DNA of 64,000 bases from Octopus vulgaris (lineage: Eukaryota): contig OX597814.1 of the NCBI GenBank assembly GCA_951406725.2, forward strand, positions 61,132,001 through 61,196,000, in the 5' to 3' direction. The notes beneath the pieces were generated by a model. It saw only the letters and a list, made by a program, of their open reading frames with translations. It ran no database searches and was not told the origin of the DNA. Below, piece by piece: positions 1 to 64,000 of the stretch (position 1 is the stretch's first letter; every line of letters begins with the position of its first letter). The translations under genes were made by a program, and so were the position numbers.

Positions 1-179
1 TCACATTGCTTTTAATTAATCCTGAACTATGCCATATCTTTCAGATTTAGATGATGTGATTATTTATTTTTAGCATGACACTGTAGGGTAAATGGCAGAG
101 GTCAGATCTGGCCAGTTTGAACATGAAACAGGTAGAATATTTGGTTTGGATATGGCTAATTTGAATGCTAACCGGTTAA
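1..179. mobile_element. Right part of a TTAA-ended (piggyBac-like) MITE
   Basis: Ends aatgctaaccggttaa; reverse-complement homolog of 8216-8440; same family as the split copy at 41399-43033. Confidence 0.55.
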
Positions 180-309
180 AACCTGAAACACTGAACTAGT
201 TATAAGTTGTTTGTTTTAATGAAGAATAAGAAAATTCCCGAAAAGTTTCTACTACCAAAAGTTTGAAGTTTCCAGTGAGACATTCTGCATGATGATGCTA
301 TACTCTCTC

Positions 310-520
310 TCTTTACTCTTTTACTTGTTTCAGTCATTTGACTGTGGCCATGCTGGAGTACCGCCTTTAGTCGAACACATCGACCCCAGGACTTATACTT
401 TGTAAGCCTAGTACTTATTCTATCAGTCTCTTTCGCCGAACCGCTAGGTTACGGGGATGTAAACACACCAGCATCGGTTGTCAAGCGATGGTGGGGGGAC
501 AAACACAGACACACAAACAT

Positions 521-570
<50 letters not shown>

Positions 571-776
571 TCATCATCATCATCATCATCACATATATAT
601 ACACATATATATGATGGGCTTCTTTCAGTTTCCGTCTACCAAATCCACTCACAAGGCTTTGGTCGGCCCGAGGCTATAATAGAAGACACTTGCCCAAGGT
701 GCCATGCAGTGGGACTGAACCCGGAACCATGTGGTTCGTAAGCAAGCTACTTACCACACAGCCACTCCTGAGCCTA
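310..776 (-). mobile_element. tRNA-derived SINE family A with internal (TA)n/(CAT)n
   Basis: Minus strand has A-box-like tggctgtgtggtaa, B-box-like gggttcagtccc and CORE-like accttgggcaagt; many copies in the window. Confidence 0.85.
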
Positions 777-1020
777 CAAAAAATTGATAATTTCATTAAA
801 AAATGACTCACTCACACACATCTACACAGAAATAAGAATGAGACTCCTTTTAATTTCAGATAGTCATGGTTATCTAATATAACACTGGCATGGTAACTCC
901 AATGCCATATAGATTTTCAATTTCTAATTTCTTTTTTTTTTTGTGTAAAATTCCTGTAAATATTGATTACAACACACTTTGGTAAAAGTATGAAGTTAAG
1001 GTAAGTATTCTTTTATTTTT

Positions 1021-1385
1021 TTTTACTTGTTTCAGTCATTTTGACTGTGGTCATGCAGGAGCACTACTTTAAAGGATTTTAGTTGAAGAAATTGACCCCA
1101 GGACTTAGTCTATGTAAGCCTAGTACTTATTTTATTGGTCTATTTTGCTGAACTGCTAAGTTACAGGGACCCTAAACACACCAACATCGGTTGTCAAGTG
1201 ATGGTAGGGGGACAAACACACACATACACATGACAGGCTTCTTTCAGTTTCTGTCTACCAAATCTATTCACAAGGCTTTGGTTGGCCTGAGGCTATAGTA
1301 GAAGACACTTGTCACACAGGTGCCACACAGTGGGACTGAACCCAGGACCATGTAGTTGGGAAGCAAGCTTCTTACTACATTCACA
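1021..1385 (-). mobile_element. SINE family A
   Basis: Colinear with 310-776. Confidence 0.8.
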
Positions 1386-2859
1386 ACTTTTTTTTATAAT
1401 TATTGACTGCTGTATCATTACATTCACCTTAATGGAAAACAAAATTTTCTAGTTTCTTTCAGCATCAGAAATTAGTTCTTCATCAAAGTGTATAGAAAAT
1501 ACATTCTTTACAATATTTACCCCTTTGATACAATATAACCAACTTCATTTTTGGACAGATTCACAAATCTACAAAAAGTATAAAATGAATTCCTAAATTA
1601 GTTTCAAGCATCAAGGTTTAATCATATTTTCTCCATCTTGCTCACATATGAAGCTCACATGGTCCTGAATTCCTTATTAGTTCCATGATTTTCAAAAATT
1701 CAAAGTTCTGTGGTATTCATTGCCTAAATACCAGATCTTCATTTTTTTTTTGGGTTGGTTTTTCTCTTCTTTTTGGTCATCGTTTCTACAATTTTCTCTT
1801 AGAATTGTTGCCAAGATTAGCAAAGATGAAAAATTTTCATCATTAAAATTAGGATCAAGAGTATCTATTCTGTTTGCTGATGGTACTAAGACATTTTGCG
1901 ATATTTGTAATCATTCTGCTTGCAACAGAATGATTCAAAAAGTTTATTAAATTTTTGGACATACATGGTTGTGTGGATGTTTTTTATTTTTTATTTTTTT
2001 TAATTTAGTAGAGGATGTAAAAATTTGCTGTCTCATTGATTTCTCTCCATTCAACTTTTCTTCTCTAGAAAGACTGTATTAAAAACATTGGATTTTCCAC
2101 TCCTCACTGGAAGTTCAATATGCTCTTGTTATCAATTTTAGTCTAATATTTATGCATAAATATGTATTATATATGCACATACACATACACACACATACAT
2201 ACACAGATACATGTGCTCACACCACACACACATACACACATACACACACACACACACACACACATACACTTGATGCTAAAATATACTCCCTATCACAAAT
2301 CTGAAAAAAAAGCTAGTTTTCCCACTAAACATTTTGGCTAAATTAAAAAAAAATTAATCAAACATTGAAAATGTCAAATTAGCTACACAGTATAGAAAAA
2401 GTTGTGTCATAACTGAATTCTTTAAATGCCTCTTGTATGAATGAATGAATAGAAATCTGGTTAAAATTAGAACCAACTTTGTTGGCTAATTTCGTAACAT
2501 CTGCAACATTTTTTCCCCAAAAGTTCTTCTACTGTTATTTGTTTTTTATTATTTTTATTTGTTTTTAGCTTTGATTTTACTCATTCCCTTCACATTATTC
2601 TACACCATGAATGCCTTTTGAGAGAGTAGCAAAATCATGCAGACAATATCTTTGTTTCACCTCTGTTGCTTGTGTTACTTTGACCAATTAGAATTTATAG
2701 GTCATAAACTTGTAGCTGTGTTATAGTTAATATGTTGAATAATTAATAAAAGAAAGAACTATCTTCAATAATGTTTATTAATAACACTAAACATTTTTTA
2801 TATACATAATGTAGAATTTTACAATTTTTCTTTCTGTATCTGTAGCTATTGTTATTTTC

Positions 2860-3172
2860 CTCTCAAACACTGAAGTTCTCAGAGGAGCTCTGCTGTGCAG
2901 CCTGTGGGAGATTGTGGCAGAAAATAGAGTGAGACTTGCAGATCATGTTTTCTGACTTCCAGAAGAACAAATACCTAATGGGTACCACCAATGGGTATCC
3001 CCAATGGATGAAGAGAGAGAAACCCAAAAAGATATAACATGCCACCATCAAAGAAGATCTGAAGCAACATCACTTCACCTAGGAAAATGCTGGTGACAAT
3101 GCTTAGAATTGGGATCATTGGAAACAGCTTACTACCCGATATACAAGCCAACTCTATGGGAAGAACTAAGAC
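2860..3172 (+). pseudogene. Decayed RTE-like LINE 3' end
   Basis: RVRLADHVF*LP resembles the RTE C-terminal R.R..GHV.R motif; stops and frameshifts. Confidence 0.45.
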
Positions 3173-3352
3173 AAATGTGGAATTTGTTATATACAGGTTA
3201 TGTGTGGAAATCAGAAAATAATGAAATTGCCTAACGATTAGAACTAATATATTTAATATAATTTAGAACATAATTGCTGGCTACAGCAGGAATAATATCT
3301 TAGACACACAGTTAAGACACGAAAATTATCTTATTAAACATGGGTAAAAAAG

Positions 3353-3497
3353 ACACTGGTACTTATTTTATTGACCCTGAAAGGATAAAAGGCAAAGTTG
3401 ACCTTAGCAGAATTTGAACTCAGAATGTAAAGATGGATGAAATGCTGCTAAGCATTTTACCTAGTGTGTTAATGATTCTACCAGCATGCCATCTTAG
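3353..3497 (-). mobile_element. SINE family B fragment (gcctttcatcctttcggggtcgataaa core, Meta-domain-like)
   Basis: Homologous to 35550-35982. Confidence 0.7.
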
Positions 3498-3894
3498 CTT
3501 GCTGAAATATTCTGAAAATGTTTCCTGAGACCTTTTCGAGTAAAAATTAAACTTCTTTTTTTTAATCTATCACTAGCTATCATAAACTTTCATCAAAATG
3601 ATTGACTGGAAAAATGGCAGTAGGAATTGTAATAGAGTTTGAGGATATAGCCAAAAAATGACTCTGGTTAGTATTACAAAGTATAGTATTATTATATACC
3701 AGCAGCAATTATCTCCAGTCAATATTACCTAACATAGCAATATTATTCACTCACAGTTTTGACGTTCAACTTAAACATTCCAGGTTCAAAATCAAAGAAG
3801 GTTATCTCCTATAAAGCTAATGATCTGTAATTTTTTTTCCTTTGCATGTAAAACACAAAGCACGTGATCATGTTGTTTAGGCCAATTGGAAACT

Positions 3895-4075
3895 CAGTCT
3901 GTAGTACCTGTATTTCAAAGGGCCGACTTGCCACACTCTGTGTCTCACCAAGTCTCCCTGAGAACTATGTCTGTGGAGTGCTCAGCCACTTGCACATTAA
4001 TTTCACAAGTAGATTGTTCCATTGATCAGATCAACAAAAACCCTCATCATAACCAATGGAATGCCAGTTAAGCAA
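3895..4075 (+). mobile_element. SINE family C 3' fragment
   Basis: Shares gtctgtggagtgctcagccacttgcacattaatttcacaag with 4288-4540; degenerate copies near 10490-10660 and 35400-35495. Confidence 0.6.
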
Positions 4076-4287
4076 CACAAACTTTATGCTTGCTTGGGTC
4101 ATTCACTTCACATTTGACCAGCCTCCTTTTCTCACACAGCAGCTACAGATAACCTGTCTTATTCTCTCTCTCTCTCTTTCTGGCTAGATGTCAGCCTTTT
4201 TTTAGCTTTAAAAAATATCTTCTGAAAAACATGTTAATTTTCTTTTCTTTCACTTTAGGGCTATTACTTGATCACATACCTTACTTT

Positions 4288-4540
4288 GTGAAAGGATGTG
4301 GCCTAATGGTTAGAGTATTTGGCAGTGTGTTGTGTATTTGAGCAACATGCTTTATTTCATGTTGCTCCAGTCTGGCAAAAATGAGTAGTACTAGTATTTC
4401 AAAAAAGGGCAGCTTTGTCACATTCTGTGTCAGGCTGCATCTCTCTGAGAACTACATGTCTGTGGAGTGCTCAGCCACTTGCACATTAATTTCACAAGCA
4501 AGCTGTTCCATTGATCAGATCAACTGAAACCCTTGTCACA
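4288..4540 (+). mobile_element. SINE family C
   Basis: tRNA-like head tggcctaatggttaga; body shared with 3895-4075; head region resembles 45689-46020. Confidence 0.6.
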
Positions 4541-4616
4541 ACTACTAGTTTTTATATCTTGCTCTCCAACACAGGTTCTTCCACTAACACAAATTATTTA
4601 CGAACATTTTTTCATA

Positions 4617-4749
4617 ATGGCTATGTGGTTAAGAAGCTCACTTTGCAACCACATGGTTCCAGGTTCAATCCTATTGCATAAGCAGCCCCAAGCCAACCAA
4701 TGCTTTGTGAGTGAATTTGGTTGGTGGAGTCTATGTGGAAGCCCATCAT
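4617..4749 (+). mobile_element. SINE family A 5' part
   Basis: tggctatgtggttaagaagc...ggttcaatcc head. Confidence 0.7.
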
Positions 4750-4931
4750 ATGCATACATATATGCACATGCACGCATGCACACACATGCACACACACACA
4801 CACACCTATAAATTTCATGTGTTTTAACACACCCTGTGCTTTGAGGGAGTCATCCACACTGCACTAAACTGTAGTATACAAGCAAACAAGCAAAACACAT
4901 ATACTGAATATGTACAATCAATAATATATAC

Positions 4932-5163
4932 ACACCATCCGAGCGTGGCCGTTCGCCAGCCTCGTCTGGCACCTGTGTCGGTGGCACATAAAATCACCCA
5001 CTACACTCTTGGAGTGGTTGGCGTTAGGAAGGGCATCCAGCTGTAGAAACACTGCCAGATCTGACTGACCTGGTGCAGCCTTCGGGCTCCCGAGACCCCA
5101 GTTGAACCGTCCAATCCATGCTAGCATGGAAAGCGGACGTTAAATGATGATGATGATGATGAT
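4932..5163 (+). mobile_element. RTE LINE 3' UTR with (GAT)n tail
   Basis: Closely matches 28900-29128; ends ggacgttaaatgatgatg. Confidence 0.8.
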
Positions 5164-5196
5164 ATGTATGTATGTATGTATGTATGTATGTGTATG

Positions 5197-5405
5197 TGTC
5201 TTTGTGTTTGTCTTCCCATACCACTTGACAACCAGTGTTGGTTTGTTTATGTTCTTGTAACCTAGTACTTTGGTAAAAGAGGCTGATAGAATATGTACTT
5301 GACTTTACAAACTAAGCACTAGTGTTGACATGTTTGACTAAACCCTCAAAGCTGATGCTCCAGCATGGCTGCAATCCAATGACTGAAACAAATAAAAAGA
5401 TAAAA
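5197..5405 (+). mobile_element. SINE family A 3' half
   Basis: Reverse-complement homolog of 310-515. Confidence 0.65.
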
Positions 5406-5456
5406 TATAAACTAATTGTCACATCAACATACTGTTTATTTTCTCAAATATATCAA

Positions 5457-5895
5457 GGCATGCGGGCATGGCAGTGTGGTAAGACTTTTGCTTCCCAACC
5501 AAATGGTTTCAGAATCAGTCCCACTGTGTGGCAACTTGGGAAAGTGTCTTCTATTATAGACCTGGGTTAACCAAAGCCTTGTGTGTGGATTTGGTAGACA
5601 GAAACACAAAGAATCCCAGTGTGTATGTGAGTGAGTGCATGCATATTTGTATCTCCTTCTCTTGACATTATGTGATAGTTGTAAATGAGTGTCACTGTCA
5701 TACAAGTGGTGTTGTTCATTTCAAATATTCTGCGAGGACATGTCTGGCCATGGGGAAATATTACCTTGCTTTGAAACAAGTAAGGGTTGGCAATAGGAAG
5801 AACATCTGGTTGTAGAAAACAAGCCTCAAATAAACCATCCAACTTATACAATCAAAGAAAAGTGAATGTTAAAACAATGATGATAATGATGATTA
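5457..5895 (+). mobile_element. SINE family A head with RTE-like 3' tail
   Basis: tRNA head, then ...ggcaataggaagaacatc...gttaaaacaatgatgat; same layout at 49826-50272 and 34500-34905. Confidence 0.7.
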
Positions 5896-6627
5896 TGATT
5901 TATGTAATGTTTGCCTTCATAGATCTTGTAAATTAAGATCAATGAAATTTCCCATATCTGACTTCTGTCCTATCTTAATTTGTATTTTAAAACTAGGTGA
6001 TGTATAATTGGTATTAGATAGTTTACCAACAAGATCAGTAGGAATCTATTTTTATTGACATTAAGGAAATAAAAGAGAAAATTACGTGTAATTTATTCTT
6101 GTTATTATAGAGATAACACTCTTTTAATTCTATATGATGTGACCACAGATGTTTGAACAGATCTACAACTTGTGATCCAGAAGCATTTGGACAGACATTT
6201 GTCTAATGAGACACACTTTTTAATTCTCTGGCTGAGCAGCACAGCATTTGTTTACAAAGTTTTACATAATTGGACAACAAGTTGCTAACAAACTCTTTAA
6301 TTTCCTACATTGTTCTCAGACATCAACTAAAAGCTGTTGTTCTTGCTATCGATTTAATTCACTGTCAAGGTTTGTACATATACATAAATGAGTATGTGTG
6401 TGTGTGTTTTCTTTTTCATCTGTCATTTGAACTCTGAAGAAGCATCCTGTTCAAAATGTTTGATACTCCACCCCCTACAGCAATTTCACTGAACACTTTC
6501 TGCCACTTTTTCCAAATAATAAAAGTTTTAATGACACAGATTAGTATCAGTTTCCTTGAATTATTTTATCTAACAAATATGTATGTATGCATGTATGTAT
6601 GTATGTATGTATGTATGTATGCATGCA

Positions 6628-6673
<46 letters not shown>

Positions 6674-6695
6674 TGTATGTATGTATGTACACATA

Positions 6696-7159
6696 CATAT
6701 GGATATATATGTTTGTATGCGTATGTGGCAGTATGTATATGTATGTGGACATGTGTGTATATATGTATGCCTGAATAGATATATGTATGTGTGTGTGTGT
6801 GTATGTGTGGACGCGGAACATTCATTTTAATGAGTTGTATCTATCATCCAATGTGATACATCTGCACCACCAGATGCCCCTGAACCAGTTATTGAGTGTC
6901 CCACCCAAGAGGAATCAATGCTATATGTGTTGAAACAATTGATTCCTCTTGGGTGGGACACTCAATAACTGGTTCAGGGGCATCTGGTGGTGCAGATGTA
7001 TCACATTGGATGATAGATACAACTCATTAAAATGAATGTTCCGCGTCCACACATACACACACACACACACATATATCTATTCAGGCATACATATATACAC
7101 ACATGTCCACATACATATACATACTGCCACATACGCATACAAACATATATATCCATATG
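6696..7159. repeat. Near-perfect inverted repeat (224/222-bp arms, 18-nt spacer)
   Basis: 6696-6919 is the reverse complement of 6938-7159 apart from one 2-bp microsatellite indel. Confidence 0.95.
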
Positions 7160-7584
7160 GATAGATAGATAGACCGCTATAGAGAAAAACATACACAGTC
7201 ATACAGCAAGACAGATTTGTGATGGTGTTTGTCTATCTATTTATATCTGTGTGTGTGTATACATACGAGTTTGTTAGCATTAAATTTGTTAAATCTGCAC
7301 ATTCAAGCAGAACAGCAAATAAGTAAGACAAATATTTAATTCAAAGTTCAGGAGTTTTGGTAACAAAGACAGAAACAGAACTTTGCTGGGTTTTGAAAAG
7401 ACAAGAGAAATATTTTCATCAACATAGAGTAATAAAACCAAGCATTTCAAAACAGTATTTAAATGTGTCAATAAGGAAAACTGTGGTATAATTTTAATTA
7501 TGTCTGTATTTTGCACTGGGTAAAGTGTTACTATACATTTTTATGTGTGTGGGATACTTGTTCAGTGTTGATATTTAGTAAAGC

Positions 7585-8195
7585 TTATGTTCTGAGTTCA
7601 AATTCCACCAATGTCAACTTTGCCTTTCATCCTTTCAAGGTCCGAGGTCAATAAAATAAGTACCAGTTGAACACTGGGGGTTGATGTAATCAACTTGTCC
7701 TCTCCCCCCAAACTGCTGGCCTTGTGTCAAAATTTGAAATCAGTATTTATCAAAGCTGAAAGGCAGTGAGCTGGCAGAATTGTTAGCATGCCAGGCAAAA
7801 TGCTTAGTGGCATCTCATCCATCTTTACATTCTGATTTCAAATTCCACTAAGGTCCACTTTACTTTTCATCCTTTCAGGTTAATTAGATAGGTACCAGTT
7901 GAGCACTGGGGTTGATGTAATCGATTTACACCCTCCCCTGAAATTGGTGACCTTATGCTAGAATTTGAAACCAATATTTAGTAAAGTTCAGGGTGGCAAG
8001 CTGGCAGAATCCTTAGCTTGCTGGACAAAAGCTTTGTAGCATTTCTTCCAGTTTTATGTTCAGAGTTCAAATGCTGCCAAGATCAACTTTGCCTTTGATT
8101 CTTTCAGAGTCAACAAAATAAGTACCAGTTGAGCACCAGGATTGATATAATCAACTTTACCCTCTCCTCAAAATTATTGAATTTGTGCCAAAAAT
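7585..8195 (+). mobile_element. Three tandem SINE family B copies
   Basis: Repeated unit gagctggcagaat...gagttcaaattcc...cctttcatccttt...taccagttgagcactgggg. Confidence 0.8.
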
Positions 8196-8215
8196 TCATT
8201 ATTTAGTCATTAAGT

Positions 8216-8440
8216 TAATCCTTTAGCATTTAAACCAGCTATATCCAGCCTAAACATTCTGCCTGTTTTATGTTCAAACCAGCCAGATCCAACCTCTGAC
8301 ACTTATCCTACAATATCCTACTAAAAATAAGTAATCATATCATGAAAATCTCAAAGCTACAAGATGATGCATGGTTAATTCAAAACAATGTAATAAATAA
8401 GCATTACATTTGACAGAATAATTTCAATGTTAAAGGGTCG
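8216..8440. mobile_element. piggyBac-like MITE
   Basis: Ends ttaatcctttagcatt and aatgttaaagggtcgaa (degenerate TTAA-CCCTTT inverted termini). Confidence 0.6.
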
Positions 8441-9346
8441 AAGTTTGTAAGTTTGAATTTATCAAGCATTTGTTATCTATAAAGAGGGATATATTTTGTG
8501 TGGGGTGAAAGAATATGTATAATGAGTAATGAAATTCAGTAGAAAATAGATGCATTTGTTGATGATGTTGATGAGGACTTATGTGTAAGGTTGAATAACA
8601 TCCCCCACAAGGTCCAGTCCTAGTTGTAGTGTAGTGGCTTGTATTTTAATGATCCTTAGAACTATGCTAGTTGGGTGCAAGTTACTAGTAGGGACTCCCA
8701 TACTGGACATGTCAAAGGACAGAGGCTAGACTAATAGAGACCACTTCTTTCCAGAGATGAAAATAGGTTTACCAAAAGCCAACATCCTTACCTAGAAAAA
8801 AGCATGGTTTCAGAAGCACCAATGACAATTCAAGAAGACTTGGGAAAGGAAAGACAGCCCTAAATCAAGAACAGTAGAGGAAGTAATCTATGGCCTATAA
8901 TCTGTAGAGGGTAATAGGCTTAAGTAAGTAGTAATTAGTGATGTTTTTGCTGTTATTTGTGTGAGATTCAAAATGTGTTTTGTCCTGCAAGCTGTTTTCA
9001 CTAAATTTACTATCACCTTTGTCACTAAGATTTTATAATTCAGAGGCTCCAGGAGACTATCAGTGAGAAGATGCCGTAATTGATCAATCCAGCTCCTTAG
9101 ATGCACACTTTTGATAATCAATATCAGCTTAAAATGTCTCCTTTAAGATTTATGGAAGAAAGAAGAAAAATAGACATATAACTAATAACAACTGCTATAG
9201 AAGGGTCATGTGACCAATAACATTTTAGCAATAAGAGAGCTGAACCAAAATGATTGACTGCTGATGATAACTGACAGTGTGTCTATGTATGTGTGTATAC
9301 AGTTGACTGGGTTATGTTGTATCTAGAGCCAATAGAAAGAATGGAA

Positions 9347-9377
<31 letters not shown>

Positions 9378-9780
9378 ACGTGCCTATGCACTCACATGTG
9401 TGTGTATATTAGAATGGATATATATTAGTATGGATTTTAAGTAATTAATCTTGCATTGGAAACTCACAATATTAGATAGGATGTGTATAAAGACAAGAAT
9501 GACCATACTAATATTTATCTGAGTTTTCATATATTTATATTTACATGTGTACAAATATTGATTCACTGGAATAACATTTATGAAATAACAAATAGAATAG
9601 TTAAAAGTATTCAATAATACTACACACTAGATAGTATTATGAAAGTAGTTCATAGTTATTGAAAATGGAATAAGTAGAAAGAGTTAAAGCTACAGCATGC
9701 AAGTAATATGTGTATGACTCAAAATTACATCCTAAGATCAGTACCTTTAGTCAAAACACAATACAAGCATATGAAGTAAG

Positions 9781-10088
9781 TTAGTTAGTTTGTTCCTTCT
9801 CAAGCCATGCCTGGCTCATAAGGGCCAGTTTCCCGGTTTCCTTGGCGTATAGGTTCCCCACCTGGACGGGACGCCGGTCCGTCGCAGGTGAGCTACAAGA
9901 TGCAGGAGGAAAGAGTGAGAGAAAGTTGTGGCAAAAGAGTCAGCAGAAGTTCACCATTACCTTCTGCCGGAGCCGCATGAAGCTTAGGTGTTTCGCTCAT
10001 AAACACACACATCGCCCAGTCTGAGATTTGAACCCGTGATCCCTCGACCGGAAGTCCGCTATTCTAACCACCAGGCCATGTGCCTCCA
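9781..10088 (-). mobile_element. Young tRNA-derived SINE with (TAAC)n tail and 13-bp TSD
   Basis: TSD catatgaagtaag at 9768-9780 and 10089-10101; minus-strand A box tggcctggtggttaga and B box gggttcaaatc; CpGs retained. Confidence 0.9.
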
Positions 10089-11223
10089 CATATGAAGTAA
10101 GAAAAAAGTAGAAGAGAGCAAGAGATCATCTCACTGAACAAACTGACATAGCTACATGCAGACCACTTGGTGGCTCTGGCTTGAGGTTGAATTCATTAGC
10201 TTTTTATAACTATAAGCAAAAGTTTCCAGTATCTTCAATAAAGCTATTTGGTGAGAAAATTCACACACTTTGATATTCACCGCATCAGTCATAACAAATC
10301 AGCCAATGCAGATTGACCAAGCCATATTCACAAAGGTATTAATGCTTTTTTGTGATGATACATTACTTTTTATGGCAGCATGAGGGTTTATAGCCCTGAG
10401 CTACGAAAATCTGAGACCAATGGTTCAAAATTCAGCAGGAGCCTTGTTACAGGAGCCAGCATTGTGAGTGAAAATGAGTAAACAGAATTTGAAGCCTACA
10501 ATTCAAAGGCCCAGCCTTGTCATACATTGTGTCACATTGCTTCTGTCTGATGATTATATCAAGAGTACACATATCTCTGGAATATTCAGCCGCTTAATTC
10601 TAATTCAATGAGCAGGTAGTTGATTTGATCAATTGATCCAACTGAATATTCATTGTTGAAAACAATAGAGGTCTATGTGTATATGTGTTGTTATACATGC
10701 ATACATACATATTTACATGCTTATATGCTTACACAAATACATAACTGTACACACACACACACATACACACACACACCCACACACACACACACACACACGC
10801 ACACACACACTCATAACTCAGAATTCATCATTAGCTTGTTACTTCATAGATAATTGGTCAGACCGACTTTGCTGCTAATATCCAATATAACAAGATGTGA
10901 CACTACTATTCAATATATGCCACAAAAATTAACCTCAAGTATATGAATAATTTATAAATTAATAGCTTATGTATTAATATAAATGATATTAAACACTGTA
11001 AGCATTAATTTGTGATTGGAAACACTATAACAGCAGACACATTGGGACTTACCTATTTAGCACTCATTGCTAGCACAGTCACTCAACAAGTGAACAGTGA
11101 ATAGTTTGAGTCCCATCATTTAGGCTGGGTTTCTTCAATCTCAGACTAGCGCCTGTGCTGTTTAATATTTATCTCTCTCCACCCATCTACACACACACAC
11201 TGATGTGCATATGCATACATACA

Positions 11224-11263
<40 letters not shown>

Positions 11264-11559
11264 TACATACATACATACATACATACATACATACATACAT
11301 ACATACATACATACATACATACATGCATACATACATTAGGCACAGCCAGTTGGCAGAGTCATAAGAGCATTGGCTAGATTGCAGTACAGTAATCATTCCA
11401 ACTCTGTCTGCAATCTGAGTTCAAATCTCACTTTGTCTTTCATCCTTTCAGAGTCAATTTTTCTTTTTCTTTCTGTGAGTAATTCTGAAGCAGTCCTTGA
11501 ACCTCATTTTGGGTTTATGAGCTGGCCTCCAAACCATCTTCCAGCTCACCATACAAAAG

Positions 11560-12690
11560 TTGCCTAGGAAGTTCTTTTCATCATTCATTCTCACCAGATG
11601 GCCATCTCACCTAAAATGACTTTGCAGAATTGTCAATTCTGCACTCCTGCTACCACTTCTCTCAAGCACCTCCACATCACCGATCACCTCCACATAAACA
11701 GTGACATAGACCACTTCTACCTAAGATGAAAACAAGGTGGAAGAGGCTTAACATTAATCCAAAATGCATTTTAATGTAGCATCATATCCCTTCGGCAACA
11801 TCTTTTAACCACCAAGTGTCAAAGTGCATCTCTTGACCAAATTTGCATTCATAAGGCTGATAACATCATAAGGCTTAGTAGGCAGCTCCTTGAGCAACAT
11901 TCTTTGTCTGATAACTTAAAATACATGCCCAAATAAGTCACACGTCTCTACTGCTATGTATCATCAGATGAAAGGATGAGCCTATATGAGCAGAAGACTA
12001 TGCATGAATATGTTAGTAGAAAGCTCCGTGATGATAGTAACATCAAAGCAGTTTATCATGGATGAATAGCCAGATTACTACCTCCTACTTTGAAGGCTAC
12101 GCATTTGCAATCCAGGAACAGGAAATATCAACCAAGTACCTGATGCGGGAAAAGCCGTAAAATATGACAACCGATACAGACTTTATGGAGTTCACTTTAA
12201 AGATATCACCCACATCATAAGCATTTGTCCGAAAATGTCAACACGGTATTATCTACCGATGAGTCATGACGTAGCTAGGACACTCTATAATGAAATCCGT
12301 CGGAAGGATAATCCCGAGGACAAAGAAATAAGAAGCAACAATATAGTAGAAGCTATAGTCACTCATAATAATAAGGAATACTGGTGGAATGTTCCAGTGA
12401 AGACCTCAATAAAATGTAAGCACAACAGACCTGATATAATGATTTGGTATAGAGAAGAGAAACTGTGCACAGTTGTGGAAATGAGCTGCCCAGTGGAAAT
12501 TAACATAAAGCTGAAGATCAGTGAAAAAGAGAATACCTATACTGAACTATTGCAAAATCTACAGTTACTCTATCCAGTTATAAGTTCAGGTAATTATTGG
12601 GGCCCTGGGATATGTAACATACTAACTAAATATCAATCTTGAGAAATTAGGCTTCCCAAAACCAGAAAGAAGAAAGTTAATTCAGAGATA
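11560..12690 (+). pseudogene. Decayed R4/Dong-clade non-LTR retrotransposon (RT C-terminus and restriction-like endonuclease)
   Basis: LYLR*KQGGRGL, EGYAFAIQEQEISTKY, DITHIISICP and ORF 12235-12642 with HNRPDIMIW...VVEMSCP...EKENTY. Confidence 0.8.
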
Positions 12691-14674
12691 TATGTATGTG
12701 TATGTGTGTGAGAGAGAGAGAGAAAAAGAGAAAGCGAGTGAATGCCACTTACACATACATGCAAAAAAATACATACAACACATGCCTTCACTTACTCTCT
12801 TTCTCTCATGCACATGCACACACACACGCCCATTTCATATACATGTACATACATCTTTCACTTTCTCCTCTCTTTTATTTTTTGCACTCACTTCAAAGCA
12901 AATATCACCTTTACACTTTCTCTCTCTTTCAATTTCTGCTTTCTTCAAAGCATAAAAAAATAATAAATCTTTACAGAAATTAGTGAACAAAAAAGCTAAA
13001 AGTGAGACACTGGGAGTTTGTAGATTTTTTGAAAACGTGATTTATGGGCAAAATCGTATCAATCCTTTTTTATACGATGAAACAATACATAGTTTGTAAT
13101 CCTTCTTAAGAATAGAAAGCACTTTCATGCAAACCTAAGGAAATTGCACCCCCATCCTTCACTTTTAAACAATAAATTCCATTATGCCAGTAATTCAATT
13201 CACTATATATCAGCTGTGCCGATTCTACCCATAAGAAAGGAACAAATAATATGTGGCTGTATGTCATAACACCCGGGCAACGCCAGGATGCACTGCTCGT
13301 TTAAATATATATCAGCATGTCTAGTTATGTAACCATATGCATGAGAATACACAAAACATAGAAATCTACACACATACATGCATACATAAATAAATACATA
13401 CATACATACATACAAAGTAACAAACAAACAAACAAACAAAAATACTCTGTTGTTGATGTTGGTCTAGATTAGAAACCCGCTCTTTCGCTATTGGCAAGAA
13501 ATCTTGAAATAAAACGGAACAATAACATACATACATACAAACGCATAGGCAAATACATAGACACGAGAAAAATGTGTGTGCGCACGCACACACACAAGCA
13601 AGACAAAAACATTTATGACATGCAGTCGACATATGTTTACACAAATACATTAATCTTCAGAAGCCCTTATACACTGCTTAAATACATACTTACATATATA
13701 TGTATATATATTTACATAAGGTCACTCTCACGTTCGTGCACAAGTCAGGTAATAAATCAAAAACATTAAAGTGCGAAAGTGATGGAAAGTTAAGGAAAGA
13801 AAAGATTGACTTGTTATTTAGTGGATTTGGCCTGTAAAATAGGCAGGAACTGACCATTGTGAAATATTTGTAATGGGGCCAACTCCATGTTCTGGCACAG
13901 TTTCTGCGTTCAACAGTTATATGCAGAGATTTTATAATCGATTAAAGATTTAATACGAATGAAGAGAGATTTCCGCTAATAGTTGGTAGCAGGTATTGTA
14001 AATATTATTCTTTGTTGCATTATTAGTTACTAAGACTCACTTCAGTGCCAGAACTTGTTGCAGTAGGAAAGAACCGTAGAGAAGGTGGCTTGGTTTTCTG
14101 CTTAAAACTTGTATTGATGGGTAAACAAAAAGCTGATCCAATGTAAGCAATTACATTGTTTCGGATGTGATGATTTATTTTATTCCTGCAGTGAAAGTTT
14201 GTTTATGAAAGGATATACTTAATACAATATAGTGACTTCCATTGTTGTCGTTGGACGAACGAATACAAATAAAGGAGTTTGCTTTATTTGTTTGTTGTCA
14301 TTAAATATATATTTTTGTTTGGTTGTTATTGCTTTGTTTTATTACAATGTTTTAATTTCTTATTTGGCCAATAGGAACGGGGTCAACCCATAAGTACAGC
14401 TTTCAATAGATCTGTTTGTATACTGTATTTAATAGTATTTACAAACAGTAGACTTATTCAATGTGTTTAGAGAAACGCTCTGTCTAGTCAATAGCTAATT
14501 GAACAACTAGATGAAGGGTCAATAAGTTCACACTTGGTGATCGGGCTGTCTATGTATGTAAGGTATCTCCTACGTCTTAAAATGGTCAATAAAGCAGCTG
14601 CGACGGAGTTTCGGATTAGGTGTACCTTCACCATCTGAAAGGCATTTGTAGACAATTTCATTTAAAAAATAAAT

Positions 14675-14902
14675 CTTTACTCTTTTACTTGTTTCAGTCA
14701 TTTGACTGTGGCCATGCTGGAGCACTGCCTTTAGTCGAGCAAATTGACCCCAGGACTTATTCTTTGTAAGCCTAGTACTTACTTATTCTATCGCTTTCTT
14801 TTGCCGAACCGTTAAGTTACGGGGACGTAAACACACCAGCATCGGTTGTCAAGCGATGTTGGGGGACAAACATACACACACACACATATATACATACATA
14901 CA

Positions 14903-14938
<36 letters not shown>

Positions 14939-15450
14939 TATACATACTCGGAAAAGGATGCGTGGCGTTCGATCATATAATAATATAAATAATATATAAA
15001 TATATATATTTGCGGGAAGGACTGTTTCAACGGAGTCGCGTCTTGTCCTTACCTTCGGAACGCGGAGTAGACGAAACAGGGACAACTGAAGAAGGGGAAT
15101 ATTCCTTGTGTTGTATGTCTTGTACTCTGTTTTTTCGTTGTTTGAAAAAAGTTCGTTTCCATGTTTTTGTTTTTGTGTTTTCATTTTTCATTGTGTTCAA
15201 CGTTTTTTGATGTCCTGTACCCATATATGCATGAATATATATACATATTGATGTGGGTATGTACATATATGTATGTATATATGCATATATTTATATATTA
15301 TCTATATTATTATATATATACGACAGGCTTCTTTCAGTTTCCACCTACCAAATCCACTCACAAGGCTTTGGTTGGCCCGGGGCTACAATAGACGACATTT
15401 GCCCAAGGTGCCACGCAGTAAGGAAGCTACTTACCACACAGCCACTCCTG
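14675..15450 (-). mobile_element. SINE family A carrying an insert at about 14950-15225
   Basis: The SINE halves at 14675-14885 and 15320-15450 flank microsatellite and a repeat homologous to 27565-27810. Confidence 0.8.
14950..15225 (+). repeat. Penelope-like terminal-repeat fragment
   Basis: Reverse-complement homolog of 27565-27810; decayed hammerhead-like layout; sits in TA-rich microsatellite. Confidence 0.4.
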
Positions 15451-15590
15451 AAAGTTTTTAGGAAACAATGTCATAGATGAAGCACAATCATGTAGGTAAG
15501 CAATGGAAAATATCTGCTTCATACAACAGAATTAACGATTCTGAAAAAAAAAAAGATTTCTTCCACGTTGTACACCCCTTTTGTAATATT

Positions 15591-16925
15591 GGATCTTTTC
15601 TGTTTGGTTGCCAGCATCAATTTCTGTTCGAATTGATTTCATATTTAGTGTCATGATACACTTTTATAGTTTAATCAATACCATAAAAATCATTTTCACC
15701 ATAAATTAATAGATAAAGAGTTATTAGCTATTAAAGTCTGAAAATTTGGGGTTGTTTTAACCAGTTATGAGTCACATATACATTCATGTCTGTTTCCATG
15801 AGAACTCTTTAGTCTGCGAGAAAGCACATGTTGACTAATATGTTTCAGTCATTGAGATGGTTGTCATATGTGCTAAGAATAGCAGCCAAATAGGCCTTAA
15901 ATCACGCACCAGATGAGGATGCTCTTTTGTACTTGCAAGAAATGGGTGTTATACCCAAAAGAAGATTATCCAAAATGAAGAAGCATTTTATGAGAACTAG
16001 AAAACATGGTGCGAATATGTATTGGTGATCTTCCTCACGCCATGGAGTTTGTGTCATTGAGGAAAGACATGGTTTGAAGGTGGCACCCTTTCTCTTAGGA
16101 CTGTGGTGTTTTTTCTTCACTCATGGGCTAAGGAATTGACTTCAGTCCGATTTTGTGTTGAAAAACTGGGGATAAGCCATTGCACTGCTGTTGATTATAA
16201 CAGCTATGTTAAGGAAATATGTTCTGAGAACTTACTCCATTATCCAATTAAGGTTGGTGGTCCTGGGAAGATTGTTGGGATGTTTGTTTTTTAAAAATAT
16301 TTAATTTGTAATGTGTTGTTTTGTTTTTGGATAAATCTTTTAAGTTTGTACTATAATTTTCTTATTTGGAGAAATATTAAATTTGTAATGTGCTGTTTAT
16401 TGCATTAAATGCATATTGAATACTTAAAACTACAAAATACATGCTGTTTACTCGTTTTTTTTTTTATTTGGCATTGAGGTGGGTGTGAAGTGTGCTAAAA
16501 ATAACAGTTAAATAACAGTTAAACAGGCCTTAAATCATACACCACCACACTTTTTTTTAGCATAATCGTATGAAGTCTCACATGTAGAAAACAAATTTGC
16601 AAAAATTTTCTAAAAATTCCAAAAAATAAAAAAGTTTTGAGGGTTATATGTCGTGCATAGTTCATTTGTTTATGGTTTCATATAAAAGCACAAATGCTTT
16701 TCTCAGGATGTTGACAAAATGTCCAGTCACACACAAAATGATAGCTTCCAAATCCCATTTCCTGTCTGGGTGAAAATGATCAAACTTTAAAACCTTTTAA
16801 AGACATTTTTGTGGAAAAAGTGAATAAACCCCAGTGGTTCAGATTAGAAAACTACATTAATGTACCAAATTAAAAAATTTTCGATAAACATTTTTGAAAT
16901 GCTGGCAACCAAACAGAAAAGATCC
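15591..16925 (+). mobile_element. Internally deleted Merlin (IS1016/IS1595-like) DNA transposon
   Basis: 27-bp TIR ggatcttttctgtttggttgccagcat; 8-bp TSD gtaatatt/gtaatctt; ORF 16103-16294 ends PIKVGGPGKIV, the motif that precedes EIDES in Merlin transposases. Confidence 0.85.
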
Positions 16926-17230
16926 GTAATCTTTTCTTTTCCTATGTATGCTGTGCCCCTTAACAACATTATAGGCCCTTGAGTACATCGATGTTCTTGG
17001 CCCTATAATATTTATTTATTGACAGCAAGCTACAATAAACTTTACATTGATTAGAATCGAGTCCCTAGATTCATGAACCCTAGGCATCTGTCCAGTGTCC
17101 ATGCCTTAATTCAGCAATAAATGTGTGGATTTCTTTATCTGAAATTCTGCTATTAAACCCACCAACAATATTTAGTTTCATACGTTTGTGTGTGTGTGTG
17201 TGTGCATGCGTGTGTGCATGCATATGCGCA

Positions 17231-17716
17231 AACTTTAGATTTGTTAAAATATGTTTGTGATATATTTCGACTTCACTGCAGTTACCATAGAGAAAAAAAT
17301 TCTCTTTTCTGGTAAAAGATTTAAAAACACCATATCTGCCCAGTGTTGCCCCCCTGTCAGATTCCCAGATGCAACATTTTTACCTTATGCCTAAATACTG
17401 CTTGGCACTGATACTGCTGAATTTCTCCCAACATGGCTATCTAATAGTGCAACTCAGTCAATGCTATTGATTGTGTTTTAGTTGAAGCCACAACTTTTAA
17501 ATCTGCCCAGAATTACCTCTTTTCGATATTTCCCATTAATAACTGTTGAAAAGCTAGAAATGCTACATTTGGGAATCCAACAGGGAGTAACACTGGGCAG
17601 ATATGGTATTTTCGCACCTTTTACTGTAAGGGAGAATTTATCTCTATGGTAACTGGAATGAATTTGTCTTTAAAAGTTGAATTATGCTACAAACATATTT
17701 TAACTAACCTAAAATT
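17231..17716. repeat. Degenerate fold-back inverted repeat (arms about 150 bp)
   Basis: cagttaccatagaga/tctctatggtaactg and ccatatctgcccagtgtt/aacactgggcagatatgg pair up. Confidence 0.75.
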
Positions 17717-18103
17717 CACTTATACCTAAACACTGCTTGGTGCTGATAGTGCTGAATATATATATAGGAAAAAGGATATATGTATTTGTATTGGGACCCC
17801 TTCACATCGAAGACCGGTGATTGTCGTGCGCTGACGATGGGTAAATACCCAGAAACCTGGGTCCATGTGTATCGCGTCAGGTCGATGATGGGAAGGATGG
17901 CTTCCCTTTGCAAATACTGATAGGGCACAGAAAGTGTGCCAATAGCCAGCTGGAGAAGATGTTCTCTTGGGGCTACAATCCACAGTAGCATCCACCCTTA
18001 GTGGTTAGCCACATTTAAGTGGCAAATATACTTCACATTGTCGTGCAGCTACTGTTTATACCTCGTTCAGAGATTTATTATATATATATATATATTTATA
18101 CAC

Positions 18104-18143
<40 letters not shown>

Positions 18144-18821
18144 TATTCAGTCAAAAGAAGAGGATGGACAATATTCAAGAGCTTCACAGATCTTTCTAGG
18201 CTGTTAAGACAGATGCAGTTAATGTTAATCATTAGACATGTTGGTGACTCTGATAAAACTTAGCCAGATAATGAGTTTCAGCTGTTTACTGCCCTGGAAA
18301 GGATTGGTTAGACAAAGAAGTTAGCACAATGTTTTGGATGTAGTGACACAGTTGAGATGTTGAATGAACTGAGGCAATGTAAATTCAGGATTAGGCTTTA
18401 GTGGAAATAGATTGTTTAATAGAGCAGAAGAAGAAAAAGCATGTATGTGAGCTAATGGTTGATGTTTTTAGTTCCAACCTTCTCACTAGAACTGGTTGAA
18501 CAGATATACAATTAAAAACATACCAACTGAGAACAGCCATACTTTTTCAAACAACATATCGACAGTAAAGAGTCATTTCCAATACAATAGGGAACAACTT
18601 GAGAGAAATTTGGCAACTACTTCTAGCATGCTGAGTGAGTGTGTATACATTCTCTTGCTGGAAAGTTGATATTTACTTATTCATTCATAGATATCTGTAT
18701 GTGGAGCAGCAGCATCACCTGCTTTTGCTTAAGTGGCAGTTGTGTTTTCTAAAACATGAACGACTAATCAGGGTAGAAATATCTTTCTTCTCTGAAGAAG
18801 CTAGTCTTTAGGATGCAGTTT

Positions 18822-19178
18822 CTTTCATCTTTTACTTGTTTCAGTCATTAGACTGTGGCCATACTGGGACACTACCTTGAAGAATTTTCAGTCAAAAGAA
18901 TTAACCCCAATACTTATTTTTCTTGTAAGCCTCGTGCTTATTCTATCAAACTCTTTTTGCTGAACTGCTAAGTTAGGGGGACATAAGCACACCAACACCA
19001 GTTGTCAAGAGGTGGGTGACAAACACATAAACACACACACATACACATGCTGAGCTTCTTTCAGTTTCTGTGTGCCAAATCCACTTACAAGGCTTTGTAG
19101 AAGGCTATAGTAGAAGGCACTTGCCCAAGGTGCTACACAGTGGGACTGAACACAGAACCATGTGGTTTGAAAGCAAGC
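18822..19178 (-). mobile_element. SINE family A
   Basis: Colinear with 310-776. Confidence 0.8.
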
Positions 19179-19221
19179 ACCTATTTTGCTGCTGTTGCTG
19201 TTTATTGTAATATATTCTAAC

Positions 19222-19980
19222 CCAGTGTTTCTCAAGGTGGGGTGCATACCTGCATCCCACCCTGTGGACCATAGTAATATTTTGGGGTGACATGGAAATT
19301 CAGAAAGGGGTGTAAGAAGCCAGTGAATTAGCTTGCAGTAAAGTTTTAATTAAAACTTCTTTTTGTTTGTATGTGTGTGTGTGTATGTATGTTTGGTGAG
19401 CTATCTGTTGGGAAAGTAACAATAGTGCAAACCAAATGAAAAAAAAAGACGGAAGAAAAAAAGGCAGAATTCTGTTTTAAGCTATGAGGGGTTATATGGC
19501 ATACTTAAAGCAGATTTCCACTAGAAAAAGAGTGTTATAAAGATTTGCTAAAACCAATCAAAGGGATGATAATATACATACAAAGATGTTGAATCTATTG
19601 CTGTTGTCAGAAATAAATGGCAAAAAAGGATTCGGTCTTACAGCAAAAGAGTTTGAAGAAAACAAAAAGTATGCAAAAATGAAAAGAGCAGTGCAGAAAA
19701 ATAACATCTTTCTAAACATAGAAATAGAGTTATCATTCACTTGCTTAATGTGTGATAAGACATTGAGCAACTGGCTTAACTTCACTTCTCAGGATTCACT
19801 TCCATACAGTTGACCGAAATGACATAATGACAGTTCCAACAAACATGCTCATATGCCATATTTGTAGTAGTAAGACATACATCTTGCATTGGTCTAAAAA
19901 GACATTTAAATATCCAGAAATCAGATAAGACAAACAACACTGTGCTACTTCAGCTGAGAGATATTTATATTGTTAGTTCT
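19222..19980 (+). mobile_element. Charlie-type hAT remnant
   Basis: Starts cagtgtttctcaa (Charlie-like TIR); CLMCDKTLSN resembles the ZBED5/SCAND3 zinc-finger motif. Confidence 0.4.
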
Positions 19981-20194
19981 ACGCCCTGCTTATATTTAAA
20001 AAAATAATACACCCACTATGAACAGGCTAAGTTAATACATATGGAGAAGTAGTCTCCTCCTATTCAAAGCTTAACCATTTTTTGTTGGATGTGTTTTTCT
20101 CTGTGCACGAGAACCTATGTGGTTTTGGAGTCCTGAGAGCTGTTTGAAATTTGCATGGAACAAATAGTATAAACATGTCTCAGCTGAAGCCAGC

Positions 20195-21204
20195 ATGCTT
20201 TGCTGGATGTGCAATGTCAGTGTGCATGTTCAACAGAGTGTAAGCATCTTGAGAGAAAAGTTAGACATAAGAGACATCAGATGTGGTGTGCAAGAGAGAT
20301 GACTGCACTGATATGGTCATGGACGAGGACAGCTGTGTAAAGAAGTGCCGATCTCTAACTGTGGAGGGAACCTGTAGTAGAGATAGACTCAGGAAGACAT
20401 GGGACAAAGTGGTGAAGCATGATCTTCAAGCTTTGAGCCTCACAGAGGCAATGACCAGTGATCAAGACTTTTGGTGATATGCTATGCTTGAGAAGGCCCG
20501 CCAAGCCAAGTGAAATCACAGTCATGGCTGACATTGGTGTCATGTAACTGGCACCCATGCTGGAGGCACATAAAGAGCATGGTTGGAGCATTGGGCCTCA
20601 TGGAGGCAAAGTAGCTGAGTTCCTTTGAAGCGTTTGGCCTCATGGAGGCAAAAATGGCTTAGTTCCTTTTGAGTGTTGGGCCTCACACAGACAAAAGTGG
20701 CCAAGTTCCTTTTGAGCAATGGGCCTCATGGAGGCAAAGTGACTGAGTTCCTTTCAAGCAATGGGCCTCATGGAGGCAAAGTGACTGAGTTCCTTTCAAG
20801 CAATGGGCCTCATGGAGGTAAAGTGGCAAAGTTCCTTTCAAGCATTGGACCTCGTGGAGGCAAAGTGGCCAAATTCCTTTCAAGTGTTGGGCCCCATGAA
20901 GGCAAAGTGGTTGAGTTCCTTTGAGTGTTGGGCCTTACAGAGGCAGTGACCGAGACCTTTTGAACTATGTTGTGTTTGAGAAGAAGACCCATCAAACTGA
21001 GCAAAATCACAGTCGTGACAGATGTGCTGGTGGCATTTAAAGCACCTGTAACGCTCTCAAAGTGGTTGGCATTAGGGAGGGCATCCAGCCGTAGAAAACC
21101 ATGCCAAACCAGACTGGAGTCTGGTGCAGCCTTCCAGCATGCCAGCCCTGGTCAGACCAACCTATGCCAGCATGGATGGATGCTAAATGATGATGATGAT
21201 GATG
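20195..21204 (+). mobile_element. RTE LINE 3' fragment with internal 42-bp minisatellite
   Basis: RDRLRKTWDKVVKHDL...LTEAMTSDQDFW, RTE 3' UTR and (GAT)n tail. Confidence 0.85.
20588..20945 (+). repeat. 42-bp tandem repeat, about 8 copies
   Basis: Unit atgggcctcatggaggcaaagtgactgagttcctttcaagca; 14-aa periodicity in ORF 20673-20924. Confidence 0.9.
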
Positions 21205-21299
21205 CAAATTTCAAATAGTTCTTAGGACCCAAAAACCATGTAGCTTGGGAAAAACATCCAACAAGAAGTGGTCAAGGAGGAGACTACCTCTCTATATGT

Positions 21300-21680
21300 A
21301 ATAACTTAGCCTGTTCATAGTGGGTGTATTATTTTTTTAAATATAAGCAGGGCATGGAAAAATATCTAACCACAAACCTATCAGTTTGTGGTGAGATATT
21401 GCACAGATTGTTGCTTTATGGAGATTTTAATAATATATTCATACATTTCATAACCAGTGTGTATCAGGTTCTTATTGTGTATGATGTGTGGTTTGTGTAT
21501 TTTTAATGGGTGTTGCATCTATTGTTTTGGTGTGAGTGTGGGCAAATTTGTTCTTATATTGTTCTTTGGCTTGATTTACTAATTTATTAGAGTAACCATT
21601 ATTAACTATTGCTTGCTTTATGCAAAGAATTTCTTTAAAACTCATAAAATAGAATGCACAACTATACAACTTATCTCACA
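21300..21680 (-). pseudogene. Possible Penelope-like RT C-terminal remnant
   Basis: FKEILCIKQAIVNNGYSNKLV resembles the PLE thumb NGY motif. Confidence 0.4.
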
Positions 21681-21902
21681 CATAACCACAAACTCACAGA
21701 ACACATACACACACACACACACTCACAATAGTACCATGGTGAAAAAAGTCTCCTTGTCAACACAAAATCACAAACTAGTAAACCACAGGACATACTTCAG
21801 GCAACCAATGGTAACATAAAAATTTCAATGCAGGCATGGAAGTTGTAATAACCACTATTTCTTGACTTTCTCCTTAAAGGATCAACCAACAAAACCAGTA
21901 TA

Positions 21903-22560
21903 TCTATTATATAAAATCCCTTCTGTCTGTCTGTCTGTGTGTCTTCTAGGATCTTGGGCATCCTCCATCTGATTGTGCTCAAATTTGATACCAACGGTAT
22001 CAGGGCATGTATAAGTCTTCAAAAAATTACAAAAATCGATTCCAGGTGAGAATACGATCGATAAAGCCGTGGGAACGTGCATTTGTACGCACAAGTACAT
22101 CAGCTGTTGTGATCGATACTATGCGTACGTGAGAAAATGCACATGCAGTTTGGGCAAAAAATGCTGGCTGGCTCGAAATAATGCCACAAAATGCAGTATA
22201 TTTAAGAGACCAAAACAGTAAGAGCTGCTGAAATGGCTGAACAACACACAAGGCTTGCAACTGATGCTCAATGAAAAATATGTCAGCATGTCTTTGGCCA
22301 AGTCTATCTTTATTTCTTCTTTTGCTGGTGTCTCAAATTTAGGTTAAATCAGTGTTTCTCAAAGGGGAAGCCTCTGGGATGGTCAGACAAGTTGTTTTGA
22401 GAAAATTTGGTTTAAATGTTTGACAACTCAGCACCGTCCATTGGACGGGGGGTGTTTTGCTCGTCATAACATAAAGAAGAAATATGGAAATCCTCTGTGC
22501 AGTCACTCCACCTTTGGGTAAATATACTACTAAACTCATTGTACCCGAAGAAAAGATGTG
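21903..22560 (+). mobile_element. Helitron remnant (5' end)
   Basis: Starts A|TCTATTATATAAAA then (CTGT)n; RAAEMAEQHTRL resembles Helitron N-terminal E..EQ..RL repeats; no clear 3' CTAG hairpin. Confidence 0.5.
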
Positions 22561-22800
22561 ATAGCCATAACTAGAACACCGTTAATCATAGAACTCTTTG
22601 ATTAATACAAGTTGGTGGCTAAACACTGCCATATTCACAACACCCACAACCAACATCACTAACTGTAACTTTCAGAGAGAGCACTTTGGTGTAGTTATTT
22701 TCTGTTACATTGATTTATTACAAATATATTCTAAATTCAATAATTGTAGTCTTTTTTTGATTTCTATAAGAGTATTTGATAACAATGCAGCTTACTATAC

Positions 22801-23608
22801 TGTAATTAAATTGAAATGGTATTGTAAAATGTGATCTCAGTATTTAAACTGAAATCAGCCTTAGTGGTCTCAGTATTTATCTGTGATGACTCTGTCCCAC
22901 TTCTTCTTTGCTCAGCAGCTGTTTAAGAAAAATACCTAATGCTTAATGTTATTAGTCTCAGAGGTCTGTGAAAACCCAGATCACAGTAACTTTCCTCCAG
23001 TCCAAGCAGTTTAAAACTAATAGCCTTAGCTATAAGGTATTACCATAGTAATACCTTTCAGCTAAGTTCTAAGGCATTAGTATAATCTTATAAGACTCTA
23101 TATAGTATGGTAGGGATTCAAACCCTAACTGCTAGATGCTAGCTTAGGCACCACAAGTGAGACACCACATGTGAGCCACTACAGTTTCACGTGATTGATC
23201 TATGACCAATCAGTATGAAGTTGTAATATGGTTTTCTCAAAAGCTTGATGTGGTTTTCTCAAAAGCTTGATATGGTTTTCTTAAAAGTTCTAGAATTTAT
23301 CCTGACTCCTATAAAAACCAGTTGGTGCTTAACTCAGTGACTAGATGACCAACAGACTGCTGATGCCAGAGACCACCTCAGACTATTGCATAGACAACCC
23401 CAGACACTCATACGTGCTATGTGATGTCCCACAGATCGCTTTCCACATTCAAGGAACAGTTTTTCTCTCTTCAAAGTCAGCAGTTAATAATATTGTTCAT
23501 TGTAAATAGCCAGAATTAAATATATTATGCCTGGCAATAAACATTACAGTTAAATATCCTTGAGTTTGCTCCAGCTTTTATTCATGCAGCAAGCCACAAT
23601 ATTCTACA
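22801..23608 (+). mobile_element. Putative solo LTR
   Basis: TGTA...TACA ends; flanks tatac/catac; tggttttctcaaaagcttga-like repeat x3; TATAAAA near 23310; AATAAA near 23536. Confidence 0.5.
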
Positions 23609-23827
23609 CATACACTACAACAATGCTGAGATAATATTCATACAACAATGATAATAAAGCCATCCACTTTGACAATGGTAACTTAGACATTTGAAGTATA
23701 TCACCACTGACCAGCTCAACTCAAGCAACAGGCAAACCACATGACAATAGCTTTAAATGTTGTAAGATACTTTAATTGTTGTCAGGCTCTATTATAATAT
23801 AATAGAGTCCTACTACATAAAGAAAGC

Positions 23828-23845
23828 AGTTGCTGCTGCTGCTGC

Positions 23846-23928
<83 letters not shown>

Positions 23929-23939
23929 TTGTTGTTGTT
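23828..23939. repeat. Compound (GCT)n/(GTT)n microsatellite
   Basis: Seen directly. Confidence 0.95.
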
Positions 23940-24189
23940 TGGCCCCAGATCAGACCTAAGTGTAAAAGTGTTCTAACTATGGCTCTTCTGTTTTTCTCTT
24001 TCAGACTCATTCTTCCTTGTTAATATGGATAGATATGATATGTTGGAAATTTGGCTGCTATCTCTTACAGGTCAATTGACCACATTGAAATTCACACATT
24101 GGTAATCTAGCAACAAATCTTTAGGCAGTAATTATGTTGTAAGGTGCTGTTATAGTTGCAAAACATTGTTACAGTTGAAGGCATTAATA

Positions 24190-24414
24190 CAGGGTGGCCC
24201 AAAAGTAGTTTTACAGTTATCATTTTGGCACTTTAAATTTCTTTTAAAACATTTTATTACATTTAAATTTCTATCTTATTCTATCTTACAATTAACTAAA
24301 TTAGCATAGAATATTAGTTTCATATTTTTTTTTTATAATTAAGATCTGAGTTGTTAATATATGAATGTGAAAGAGATTGTTGAATAACTGTAAACCTACT
24401 TTTGGGCCACCCTG
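24190..24414. mobile_element. Tc1/mariner-type MITE
   Basis: TIR of about 31 bp cagggtggcccaaaagtagttttacagttat; TA on the left flank. Confidence 0.85.
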
Positions 24415-25476
24415 TTTAACTATAAGGCAGTATTATACATAGTTGTATAACACTGTCATAATGTTGGCAAACACAACTATAACCTATGATATATGTTGGA
24501 ATTGACTTCTATTGTCGTAAGGTGCATGAATAATGATGTAAGATAAAATATGTATGTTTATAAGGCTCTACTATTGCTGTAAGACAGCAATATAATAATT
24601 CACAATTATAGCCTGAAGAAACCACTATAATTTTGCAAGTGACAACTATATTCATAAGGAAGTGCTATGGGTGTAAGATTCTATTATAATGTGTCTGAGA
24701 ACAAAATGCCAAGGTTAAAGCCCATAAATGTTTGTGTTGGTGAACCAACATCATTAGCATTCATCCCTTTATCCCTTCTTCCAGCAAAGTAACACTAACT
24801 AGAGCAACGTGAATTCTCTGAAGAACACCTACGTGAATAATCTTTCTTAATTCCACTGTCTTCTGACGTCTTTTGTGCACGCATCACCGATTGGTCAATT
24901 TTAACCAATCAGTCACTTTACAGCAACATTAGACTTGGATAGTTGCCAGACAAAATATGAAGGAGACAATGGAAAGCAAACTGTCAGCTAGTAGAATAAA
25001 AACATTTATCAAATGAAACATCTTTCAAATATTGTTGACCTGCGTGATCTTGAAACACAATTATAATAATATCATAGGAAATATTTAAATATAATAAATA
25101 TAGTAGGCTGAGGGGAGAATTTCAGTTTATTTTATTCACTTTTGATGTTTTATTCATAGCTTTAACCCATTCAAGTTCAAAGCATTTAACATACTATCTA
25201 CAAGACAAGAAAATCACTCATAAATAACTAGGTTTAAATTTATAATTATCTGATATACCATTGTATCTCTGCTGAATTTCATTGTTAAGAGTTGTTGATA
25301 GCAGGAACTACTATTGAAATTCACGTTATTGTTGTTGTTTAACCATAGGTCAGTCCTTATCAAGCAAAGGTAGGACAAGAAAAGCTACGATTATCCAAGC
25401 TTTTATTTATTTATTTGTTTGCAGAAATATATCTAATATGTCTATGAATTTGTTTTGCAAGATTCATGATGTGAAA

Positions 25477-25546
25477 CCATGTGTTTCCTCCTGTTCTGTT
25501 TGGTCCATTATCTTTTGGACTAAACAGAACCAGAAGAAACACATGG
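25477..25546. ncRNA. Candidate pre-miRNA-like hairpin
   Basis: 31-bp stem (27 Watson-Crick, 1 GU, 3 mismatches) with 8-nt loop; I recognise no known family. Confidence 0.35.
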
Positions 25547-26049
25547 CTGGAAGAATCACTGAAAAGGTCACAGATGTGTGACAAAAGATTTCCAGACAAT
25601 GGACATAAGATCAAATAAAAATAATAATAAATGAGTGAAGAATGAATATATAGTGCATGTGTTTATTTGGCAAGAAAAAAAAATGACCATCCCGAAATAT
25701 AACAATATTTAATGTCCTTCCATTTTTAAAATAACCATTAAGATGCAATTTAGAGGAGATTTACCTACTTTTTCCAACATGTTAAGTGATCATGCTGAGA
25801 CTTCCTGCTTGATTTGTTATTTTTGTAGTTGCAGTTGTTGCTACTTAGTTTCAGGTCAATATTACTCAAGCAGATCTGAGCTCAAATAAAGGCTTTCCAG
25901 CTGTGACCAATCCATCTTTTTTTGTTTATAGAGTGTTTATCATTCACTGCTTCTTTACCTTATCTTAGGTATCATGGTGTAATAGGAGAACCATTTGATT
26001 GCTATTTATTTGTAGTAACTATTAAATATGCATATGCAGTGGTGTTGTC

Positions 26050-26297
26050 AGAAGGCTGCACCAGGCTCCAGTCTGATCTGGCAGTGTTTCTACAGCTGGA
26101 TGCCCTTCCTAACGCCAGCCACTTTGTGAGTGTAGTGGGTGCTTTTTACGTGCCACCTGCACAGGTGCCAGGCGAGGCTGACAACGACCATGGTCGGATT
26201 GGTGCATTTTACGTGCTAACGGCACGGAAGCCAGTCGAGGCGACGCTGGCATCGGCCACGATTCAGATAGCGCTTTTTACGTGCCACCGGCACGGAA
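26050..26297 (-). mobile_element. RTE 3' UTR fragment
   Basis: Reverse complement of about 28750-29055. Confidence 0.8.
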
Positions 26298-26809
26298 GCA
26301 AAATAAAAAATTACGGAACACATTTTGATGGGTGGGAAGCAATGCTAGCTCAGAAAACCCATCTGTTGTTATGGTAGTCAATGGAATCTTCCTGGAAAAG
26401 TGCTTTATCAAATTGATTCTAATGGTAGATGAAGTGTAGGTAAGATCCTCAACAATAGGGACAGCAATATTAGGGTCTGACAGAACCTTGCAGAAGTTTA
26501 CTCAAAATATGATGCAATTTTGTTTACAATTGGTCCCATAGTCTCAGAGAAATATTGTGACAATGGACAAACTGAATTTTCTCTATACTGTACAATATAG
26601 GCTGTAATATTCTTCACCCTTAAGACAGCAAGCTGGCAGAATTATTAACATGTCAGACAAAATTCTTAGCAGCATGCTGTCTGTCTTCATGTTCAAATAC
26701 TGCCGTGGTTGACTATTTAGTCCTACCTTGAACCTTTACTCTTGGAGAAAGTTTTAAAAGAATTTTCCAACAGGGTCCACCATGACATATTTGGTTTTTT
26801 TCTATTCTT

Positions 26810-27500
26810 GCTTAAGTACCAATTGCTGAGCAATGACATCTAAGCCATTGAAGCATGTAGTTGTCTGGTTTCCAAATTGGAGTTGTTGGATCATGAAGTT
26901 TAATATACATGAGATTGCTGCCTTGATTTATTAACAGATCTCATTTCCATCATGATAAGGTTCATGGTACTAAAGCCTTGTTTGCACACATAAGGGCTGC
27001 ATGGGATTACTTTTGAGTATTTGATTAAAGGTTGCTGGTTTGGCAGAATATGCTGCCTGTTGTTGCCTAGGTCTCTGTACCACTGATGAAAAGTTCATTT
27101 CCATTTCTCAACTTCTAAGACTCTTTTTTACTCTTGTATTCCTTCATTACTTCTAAAAATCATATACTGCAACAAATTAATTTCTTTGCATAAACTATAG
27201 TAATATCCCTTTCGTGTAAAGACTCAGAAAGAAGAGATAATTCAAATGAAACATCATACATAAGTGCCAGATCAAGGAGAAACTGCTTTGATGAAACACA
27301 TGGTGCACTAGTTAACTTTTGATTTTTATTGGTACTACTGCTAACATGCTCAAAATGATGACAATGATGCATAGTCATTCCAAACTACTGAAAGAGTTCT
27401 GAAGAAGCTTGAAAGCTATATAGCTTTTAGCATTTTTCCAACAATTTTCATCTTCTATTTACAAATGTTCTAAAATCTTTCACATTCTTGGATTTTTATC
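26810..27500 (-). pseudogene. Decayed hAT transposase (KIAA1586/ZNF862-like)
   Basis: FLLDLALMYDVSFELSLLSESLHER, then VIPCSPYVCKQGFSTMNLI and SNLMYIKLHDP...WKPDNYMLQWL (hAT dimerisation region), frameshifted. Confidence 0.7.
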
Positions 27501-27564
27501 TCATTCTGTTAGAATTTTTTTAAATATATATTCACATATATATGTATATACACATGCATATATG

Positions 27565-27810
27565 GGTATAGGACGTCAAAAAATGTAAACATGGAAAACG
27601 AGAACATGAAATACAAAAACATGGAAAACGATCTTTCTTGCGAACAACAAAAGAAACAAATAGAAAAACAAGATAGGTAACATAAAGAACAATCCCTTCA
27701 TCAGTTGTTCACTGTTTTATCTACTCCACGTTTTGAGCATTAGGACAAGATGTGTCTTCATCAAAACAGTTGCTCCTGCAAAGCAAATTAGATAAATTTG
27801 GGATTTGCGG
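27565..27810 (-). repeat. Penelope-like terminal-repeat fragment
   Basis: Homolog of 14950-15225. Confidence 0.4.
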
Positions 27811-28235
27811 AGATTTGGTAACAAAAACAGGACAGTGAAAATAAAAGGTAAGGGCTGTTAAGTCATAACAAGGTGAAGTGGTGAACACTGGAGAAACAAG
27901 CTTTTACAGGAGACAGACAAAAATGCGTATCATCCCTGTAGCTGAATGAGAAGAAAGAAATTTGAGTTAGAAGAAAGATGGCCGCTGGTTACATGTGAGC
28001 AATAAGAGAGTCAAGAAGGAAATATATATATATAAGGAGTAAATATTCAAATAAATATTTTTGTTATTATTATCAGTGGTAAATTTAAATAATTGATAAT
28101 AATAACAAAAATATAGGTAGTAGCAAGTAATAATAGCATTAAATAGCTAGAGAATAACATTTATAATTATAATTACAATTAACCATAATTACAATAGAGG
28201 GCACATGAATCTACTCTATACCTAACTGAAGTCAC

Positions 28236-28265
<30 letters not shown>

Positions 28266-28291
<26 letters not shown>

Positions 28292-29125
28292 GTGTAATGT
28301 CAGTGTGAATGCACGACAGAGTGTAAGCACCCTGAGAGAAATGCTGGACATAAGAAGCATCAGATGTGGTGTGCAAGAGCGACGCTTGCGATGGTATGGT
28401 CATGTACTGGGGATGGATAAGGAGAGATGTGTGAAGAAGTGCCGCTCCCAAACAGTTGAAGGAATCATGGGGAAGAGGTAGACCCAGGAAGACATGGGAT
28501 GAGGTAGTCAAGCATGACCTCAGAGCGTTGGGCCTCACTGAGGCAATGGCAAAGGACCGAGATCTCTGGAGATGTGCTGTGACTGCAAAGACCCGGGATG
28601 CTTCCGGCACTAGTTCCGCATAGCCCCTGCCCATTCAAAGTACTTTGGATCCCAGAACATCTCGCTGTGCTTGGGGAGACCTGTTGAGTCAAGTGCATGT
28701 ACATGAACATCGAAACAAATATCAATGGAAATAGTAGTTGTGATACCTGTGCCGGTGGCACATAAAAAGCACCATCCGAACGTGGCCGTTGCCAGCTCCG
28801 CCTCGACTGGCTTCTGTGCCAGTGACACATAAAAAGCACCATCCGAACGTGGCTGATGCCAGCGCCGCCTTGGCTGGCTTCCGCACCGGTGGCACGTTAA
28901 AAGCACCAACCGATCGTGGCCGATGCCAGACCCCCCTGGCACCTGTGCAGGTGGCACGTAAAAAGCACCCACTACACTCGCGGAGTGGTTGGCGTTAGGA
29001 AGGGCATCCAGCTGTAGAAACACTGCCAGATCAGACTGGAGCCTGGTGCAGCCCCTGGCTTCCCAGACCCCGGTCGAACCGTCCAACCCGCGCTAGCGCG
29101 GAAAACAGACGTTAAATGATGATGA

Positions 29126-29128
<3 letters not shown>
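28266..29128 (+). mobile_element. Young 5'-truncated RTE LINE within (TA)n
   Basis: WMCNVSV...RRLRWYGHV...RPRKTWDEVVKHDL (one frameshift), 3' UTR tandem units, (GAT)n tail, (TA)n on both flanks. Confidence 0.9.
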
Positions 29129-29172
<44 letters not shown>

Positions 29173-29269
29173 ACGGGAAGGTTTACGAAAATAAACAAAG
29201 GAGGAAGGCAGGTGGAGTACAAACAAACAAATGTATTAGTATGGCGCTCAGGAATAGAAATGGAACAAG

Positions 29270-29307
29270 TCTTTTACGTTTCGAGCCTACGCTCTTCAAC
29301 AGAAAGA
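29270..29307 (-). ncRNA. Minimal hammerhead-like motif (A6U variant) in a Penelope-like fragment
   Basis: tcttt-CTGTTGA-a-gagc gtag gctc-GAAAC-GTA-aaaga. Confidence 0.4.
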
Positions 29308-29380
29308 TACACAGAAAAGAAACAAGGAGAGAAAAAAATGCGTCTAGGAGCTAACGGTCTATCATGACGTTCTCAGTTTG

Positions 29381-30066
29381 CAATTTACAACCAAAAGGCA
29401 ACAAATATAGTTGTCACTAAAGTGATGGAGGGTACTAGTGACCACTGGCATTGCTACAAATAAGCGTCAAAACAACTCTTAGCCACATGAGAGCACTTTT
29501 CTAATGACTGACAAGAGAGACAAGCTCCCTATGGCAAGCAAGATGAAGTCGTATCAACACTGATTTCAGATTTAATTAACCTTCATCGGTGAACCATTAC
29601 TCCATCACTGAGGGCTAAAAATCTTAACTCATTTTATCCATCTCATACATGGTGAAGTGAGAATTATAAATTATTAAGGTGGTTATTTACAATTTACAAC
29701 AGAAAGGCAACAAGTATAGTCATCACTAATGCGATGGAGGGTGCTAGTCAGCACAGCCACCTTGATAATTTATAATTCACACTTTACCATTTCCGGAATC
29801 AGTCAATGTTTCCTTGGGATTCTCTATAAGACTGACAAGGCAAGTTAATTTCTTTAACCCTCAGCAATGGAGTAACGGGTTACTAATGAAGGGTAATTAA
29901 ATCTGAGATGACCAATGATATGACTTTATCTCATTTGCCGTAGGGAGCTTGTCTCTCTTGTCAGTCATTAGAAAAGTGCTCTCATGTGGCTAAGAGTTGT
30001 TTTGACTCTTATTTCTAGCAATACAGGTGCTGACCAGCACCACCCATCACTTTAGTGATGACTATA
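29381..30066. repeat. Nested inverted/direct repeat of the 45224-45595 family
   Basis: About 29406-29630 inverted against 29845-30066; inner IR 29650-29685 and 29757-29790; direct repeat at 29381 and 29690. Confidence 0.85.
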
Positions 30067-30082
30067 TGTGTATGTGTGTGTT

Positions 30083-30462
30083 ATCTTTCATCTTTTACTT
30101 GTTTCAGTCATTAAACTGTAGCCATGCTAAAGTACCATTTTGAAAAATTTTTAGTCTGATAAATCAACCCCAGTACTTACTTTTTTTATACCTGATACTT
30201 ATTCTATAAGTGTCTTTTGTTGAACTGCTAGGTTATGGTGATGAAACACACCAACACCAGTTATCAAGCAGTGGTGGGACACAAAGGCACAGATATATAT
30301 ACATATATATGATGAGCTTCTTTCAGTTTCCATCTACCAAATCCACTCACAGGGCTTTTGGGTCGACCTGAGGCTATAAGTGAAGACACTTGCCCAAATG
30401 CCACACAGAAGGACTGAATCTAGAACCATGTGGTTGGGAAGCAAACTTCTTACCTCACAGCT
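30083..30462 (-). mobile_element. SINE family A
   Basis: Colinear with 310-776. Confidence 0.8.
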
Positions 30463-31579
30463 AATATATATATATTCAGTCAGCACATCCTTCTCCTTTG
30501 TTGAAACAATCACTTTCATTAAGCGTGTGTATGGGGGAGGAGTCTTTGATATTGAACATATATTTTTGCATGTGCAAGTGTGAGCGAGTGGGCTTGAGTG
30601 AGTGAGAGTGATGAAAATGTCATTTTCATATACAGATGCTATATCTTCGTACATTTATAGCACTATGGAACATGATTTTGTCCTTGGGTAGTAATTGTTT
30701 TTCTCCTATTTGCTTACCCCTAGAAAGTTTGGAAAAGGACTAATATTTCCTTCAAACTGCTTTTGTTACATTTATTGAAACCCCAAAGAATCCGTCTCAA
30801 CATATGGCTATAATGCTCCCCCACTACTCCTGCTCATGATCAGCAATGTACATATTGTCAGTCACTAAGTGACATGTTCAAGTGACATGGTCAAGCAACT
30901 GATGAACAAATCTGTGGTATTAAGCAGAATATTTGCTATAATGATATTTCTGCTTCAGCAACTCAGCCCTGAATCTCTGTGAAATGGAATGGAAAATAGG
31001 CCAGTTTCAAAACATTGATGTCCAGGTTACAAAAGCAAAGTTTGAAGAGAATAGAAGTAATTTCCTTTAATTTCTAGAGAGAAACAAATAGGAAATAAAA
31101 TATATAAATTTTGTTACACAGTGTAATTTATCTATTCGGTCATCGCTTGACTGGAAAACATTGAGAAAATCAAAGAGTATAAATACTAAAAGGTCATCAC
31201 CTAAATTAAAAACATGAATAAAGGTAAAAAGATAAGAATATTGAAAACTGAACCGCAAGAACAGTATCAGCAACAATAAAAATAGGATTCTTAATTTTTG
31301 TTTTTAAATTGAATCACAGATTTTGGGGAACCTCAACAGTTCAGATGAAGCAAAAAAGAGTCAGAACAGTTAATGAGACTTGTATTTCTTTTAGGGGTAG
31401 AAATTTTCAATTCTTTAGACAATTTTAAATTTGAATTTACTTAAAATAGTGAGGGAATGCTATTCCTTATCTCTCCAAAAAAGTAAGGGGACACTTGTTA
31501 CTGAGATGTTTTTATGAGTATACTCTTATTTGTTGTAAGCTGGGCTGCATTAAGCATACAGAACAAACATGAACATAAC

Positions 31580-31786
31580 TGGTTTCAAATATTAGCACAA
31601 GGCCAGAAATTTTGGGTAAGGTTTATGTTGGTTACATTGACCCCAGAGCTCAACTGGAACTTATTTTATCAACCTTGAAAAGACAAAAGTAAAGTTGACC
31701 TCAGCAGAATTTGAACATAAGGACAGATGAAATGTTGCATAGCATTTTGCTTGGCATGCTAATGACTCTGCCAGCTTGCCACCTTA
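31580..31786 (-). mobile_element. SINE family B
   Basis: Reverse complement of the units at 7585-8195. Confidence 0.75.
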
Positions 31787-31899
31787 GTATAATATTATAT
31801 AATAATATATTATATTTATTGTACATAATTACATAAATTCCTAATGGTTGCTGGTGGTAATGTAGCAAAATTAGAAACCAAGCTTCATGTAACAAATTT

Positions 31900-32556
31900 A
31901 TAATCATCGTCAGCTGGCATAGGTTGGATGGTTTGCCTGAAAACTGGTAAATTGGAGAGCTGCACCAGGTTCCGATCTGATTTGGCAAGGTTTCTACAGC
32001 TGGATGCCTTTCCTAATGCCAATCACTCCAAGAGTGTGGCGGGTGTTTTTTTTGTGCCACCAGCATGGGTGCCATTGACACCAGCATCAGCTTCAACTAT
32101 GGTCTCACTTGGCTTAACAGGTCTACACAAGCATGGTATATTGCCAAAGGTCTTGGTCACCTGTCACTACCTCCATGAGGCCCAACACTTGAATGGTGTT
32201 TTTTACGTGTCACTGGCACAGGTTACAGTCAGACAGCACTGGCATCAGCCATGACTACAATTTCACTTGGCTCAACAGATCTTCAAAAGCACAGTATTTT
32301 GCCCAATGACTGAAGGTTGCTTTTAACAGGCCAGTTACGTTACACTGACATCAGCGACAACTATGATCTCACTTAGCTTGACAGGTCTTCTCAAGCATGA
32401 CATATCACGAAAGACCCCAGTCACTTGGCATTACCTCTGTGAGGCCCAACATTCAAAGATCATGCTTCACCACCGCATCTCATGTCTTCCTGAGTCTACC
32501 TTTTCCACAAGTTCCCTCCATTGTTAAGTGTGACACTTCTTCACACAGCTGTTCTC
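31900..32556 (-). mobile_element. RTE LINE 3' fragment
   Basis: Reverse-complement homolog of 20195-21204 and 28266-29128. Confidence 0.8.
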
Positions 32557-33027
32557 AAGGATTTGCATATGGATGAAATTTATATAATAATGATTAGTAA
32601 TACTCAAGAAGCTGGAAAGTGCTGGTCTGAGACTATGAAGAAGAATTCCTTTCATTTCTAACTGGATTCAACAAAAGAAAACTGAGATGAGAATGTGTGT
32701 TCTCCATAACTCTTTCTCTCTCAACCTCTGCAGTTGTTCTTGGCGTAAATTTACTTTAATACTAAAAACATCAAGTTTCAAAAACATTTGAAATGATGTT
32801 CACGATATGGCATGATATTGCTGCAAGTTGACTGGTTGATAATTCAGACAGACTGCATGTAGTTTGGACCTGACAACTGAGAATTTGTCATTCAATTCTA
32901 GGTCTCACTATACACTGTTTCCATGTACCCCCACAGAACAATGCTACTGTGTACATGAGAGTGTGTGTGTATAAGAATTATAAAATATCTTGTATGCATA
33001 GATACTATTAATTACTCAACACAGTAG

Positions 33028-33242
33028 AGTGGCAAGCTGACAGACTCATTACTGACCTGGGTAAAATGCTTAACAGCATTTCATCTATTTTTACATTTTG
33101 AGTTCAAATTCTGCAAAGGTTGATTTTGCCTTTCATCCTTTCAGGGTTGATAAAATAAGTACTAGTTGAGCACTGGGCTCAATGTAATCAACTTATTCGT
33201 TCCTCCAAAATTGCTGGCCTTGTGCCAAAATTTGAAACCAAT
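33028..33242 (+). mobile_element. SINE family B
   Basis: ggcaagctgacagac...gcctttcatcctttcagggttgataaaataagtac. Confidence 0.8.
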
Positions 33243-33769
33243 TACTTAACATGATAGATGCATGTATTTGAATTCATTTTTAAACAGTTGTATTCACAAA
33301 TGTACACAATAACATTTTAAGGATGGAATACAAAGTTGAATTCTTCAGGATTTGAACTCAGAACATTAAAAGCTAGAAGAAATATCACAAAGCATTTTGT
33401 CTGATACTTTAAGAATTCTGTTCTGTTTTAATAATCAGCACTAACATGGGCCTGTAATTTGGAATTGGGGTTAATCAATCAAATCAAATCCAGATCATGA
33501 CTGGTGCTTTATTTTATTGTCCTCAAAATGATGAAAGACAGTATTGACCTTAACAGAATTTGAACTCAGAATATAGAATGATGCAAATAAACATCAAAAA
33601 GCATTTTATCTGATACTTTAACAATTCTGCCTTCCTAAAAATCATTTACTAATTACTAGACTTCAATTATTATCATATCTCAGTCAAAAGTTAAAGCTTA
33701 GAGAAAACTTTTTGTTAAATTCAATAACTGACAATATATTTTTTTTTATGAAATAATAACAACAACAAT

Positions 33770-34337
33770 AATCCTTTCTACTATAAGCACAAGGCTTGAA
33801 ATTAGGGAAGGGGGGGGGGGGGGGCTAGTTGATTTCATCGACCCCAGTGCATAACTGGTACTTATTTAATCGACTCCAAAAGGATGAAAGGCAAAGTTGA
33901 CCCTAGCAGAATTTGAACTCAGAACATAGTGGCAGACAAAATACCTATTTCTTTACTACCCACAAGGGGCCAAACACAGAGAGGACAAACAAGGACAGAC
34001 ACACGGATTAAGTCGATTACATCGACCCCAATGCGTAACTGGTACTTAATTTATCGACCCCGAAAGGATGAAAGACAAAGTCGACCTCGGCGGAATTTGA
34101 ACTCAGAACATAACGGCAGACAAAATACCACTAAGTGTTTCATCTGGCATGCTAACAATTATGCCAGCTCGCCACCTAATAATAATAATAATAATGGTTT
34201 TAAATTTTGGCACAAAGCCAACAATTTCAGGAGAAGGGGTAAGTCAATTACATCGACTCCAGTGCTCAACTGGTTCTTATTTTATTGACCCCGCACTCAA
34301 AAGGATGAAAAGCAAAATTGACCTCAGTAGAATTTGA
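33770..34337 (-). mobile_element. Multimeric SINE family B
   Basis: Three repeated core segments; reverse complement of 35550-35982. Confidence 0.8.
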
Positions 34338-34499
34338 TGCAGGGTTAAGCTTTTTTTAACATGGTTCTATATCTATAATCCTGTATATATTCTTTTATGA
34401 AATTGTCAATAACTGACAATATATTCTTTTATAAAAGCCCAGCATTAATTTGAGATTTTCATAAAAACATTTGCACTGCACCATGATTCTTTATTTGTC

Positions 34500-34905
34500 A
34501 TCATAATCATCAATCCACTTTTCTATGCTTGTGTAGGTCAAATGGAATTTTTTGTGGCAGATTTTCTACAGGTGGGTGCTTTCTCTGTCACCTGCCCTTA
34601 CCTGTTTCCAAGCAAGATAATATATATCCATGGCTGGACATGTTTTCGTGGAAGATTGAAAATGGTCTTCTCTTTTGTAACAGTGATGCTTATCTACAAC
34701 TTTTGTATAAAATCAAAAGAGAAAAACACACACACACATTTTCACCCATACATAACATACAATTAGCTTCTTTCAATTTCTGTTTATCAAATCTACTCAT
34801 GGATTATTGTAGAAGACACTTGCCCAAGGTACCATACTTTGGGACTGAACCCAAAACTACATGGTTTGGAAGCAAAATTCTGAACTTCTCTGCCATAACT
34901 GTGCA
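34500..34905 (-). mobile_element. SINE family A variant with RTE-like tail
   Basis: Reverse-complement homolog of 5457-5895. Confidence 0.65.
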
Positions 34906-35016
34906 TTTATTTTGTATAGTAAATATAAGTACTTTTGTTTTTTTAACCATTGCCTTCAAATATAACAAAACATAATTAAACCTTACACATAACACACATA
35001 GATTACACAATGATTA

Positions 35017-35131
35017 CAGGCGTGGCTGTGTAGTAAGAAGCTTGCTTCCCAACCACATGGTTCTGGGTTCGGTCCCACTGCATGGCACCTTGGGCAAGTG
35101 TCTTCGACTATAGCCTTAGGCCAACCAAAGC
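35017..35131 (+). mobile_element. SINE family A head
   Basis: ggcgtggctgtgtagtaag...gggttcggtccc...ccttgggcaagt. Confidence 0.8.
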
Positions 35132-35549
35132 TCAGACTGATGTAATGGTAATTAAAAATGTATCAAAATAAAAAGCAATTTGTATCATACTTGAAGCAGA
35201 CACATCATTGAACATCATATAAACTGCAGTGTTCGACTCAAGAAAGCATCTCTTATAGACATATTGTGTTATAAAACACTGAAATATATCAACAGCAGAT
35301 GAAAATTATCTAACAATGAGGGTGGCATTGCTAAACACGTATTTCTGTCTCTTTGAGCTTTGTTAGTCACAAGTCTCCACAGTAGCAAGCAACTGGTACT
35401 TCATTGGTTATGACAACAGGGGTTTCAGTTGATCCAATCAACAGAACAGTCTGCTAGAGAAATTAAAGTGCAAGTGACTGAGCATTCCACAGTTAAATTA
35501 AATTGGGTTTAATGTATTTTAATTAGATTTAATATATCTAAGATTACAA

Positions 35550-35982
35550 GGTGGTGAGCTGGCAGAAACGTTAGCACGCCGGGCGAAATGCTTAGCGGTA
35601 TTTCATTTGCCGTTACAGTCTGAGTTCAAATTCTGCCAAGGTCGACTTTGCCTTTCATCCTTTCAGGGTCAATAAATTAAGTACCAGTTATGTACTGGGG
35701 TCAATGTAATCGACTTAATCTCTTTGTCTGTCCTTGTTTTTCCCCTCTATGTTTAGCCCCTTGTGGGCAATAAAGAAATAAGAAACGTTAGCACACCGGG
35801 TGAAATTCTTAGCAGTATTTCGTCTGTCTTTAGGTTTTGAGTTCAAATTCTGCCAAGGTCAACTTTGCCTTTCATCCTTTCAGGGTCGATAAATTAAGTT
35901 CCAGTTGCATACTGGGGTTGATCTAATCAACTGGACCACCTCCCCAAGAATTTTGGGCCTTGTGCCTAGAGTAGAAAAGAAT
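35550..35982 (+). mobile_element. Dimeric SINE family B
   Basis: Two gaaacgttagcac...gagttcaaattctgccaagg units. Confidence 0.85.
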
Positions 35983-36489
35983 ATATCTAAGGTTACATAC
36001 AGTGGTGAGCCATACATTGTGATATTCAAAACTGCAGTGTTTAGTGTCCTGAAAATATATTCACAGCATTACAAAGCTGTTCAAGGAGACAAAATCTTTT
36101 CAGTAACAGAAAATAGCAATTATTTATAGATTAACTATAAATGATTTTCTTGGTTTTGAATATTATGCAACTAAACAAGAACATAATATTTTTTTTTTAG
36201 AAAAATCAGTAAACAAGAAGGCTTTAAAATATTTTTCTAAATCCCAAAAAAGAATTAAAAAAAAAACGATGTAAATATGATACATACAGTGATTATTGAT
36301 CAAAATATTATAAAAACTGTTATCTACAAAATAAGGTTGGAACTTGGCAACTTTGAATCAAAATTAATATATAAAAGATAACATGCTATTGTTGAATGGA
36401 GGAATATTGAATGAGTCTTAAAAAGATAGTGTGACATTCTGGCGTTTTGCTGATTCTGGAGTGCAAATGAAAAGAACTGTATTATATAA

Positions 36490-36893
36490 TCTCTTATTAT
36501 AAAAGGCAGATTTTATCTGCCTCCCTTTGGGAGTTATACAAATCTACAATATAGGATTTCTTCAATTACAATTTACCTAGCAGTTTTGAGAGTACAATGC
36601 ATCGCGTCATGCCAGGTCCAGTTTTTAAAATTTAAACTCCAATTAAGCAAAATTTACAGAAAACTCACATTCTGGTGTGTGTGTCAAATGCTTTTCTTAG
36701 TCTGGTTTACACCACACGCAAACGCACACACACAGTGGGCAACGAATAAAATGAAAGTAAATAGCGACAGAGAGATTTGAGGAAGACTAAAGTGAAAGTA
36801 TTCTGTCCATGACGCTGATAGATACATGAGTAAAATGTATGGGAAGCTAAGAGCTAAGAGTGAGTGAAAATGTTCTTGGAAGAGAGTAATTAG
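36490..36893 (+). repeat. Unclassified repeat with Helitron-like 5' end
   Basis: Starts A|TCTCTTATTATAAAAG and retains CpGs; 3' terminus not diagnostic. Confidence 0.3.
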
Positions 36894-37234
36894 TAATAAA
36901 GTAAACATACACTCATACATACATACATACATACATACATACATACATACACACACACACATACATACATACACACACACATACATACATACATATACAT
37001 ACATACATACATATACATACATACATACACACACACACATACACACACACACAGTATTGAAGCTTGAGAACAATCAGATACATTTGCAACACATCTGTTG
37101 AAAATATTATTGTTCACACACATACATATACATATATACATACAGACAGACAGACAGATAGACACACACACACACACACATGATCCAGCATGGCCACAAC
37201 CTCAAGGCTGAAACATATAAAAGAATAACAGAAT

Positions 37235-37600
37235 ATAAATGTGTGCAAAGTACAAGAAATATTAATGCAGTATATGGGGATTGGACAATAAGCGTAAGGC
37301 AGTGTCAATGGTGGTTCCAGAAATCCCGAGCCATAAACTACAGCCTAGAAGACGAGCCTCATCCTGAAAGATCTGTAGAACTCGACAAGGACATCCTGAA
37401 AACCCTGGTGGAACAAAATATCATCGTAACTGTTGAGGAACTAGCAGAGAAGCTTGGATTTGGTCATTCAACCATTCATTGACACCTGTGTGCTATCGGA
37501 AAAGTCAGCAAATTGGGTCAATGGGTTCCTCACGAACTTTCCGAGTCTAATTGCATGCAGAGAGTGAATGTATGCTTTTCTTTGCTGTCATATCTCACCA
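37235..37600 (+). pseudogene. Mariner transposase N-terminal fragment
   Basis: HTH region ISVRQCQWWF...LEDEPH...TVEELAEKLG, a stop codon, then KLGQWVPHEL (mariner WVPHEL motif). Confidence 0.9.
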
Positions 37601-37617
37601 CTACTGCGCTATGTATA

Positions 37618-38255
37618 TCTATATATATAAAACTGTAGTTGTGTGAGTGTCTGTCCCCTTCGATTTAGATTCCTAACTACTCCCACATTTTGCGGTACAG
37701 TTTAACCAAATTCGGGTAGCTTAAAGTCGTGATTCATATCGAGCCCGTCTGAATATTAGCGCGCGTCTACGATGAGTCTACGATTTTAAAAATAATTTAA
37801 CATCATTTTTTATTCCATTTTAATGCATAATTTTTCGTGTGTCGATGGCGGCGGAGTTGGCGTCCACGCTCACACCTGCACCTGTGGGGAAGGGAGTGTA
37901 AGGAAATCAACATCGTAATGCGTTGTCAAGGAGACCAGTGTTCTTTTAGAACAACGACTTCATGGCTTGAAGACACCAAAACAGAAATGGCTAAGAAAGC
38001 GTCTACATGAGTCTACGATTTAAAAAAAAATTTACCATCGTTTTTTTTTCCATTTTAATGCATTTTTTCGCTATTATATAAGGGAAGTAACTCTCTAAAA
38101 ATGTCTACGATGAGTCAACGATTTTTAAAAAAATTTACCATCATATTTTTTCCATTTTTAATGCATTTTTTGCTATTTTTTGGCTATAACTCTCTAAAAA
38201 TGCTTATATAGTTATTTCCCTTACAAACCCGAGCAACGCCGGGCGATACTGCTAG
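37618..38255 (+). mobile_element. Non-autonomous Helitron
   Basis: 5' TC, 3' CTAG preceded by hairpin cccgagcaacgccggg, inserted between A and T, no TSD. Confidence 0.9.
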
Positions 38256-38499
38256 TTAATGATAAAAGTAACATTTATGTACTGAGTGCTGTGTAGATTT
38301 TCCTCGGTTGAGACTGCAGAGGAAGTTCTTTCATCTTTCTGTGATAAAAATTCATAAAAATCACTAAATAAAACAAGTCAGATACAAAAGGAAAAAAAAA
38401 TTTGCTACATCAATTTTCAGGGGAGGTGGGGTCCGACAATAGAAGAGCTCCTATGGAGTAAAATCTACAAATGTTTTAGGTCTGGTATGAACTTATCTA

Positions 38500-41100
38500 T
38501 CACTTTTTGAATGACTTCATGGTTGTTCTCAAAAAACATTGCTCAATTTGTTCAGTTTAGATAAATGTTTATTTGCCATTGTTGGCCTTAACCAGGTTTT
38601 TACCCTTCTCATAGTACTGAAAAACCTATTCTGCAGATTAGTACAGGTAAATATTAGAGCTTTAGAAATAGACCATTCTACAAAAGGAAAGAAATTGTTT
38701 GAGAAAAGCCTGAAATTCACATCTATTACCATATTTTTTTTCTTTTCTGACTTAATTTCAAACCAAGAGACTGCTTCAGCTTCCAAGTTTTGAATTTCAT
38801 TTAGTTTAATGGTCTTTACAATCTGTTTTATGAATTTTTCCTTCGAAAGCTTTGCCGGCCAGTTGTAGTGGATGAAGTGAATTAAGGCTAATTTTTCTTT
38901 TCTGCTTTTTTTTTTAGCTGCAAACAAGAATTCCAATGATATAACAAACTTTTCTAAAGCTAGGTGCCCTCTCTATCACCAATCCTCTCCTGTTCCAAGC
39001 AAAGTAATACTTCTCCATGGCTGAACATGTTTTCATGGAAGAATGGAAACATAGGATTCCATTCTTCTGTGACCAGTACATAGGTTATCATCATCATTAT
39101 CATTTAACATCCGTCTTCCATACTGGCATGGGTTAAAGGGTTTGACAGGAGCTAGTAAGCTAAAAGGACTGCATTAAGCACCACTGTCTACTTTGGCATG
39201 GTTTTTACAGCTGGATGCCATTCCTAACACTGACTACTTTACAGAGTGGATTGGGTGCTTTTTACATGGCACCTTTCTATCACCAATCCTCACCTGGCAT
39301 GGCACCAATATTTTTTTATAGTTGAGCCACTGGTATTGCAATGAAATTTCTATCAGTCATGCTACTTGGAAAGAGGTAGCTTCATACCAAACTTTTCTAC
39401 CAAATTCTTTTTATTTCTTTTACTTGTTTCAGTCATATGACTGTAGCCATGCTGGAGCATCACCTCAATATGTTTTAGTTACAGAAATTTACCCCAGGAC
39501 TTATTCTTTGTAAGCCTAGTACTTATTCTATAGGTCTCTTTAACTTGTTAAGTTACAGGGACATAAACACACCAGCACCGGTTGTCAAGTGATGGCAGGG
39601 AGGAGAGACAAACAAATACAGCACACACACTCAAATACACACACACACACATACACACACACACACACATACAACAGGTTTCTTTTAGTTTCCATCTACC
39701 AAATCCACTCACAAAGCTTTGGTTGGCCTAAGGCTATAGTCGAAGATACTTGCCCAAAGTGCCATGCAGTGGGGCCGAACCCAGAACCATGTGGCTGGGA
39801 AACAAGCTTCTTACTACACAGCCACGCCTGCTTGATTTTCAAAACAATTTCCATGTTTGAGGCCATAGGACACACTTAAGAACTCCAAGACATGATTACA
39901 CTCTTTCATTACTTCAAATTGAAGAGTTTAGAGATCTTGTGTTACAGATTTCATTTGTGCTGAATAGATTATAATTTTATGAAGACACACATGAAAAGTT
40001 GCTGTACATAAAACAGATTCCAACTGATGAGCTTTTTGACTTAATGCTTAACCTGAAGCTGTAATGACCTGTCTGTATGATTGATCAAAAATCTTTTCAA
40101 AGTCAATGAAAAAGTCTAATACTTTTATAATTTGCAGTCCATTGTGTTTCACACATTCATGGCACACTTGGAATAAGATATTGTTTTCTTTGAACTCTCA
40201 TTAAAAAAATTAATTACTAATTTGACTGTGCCAATAGAATTCTTTCTCTTAGAAAATGTATTAAGGTCATTCATGAAATATATTTTATGTGCATCACAGT
40301 GAACCAATGCAGCCTTTAGGTATTTACTCCTTATTTTAGCTGACACTCCATCTTCCTTTCCTACCATTACAAAAGTAACCTTAGCTAAGTCGTTTCTCTT
40401 GATTTGACTCAAATTGTATAGACTGATTAATGTTTGCATTGGCAATAGAGACAGCATTGAATTCAATTAGTATTGTAAATAACTGATTAATTCTATCAAC
40501 AAATCATACACCAACTAACAATTCTTCTTCTCTGATACCTCACTACTTTCATGAGCAATTATTGAAAACCTAAGTGAAACATTCTCCATAAAAACAAAAT
40601 CTTCCCATATAATTTCTTCACTCAATTTGATCAGTTCCTTCCCTCACAGAAGCTTCTAATTGTGATTTTCCCCAGCAAAGCAATGTCAATAAAATTTTTG
40701 ATTATACAGAAAATAATCACTTTTGATTTTCAGTTACCAGTCATAACACTGTCAAGCTGATACTTAATGCTTTTCTCTAATTTGATTCTGGTTAGTCATG
40801 ATGTTTGCTGCGTCAAAGTAAGCATCTCTGTGAAGTTTGCTTAGTATACTATTCTTTGCTCAGTCATGGAATTCATTATATTTTTGTAAAAAGGTGTTGA
40901 TAAAGGTAACTTGTGACTAAAGATTAATAGAAGACTGAAAACTTGTGCAATATTTACAGAATGCTCCTTTTAAGTGAGAAGAATAACTAAGAATATTTAC
41001 TCAACCCCACAAGATGGAAACTGCATAGCCACTTTTTGAACCCTTTTAAATCCATAATTTGTAAGAGATGCTAGAAGATTGCACTTTACACTGTCTATTA
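38500..41100 (-). pseudogene. Decayed hAT transposase (ZMYM1/THAP12-like) interrupted by repeats
   Basis: YSSHLKGAFCKYC, FSIIAHES, GVSAKI...ALVHCDAH and RFFSTMRRVKTWLRPTM occur in the expected order. Confidence 0.8.
39414..39830 (-). mobile_element. SINE family A inside the hAT remnant
   Basis: Colinear with 310-776. Confidence 0.8.
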
Positions 41101-41430
41101 TTTTTTAGGAATTAACATACAATACAATATTACTGCCAACAAAAAACTAGAACATATATATTGATTACAATTAGGTGTTAAATCTGGCATGAGTTGGTAC
41201 ATTATGGTTCTTCAGATTCATTTTCCACCTTGTTCCTAGATTTATTATTTAAATTTTCCTTTTCATCCAATCTTCATTTTCTTCATAAATTTTTTCTTGA
41301 AAAAAAAATAGTTATTTATAAATAAAACCTGATTAATCAGCAAACTTGTGTAAAATCACAGCAATATAAAAATAAAAAAGTTGATAAAAATCACAGCATT
41401 AACCGTTTAGCATTCTGATTTCTTTGTCAG

Positions 41431-41905
41431 GACACTGAACCTTTCAGGCGAAATGACAAAGGACCAAAATGCCTAGTGCCTTGTTGTACTCAAGAGGGCC
41501 TGTACTCCACAACAGAAGTGTTAAGACTAGTTCCCCTAGTGGTGGGGATTGACCTGCAAGAGTCCTGTGCCAGTGACATGTTAAAAGCACTTGTGTTAGT
41601 GCCATATAAAAGAACCCATGTGGTGTCAAGTAAAAGCACCACGTAAAAGTGCCCATGTGGTGCCACATAAAAGTGCCCATGTGGTGCCACATAAAAGTGT
41701 CCATGTGGTGCCACATAAAAGCACCTGTGTGGTGCCATGTAAAAGTACCCAGCACACTCTGTAAAGCAGTTGGTGTTAGCAAGGGCAACCAGCTGTAGAA
41801 ACCATGCCAAATCAGACCAGAGTCTGGTGCAGCTCTCCAGCTTGCCAACTCTAGTTAAACCATCCAACCCATGCCAGCATGGACAGCAGACGTTAAATGA
41901 TGATG
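41431..41905 (+). mobile_element. RTE-type 3' fragment with 24-bp tandem units
   Basis: About 4-5 aaagtgcccatgtggtgccacata units; tail gacgttaaatgatgat. Confidence 0.75.
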
Positions 41906-41914
41906 TTTTGAATT

Positions 41915-42892
41915 TGTAGCGGACTCTCTCTCTCTCTTATATATACATGAATATGGATGTAGTAGATAACTGCTATCCTTTAGCCGCTTGAACCTTGTTG
42001 TTTCCACTACTCTGATTGGTTGGTATTGGCGCAGTTTGTCTCTTGCTCTGTTATGCGCCAATGTGCAACCCAACCAATCACAACCTTCTGATAAGGTCAC
42101 ATAAGACAGTCTTTTCTAAACCTCAGTTGCACTGATAGAATGGTATAAAAAAGCTAGTTTCAACACTGTATTTCATCTCTTTTGGTTCTAAACCTTCTAA
42201 GGTCTAACCACTGACCACAGAGCACACAGCCAGTTCCAGTGACAACACCAGCAGCCATATGGAGAAACATCAACACTCTACTAACAGCATATGGCTATCT
42301 CCTTCTCCATCGCCATTATCTTAACGTTGTCAACAACATCACTTTACGTACGCAGCAACTTGCTAGGTTCTATCTCCTCACTGTTTGTGAATTACTTCAC
42401 CATGGTTAACAGCAAGTACAACCTGCGAGAACTTCCTGTATCAAGTGACCGGCAACAGCATTGTAGCCACAACTTCTTACACAATATGTGCTTCAACCAG
42501 CTCTGCTATTTTGCCTCAACTTCTTGTTACAGCATTTCAACTATTGTGTACTTTACTACGAACTGGTATTTATCTTCCTTGTGTCTGAACATTCTTCTAG
42601 AGTCCTATTATAGACTCTTTCAATGCTCTGTATTTTATGCACACACACACATTATGCATACATGACAGCCTGTCTATTGTTATTATTATTATATATGTAC
42701 TTATGATGCACACACTGACACACATATTAACCTATTAATAAAATCTTTCTCTTAAACATCCTATCAGTTGTGTCTCTCTTTTCCTTTTGGCACTTATACT
42801 CATTTATTCTTTTCGTAATTATTGTAAGCGACCGTGCGATGTATTAAAGGAGCCATTCATCATCACCTCCCCTTTGCACAGTCATTCTTACA
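41915..42892 (+). mobile_element. Solo LTR (Gypsy-like, 4-bp TSD)
   Basis: TGTA...TACA ends; AATT at 41911-41914 and 42893-42896; TATAAAA near 42145; AATAAA near 42737. Confidence 0.8.
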
Positions 42893-43664
42893 AATTAATA
42901 ATACATTATCCTGTAGCTTCAAGATTTCAATGGTGTGTTTGTATATTTTTAGAATGACATTGTAGGATAGGTATGAGAAGTTGGATCTGGTCAGATTTAA
43001 CATATTTGGGCTGGATAAATGCTAAAAGTCTAATACATTAGTGTCATTATCACTTAAAATCACAGCAGTGTAAAAATATCAGCTTGATATAAAATCATGG
43101 TATTAGAACAATGATAAGATATGAGAGTCTCAGTCCTATCAGTTCATGTATTTTGCCTCATCCTCAACTGTCATTGCAGTGACTTCTTGATCGTGGCCTC
43201 TTAAGCTAGAGTGACATTCGCTTATGTCAGGAAATTTTCCTTAATACTAAATCAAGCAAGGTAATGAGGTTCCTGACACTTCTTAGAGTCTTATTTGTAA
43301 GGTTGCAATTTCCATATTCTCTCGTTCTTTGTAAGAAGATTTAATCTAGTCGTAGATTGTGGATGGACAACTGAATCATTTTCCCCCGTCCACTCATTGG
43401 TAAAAGCCTTTAGAAACATATGAGAACACTTCCCACACTGTAATAATAGTGAAGACCATTTAATTTCTATTTTCCTGACATTAATTAACTTCATTCTATT
43501 GTTTTACTAATGTCATGTGTGTTTAATAGTATTATTCATTAGTACAGTATAGAAAAGTGGACATTAAACTAATGATGATTTGGAATTCCAAAATGCAAAA
43601 CAAATTTTCTTATTGATTTCTGTGTTTTGAAACATGGAAGCAAAATAGGAAAAAAAATTTCACA

Positions 43665-44035
43665 GAAGTAGCTGTGTGGTAAGAAGATTACTTCCAACCA
43701 TATGGTTTTGGGGCAAGTGTCTTCTACTGTAGCTTCATCAGATCAACCAAAGCCTTGTGAGTAGATTTGGCAGACAGAAACTGAAAGAAGCCTGTTGTGT
43801 GTGTGTGTGTGTGGGGGGGGTGTCAGTGTTTGTCCCCCATCACTACTTGACAACCAGTGCTGTGTGTTTATGTCTCCATAACTTAACAGTTCAGTAAAAG
43901 GGACCAATAGAATAAGTACCAGGCTTTAAAAAAAAATAAGTACTGGGATCAATACATTCAACTAAAACTCCTTCAGGGCAATGCCCCAGTATGGCCACAG
44001 TCTGATAACTGAAACAAGTAAAAGATAAAAGATAA
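43665..44035 (+). mobile_element. SINE family A
   Basis: Reverse-complement homolog of 310-776. Confidence 0.8.
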
Positions 44036-44224
44036 AAAATAATGAAATTCCTTCTGTAAAGCAATTGGTGCCAGTATATACATTGACTTTAAAAGGTAGT
44101 AGAAACCCTACCTATGCTCAAAAAGCAGTCATGTGCTGTATTATATTCTGAATTACATGCATTAAGTCAACTGTTTTATAATGAACTGGAAATCATGTAT
44201 GTTTCCATCATCTTCATCTTCAGA

Positions 44225-44642
44225 TGAAAGTCATCCACTTAAAGTAGAGGGAAGTTATGGAAGTGGGATCCAGAAAGACATAGGACAAAGCATTGAAGGC
44301 TGATCTCAAAACATTGTGCCTTATAAAGGAGATGACGAAGGACTGAGATGTGTGGTGCATTGCTGTACCCAAGAAGACCTTCCCAACACAAAATTGAGAT
44401 TCTAAAACTAAGGTGTCACAAAAAATGCATTGGTGTGGGTGCTGGTGCCACATAAAAAGCATTCAGTACAGTCTGTAAATTGACTGGCATTAGGAATGGC
44501 ATCCAGCTGTAAAAACCAAACCAAAACAGACTATGGAACCTGGTGCAGCCCCTAGTTTTTGCCAGTTCCTGTCAAGCCATCCAACCTATGCCATCATGGA
44601 AGACAGATGTTAAAAGTTGATAATGATTATGGTGATGATGAT
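44225..44642 (+). mobile_element. Old RTE 3' fragment
   Basis: Degenerate RKTW..DL coding end plus 3' UTR and tail. Confidence 0.65.
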
Positions 44643-44799
44643 TTTCCATACTTTCATGATTCAGATAGAATTCATTGAGTCGGATGCCCTTTATATTGCT
44701 GACCCTCACCTGTTTTCAAGTGTAAGCTAATAGTTACCCTTACTACTAGTCATATTATTGTTTCTTTCAGCAGAGTTATTTAGTTTTGGGGAACCAGCT

Positions 44800-45213
44800 A
44801 AAAATATTTAAGAGGAAGCAGTAAGTTGACTACATCACCCCGGTGCCTGACTGGTACTTATTTTATCGACTCTGAAAAGAAGAAAGGCAAAGTCAATCTC
44901 GGCAGAATTTGAACTCAGAACATCATGATGGATGAAATGCCACTAAGTATTTTGCCCAGCATGCTAATGGTTCTGTCAGCTCACCATATTATTAATAATA
45001 ATCCTTTATACTATAGGCACAAGGCCTGAAATTGTGGGGAGGGGCTAGTAATTATATCGACCTCAGTACTCAACTGGTACTTTTTTCATCGACCCTGAAA
45101 AGATGAAAGGTAAAGTTGACCTCGGCAGAATTCAAACTCAGAACATAAGGACGGATGAAATACCACTAAGTATTTCACCCGGTGTGGTAACTATTCTACC
45201 AACTCACCACCTT
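44800..45213 (-). mobile_element. Two tandem SINE family B copies
   Basis: Core repeated twice. Confidence 0.8.
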
Positions 45214-45223
45214 AATATATATA

Positions 45224-45595
45224 TGTAGTGACAAAGGGTGTAAGTCAGCACCAGCATTGCTAGAAATAAGAGTAAGAACAACTCTTAGCCACGGGCAAAG
45301 CACTATCTATTGAATGACAAGGGAGACAAATTCCCTACAGCAAGCGAGGGAGGTTGGTTCCCTACAGCAACCTTCCTACAGCAACCTCCTGCAGCAAGCA
45401 AATCAACCACTGATTCCTATATTATTTTCTATAAACTGACAAGACAGTTAGCTTAGCCCTGAATAATAGAGTAGTGTCACTGATGAAGATTAATTCTATC
45501 TGAAATCATCGACGATCTGACGCTCTCAGTTGTAGTCACACTATCGCATCACAAAATCTCGTCTCTTGAGATTTATTCTTGTCACCTTCTTGTCA
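45224..45595 (+). mobile_element. Small hammerhead-bearing repeat (retrozyme or Penelope pLTR-like)
   Basis: Homologous to segments of 29381-30066; imperfect terminal IR tgacaaagggtg/caccttcttgtca; contains the hammerhead motif. Confidence 0.55.
45469..45527 (+). ncRNA. Type I hammerhead ribozyme motif
   Basis: Stem I gagtagtgtca/tgacgctctc, CTGATGA, stem II agat/atct, GAAA, stem III tc-atcgac-ga, AUC site; predicted cut after C45517. Confidence 0.75.
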
Positions 45596-45688
45596 TATTA
45601 ACATGTTAATCATTTTCACCTCTAAGATATCCCCATTATTGTTGTTATTGTAATCATTGAGCTACCAAGAAAGCCTATATAGAATTCA

Positions 45689-46020
45689 GTGAAGGCACAT
45701 GGCTCAGTGGTTAGAATGTGGGGTTTACAATCATGAGCTAGTGAGTTTGATTCTTGGACCGGGATGTGTGTTGTGTTCTTGAGCAAGACGCTTTATTTCA
45801 TGTTGTTCCAGTTCACTCAGCTGTAGAAATGAGTTGCAACATCACTGGTGCCAAGACTTTCCCTTGGATAACAATGGTGATCTGGAGAGGGAAGGCTGGT
45901 ATGTATGGGTGACTGCTGGTCTTCCATAACAACCTTGACCAAACTTGCACTTTGGAAGGTAACTTTATAAGTGCAATCCCATGGTTGTTTATGACCAAAG
46001 GGGGTCTTTACACTTTACCC
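45689..46020 (+). mobile_element. tRNA-derived SINE
   Basis: A box tggctcagtggttaga; degenerate B box gagtttgattc. Confidence 0.7.
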
Positions 46021-46032
46021 TATAGAATTCAT

Positions 46033-46915
46033 GGATCTTTACCTTTTGACCTACAGATTTAAAAAATAATTTTTTGTAACTAAACACTTTCAAACTTTGG
46101 ACACTGGTAGAATGTGTCATATAAAACATATTTTACTCTTTGCATTTTTGAGAAAAAACTTATATTTATGAAGATATTTCACCTTAAAGTTCTCATATTT
46201 TGGTAATTTCAACCAATCAATGACGTGCATTCAGCTGAATAAAATTACTGCTGTTGTTTGTCAGCAACAACTATTGGCTGTGTATTTTTCACTTCTTACT
46301 GTTTTTTATGACATTGTTTGTGCATTTGTACTGGTTTTAAGGTTTTAGGCTTAGAGTTTTAGGGTCAGGGTTAGGGATTTAGGGTTAGGGTTAGGGTTTT
46401 AGGGTTAGGGTTAGGGTTAGGGTTTGAGGGTTAGGAATTTAGGGTTAGGGTTAGGGCTTTAGGGTTTAAGGGTTAGGGATTTAGGGTTAGGGTTAGGGTT
46501 TTAGGGCTAGGTTTTAGGGTTAGGGTTTTATGGTTAGGGTTAGGGTTAGGGTTTTAGGGTTAGGTTTTAGGGTTAGGGTTTTAGGTTTAGGGTTAGGGTT
46601 AAGGTTTTAGGGTTAGGATTTTAAGGTTAGGGTTATCATAAATAACAGTGACAAATGAAATATACACCGCCAGAAGTTCTTGTTGACAAACAACAGCAGT
46701 AACTTTATTCAGCTGAATACACATCATTGATTGGTTGAAATTACCAAAATATGAGAACTTTAAGGTGAAATATCTTCGTAAATATAAGTTTATCTAAAAA
46801 ATGCTAAGAGTAAAACATGTTTTAATATGACACATTCTACCAGTGTCCGAAGTTTGAAAGTGTTTAGTTACAAAAAATTATTTTTTTAAATCTGTTGGTT
46901 AAAAGGTAAAGATCC
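46033..46915. mobile_element. Merlin-type fold-back MITE with telomeric core
   Basis: GGATCTTT...AAAGATCC termini, arms of about 280 bp, perfect 8-bp TSD gaattcat (46025-46032, 46916-46923). Confidence 0.9.
46335..46635 (+). repeat. Interstitial (TTAGGG)n array with TTTTAGGG variants
   Basis: Seen directly. Confidence 0.95.
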
Positions 46916-47354
46916 GAATTCATCTGTCTGCTAAAAATAGTAGCCAAATCAATCTCAAGTCACAAATTACTGTTTGAGAAAAACACAAGAAAAGAACCTC
47001 ATTAACTAATCCAATCCTAGGTGCACTGCACCTAAAATAAATATGCAATAGTCACTTGTGAAGCTGACATGGGGCTAACAACAACAACAACAACAGTAAC
47101 AGCAACAAATTCTTTTCTCACTTTTTTTTTGCCTCAGTGCCATACAATATACAAAGAACATCACAAATTAGATGTTAGAAATATTTATTTGCTATTGTAA
47201 GTCAACTCATTTCTATTGTGATTTATTCCTTCTTTGTTGGCAATTCTGTTAAAAGTTCAATTCCCCCGTCTAACACATAATTTGTTCAACGTTGATAAGC
47301 AAACACCTCATTTGAGAATTCAACTATACAGCATGATTTATATGTGTGTGTGTG

Positions 47355-47385
<31 letters not shown>

Positions 47386-47544
47386 GTATGTAAGTATGTA
47401 TGTATGTATGTATGTACCAAATAAGAAGATAAAAAAAGACTTTACATCTTTAACGATAAGTTACAATTGTTTCTGTACCAATTCTACTTTCAACAGCAAT
47501 TCACACAAAAGTTACATGGAGAAATCTTGAGAGTACTGCCTGAT

Positions 47545-47973
47545 TGGCACTTGTGCCACTAGAACATTAAAAGCACCATCCAAGCGTGATCGTTGCCAGC
47601 GGCACATAAAAAGCACAATTCAAGCATGATCATTGCCAACATTGCCTTACTGGCACATGTGCCAGTGGTATGAGAAAAACAACATTCAAGCATGATTGTT
47701 GCCAGTGCTGCCGAACTGGCTCCCATGCAAGTGGCATATAAAAAACACCTTTTGAGCATGGTCGTTGCCAGTACCACCTGACTGGCACATAAAAGCACCC
47801 ACTACACACTTTGAGTGGTTTGGCATTAGGAAGGGCATCCAGCTGTAGAAACTCTGCCAGATCAGATTGGAGCCTTGTGCAGCCTTCTGGCTCGCCAGTC
47901 CTCAGTCAAACTGTCTAACCCATGCTAGCATGGAAAGCAGATGTTAAACGATATTAATGATGATGATGATGAT
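47545..47973 (+). mobile_element. RTE 3' UTR with tandem units and (GAT)n tail
   Basis: Homologous to 28745-29128. Confidence 0.8.
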
Positions 47974-47974
47974 A

Positions 47975-48055
<81 letters not shown>

Positions 48056-48689
48056 AGAATAATAAATAAAAAAAATCCTCGGTACAGTATTATATACTTG
48101 AATAAATGAATAGAAATGGCTTTTCTGATAATTAGATGTTTATAAGTTCACAAGTTTACAAATTTACAAGTAAAATTATAAGCATCTAATTATTAAAGTG
48201 GAAAAATGATCAGAGAAGCCATATCTATTCATTTCCCAAATATTTATACATACATACATACATATGTGTATCTTACATTATATTACTGCTTATTGCAAAG
48301 ATAAAATGCTGTTGTATGCTTATGATGATAAAAATGTGCACACTGACACACACAATCACATACACGCAGAGACATATTCATATCCATACACACACAGAGT
48401 GTGTGTATATATCTATCTATCTGTCTAACAATATATAAATATATATGCATCAACTAAATTGTTTCTCCATTTTCTTATTTGTATTATAAATTAATGGTAA
48501 AATATTTCTTTACCTTCACCCATTTAATACAATAAATAAGTTAATTGCATTGCAATTGAAAACATTTGTGTATTAAGAATTTGGGTATTATACCAACAGT
48601 ATATTGGATAAATATTATCCCTTAGTGGGTTGGATCCATAACCCCTAACTTACTTGGTGTTATATATATATGGTCCAATCCATGCAAGC

Positions 48690-48720
<31 letters not shown>

Positions 48721-48738
48721 TGTATGTATGTATATTTA

Positions 48739-48801
<63 letters not shown>

Positions 48802-49506
48802 CATACATATACATATGTGTGTGTGTGCAAGTAAGTATGTATATAGCAGACTTCTGCACAATATCCATCTATTAAACTTTACCCACAAGGCATTGGTCAG
48901 AGTCCAAGGCCGTAACAGGAGACAATTGCCATGCAATTGTAAGCAAACTCCTTACTCATACAACCATATACATAAATATGTACGTGTCAATATACCGGGT
49001 ATCACGAGTATTGACCAGACTACCAGATGTTGTTATACATTGCTGGTCATTATGCACTTTGCATTGTTTCAGCTTTTGAGTGATGCCACCCTACTGTCTA
49101 AGCAAGTAGAGTGGCCAATATTCCCACTGATCAGAAGGCTTTTCCCTCAGAGGATACTTGCATACATACATATATTTACTATATAGATATATATATGTGG
49201 TGGTGGTGGGTTTATGTGCATGTATGCATACATACATACATACATGCATACACATACATTTCTAATGTGTGTGTGTATATATGTGTGTACAGTTATAAAA
49301 GACAGCAATATCTCTAAACTTTTTATCTGTTCCTCAACTGAATGTTAATCATTCCAAAAGATATTGGTTTTATATAGTTCATTGTTTCTCTAAGAGTACA
49401 TTTGTTCTGCAGCTCATGACCATATAGTACAGCTTTCATGTATTCTCCAAATCACACACACGCAAACACACATCACAATCATCATCATTATCATCATCGT
49501 TGTCAT

Positions 49507-49541
<35 letters not shown>

Positions 49542-49825
49542 ACATTGTTATTTCAATGTCCATCCAGTATTCCATGCTTGCATGGGTCAGACAGAATTCA
49601 TCAAGGCAGATTATTTATGGCTGGGTGCTTTTCCTGTCACTAACCTTCACCTGTTTTCAAGTTGGGTAATATATCCCTTTGGCTGGACACTTTTTCATGG
49701 AAAACTGAAAATGAATGCCATTGCTTGCTAACAATTACCATATGACATCAAGACAATGATACACACACATGCACGCATATGCACACCCATCATCACCACA
49801 CATACACACATGTATATGAACAGAT

Positions 49826-50001
49826 GCAGGCATGCTTGTATTGTTATGAAAGTTGCTTCCCAACTACAAGGTTTGGGATTCTGTCTCACTGCTTGACACC
49901 TTGAGCAAGTGTCTTCTACTATAGCTCGGGGCAGTCCAAAGTCTTGTGAATGGACTAGATTGATGGAAACAGAGGAGCCCATTGCATGTGTGTCTGTATG
50001 T

Positions 50002-50039
<38 letters not shown>

Positions 50040-50272
50040 TTGTGCCACCTTGTCTTGGTATTGTATATTGTAAATAAGTGTCACTGTAATATAAGCAATC
50101 TTATTTGTTCCCAATCTTCCATGAAAACATGTTTTCTTGTGGGTAAATATTACCTTGGAAATAAGTAAAAACTAGCACCAGGAAGGGTTTCTAGCTATTG
50201 AAAATCTGTCTTAACAAATTCTGTCTACCCCATGCAAGCACAGAAAGTGGACATTAATATTTTGATGATGAT
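49826..50272 (+). mobile_element. SINE family A variant with RTE-like tail
   Basis: Same layout as 5457-5895. Confidence 0.65.
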
Positions 50273-50483
50273 CAAATGATGGGTTTCTTTCACTTTGTCT
50301 CTACTGAATCCTCTCCCAAGGCTTTGGTTGGCCTGGGGCTGCAGTGGAAGGCACTCATCCAGGGTAACACGCATTAGAACTGAACTCAAAACCAAGTATC
50401 TGGGATGATATATAAATATTGACTACTTCTCTTCCTTCAAAAATACTGGCCTTGTGTCTAAAATAGAAACACTTATTACATTT

Positions 50484-50687
50484 TGAGGGGGTGCTAAAAT
50501 GTTCCTGGAAAATACAGAAGGATCAGTTAAATTATGATTTCATTCAACATGTTTTCCTCTCAGATTCACACACTTATTGCAGCAGTCCTTTAGTTTCTCT
50601 AAGCCCTGTAAAAGAACTTGGAAGGCTGGGCCCCCAACCAGACCTTTCGCGATAACATTAAAGCCAGGAACTTTTCAGTACCCTCAC
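50484..50687. mobile_element. Mariner-type MITE
   Basis: Degenerate TIR tgagggggtgctaaaatgttcctgg / ccaggaacttttcagtaccctca. Confidence 0.7.
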
Positions 50688-51527
50688 ATACATACACATA
50701 GACACATATGCATGCGCATGCATACATCTAGGAGATGGTGAAACACAGAAAGACAGAAACAGATTCTGTAAATCAAATTTAAGTCTATTTGAATGAGGAT
50801 TAAAAACTCCTGTTATTTAGAATTTATTTCTCAAAATCAAAAGATAAAAAACACAGAAGGGTACACAAGAGTCATGACCTGGATGTGGCCTGGCCTCTTC
50901 AGAGTGTAAGATGTTAAGGGCCAAAACACTTGTCTGAGTGGAGTGCTTCTTCTCTGAAGACCTTCTGCTGTTCTGCTCTCTTACCACTGATTGACAAAAT
51001 AACACCCAAACTATGCTCCCTCTGATGTCTATCAATAATCTTGAATGAGACCTACACTGGAAATTGGTACTGATCTGTCTTAAGAAACAACCGAGTGACC
51101 TCTCTGGGTTGAATCTTTAGAAAGATTTGGAGCTGCACAAACACCAGAATCACCTTGAAAGGACTGTAGTTAAACTCTCAGTAATGAGGCCCTAGGTACA
51201 TGCAACCACTGCTTTTTCCATACCTTCAAATTTTACCACAAATCTAAATACAACCTAAATAACCACACAGCACATATCCCAAACACCACTTAGGTAATCC
51301 TCAACAACCCTATTTGACTTTTCATTAATTTTTTTTACTGTCCAATCTTATTTTAATTGTTTAAGACTACACATATGGGCATGCATATGCATACGCATGC
51401 AGATGTATGTGCATATGTATATGTGTGTTTGTGTGTGCATGCATATACGTGTGTATATGTGTGCAGGTATGCGTGTATATGTGCATACATGTATGCATAT
51501 ATGCATGTAGTTATGGGTATGCATGCG

Positions 51528-51775
51528 AGGCACGTAAAAACGCCATTTTATTGTGGCCGTTGCCATTACTGCCTGACTGGCCCTCGTGCTAGTGGCATGT
51601 AAAAGCACCCACTACACTCTCGGAGTGGTTGGCATTCGGAAGGGCTCTAGCTGTAGAAACTCTGCCAGAACAGATTGGAGCCTGGTGCATCCTCCTGGCT
51701 TGCCAGTCCTCAGTCAAACCGTCCAACCCATGCCAGCATGGAAAGCAGACGTTAAATGATGATGATAATGATGAT
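51528..51775 (+). mobile_element. RTE 3' UTR fragment
   Basis: Homologous to 4932-5163. Confidence 0.8.
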
Positions 51776-52695
51776 ATGTGTATGTATATGTATGTTTGTA
51801 TATGTATGTGTATGCATACATGCATATGTGTGTATATGTATGTGTATGTGTGTGTACATGTATATATATGCATGCATGCATATGGGTTTAAATACACAAG
51901 TACACAGGCCTATATAATAATGCATACACACACATATATATGTACATGTGTGTGTGTGTGTATATCAATATACACTTCTTTCTTTCTTTCTCTCTGATTC
52001 CTCTACCCACACTGTTACATTAGCCAGTAGAATAAACACAGGTCTATTTGTAGAAACTTGACCATTCTTAGTATTTTTCCATTTTGTGGTTTACTACTCA
52101 CTATAGAAAACCCCATTCCTATACCTTTTTCTGCACCCATCCCTTACTGGCATTCTAACATATCACCCCACCTCACACATATTCATCACTTACATTCTTA
52201 TCTCTTCCTACCCTCCCCTACTCCTCTCCAATTCCCTAATAATATCTTGACCACTAACACTCCTTTCTTCACTTTCTTACACATGTTTTCATTTTCTCTT
52301 CCTCTTTCTTTCTTTCTTCTTTTCCCACATTTTCCTTTGACCTCTCCTTTGTAACATGCACATCTCTTCTCCCCTCTCTATCCATTTAATACTACCACTA
52401 CATTCCCAAATTTTCATTCACACCACAAAACCCCTATGAATGAACAGCACATGGAATCTACGTCTCCACACTCTCCATTTGTAATGACAATTTACATACC
52501 ACGAACAAGAAGCATTTCTACCACTTCTACACACCACTTTCCTTGGATAAAGGAACAGCTACTATAACATCTTTATACATTTTTATTTTTACATTCATTC
52601 TCCTATTTCCCTATATACTCCTCATTTTCTTCCTTTTCCAAAATAACTCCTTATATTGAACTCTAGTATCTCCCTCTATTTAACCATCTCACATC

Positions 52696-52743
52696 ATCTC
52701 TGATGAAGAGATATCCCTAATATCACAGAAACAGCTGTAAGAT
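52696..52743 (+). ncRNA. Penelope-type minimal hammerhead motif
   Basis: atct-CTGATGA-(gatat/atatc stem II)-GAAA-cagctg-TA-agat; palindromic stem III acagctgt. Confidence 0.55.
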
Positions 52744-52811
52744 TAACTTTCTCTTTATAAATGTCCTGAAAATTCCACACAGCCTTGACTTTGCTGTTTT
52801 ATTTTATTTAC

Positions 52812-52851
<40 letters not shown>

Positions 52852-53529
52852 CACACGCACACACACACATAAGAAGGTATGTATGTGTGTGTATGCACAT
52901 ATATGTGTTACATACCTGTGTATCCCCCTCTCTAAATATCAAATGATGAATAAAAGGAACATCATTGTCGCACAAGCAAGGTGGTTTGTTTTCAGTTTTC
53001 TGTGAAAAAAAATATTCCCTCTCTTGAAAACAGGCAAAGATTAGTAACAGGGATGGCATCTGGCATAGAAAATCTCTCAACAAATTCTATCTAACCCATG
53101 CAAGCATGAAAAAATGTATGTGAAGTGATAATGATGATATATGTTTGTGTGTATGAATATATGTGTGTGTATGTGAGAATGTTTATATTCTCACAGACTC
53201 ACACACATATACATACACACACACTTATTTATGTTTATCTATCTGTCCATCTATCTATTTGTCTGCCTGTCTGTCCATCTGTATGTATGTATGTATGTAT
53301 GTGATGATTTTGCATACAGTTTCTCTCCACCAATTCCTCTCACAAAGCAATGGTTGGTCTGAGGTTTCCCTAGAAGACATTTTCCTAAGAAACCATGCAA
53401 TGAGATAGAACTTGTGATTACATTGGTAACAAAGTGAATTCTATATACTCATAGCCATAACTGCACTTCGTAAAAATCTGTGGCAGATGTGTGTGTGTTT
53501 GTGTGTGTGTGTGTATGTGTGTGTGTGTG

Positions 53530-53939
<410 letters not shown>

Positions 53940-54334
53940 TAAAATTATACAAGACACAAAAAGCAGAGAGAGGTGAGGGAATAATAAACAAGGTGTATTA
54001 GTTTGACACTCAGGAAAATGATTCAGATATTATGCTAATAACAAGGTATTACAAATAGTTTCAAACAAGTTAGTTAATTATTAATAAAGGTTAATGTACA
54101 TATAAGACAGTTTGACCTTGCAGTTAGGTCAGAAGTCAAGAACCTTAACTCCTCATATGCCATGTACATTATCTAATTTATCATAATTATGTAAATAGGT
54201 GATGAAGCAGCAGAACTATATCCCAGTATAAATTACTGTCATTTCAATTGACAATACTTTTACCATTTCATGAAGACCGTAATCAATATAAATATTTTAC
54301 GCAAACTGACTGGCATGCTATATTCTGGCTAAAT

Positions 54335-54525
54335 GTGTTTCTCTCCCATGGTTAACGTTATAGAATTTTGGATAAAATAGACTGCATTTGATTTATGTGA
54401 AATATTGATTTTCTAACATAGGCACAGAGCCATGTGGCTTTGTGCCTATGTTAGATATCAATATTTCACATAAATCAAGTTGAGTTTATTCTAGATTCTA
54501 TAACATTAAGAAAGTAAGAGAAACA
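54335..54525. repeat. Fold-back hairpin
   Basis: 54388-54432 pairs with 54435-54478 almost perfectly; looser outer pairing. Confidence 0.85.
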
Positions 54526-54913
54526 AGCTTTGCCTTTAGATGGTACACCAATCAATTACAGGTGTGTAACCCAAACACAGAAATTCTGTTATCATTCAAA
54601 GCCACAGTTCACCAGACTGCTTTCACAAAATTTATTCAATTTGGTGTATCATTATCATGTTATATCTTCCATTCTATCACCAATCTAGTGTAGTAGACAT
54701 TTTATCAGCCTTCAAGAAGTGATAGAGAAAAGGAGAGAATGAGAGGGAGAAAACAGCCAATGTTTAGAATGCATCAGACATCCATTTGAGGGATTAGCTG
54801 TTCAGAGACTGTAACTCCATTTTTCTCCTATGGACTCTTCAATTCCTATTTTATTCAAATGGACCCTTCTAGTCATTCAATGTTTAAAAACATCAAATAT
54901 TTTTATAATTAAA

Positions 54914-55427
54914 CTAGCAGTATCGCCCGGTGTTGCTCGGGTTTGTAAGGGAAATAACTATATAAGCATTTTTAGAGAGTTACTTCCCTTATAGATGCCA
55001 ATTCGGGCTTTCTTAGCCATTTCTGTTTTGGTGTCTTCAAGCCATGAAGTCATTGTTCTAAAAGAACGCTGGTCTCCTTGACAATGCTTTACGACGTTGA
55101 TTTCCTTACACTCCCTTCCCCACAGCTTCATGAGGGAGGGAAGAAGGGGGAGAAGCAAACAGGTGCAGATGTGAGCGTGGACGCCAACTCCACCGCCATC
55201 GACACACGAAAAATTATGCATTAAAATGGAATAAAAAAATGATGTTAAATTATTTTTAAAATCGTAGACTCATCGTAGACGCGCGCTAATACCCAGACGG
55301 GCTCGATATGAATCACGACTATAAGATACCCGAATTTGGTTAAACTGCACCGTAAAATGTGGGAGTAGTTAGGAATCTAAATCGAAGGGGACAGACACTC
55401 ACACAACTACAGTTTTATATATATAGA
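54914..55427 (-). mobile_element. Non-autonomous Helitron, same family as 37618-38255
   Basis: Near-identical reverse complement with TC/CTAG termini. Confidence 0.9.
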
Positions 55428-55698
55428 TATTATCAGGGATTGTGCGAAAGTGTATTGTAGAAGTGTAATTAATTTATTGCAGGTAAATTTTTAACAATAA
55501 AATCTTATATGAACACCACCACCCCTGACCCGACCTGCACCCAAGGGCCCTATGTACCCTGGTTGAGAATCACTGCTGTAACTGGTACTTCATTGTGACC
55601 ATGGTTAGGACACTTAATACCCAATCACTGAATCCAGGTAGTTCAAAGTTCTTGTTCAACCCTAGGTCAACCACAATCAAGTTGACCATCTTTTGTTC

Positions 55699-56098
55699 TT
55701 TTGTTTCAGTCATTTGACTGTGGCCATGCTGGAGCACTGCCTTAAATAGTTCTTTAGTTGAAGAAATTGAGCCCAGGACTTATTCTTTGTAAGCCTAGTA
55801 CTTATTCTATCAGTCTCTTTTGCCGAACTGCTAAGTTAAGGGAATGTAAGCACACCAACATCAGTTGTCAAATGATGGTGGGAGGACAAACACAGTCACA
55901 AAAACACACTCACATAAAATATGCATATATATATGCATACAATGGGTTTCTCTCAGTTTCTGTTTACCAAATCCACTCACAAGGCTTTGGTCAGCCCAAG
56001 GCTATAGTAGAAGACACTTGCTCAAGATGTCACACAGTGGACTGAACCTGCAACCATGTGGTTGGGAAGCAAGTTTCTTACCACACAACCATGCCTGC
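55699..56098 (-). mobile_element. SINE family A
   Basis: Colinear with 310-776. Confidence 0.8.
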
Positions 56099-56104
56099 AA
56101 AGCA

Positions 56105-56600
56105 TTTTAGATATGACCATCCCATCTTTCTATACAACATTTTCACATACATGTCCTTTTGTATATTTAACACAGTAAGGCATGTGCTGAGGGAAATTTA
56201 GCTACTGTTTCTAGAAGGTTGCACAAATACTTAAAGGCTTACACTAAATAGTTGTTTAATCCTCAGTCAGCTCTGTTCAAGAGTTTCAGCAATGACCAAT
56301 CTGTCTAAATTATCCCATGTGCCCTTCTTTTATGAGAAGGCAGAGTGTGATTTGAGGGAGATTTGACTGCTGTTTCTGAAAGTTCAAACAACCATGCAGA
56401 GGATCTTCCTTGGTTTGAACATGTAAAGCTCTTATCAAATGCTTTCTAACAGTGACCATTTCCATTTAATCAGCATTTTGTGTCTAGAACTACATTATAT
56501 CCAATGACCACTTTCCTTTTTTAAGATGGTAGGGTATAATTTGAAGGATAGTTGGTTGCAATTTCTAGTAATTTAAGTAACCACATGCAAGCAGTAACAA
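56105..56600. repeat. Three degenerate tandem copies of an unclassified repeat
   Basis: Unit with gagggagatttgactgctgtttct; related pieces near 18600, 24040 and 25740-26035. Confidence 0.5.
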
Positions 56601-56789
56601 TGGATCTTTGGTTTATTATTCATATATCAATGACAAAGTTACACACTCCAGCACCCATCCCTTCCCATTACTAACAAGAGATTAAACAACAGGGGGCAGA
56701 GAAAAATTCCCAAAATCATTAATTTTAGATGCCAACAAATTTTATCGACACCAATGTGTTCATATTGAATTAGCATTTATCAAAATCAA

Positions 56790-57228
56790 GTGTGGAAAGC
56801 AACATCCATCATGTGGTGTCTGTTTTCCTTGATGCATTTCTGAAAACTTGTCTGATGCATTTCACATTTTCCGAGGTCCATACCATCCGTGGCACCCTCG
56901 CTGGTCTATTCATTAGTGTATCTCATGTGCGAACCTCATTCACCCAACATAAGATTGTGTTACAGGTGGCAACAGCCTGATTTCGGTGAATGTTGAAGTG
57001 GTGCCAAAACTCATGCTGAACTACTGTGACAAACTCATTATTCTTCACATAACTATTGTAGGTAAACATGTGATGCCCTATTGTCCACAGCACCATGGCT
57101 TCACCCGAAAAGAAAAACAAATGCTAAGACACCATGGACCAAATGGTACCTGTCAGACATATGTCCCTCTCCCTGGGTCTGGGTAATAGCCATTTCAAAA
57201 ACGTCCGTCCTCTCTGCCTCACCCTATA
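56790..57228 (-). pseudogene. Tc1/mariner-superfamily 5' fragment (DUF4817-like HTH)
   Basis: TA-tagggtgagg terminus; YVKNNEFVTVVQHEFWHHFNIHRNQAVATCNTILCWV. Confidence 0.7.
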
Positions 57229-58539
57229 TTTGAGAGTAAGCAAAGCCTTATTCATCTGTTATTTATCACCAGATGAGTAATAAATGATAGGCAAAAGACT
57301 GCGAGTATAACCATCAAGACTTGTAGAAACTACAAACAAACCAATGGTGAGATGATCTTGTCAAAATTAGTTTATAAAGCATGGTTATCTGTTATTTATC
57401 AACTTGAGCCAGCAGGGCTAGACCAAAGGGACAGTAAAAGGCCTAATGGTATGACAATTTTCCCATTCCATGGTAGTAGGCCCCTTGTCTGGGCAACTTG
57501 GAATGTTCAGCTACCAGCCTAGGCTCCACTGCTTGTCAGGTTGAGAAAAGCAAACATCAACATATTGGTCACACTCTGATGGGTTTATGGCCGAACCTGT
57601 GAATTTGTCCTGCCATCACTGTCTGTGGCAGTGGAGACATCTGAGTTCCTGGACTCCAGGCCATATCCCTGCTCCCACTATCAGGGCAGAGATGACTATC
57701 CACAAGTGCAATGCCTTTTCCATTTTGTCTACTGGGACTATGAGTCGGTCTGAATTACAGGAAATTGTATGTTCCACTCCTTAATGTAAAGTTACCCCAT
57801 ATAAACAACTTTGAACTGTTGTCATACTTAAAAATGACAAGAGTAAGCTGGTAACAGTTGTAAAAGGTCTACATTCAATGAAAGACAAGGGAGGATAAGG
57901 TTTACAATTAAAGCAACATACTACAATCCATTACTGAGAAATGCACTGTTTCCTCTCCCTCCCATAATAGCAACAACAATAACACTGCATTTTTAAGCAG
58001 GCTGTCTACATATTACGTTCACCTGAACCTGTTCCATGTCCCATTTAATCATAAATCTGTTCAATCAAAACTGACCTGGGGTTAAACAATAACAATAGAA
58101 GCGACAACAATATCGTCTGCACTAGATTTGTATAATGCTACATAAAATGACCTTTCAACCTTGAAAATACGTGATACTGTTAGTTGAACTTGAGATCATC
58201 TGGTCAACAGAAAGAACTTTAATTTCAAATACATTTCGTTTCTTGCTATTTTTTTCTCCTGTTTTATTGTTTTACATTAACTTTTTTCCAAGCTTGGATG
58301 TTATATGGTCTCTTTGTTATTGAAGCAATTGTTTTTTTTTTCTTGGTTGGATACTATGTCTAATGCTAAACAACTCAAGTAGCAGTGTAAGTCAAGCAAA
58401 CAGAGATAAACAGAATTATATTTTACTTCTGCTCTGCCATTGCCAGCCATCAATAACATACAAAAAACTTTCTTCTCCAACTTCTTTTAATTTTTTTCTT
58501 CTTTTTCTTTATCTTGAAAAAGAGTTTTTTGCTCCAAAT

Positions 58540-58700
58540 ATTGGTTTCAAATCTTGGTACAAGGCCAGCAATTTCAGGTGGGGTAAGTTGATTACATCAC
58601 CCCTGACCTCAGTGGAATTTAAACTCAGACCGTAAAGACAAACAAAATGCCACTAAGCATTTTCTCCAGCATGCTAATAATTATGCCAGCTCACTGCCTT
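58540..58700 (-). mobile_element. SINE family B, internally deleted
   Basis: Head and tail match the family. Confidence 0.65.
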
Positions 58701-59981
58701 TTTTGCTCCAAATATGGATACCAATTTTTTATCTCAAAAAATTCTTAAGCACATGCTTTCTTCTAAATGGCTTCCACATATCTCTCCACCCTTTGCACCA
58801 GCAAAACCCACAACTCCAGTCATATCCCATCCCTCATTTGCTGTCTACCTTATTTTACATAGTTCCCTTACTGATTTCATCTTCACAAACTAATCTGTAT
58901 CTTCTACTGACCATATTGTTACCAAATCCTCATGGCTATTCATGTGTCATCATCTGCACCCCTTATTTGCAGCTCCCCCTCATTAGTTTCCTTTCTTCTA
59001 TTTGCACTATCCCTTACTGCCCCTTCTATAGCTCTTAACATTCAACAGTTCAACTGATGCTTATTTGACCTCCCATTTGCTAAATCCTGCAAGCTCCACA
59101 GCTTTTGGACCAATCTTTACTGTCCCTGTATCTATTGCATCTTCGCACACTCTTGAGTCTCTAGGTTCTACCCCTTAACCTATCACTCACTGAAAACAAT
59201 CCTGGGTAAATGTCTCCATTATAGCCCTTTCACTCCACACTGTAGATAAGTTCCATACCTGGATTGACACCATGCACTTCCTGCATCACACTATATGAAA
59301 ATGATTGAGCCCAGCGCAAATGACATTTTTACTAATCTTGACTAATTCCCATTATACTGGATACCCATCTCATGCCAGTTCAAGAACATATTAGATCCAT
59401 TCACCAGTATGTGTTGACACACTGCAGACTGCTTCAGTTTCCAAAGTGGCCAAGATGCATCAACATCTAATTAAAACCCATTGTTTTTGACACTGGTGTA
59501 GCATCATAGTTAAACCAGCTAACAAGAACACATCTGTTAAGTTAGTAACATAATGTTACTAACTCAAATAACTAACAACTTGTTACTACCACAATGTACA
59601 ATTCATCTTTTTGCTCTCTCTCATTCTATCAACAACCTCTGAGTTCATAAGTCACTTTGGGTTACTTTGTAACATCATGTTCTAACTGAAATTCCCAACA
59701 ACTTGTTACTACTACAGTACACCAACTCATCTTTTCCTCTCTCTCTGTTGTACTAACAAACAACCTTTGAATCCATATGTCACTGACCTCCAACATCTGC
59801 TTTCTCAAGATCCATAAACCCAACCAACATCCCAAATCACATTCAAGGTTTCTGTCAACTGTCCTATTAAACTCATTTCAAGATTCTTTGACTGAATTTT
59901 GTCACCCTCAATCCCACACTCAAGACACCAACCATACCCTCTGCCTCCTCAACTTCTTTTTCCTCTGTGGTTCCTCTAAGC

Positions 59982-60321
59982 CAGTTGTTCTCAGCTGGGG
60001 TCCACTGGGAGGTTTGTGTGAGACTTTTGGGGGTCTACACAAGCAAAACAGTAAATTGAGGATCCACAGAAGTATTTTGAGGGTCCATGAAAAAAATGTT
60101 ACTTTGGATGTATTTATTACAAGAACCAGCTCAGTTTCTTTTTCAAATGTTTCATATAGTTCAGCTTAACACAAGTTAATATGTGAAAAACAAAATAGTA
60201 ATTTTGAAAGAAGTATCTCTGAAACTAGATTTTAAACACCAAATAACTTTGGGTGGGGGTCCACCAGAACAGAATAGTAATCAAAGGGGTCCATAGGTGT
60301 AAAATGGTTTGAGAACACCTG
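59982..60321. mobile_element. Charlie-type hAT MITE
   Basis: cagttgttctca...tgagaacacctg termini; degenerate 8-bp TSD ctctaagc/atctaagt. Confidence 0.7.
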
Positions 60322-60474
60322 ATCTAAGTCATATTTTATCAATCATGTTCAGTTCCTGTTTAATATCTGCTCTCATCACCCACAATGATTCTTTCTGGGC
60401 CATTATGGACCCTTCTGTTTAATTGAACTTTCTGGACCCTTCTGTTTAATTGAACTTGTTCTCATCATTAAATG

Positions 60475-60992
60475 GGATCTCACAGATTTTTAAATTATTT
60501 TTTTTTAACTAAACAGTTTGAAACTTTGTATACTGGTGTAATGTCTCACACTGAACACAGTTTACTTTCAACATTTTTGACAAAATTTCATATTTTCAAA
60601 GTTATTTCATGTTAAATTTGTCATATTTGGGTAATTTTAACCAATCAATGATGAGTATTCAGCTGAAGAAACCTACTGCTGTTTGCAATAGTAATCGAAG
60701 AACAACAACTTCCAGGTCATCTCTACTAGATCTATTTTTCAACCATGTAGGACCCAGAAGTTGTTGCTCTTCAATTACTATCACAAACATAAGTAGATTT
60801 CTTCAGCTGTATACACGTCACTGATTGGCTAAAATCACCTAATACGAAATAACTTCTAAAATATTAAATTTTGTCAAAAATGTTGAAAGTAAACTGTGTT
60901 CAGTGTGAGAAATTACAAATGTATATGAAGTTTCAAACTGTCCAGTTAAAAAAAATAAATTAAAAAATCTTTGAGCCAAACTGAAGAGATCC
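60475..60992. mobile_element. Merlin-type fold-back MITE without telomeric core
   Basis: GGATCT...AGATCC termini; perfect 8-bp TSD attaaatg; arms related to 46033-46915. Confidence 0.85.
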
Positions 60993-61002
60993 ATTAAATG
61001 CT

Positions 61003-61267
61003 ATCACCAATCCTCATCAGTTTTCAAGTAAGGTAATATTTCCTCATGGCCAGGCATATTGTTCATAGAAGACTGGAAACAAACAACATGCTCCTTTACA
61101 ATCATCAGGAGGTATCAAGACAAGGTGTACACACACAAACATATACAAAAGGCTTCTTTCAGTATCCATCTACCAAATTCATTCACAAGGCATTGGTCAG
61201 CTCAGTGCTATAGTAGAAAAGACTTGCCTAAGGTGCTATACAGTGAGACTGAACCCAAGACCACATG
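61003..61267 (-). mobile_element. SINE family A variant interrupted by a LINE
   Basis: Family sequence runs up to gaacccaagaccacatg. Confidence 0.65.
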
Positions 61268-62426
61268 TTAGTTAGTTAGTTAGTTAATTTTTTGGCTCAA
61301 AAAGCAAAAAGCAAGGCCATGTAGGGGGACATGGAGTTATGTACAGGGTGGTGTTCATGTAAAGAGTTCAGGCCACTTGAGGTCAAGGGAGATTTTGAAC
61401 CGAGCGGTCGTCAGCATCTTCACCATCTCATCTGGCAGCTTATTCCACGGATCCACAACCCGGACAGAGAAAGCCCCTCTCCTTCGATTGAGATGAAATC
61501 GTTGCAGATAGAGCTTTTCAGAATGACCCCGCAGCCGACGCTCTGAAGCAGGAGTGAAGAACAGCTCTTTCGAGAGGTTACACTTTTCGCTTATGATGTT
61601 GTGAGCAAGAATGAGATCTCCACGACGGCGGCGTTTTTCTAGAGAATAAAGGGCGAGCGTCTTCAGCCTTTCTTCATAAGACAAATTCTTGAGACCAAGA
61701 AGCATGCGGGTAGCCAGCTTCTGGACTCTTTCGAGATGCTGTACGTCTTTGAGGAGATAAGGAGAAGAGGCTTGAATCCTGTACTCCAATATGGGTCTCA
61801 CCAGCATGACATAGAGCGGTAGGAATATGGCTGCTGTGAGCATTCCGAATGACCGTCGAATCAAGAACAGAATTCCGCGTGCTTTGTTGGCAGCATGGAC
61901 GCACTGGGCCGAAGGCGAAAAGGAGGAATCCACCAAGATACCCAGGTCCTTTACCTGATCGGTCCTCTCCAGCAGCAGACGACCAGGCTCGAAATCAAGT
62001 TGAGTTGCAGGAGGAGAGCCAACAGGCAGATGACAGCACTTTGACAGGTTCAGACACAGGTCCCAATCGTTAGACCATCTCCAAATTTGGTGGAGGCATC
62101 GACGAAGATCCTCTATATCACTGAGAGGAGCGACCAGTTTGACATCGTCGGCAAATAGAAGGGTGTGTTGCGTGAGGTCGTTGGGCAAGTCATTTATGAA
62201 GACTAAGAACAATAAGGGCCCAAGCACTGAACCTTGAGGCACACCACTGCTCACACTGGAGACGTTGGACCACGAACCATTAACTTGGACTTGGAAGGAG
62301 CGATCTGAGAGGAAGGCACCAACCGATCGTACAATATCCGGATGGAAACTATATGCTTGAAGCTTGACAAGTAATAGGCGGTGGTTTACCGAGTCAAAAG
62401 CTTTGGCAAAGTCCAGGAAGCAAGCT
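61268..62426 (-). mobile_element. 5'-truncated CR1/L2-group LINE with (TAAC)n tail
   Basis: RT ORF, short 3' UTR and taactaac tail. Confidence 0.9.
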
Positions 62427-62431
62427 ACCAC
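61355..62431 (-). CDS. Non-LTR reverse transcriptase C-terminal half (5'-truncated; the listed start is a junction GTG)
   Basis: FLDFAKAFDSVNH, GVPQGSVLGPLLF, LFADDVKL, KDLGI, VRPILEY and WNKLP motifs; 358 codons without a stop. Confidence 0.9.
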   Translation of the reverse strand: MVACFLDFAKAFDSVNHRLLLVKLQAYSFHPDIVRSVGAFLSDRSFQVQVNGSWSNVSSVSSGVPQGSVLGPLLFLVFINDLPNDLTQHTLLFADDVKLVAPLSDIEDLRRCLHQIWRWSNDWDLCLNLSKCCHLPVGSPPATQLDFEPGRLLLERTDQVKDLGILVDSSFSPSAQCVHAANKARGILFLIRRSFGMLTAAIFLPLYVMLVRPILEYRIQASSPYLLKDVQHLERVQKLATRMLLGLKNLSYEERLKTLALYSLEKRRRRGDLILAHNIISEKCNLSKELFFTPASERRLRGHSEKLYLQRFHLNRRRGAFSVRVVDPWNKLPDEMVKMLTTARFKISLDLKWPELFT

Positions 62432-62718
62432 ACCTACATAGAAGAACAGATAAAAATGTTATTAGAACAAAAGGTTATTTATTAGATCAAGTTTGAGAGT
62501 TTGATTGAAATGACAGTCTAAGGAAATCAACATCAATGTCAACAGATTTCTTTTTATGGCATTTGAATGTGTTTTCAATGTTGAAACGAAGTTGGGCAAC
62601 AATTTCAAGGTTCACCTGCCACTCAGCAGCTTTTTTCTTGATGAACTGCAAATAAATGGATGGCATATGATGAATTGGTTTAGAAAATTTACAAAGGAAG
62701 ATATGTATAAGAGTATGT

Positions 62719-62755
<37 letters not shown>

Positions 62756-63585
62756 AGAAAGAGAGTAGAGAGAAGCTGTAAGACAACACATGTAAAAAAC
62801 ATAAAAACAATTTGAAAGAAATAGAACATGTATGCAATGTGGTGGCTAGTCTTCAATCCAGGTCATAAATTACATATATACAAAGACATGAATACAAAGA
62901 CACACACACACATATATATATTGTCATTATCATTGTTTTATATCTGCTCTTCCATGCAGTCATGAGTTGAACAGGTTTTCTGAAGCAGTTATATGACTAA
63001 ATATTTTTCTCTTTGGTATATATATACACTGTGTGTGTATAATGACTAATGCATACATTTCCACAATTCTCAACTGATTTTCACCAAACTTTACTCACAC
63101 ATTACTTATGTCCCAAGAATAGTCATGCACTAAACATTTTGCCCAGAGCTCCCATGTAAATGGATATAGTTTTTTTTGTATGTAAAGTCTTCCATACACT
63201 TTTAATCTTTTTATAAAAGTGAAAGGATTTTGTCTATTTATTTATTCCGACAGTGATTAAAATGACTAGGAACACTGTACACGATGAATATCCAACAATC
63301 TTAATCTCCATATTTAAACTGCATTAAACTTTGGCAAGCTTACCTATTCTGAGTTACTTGAAAGGTGATATTCTCTTCCCTCTCTTCTATTTCTTGATAC
63401 CTTTGTTTACCTACCAATGAGTTGTTTCACTTTAAGGATGCTTATTTACCCATCCATTATGATAGTTTGACTGTTGTCCATGGTTTCAAATGCATTTTAG
63501 CATTGTCGTTCTAGCTTTTTTTTTAAGCAATAACATATGATTCATCCCAAAGAATCAACCTTTAAATAAGAGTTTTCCTTACACT

Positions 63586-63969
63586 ACTCTTTTACTCGTT
63601 TCAGTCATTTGACTGTGGCCATGCTGGAGCATCACCTTTAGTCGAGCAAATCAACCCCAGGACTTATTCTTTGTAAGCCTAGTACTTATTTTATTGGTCT
63701 CTTTTGCCAAACCACTAAGTTACGGGGACATAAGCACGCCAGCATTGGTTGTCAAGCGATGTTGGGGGGACAAACACAGACACACAAACATATACACACA
63801 CATACATATGTACAACAGGCTTCTTTCAGTTTCCGTCTACCAAATCTACTTACAAGGCTCTGGTCGGCCCGAGGCTATAGTAGAAGACACTTGCCCAAGA
63901 TGCCACGCAGTGGGACTGAACCCAGAACCATGTGGTTCGTAAGGAAGCTACTTACCACACAGCCACTCC
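63586..63969 (-). mobile_element. SINE family A
   Basis: Colinear with 310-776. Confidence 0.85.
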
Positions 63970-64000
63970 AGTGAAAGCTATATGCATCTTTCAGAAAGCT

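Follow-up and report, generated by a model that had tools for sequence, protein, structure and literature searches.

A likely Merlin-type MITE with a degenerate telomere-like array in Octopus vulgaris

The element and its neighbours in the window

The window, that is the whole 64,000-nucleotide stretch of Octopus vulgaris DNA analysed here, contains an 883-bp element that reads GGATC inward from both ends (Table 1). Its left and right arms are 91.5% alike over a 281-bp alignment. It is bounded by exact 8-bp TSD copies of GAATTCAT, as the sequence-only reading had claimed with a span that includes both copies, and such an 8-mer match is expected by chance at 3.4e-5 given the composition. Its terminal symmetry of 28/30 bases (0.93) ranks highest among the 125 TSD-bounded candidates that a scan of the whole window gave. 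No ORF of at least 100 aa lies inside the element, and its predicted fold is a long hairpin of -241 kcal/mol. Short, non-coding and provided with TIRs and a TSD, it has the make-up of a MITE.

Table 1. Coordinates of the element, its relative and other features in the window
Feature	Position	Strand	Evidence
Left TSD, GAATTCAT	46025-46032		Identical to 46916-46923
Left TIR, starts GGATC	46033-46311	+	281-bp alignment with right arm, 91.5%
25-bp non-repeat linker, left side only, family feature	46312-46336	+	Arm alignment; loose-end match in run X9
Degenerate telomere-like array	46337-46635	+	TTAGGG and TTTTAGGG-type octamers, G-rich on + only
Right TIR, ends GATCC, inner end adjoins array	46636-46915	-	Arm alignment; 2,717-5,854 contigs per run on the stretch containing it
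Right TSD	46916-46923		Flank contig match of organism C begins here, probable empty site
Sister-subfamily element, 518 bp, GGATC ends, short spacer, without array	60475-60992 (60467-61000 with TSDs)		Arm and TSD comparison; TSDs at 60467-60474 and 60993-61000
Near-perfect palindrome	6684-7171		139-nt arms, 99% complementary, 18-nt spacer, further 124-nt arms
182-aa frame	12094-12642	+	No Pfam match
Long-armed palindromic element	29401-30071		247-nt arms, 81% complementary, 177 nt apart; no TSD in window-wide scan
Mariner-type transposase remnant	37162-37482	+	Mos1 HTH PF17906, E 4e-7
Left flank of the element	45700-46024		One 47-bp match elsewhere in the window
(TA) array	53530-53936		~205 units
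LINE fragment	61355-62458	-	367-aa frame, reverse transcriptase PF00078, E 3.9e-21

The interior is dominated by a single array, with periods of 6, 14, 20 and 53 by Tandem Repeats Finder and 41.5 copies at the period of 6. TTAGGG occurs 30 times in these 299 bp versus 12 occurrences of TTAGGG or CCCTAA in the remaining 63,701 bp on both strands. The array is one-stranded, as the opposite strand carries no TTAGGG hexamers. Perfect hexamers cover 60% of it, their longest uninterrupted run is 4, and they are mixed with TTTTAGGG-type octamers at spacings of 13–14, 20–22, 26 and 40 bp. A single telomerase template would write a uniform tract, so the mixture suggests growth by slippage of a composite unit. 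The loop is asymmetric as well, with the linker between the left arm and the array and the right arm starting directly from the array. Thus, the earlier description of about 300 bp of repeat between arms of about 280 bp is right in both lengths, but the array is off-centre and degenerate and not a clean telomere tract.

The array carries 18 YTAGGGTTR sites, which we take to be TRF half-sites, versus 19 in the whole window, and 16 copies of TTAGGGTTAG versus 16 window-wide. It also contains three four-G-tract motifs and has a G4Hunter mean of 1.12. The sequence-only reading raised the ideas that the element could recruit telomere proteins or seed healing by telomerase; both are possible in that they are compatible with these motifs.

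A relative, the other GGATC-ended element of the window, has its own exact TSD, ATTAAATG. Its own arms are ~78% alike, and its outer 203 bp share 79% identity with the array-bearing element. Past ~220 bp the inner arms of the two cease aligning, so the relative represents a sister subfamily and is uninformative on gain versus loss of the array. It was rejected as a pre-array ancestor or an 'empty' version of the array element, since the inner arms are not homologous. Of its earlier description, the similar outer arms and the missing array hold, but the subfamily is a different one with differing inner arms. The relative lacks 13 bp after the first six bases of its left end and 15 bp inside its right arm, while its TSD is intact. 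A LINE fragment lies ~360 bp from it.

The window is rich in microsatellites and SINEs. The left flank of the array-bearing element, presumably a tRNA-derived SINE by resemblance, has the MITE at or near its end. The near-perfect palindrome sits between microsatellites and is either a foldback element or an assembly artefact. The 182-aa frame resembles, in our assumption, an R2/R4-type LINE at its restriction-like endonuclease end. A Pfam scan covering 9 of the 49 window ORFs returned the mariner HTH and the reverse transcriptase, one each.

Assignment to a superfamily

Mutator-type and foldback MITEs commonly have long AT-rich arms, and hAT elements, too, have 8-bp TSDs. The hAT ends are usually CAG or TAG, and the Mutator TSDs are mostly 9 bp. 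Measured against these features, the termini and the TSD found here fit Mutator/foldback or hAT less well. Merlin elements are defined by TIRs of 24–462 bp, GG ends and 8- or 9-bp TSDs (PMC8101967; after Feschotte 2004). Both window elements have exact 8-bp TSDs, all four of their ends read GGATC, a second terminus variant of the family described below ends in GATCC, and the 281-bp TIR length lies in the Merlin range. The GG termini, the 8-bp TSD and the TIR length are shared with the non-autonomous Merlin elements of the Repbase-based S1 Table of PMC8101967. Moreover, Merlin is abundant in an octopus, with 191 transposase protein hits reported for Octopus bimaculoides (PMC8101967).

The element differs from the described Merlin elements in having no transposase in it, and part 1 of 2 of the S1 Table contains no cephalopod family. 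No IS1016/IS1595-like DDE transposase domain was found in the 9 of 49 window ORFs scanned with Pfam. A metagenome scan with a 17-base terminal pattern returned at least 119 loci, and blastn of both elements against the 119 gave one 38-bp match, so these loci appear to be chance matches. A degenerate arm pattern had 0 matches in viral contigs.

Hence the Merlin label of the sequence-only reading gains support from the GG ends, the TSD and the TIR length, though no transposase partner was found. Judged by its sequence, the element likely works like, and is, a Merlin MITE. The same behaviour under another long-TIR superfamily, Mutator/foldback-type or hAT, has the missing transposase link in its favour and the two sets of TSDs and GG ends against it; it is unlikely and would change the label only.

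Copies and arrays in public sequencing runs

The right arm with its flank, or a part of it, is present in 20 of the 24 listed runs, from 9 studies with five organism labels. Four of the 24 were aligned to 46600-47200, namely the contig runs X19, X2 and X9, the last from organism C, and the raw-read run X22. Small shares in other organism C runs were not counted as evidence. The three contig runs have 4,163 (X19), 5,854 (X2) and 2,717 (X9) contig records on this stretch. X19 and the source of the window may be closely related. X19 and X2 are not independent because 6 of 12 joint rows are common to them.

Among the loose ends listed, 106 contigs of X19 and 118 of X2 exit at 46915 into long flanks with a median of 255 letters and an agreement of only 0.39. 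Such unlike flanks mean many different insertion sites, and dispersed copies with different flanks are what a MITE family has. Another 52 (X19), 62 (X2) and 26 (X9) of the listed loose ends belong to the second terminus variant with the same GATCC end. Summed contig depth is not copy number; the terminal depth, divided by the single-copy depth and again by 31 to allow for overlap between contigs, sets an approximate minimum of 120–170 arms. The terminus variant of the window element is nearly absent in X9, where its depth is 251 versus 44,570 and 292,128 in the other two contig runs. In X22, 0 of 12.9 million reads fall on the high-copy arm despite the species label of the best holder; either this label includes a different organism, perhaps, or the reads may have been filtered out.

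At the window locus, an X19 contig (record 8) spans the right outer junction over 46870-47069 with 1 difference in 200 bases. The flank contig of X9 (record 24), with 7% divergence, matches from exactly 46916 onward, and its preceding 66 letters do not fit the arm. Organism C thus probably has an empty site here, as far as this one sequence match indicates. The missing right flank in X2 was rejected as proof of locus absence, as the records are filtered and 6 of its 12 joints are common with X19. Dating by arm divergence alone was rejected too, since both arms hold the minority letter at 9 of the 15 sites that deviate from the family majority.

The array is not private to the window copy. The bin 46600-46620 within it stands at 143, 453 and 409 times the single-copy depth in X19, X2 and X9, respectively. 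The window array has just 9 repeated 31-mers among 342 distinct ones, so the locus alone would yield few contigs at about single depth. Some contigs, 34 in X19, 36 in X2 and 19 in X9, run beyond a stretch end, and they continue into the array because the depth is zero at the right stretch end. The array contigs are not plain telomere, which was considered and rejected: the depth at 46619 without the two extra letters of the octamer is only 9% (X19), 2% (X2) and 4% (X9), and hence the octamer is retained in more than 90% of the depth. Array words absent from the window copy also occur, and among the variants listed one is found in a single X2 contig at a depth of 1,788 versus ~55 for single copy. 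Contigs matching human telomere DNA were filtered out, so all these array counts are lowered.

Joints of array and arm are seen directly outside the locus. They connect 46603 with 46675 on opposite strands (X19 and X2), 46604 with 46647 (X19) and 46617 with 46704 (X19), whereas at the window locus the positions to which the left side aligns are 46600 and 46636. An X2 contig (record 9) is from another copy, 87% alike, and includes the last 9 array bases. The direct evidence of array–arm connection thus consists of three joint rows, at single-copy depth, and the 9 array bases in this contig. From the inner arm end, 20 contigs of X9 continue into sequence that, compared by eye, agrees with the reverse complement of the left linker in 23 of 30 letters. 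Organism C, although its flank contig starts at the TSD, possesses both array contigs and this linker. For the right arm–array link, X9 has no contig depth listed at 46635. No contig of the whole element occurs in X19, X2 or X9, and no second complete arm–array–arm copy was seen in them.

Together, the high array depth, the retained octamer spacing, the foreign variants and the array–arm joints in contigs impossible from this locus mean that the element most likely carries the array along when it moves. This agrees with the proposal made from the sequence that a DNA transposon spreads interstitial telomere-like sequence, which transposition likely does here, and with its expectations that the array recurs in other copies and that sequencing records support the junctions, as the contig across the right outer junction does.

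Origin of the array and comparison with known systems

Our favoured explanation, which we hold to be probable, is that the element belongs to an abundant non-autonomous cut-and-paste MITE family, likely Merlin, whose founder likely already held a degenerate array, and that this array has since been mobilised in trans as passive cargo. The array is probably a passenger without function. We infer that an autonomous partner supplies a transposase, which binds at the GGATC ends and creates the 8-bp duplication at insertion. The asymmetric order of arm, linker, array and arm would have arisen from a longer element through internal deletion. Slippage or unequal exchange involving the hexamer-plus-octamer unit would have enlarged and varied the array, with no fresh telomerase synthesis per copy, and its seed repeat may have come from a telomerase patch in the founder or from local slippage. 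The array would predate the split from organism C, and the insertion at the window locus would postdate that split.

The array could instead be selected cargo that binds host TRF or forms G-quadruplexes and aids end pairing, protection, insertion or escape from silencing, so that Merlin elements acquire it repeatedly. This is rather improbable. The TRF-type sites and G-tracts concentrated in the array fit it, as does a TRF gene in molluscs with putative telomere binding (PMC8653790), but TRF binding in invertebrates is itself putative. Two leads come from PMC8101967. Merlin-1_Aplcal, an autonomous molluscan Merlin of Aplysia californica, contains 39.5 copies of a period-6 repeat in 245 bp, close to the count at the same period here, although the source does not state its unit and the resemblance could be accidental. 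In one supplement of that paper, 36 of 36 two-unit TTAGGG matches fall in the Merlin contig file of Ptychodera flava, near Merlin transposase matches and in one shared context, but the run is just 2–3 units and its position relative to the TIRs is not visible. Telomere-like runs in Symbiodinium and plant contigs of the same supplement were not taken as support, as their link to elements is not visible.

Selected cargo is further opposed by the sister subfamily, which has transposed with its own TSD and is now without the array, and by the degenerate array itself, which varies between copies. Moreover, the Merlin elements of Repbase have many unrelated tandem-repeat periods, so that the telomeric repeat may be one case of many. 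We regard as rather doubtful also the wider proposition that Merlin elements of animals with TTAGGG telomeres repeatedly carry such arrays since TRF or G-quadruplexes aid their movement. They would then be where most short interstitial telomeric sequences (ITSs) of molluscs such as cephalopods come from, by a route independent of fusion and repair, and may seed breakage or telomerase healing.

It is quite improbable that only a minority of the copies have the array, with most of the array-like contigs being subtelomeric variant repeats or other satellites and the family a minor carrier. The depth in X2 drops steeply from 581,129 at 46656 in the arm to 64,972 at 46624 in the array, the direct joints are few, X9 has no listed junction depth and the relative in the window is array-free. 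However, the arm depth is inflated by left arms, which cannot cover 46624, and 46624 still retains 32% (X19) and 42% (X2) of the depth found at 46635. The filter against human-telomere-like contigs lowers the array side, and the joints and the shared linker connect the array to the arms.

Addition of the array to this copy after insertion, by telomerase-type break repair at the hairpin tip as the sequence-only reading had also allowed, is largely refuted on the sequences compared and highly improbable: in vertebrates, such insertions are known from break sites, including some within repeats (PMC8537989), and the long predicted hairpin and the array-free relative agree with it, but other copies have array variants and array–arm joints, array contigs are abundant in organism C, which probably lacks this insertion, the regular octamers and the 14-, 20- and 53-bp periods would be unlike a single-template product, and the array is one-stranded and off-centre, not head-to-head.

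A DNA transposon bearing telomere repeats is not new as such. The telomere-bearing elements of ciliates, TBE1 and Tel-1, are DNA transposons with telomere repeats at the tips of their TIRs. In the octopus element, the repeats are instead internal and on one strand, not at the tips.

Tandem repeats as cargo are known as well. Several Merlin families hold internal tandem repeats, and Merlin may spread them (PMC8101967). The word stem 'telomer' is absent from the main text of that paper, so the telomere-type cargo is not described there. The insect GTCY MITEs and the Xenopus Xstir (PMC6947457) likewise have a tandem repeat hitchhiking in an inverted-repeat element, but theirs is not a telomere motif. 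In the full-text papers searched, which include few subscription papers, we found no published account of this family, nor one of any Merlin element whose core is of telomere type; the family may be deposited in Repbase or Dfam. What is known is thus tandem repeats within Merlin and MITEs with microsatellites, and what is likely new is the telomere-like cargo in a Merlin-type MITE.

TTAGGG is the telomere motif of Amphioctopus (PMC13218726). Internal tracts of it are usually taken for relics of fused chromosomes or repaired breaks (PMC6410037), likewise in a slug genome (PMC12506671), and the abundance of ITSs is called a mystery in a review (PMC9071541). The short ITSs at double-strand breaks (PMC8537989, PMC6410037) resemble the present array as internal TTAGGG tracts of similar size. 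They differ in being single-locus repair insertions, absent from related empty copies, whereas the present tract has a mixed unit and lies inside a multicopy TSD-bounded element. Transposition of mobile elements has been named as one possible ITS route (PMC6410037).

A concrete high-copy DNA transposon with a telomere-like tract makes this a testable third route beside fusion and repair. If the array were functional, the family would be a transposon co-opting telomere proteins. The internal TTAGGG signals met in FISH or in scaffolding by telomere motifs may, in such genomes, be transposon copies and not fusion relics.
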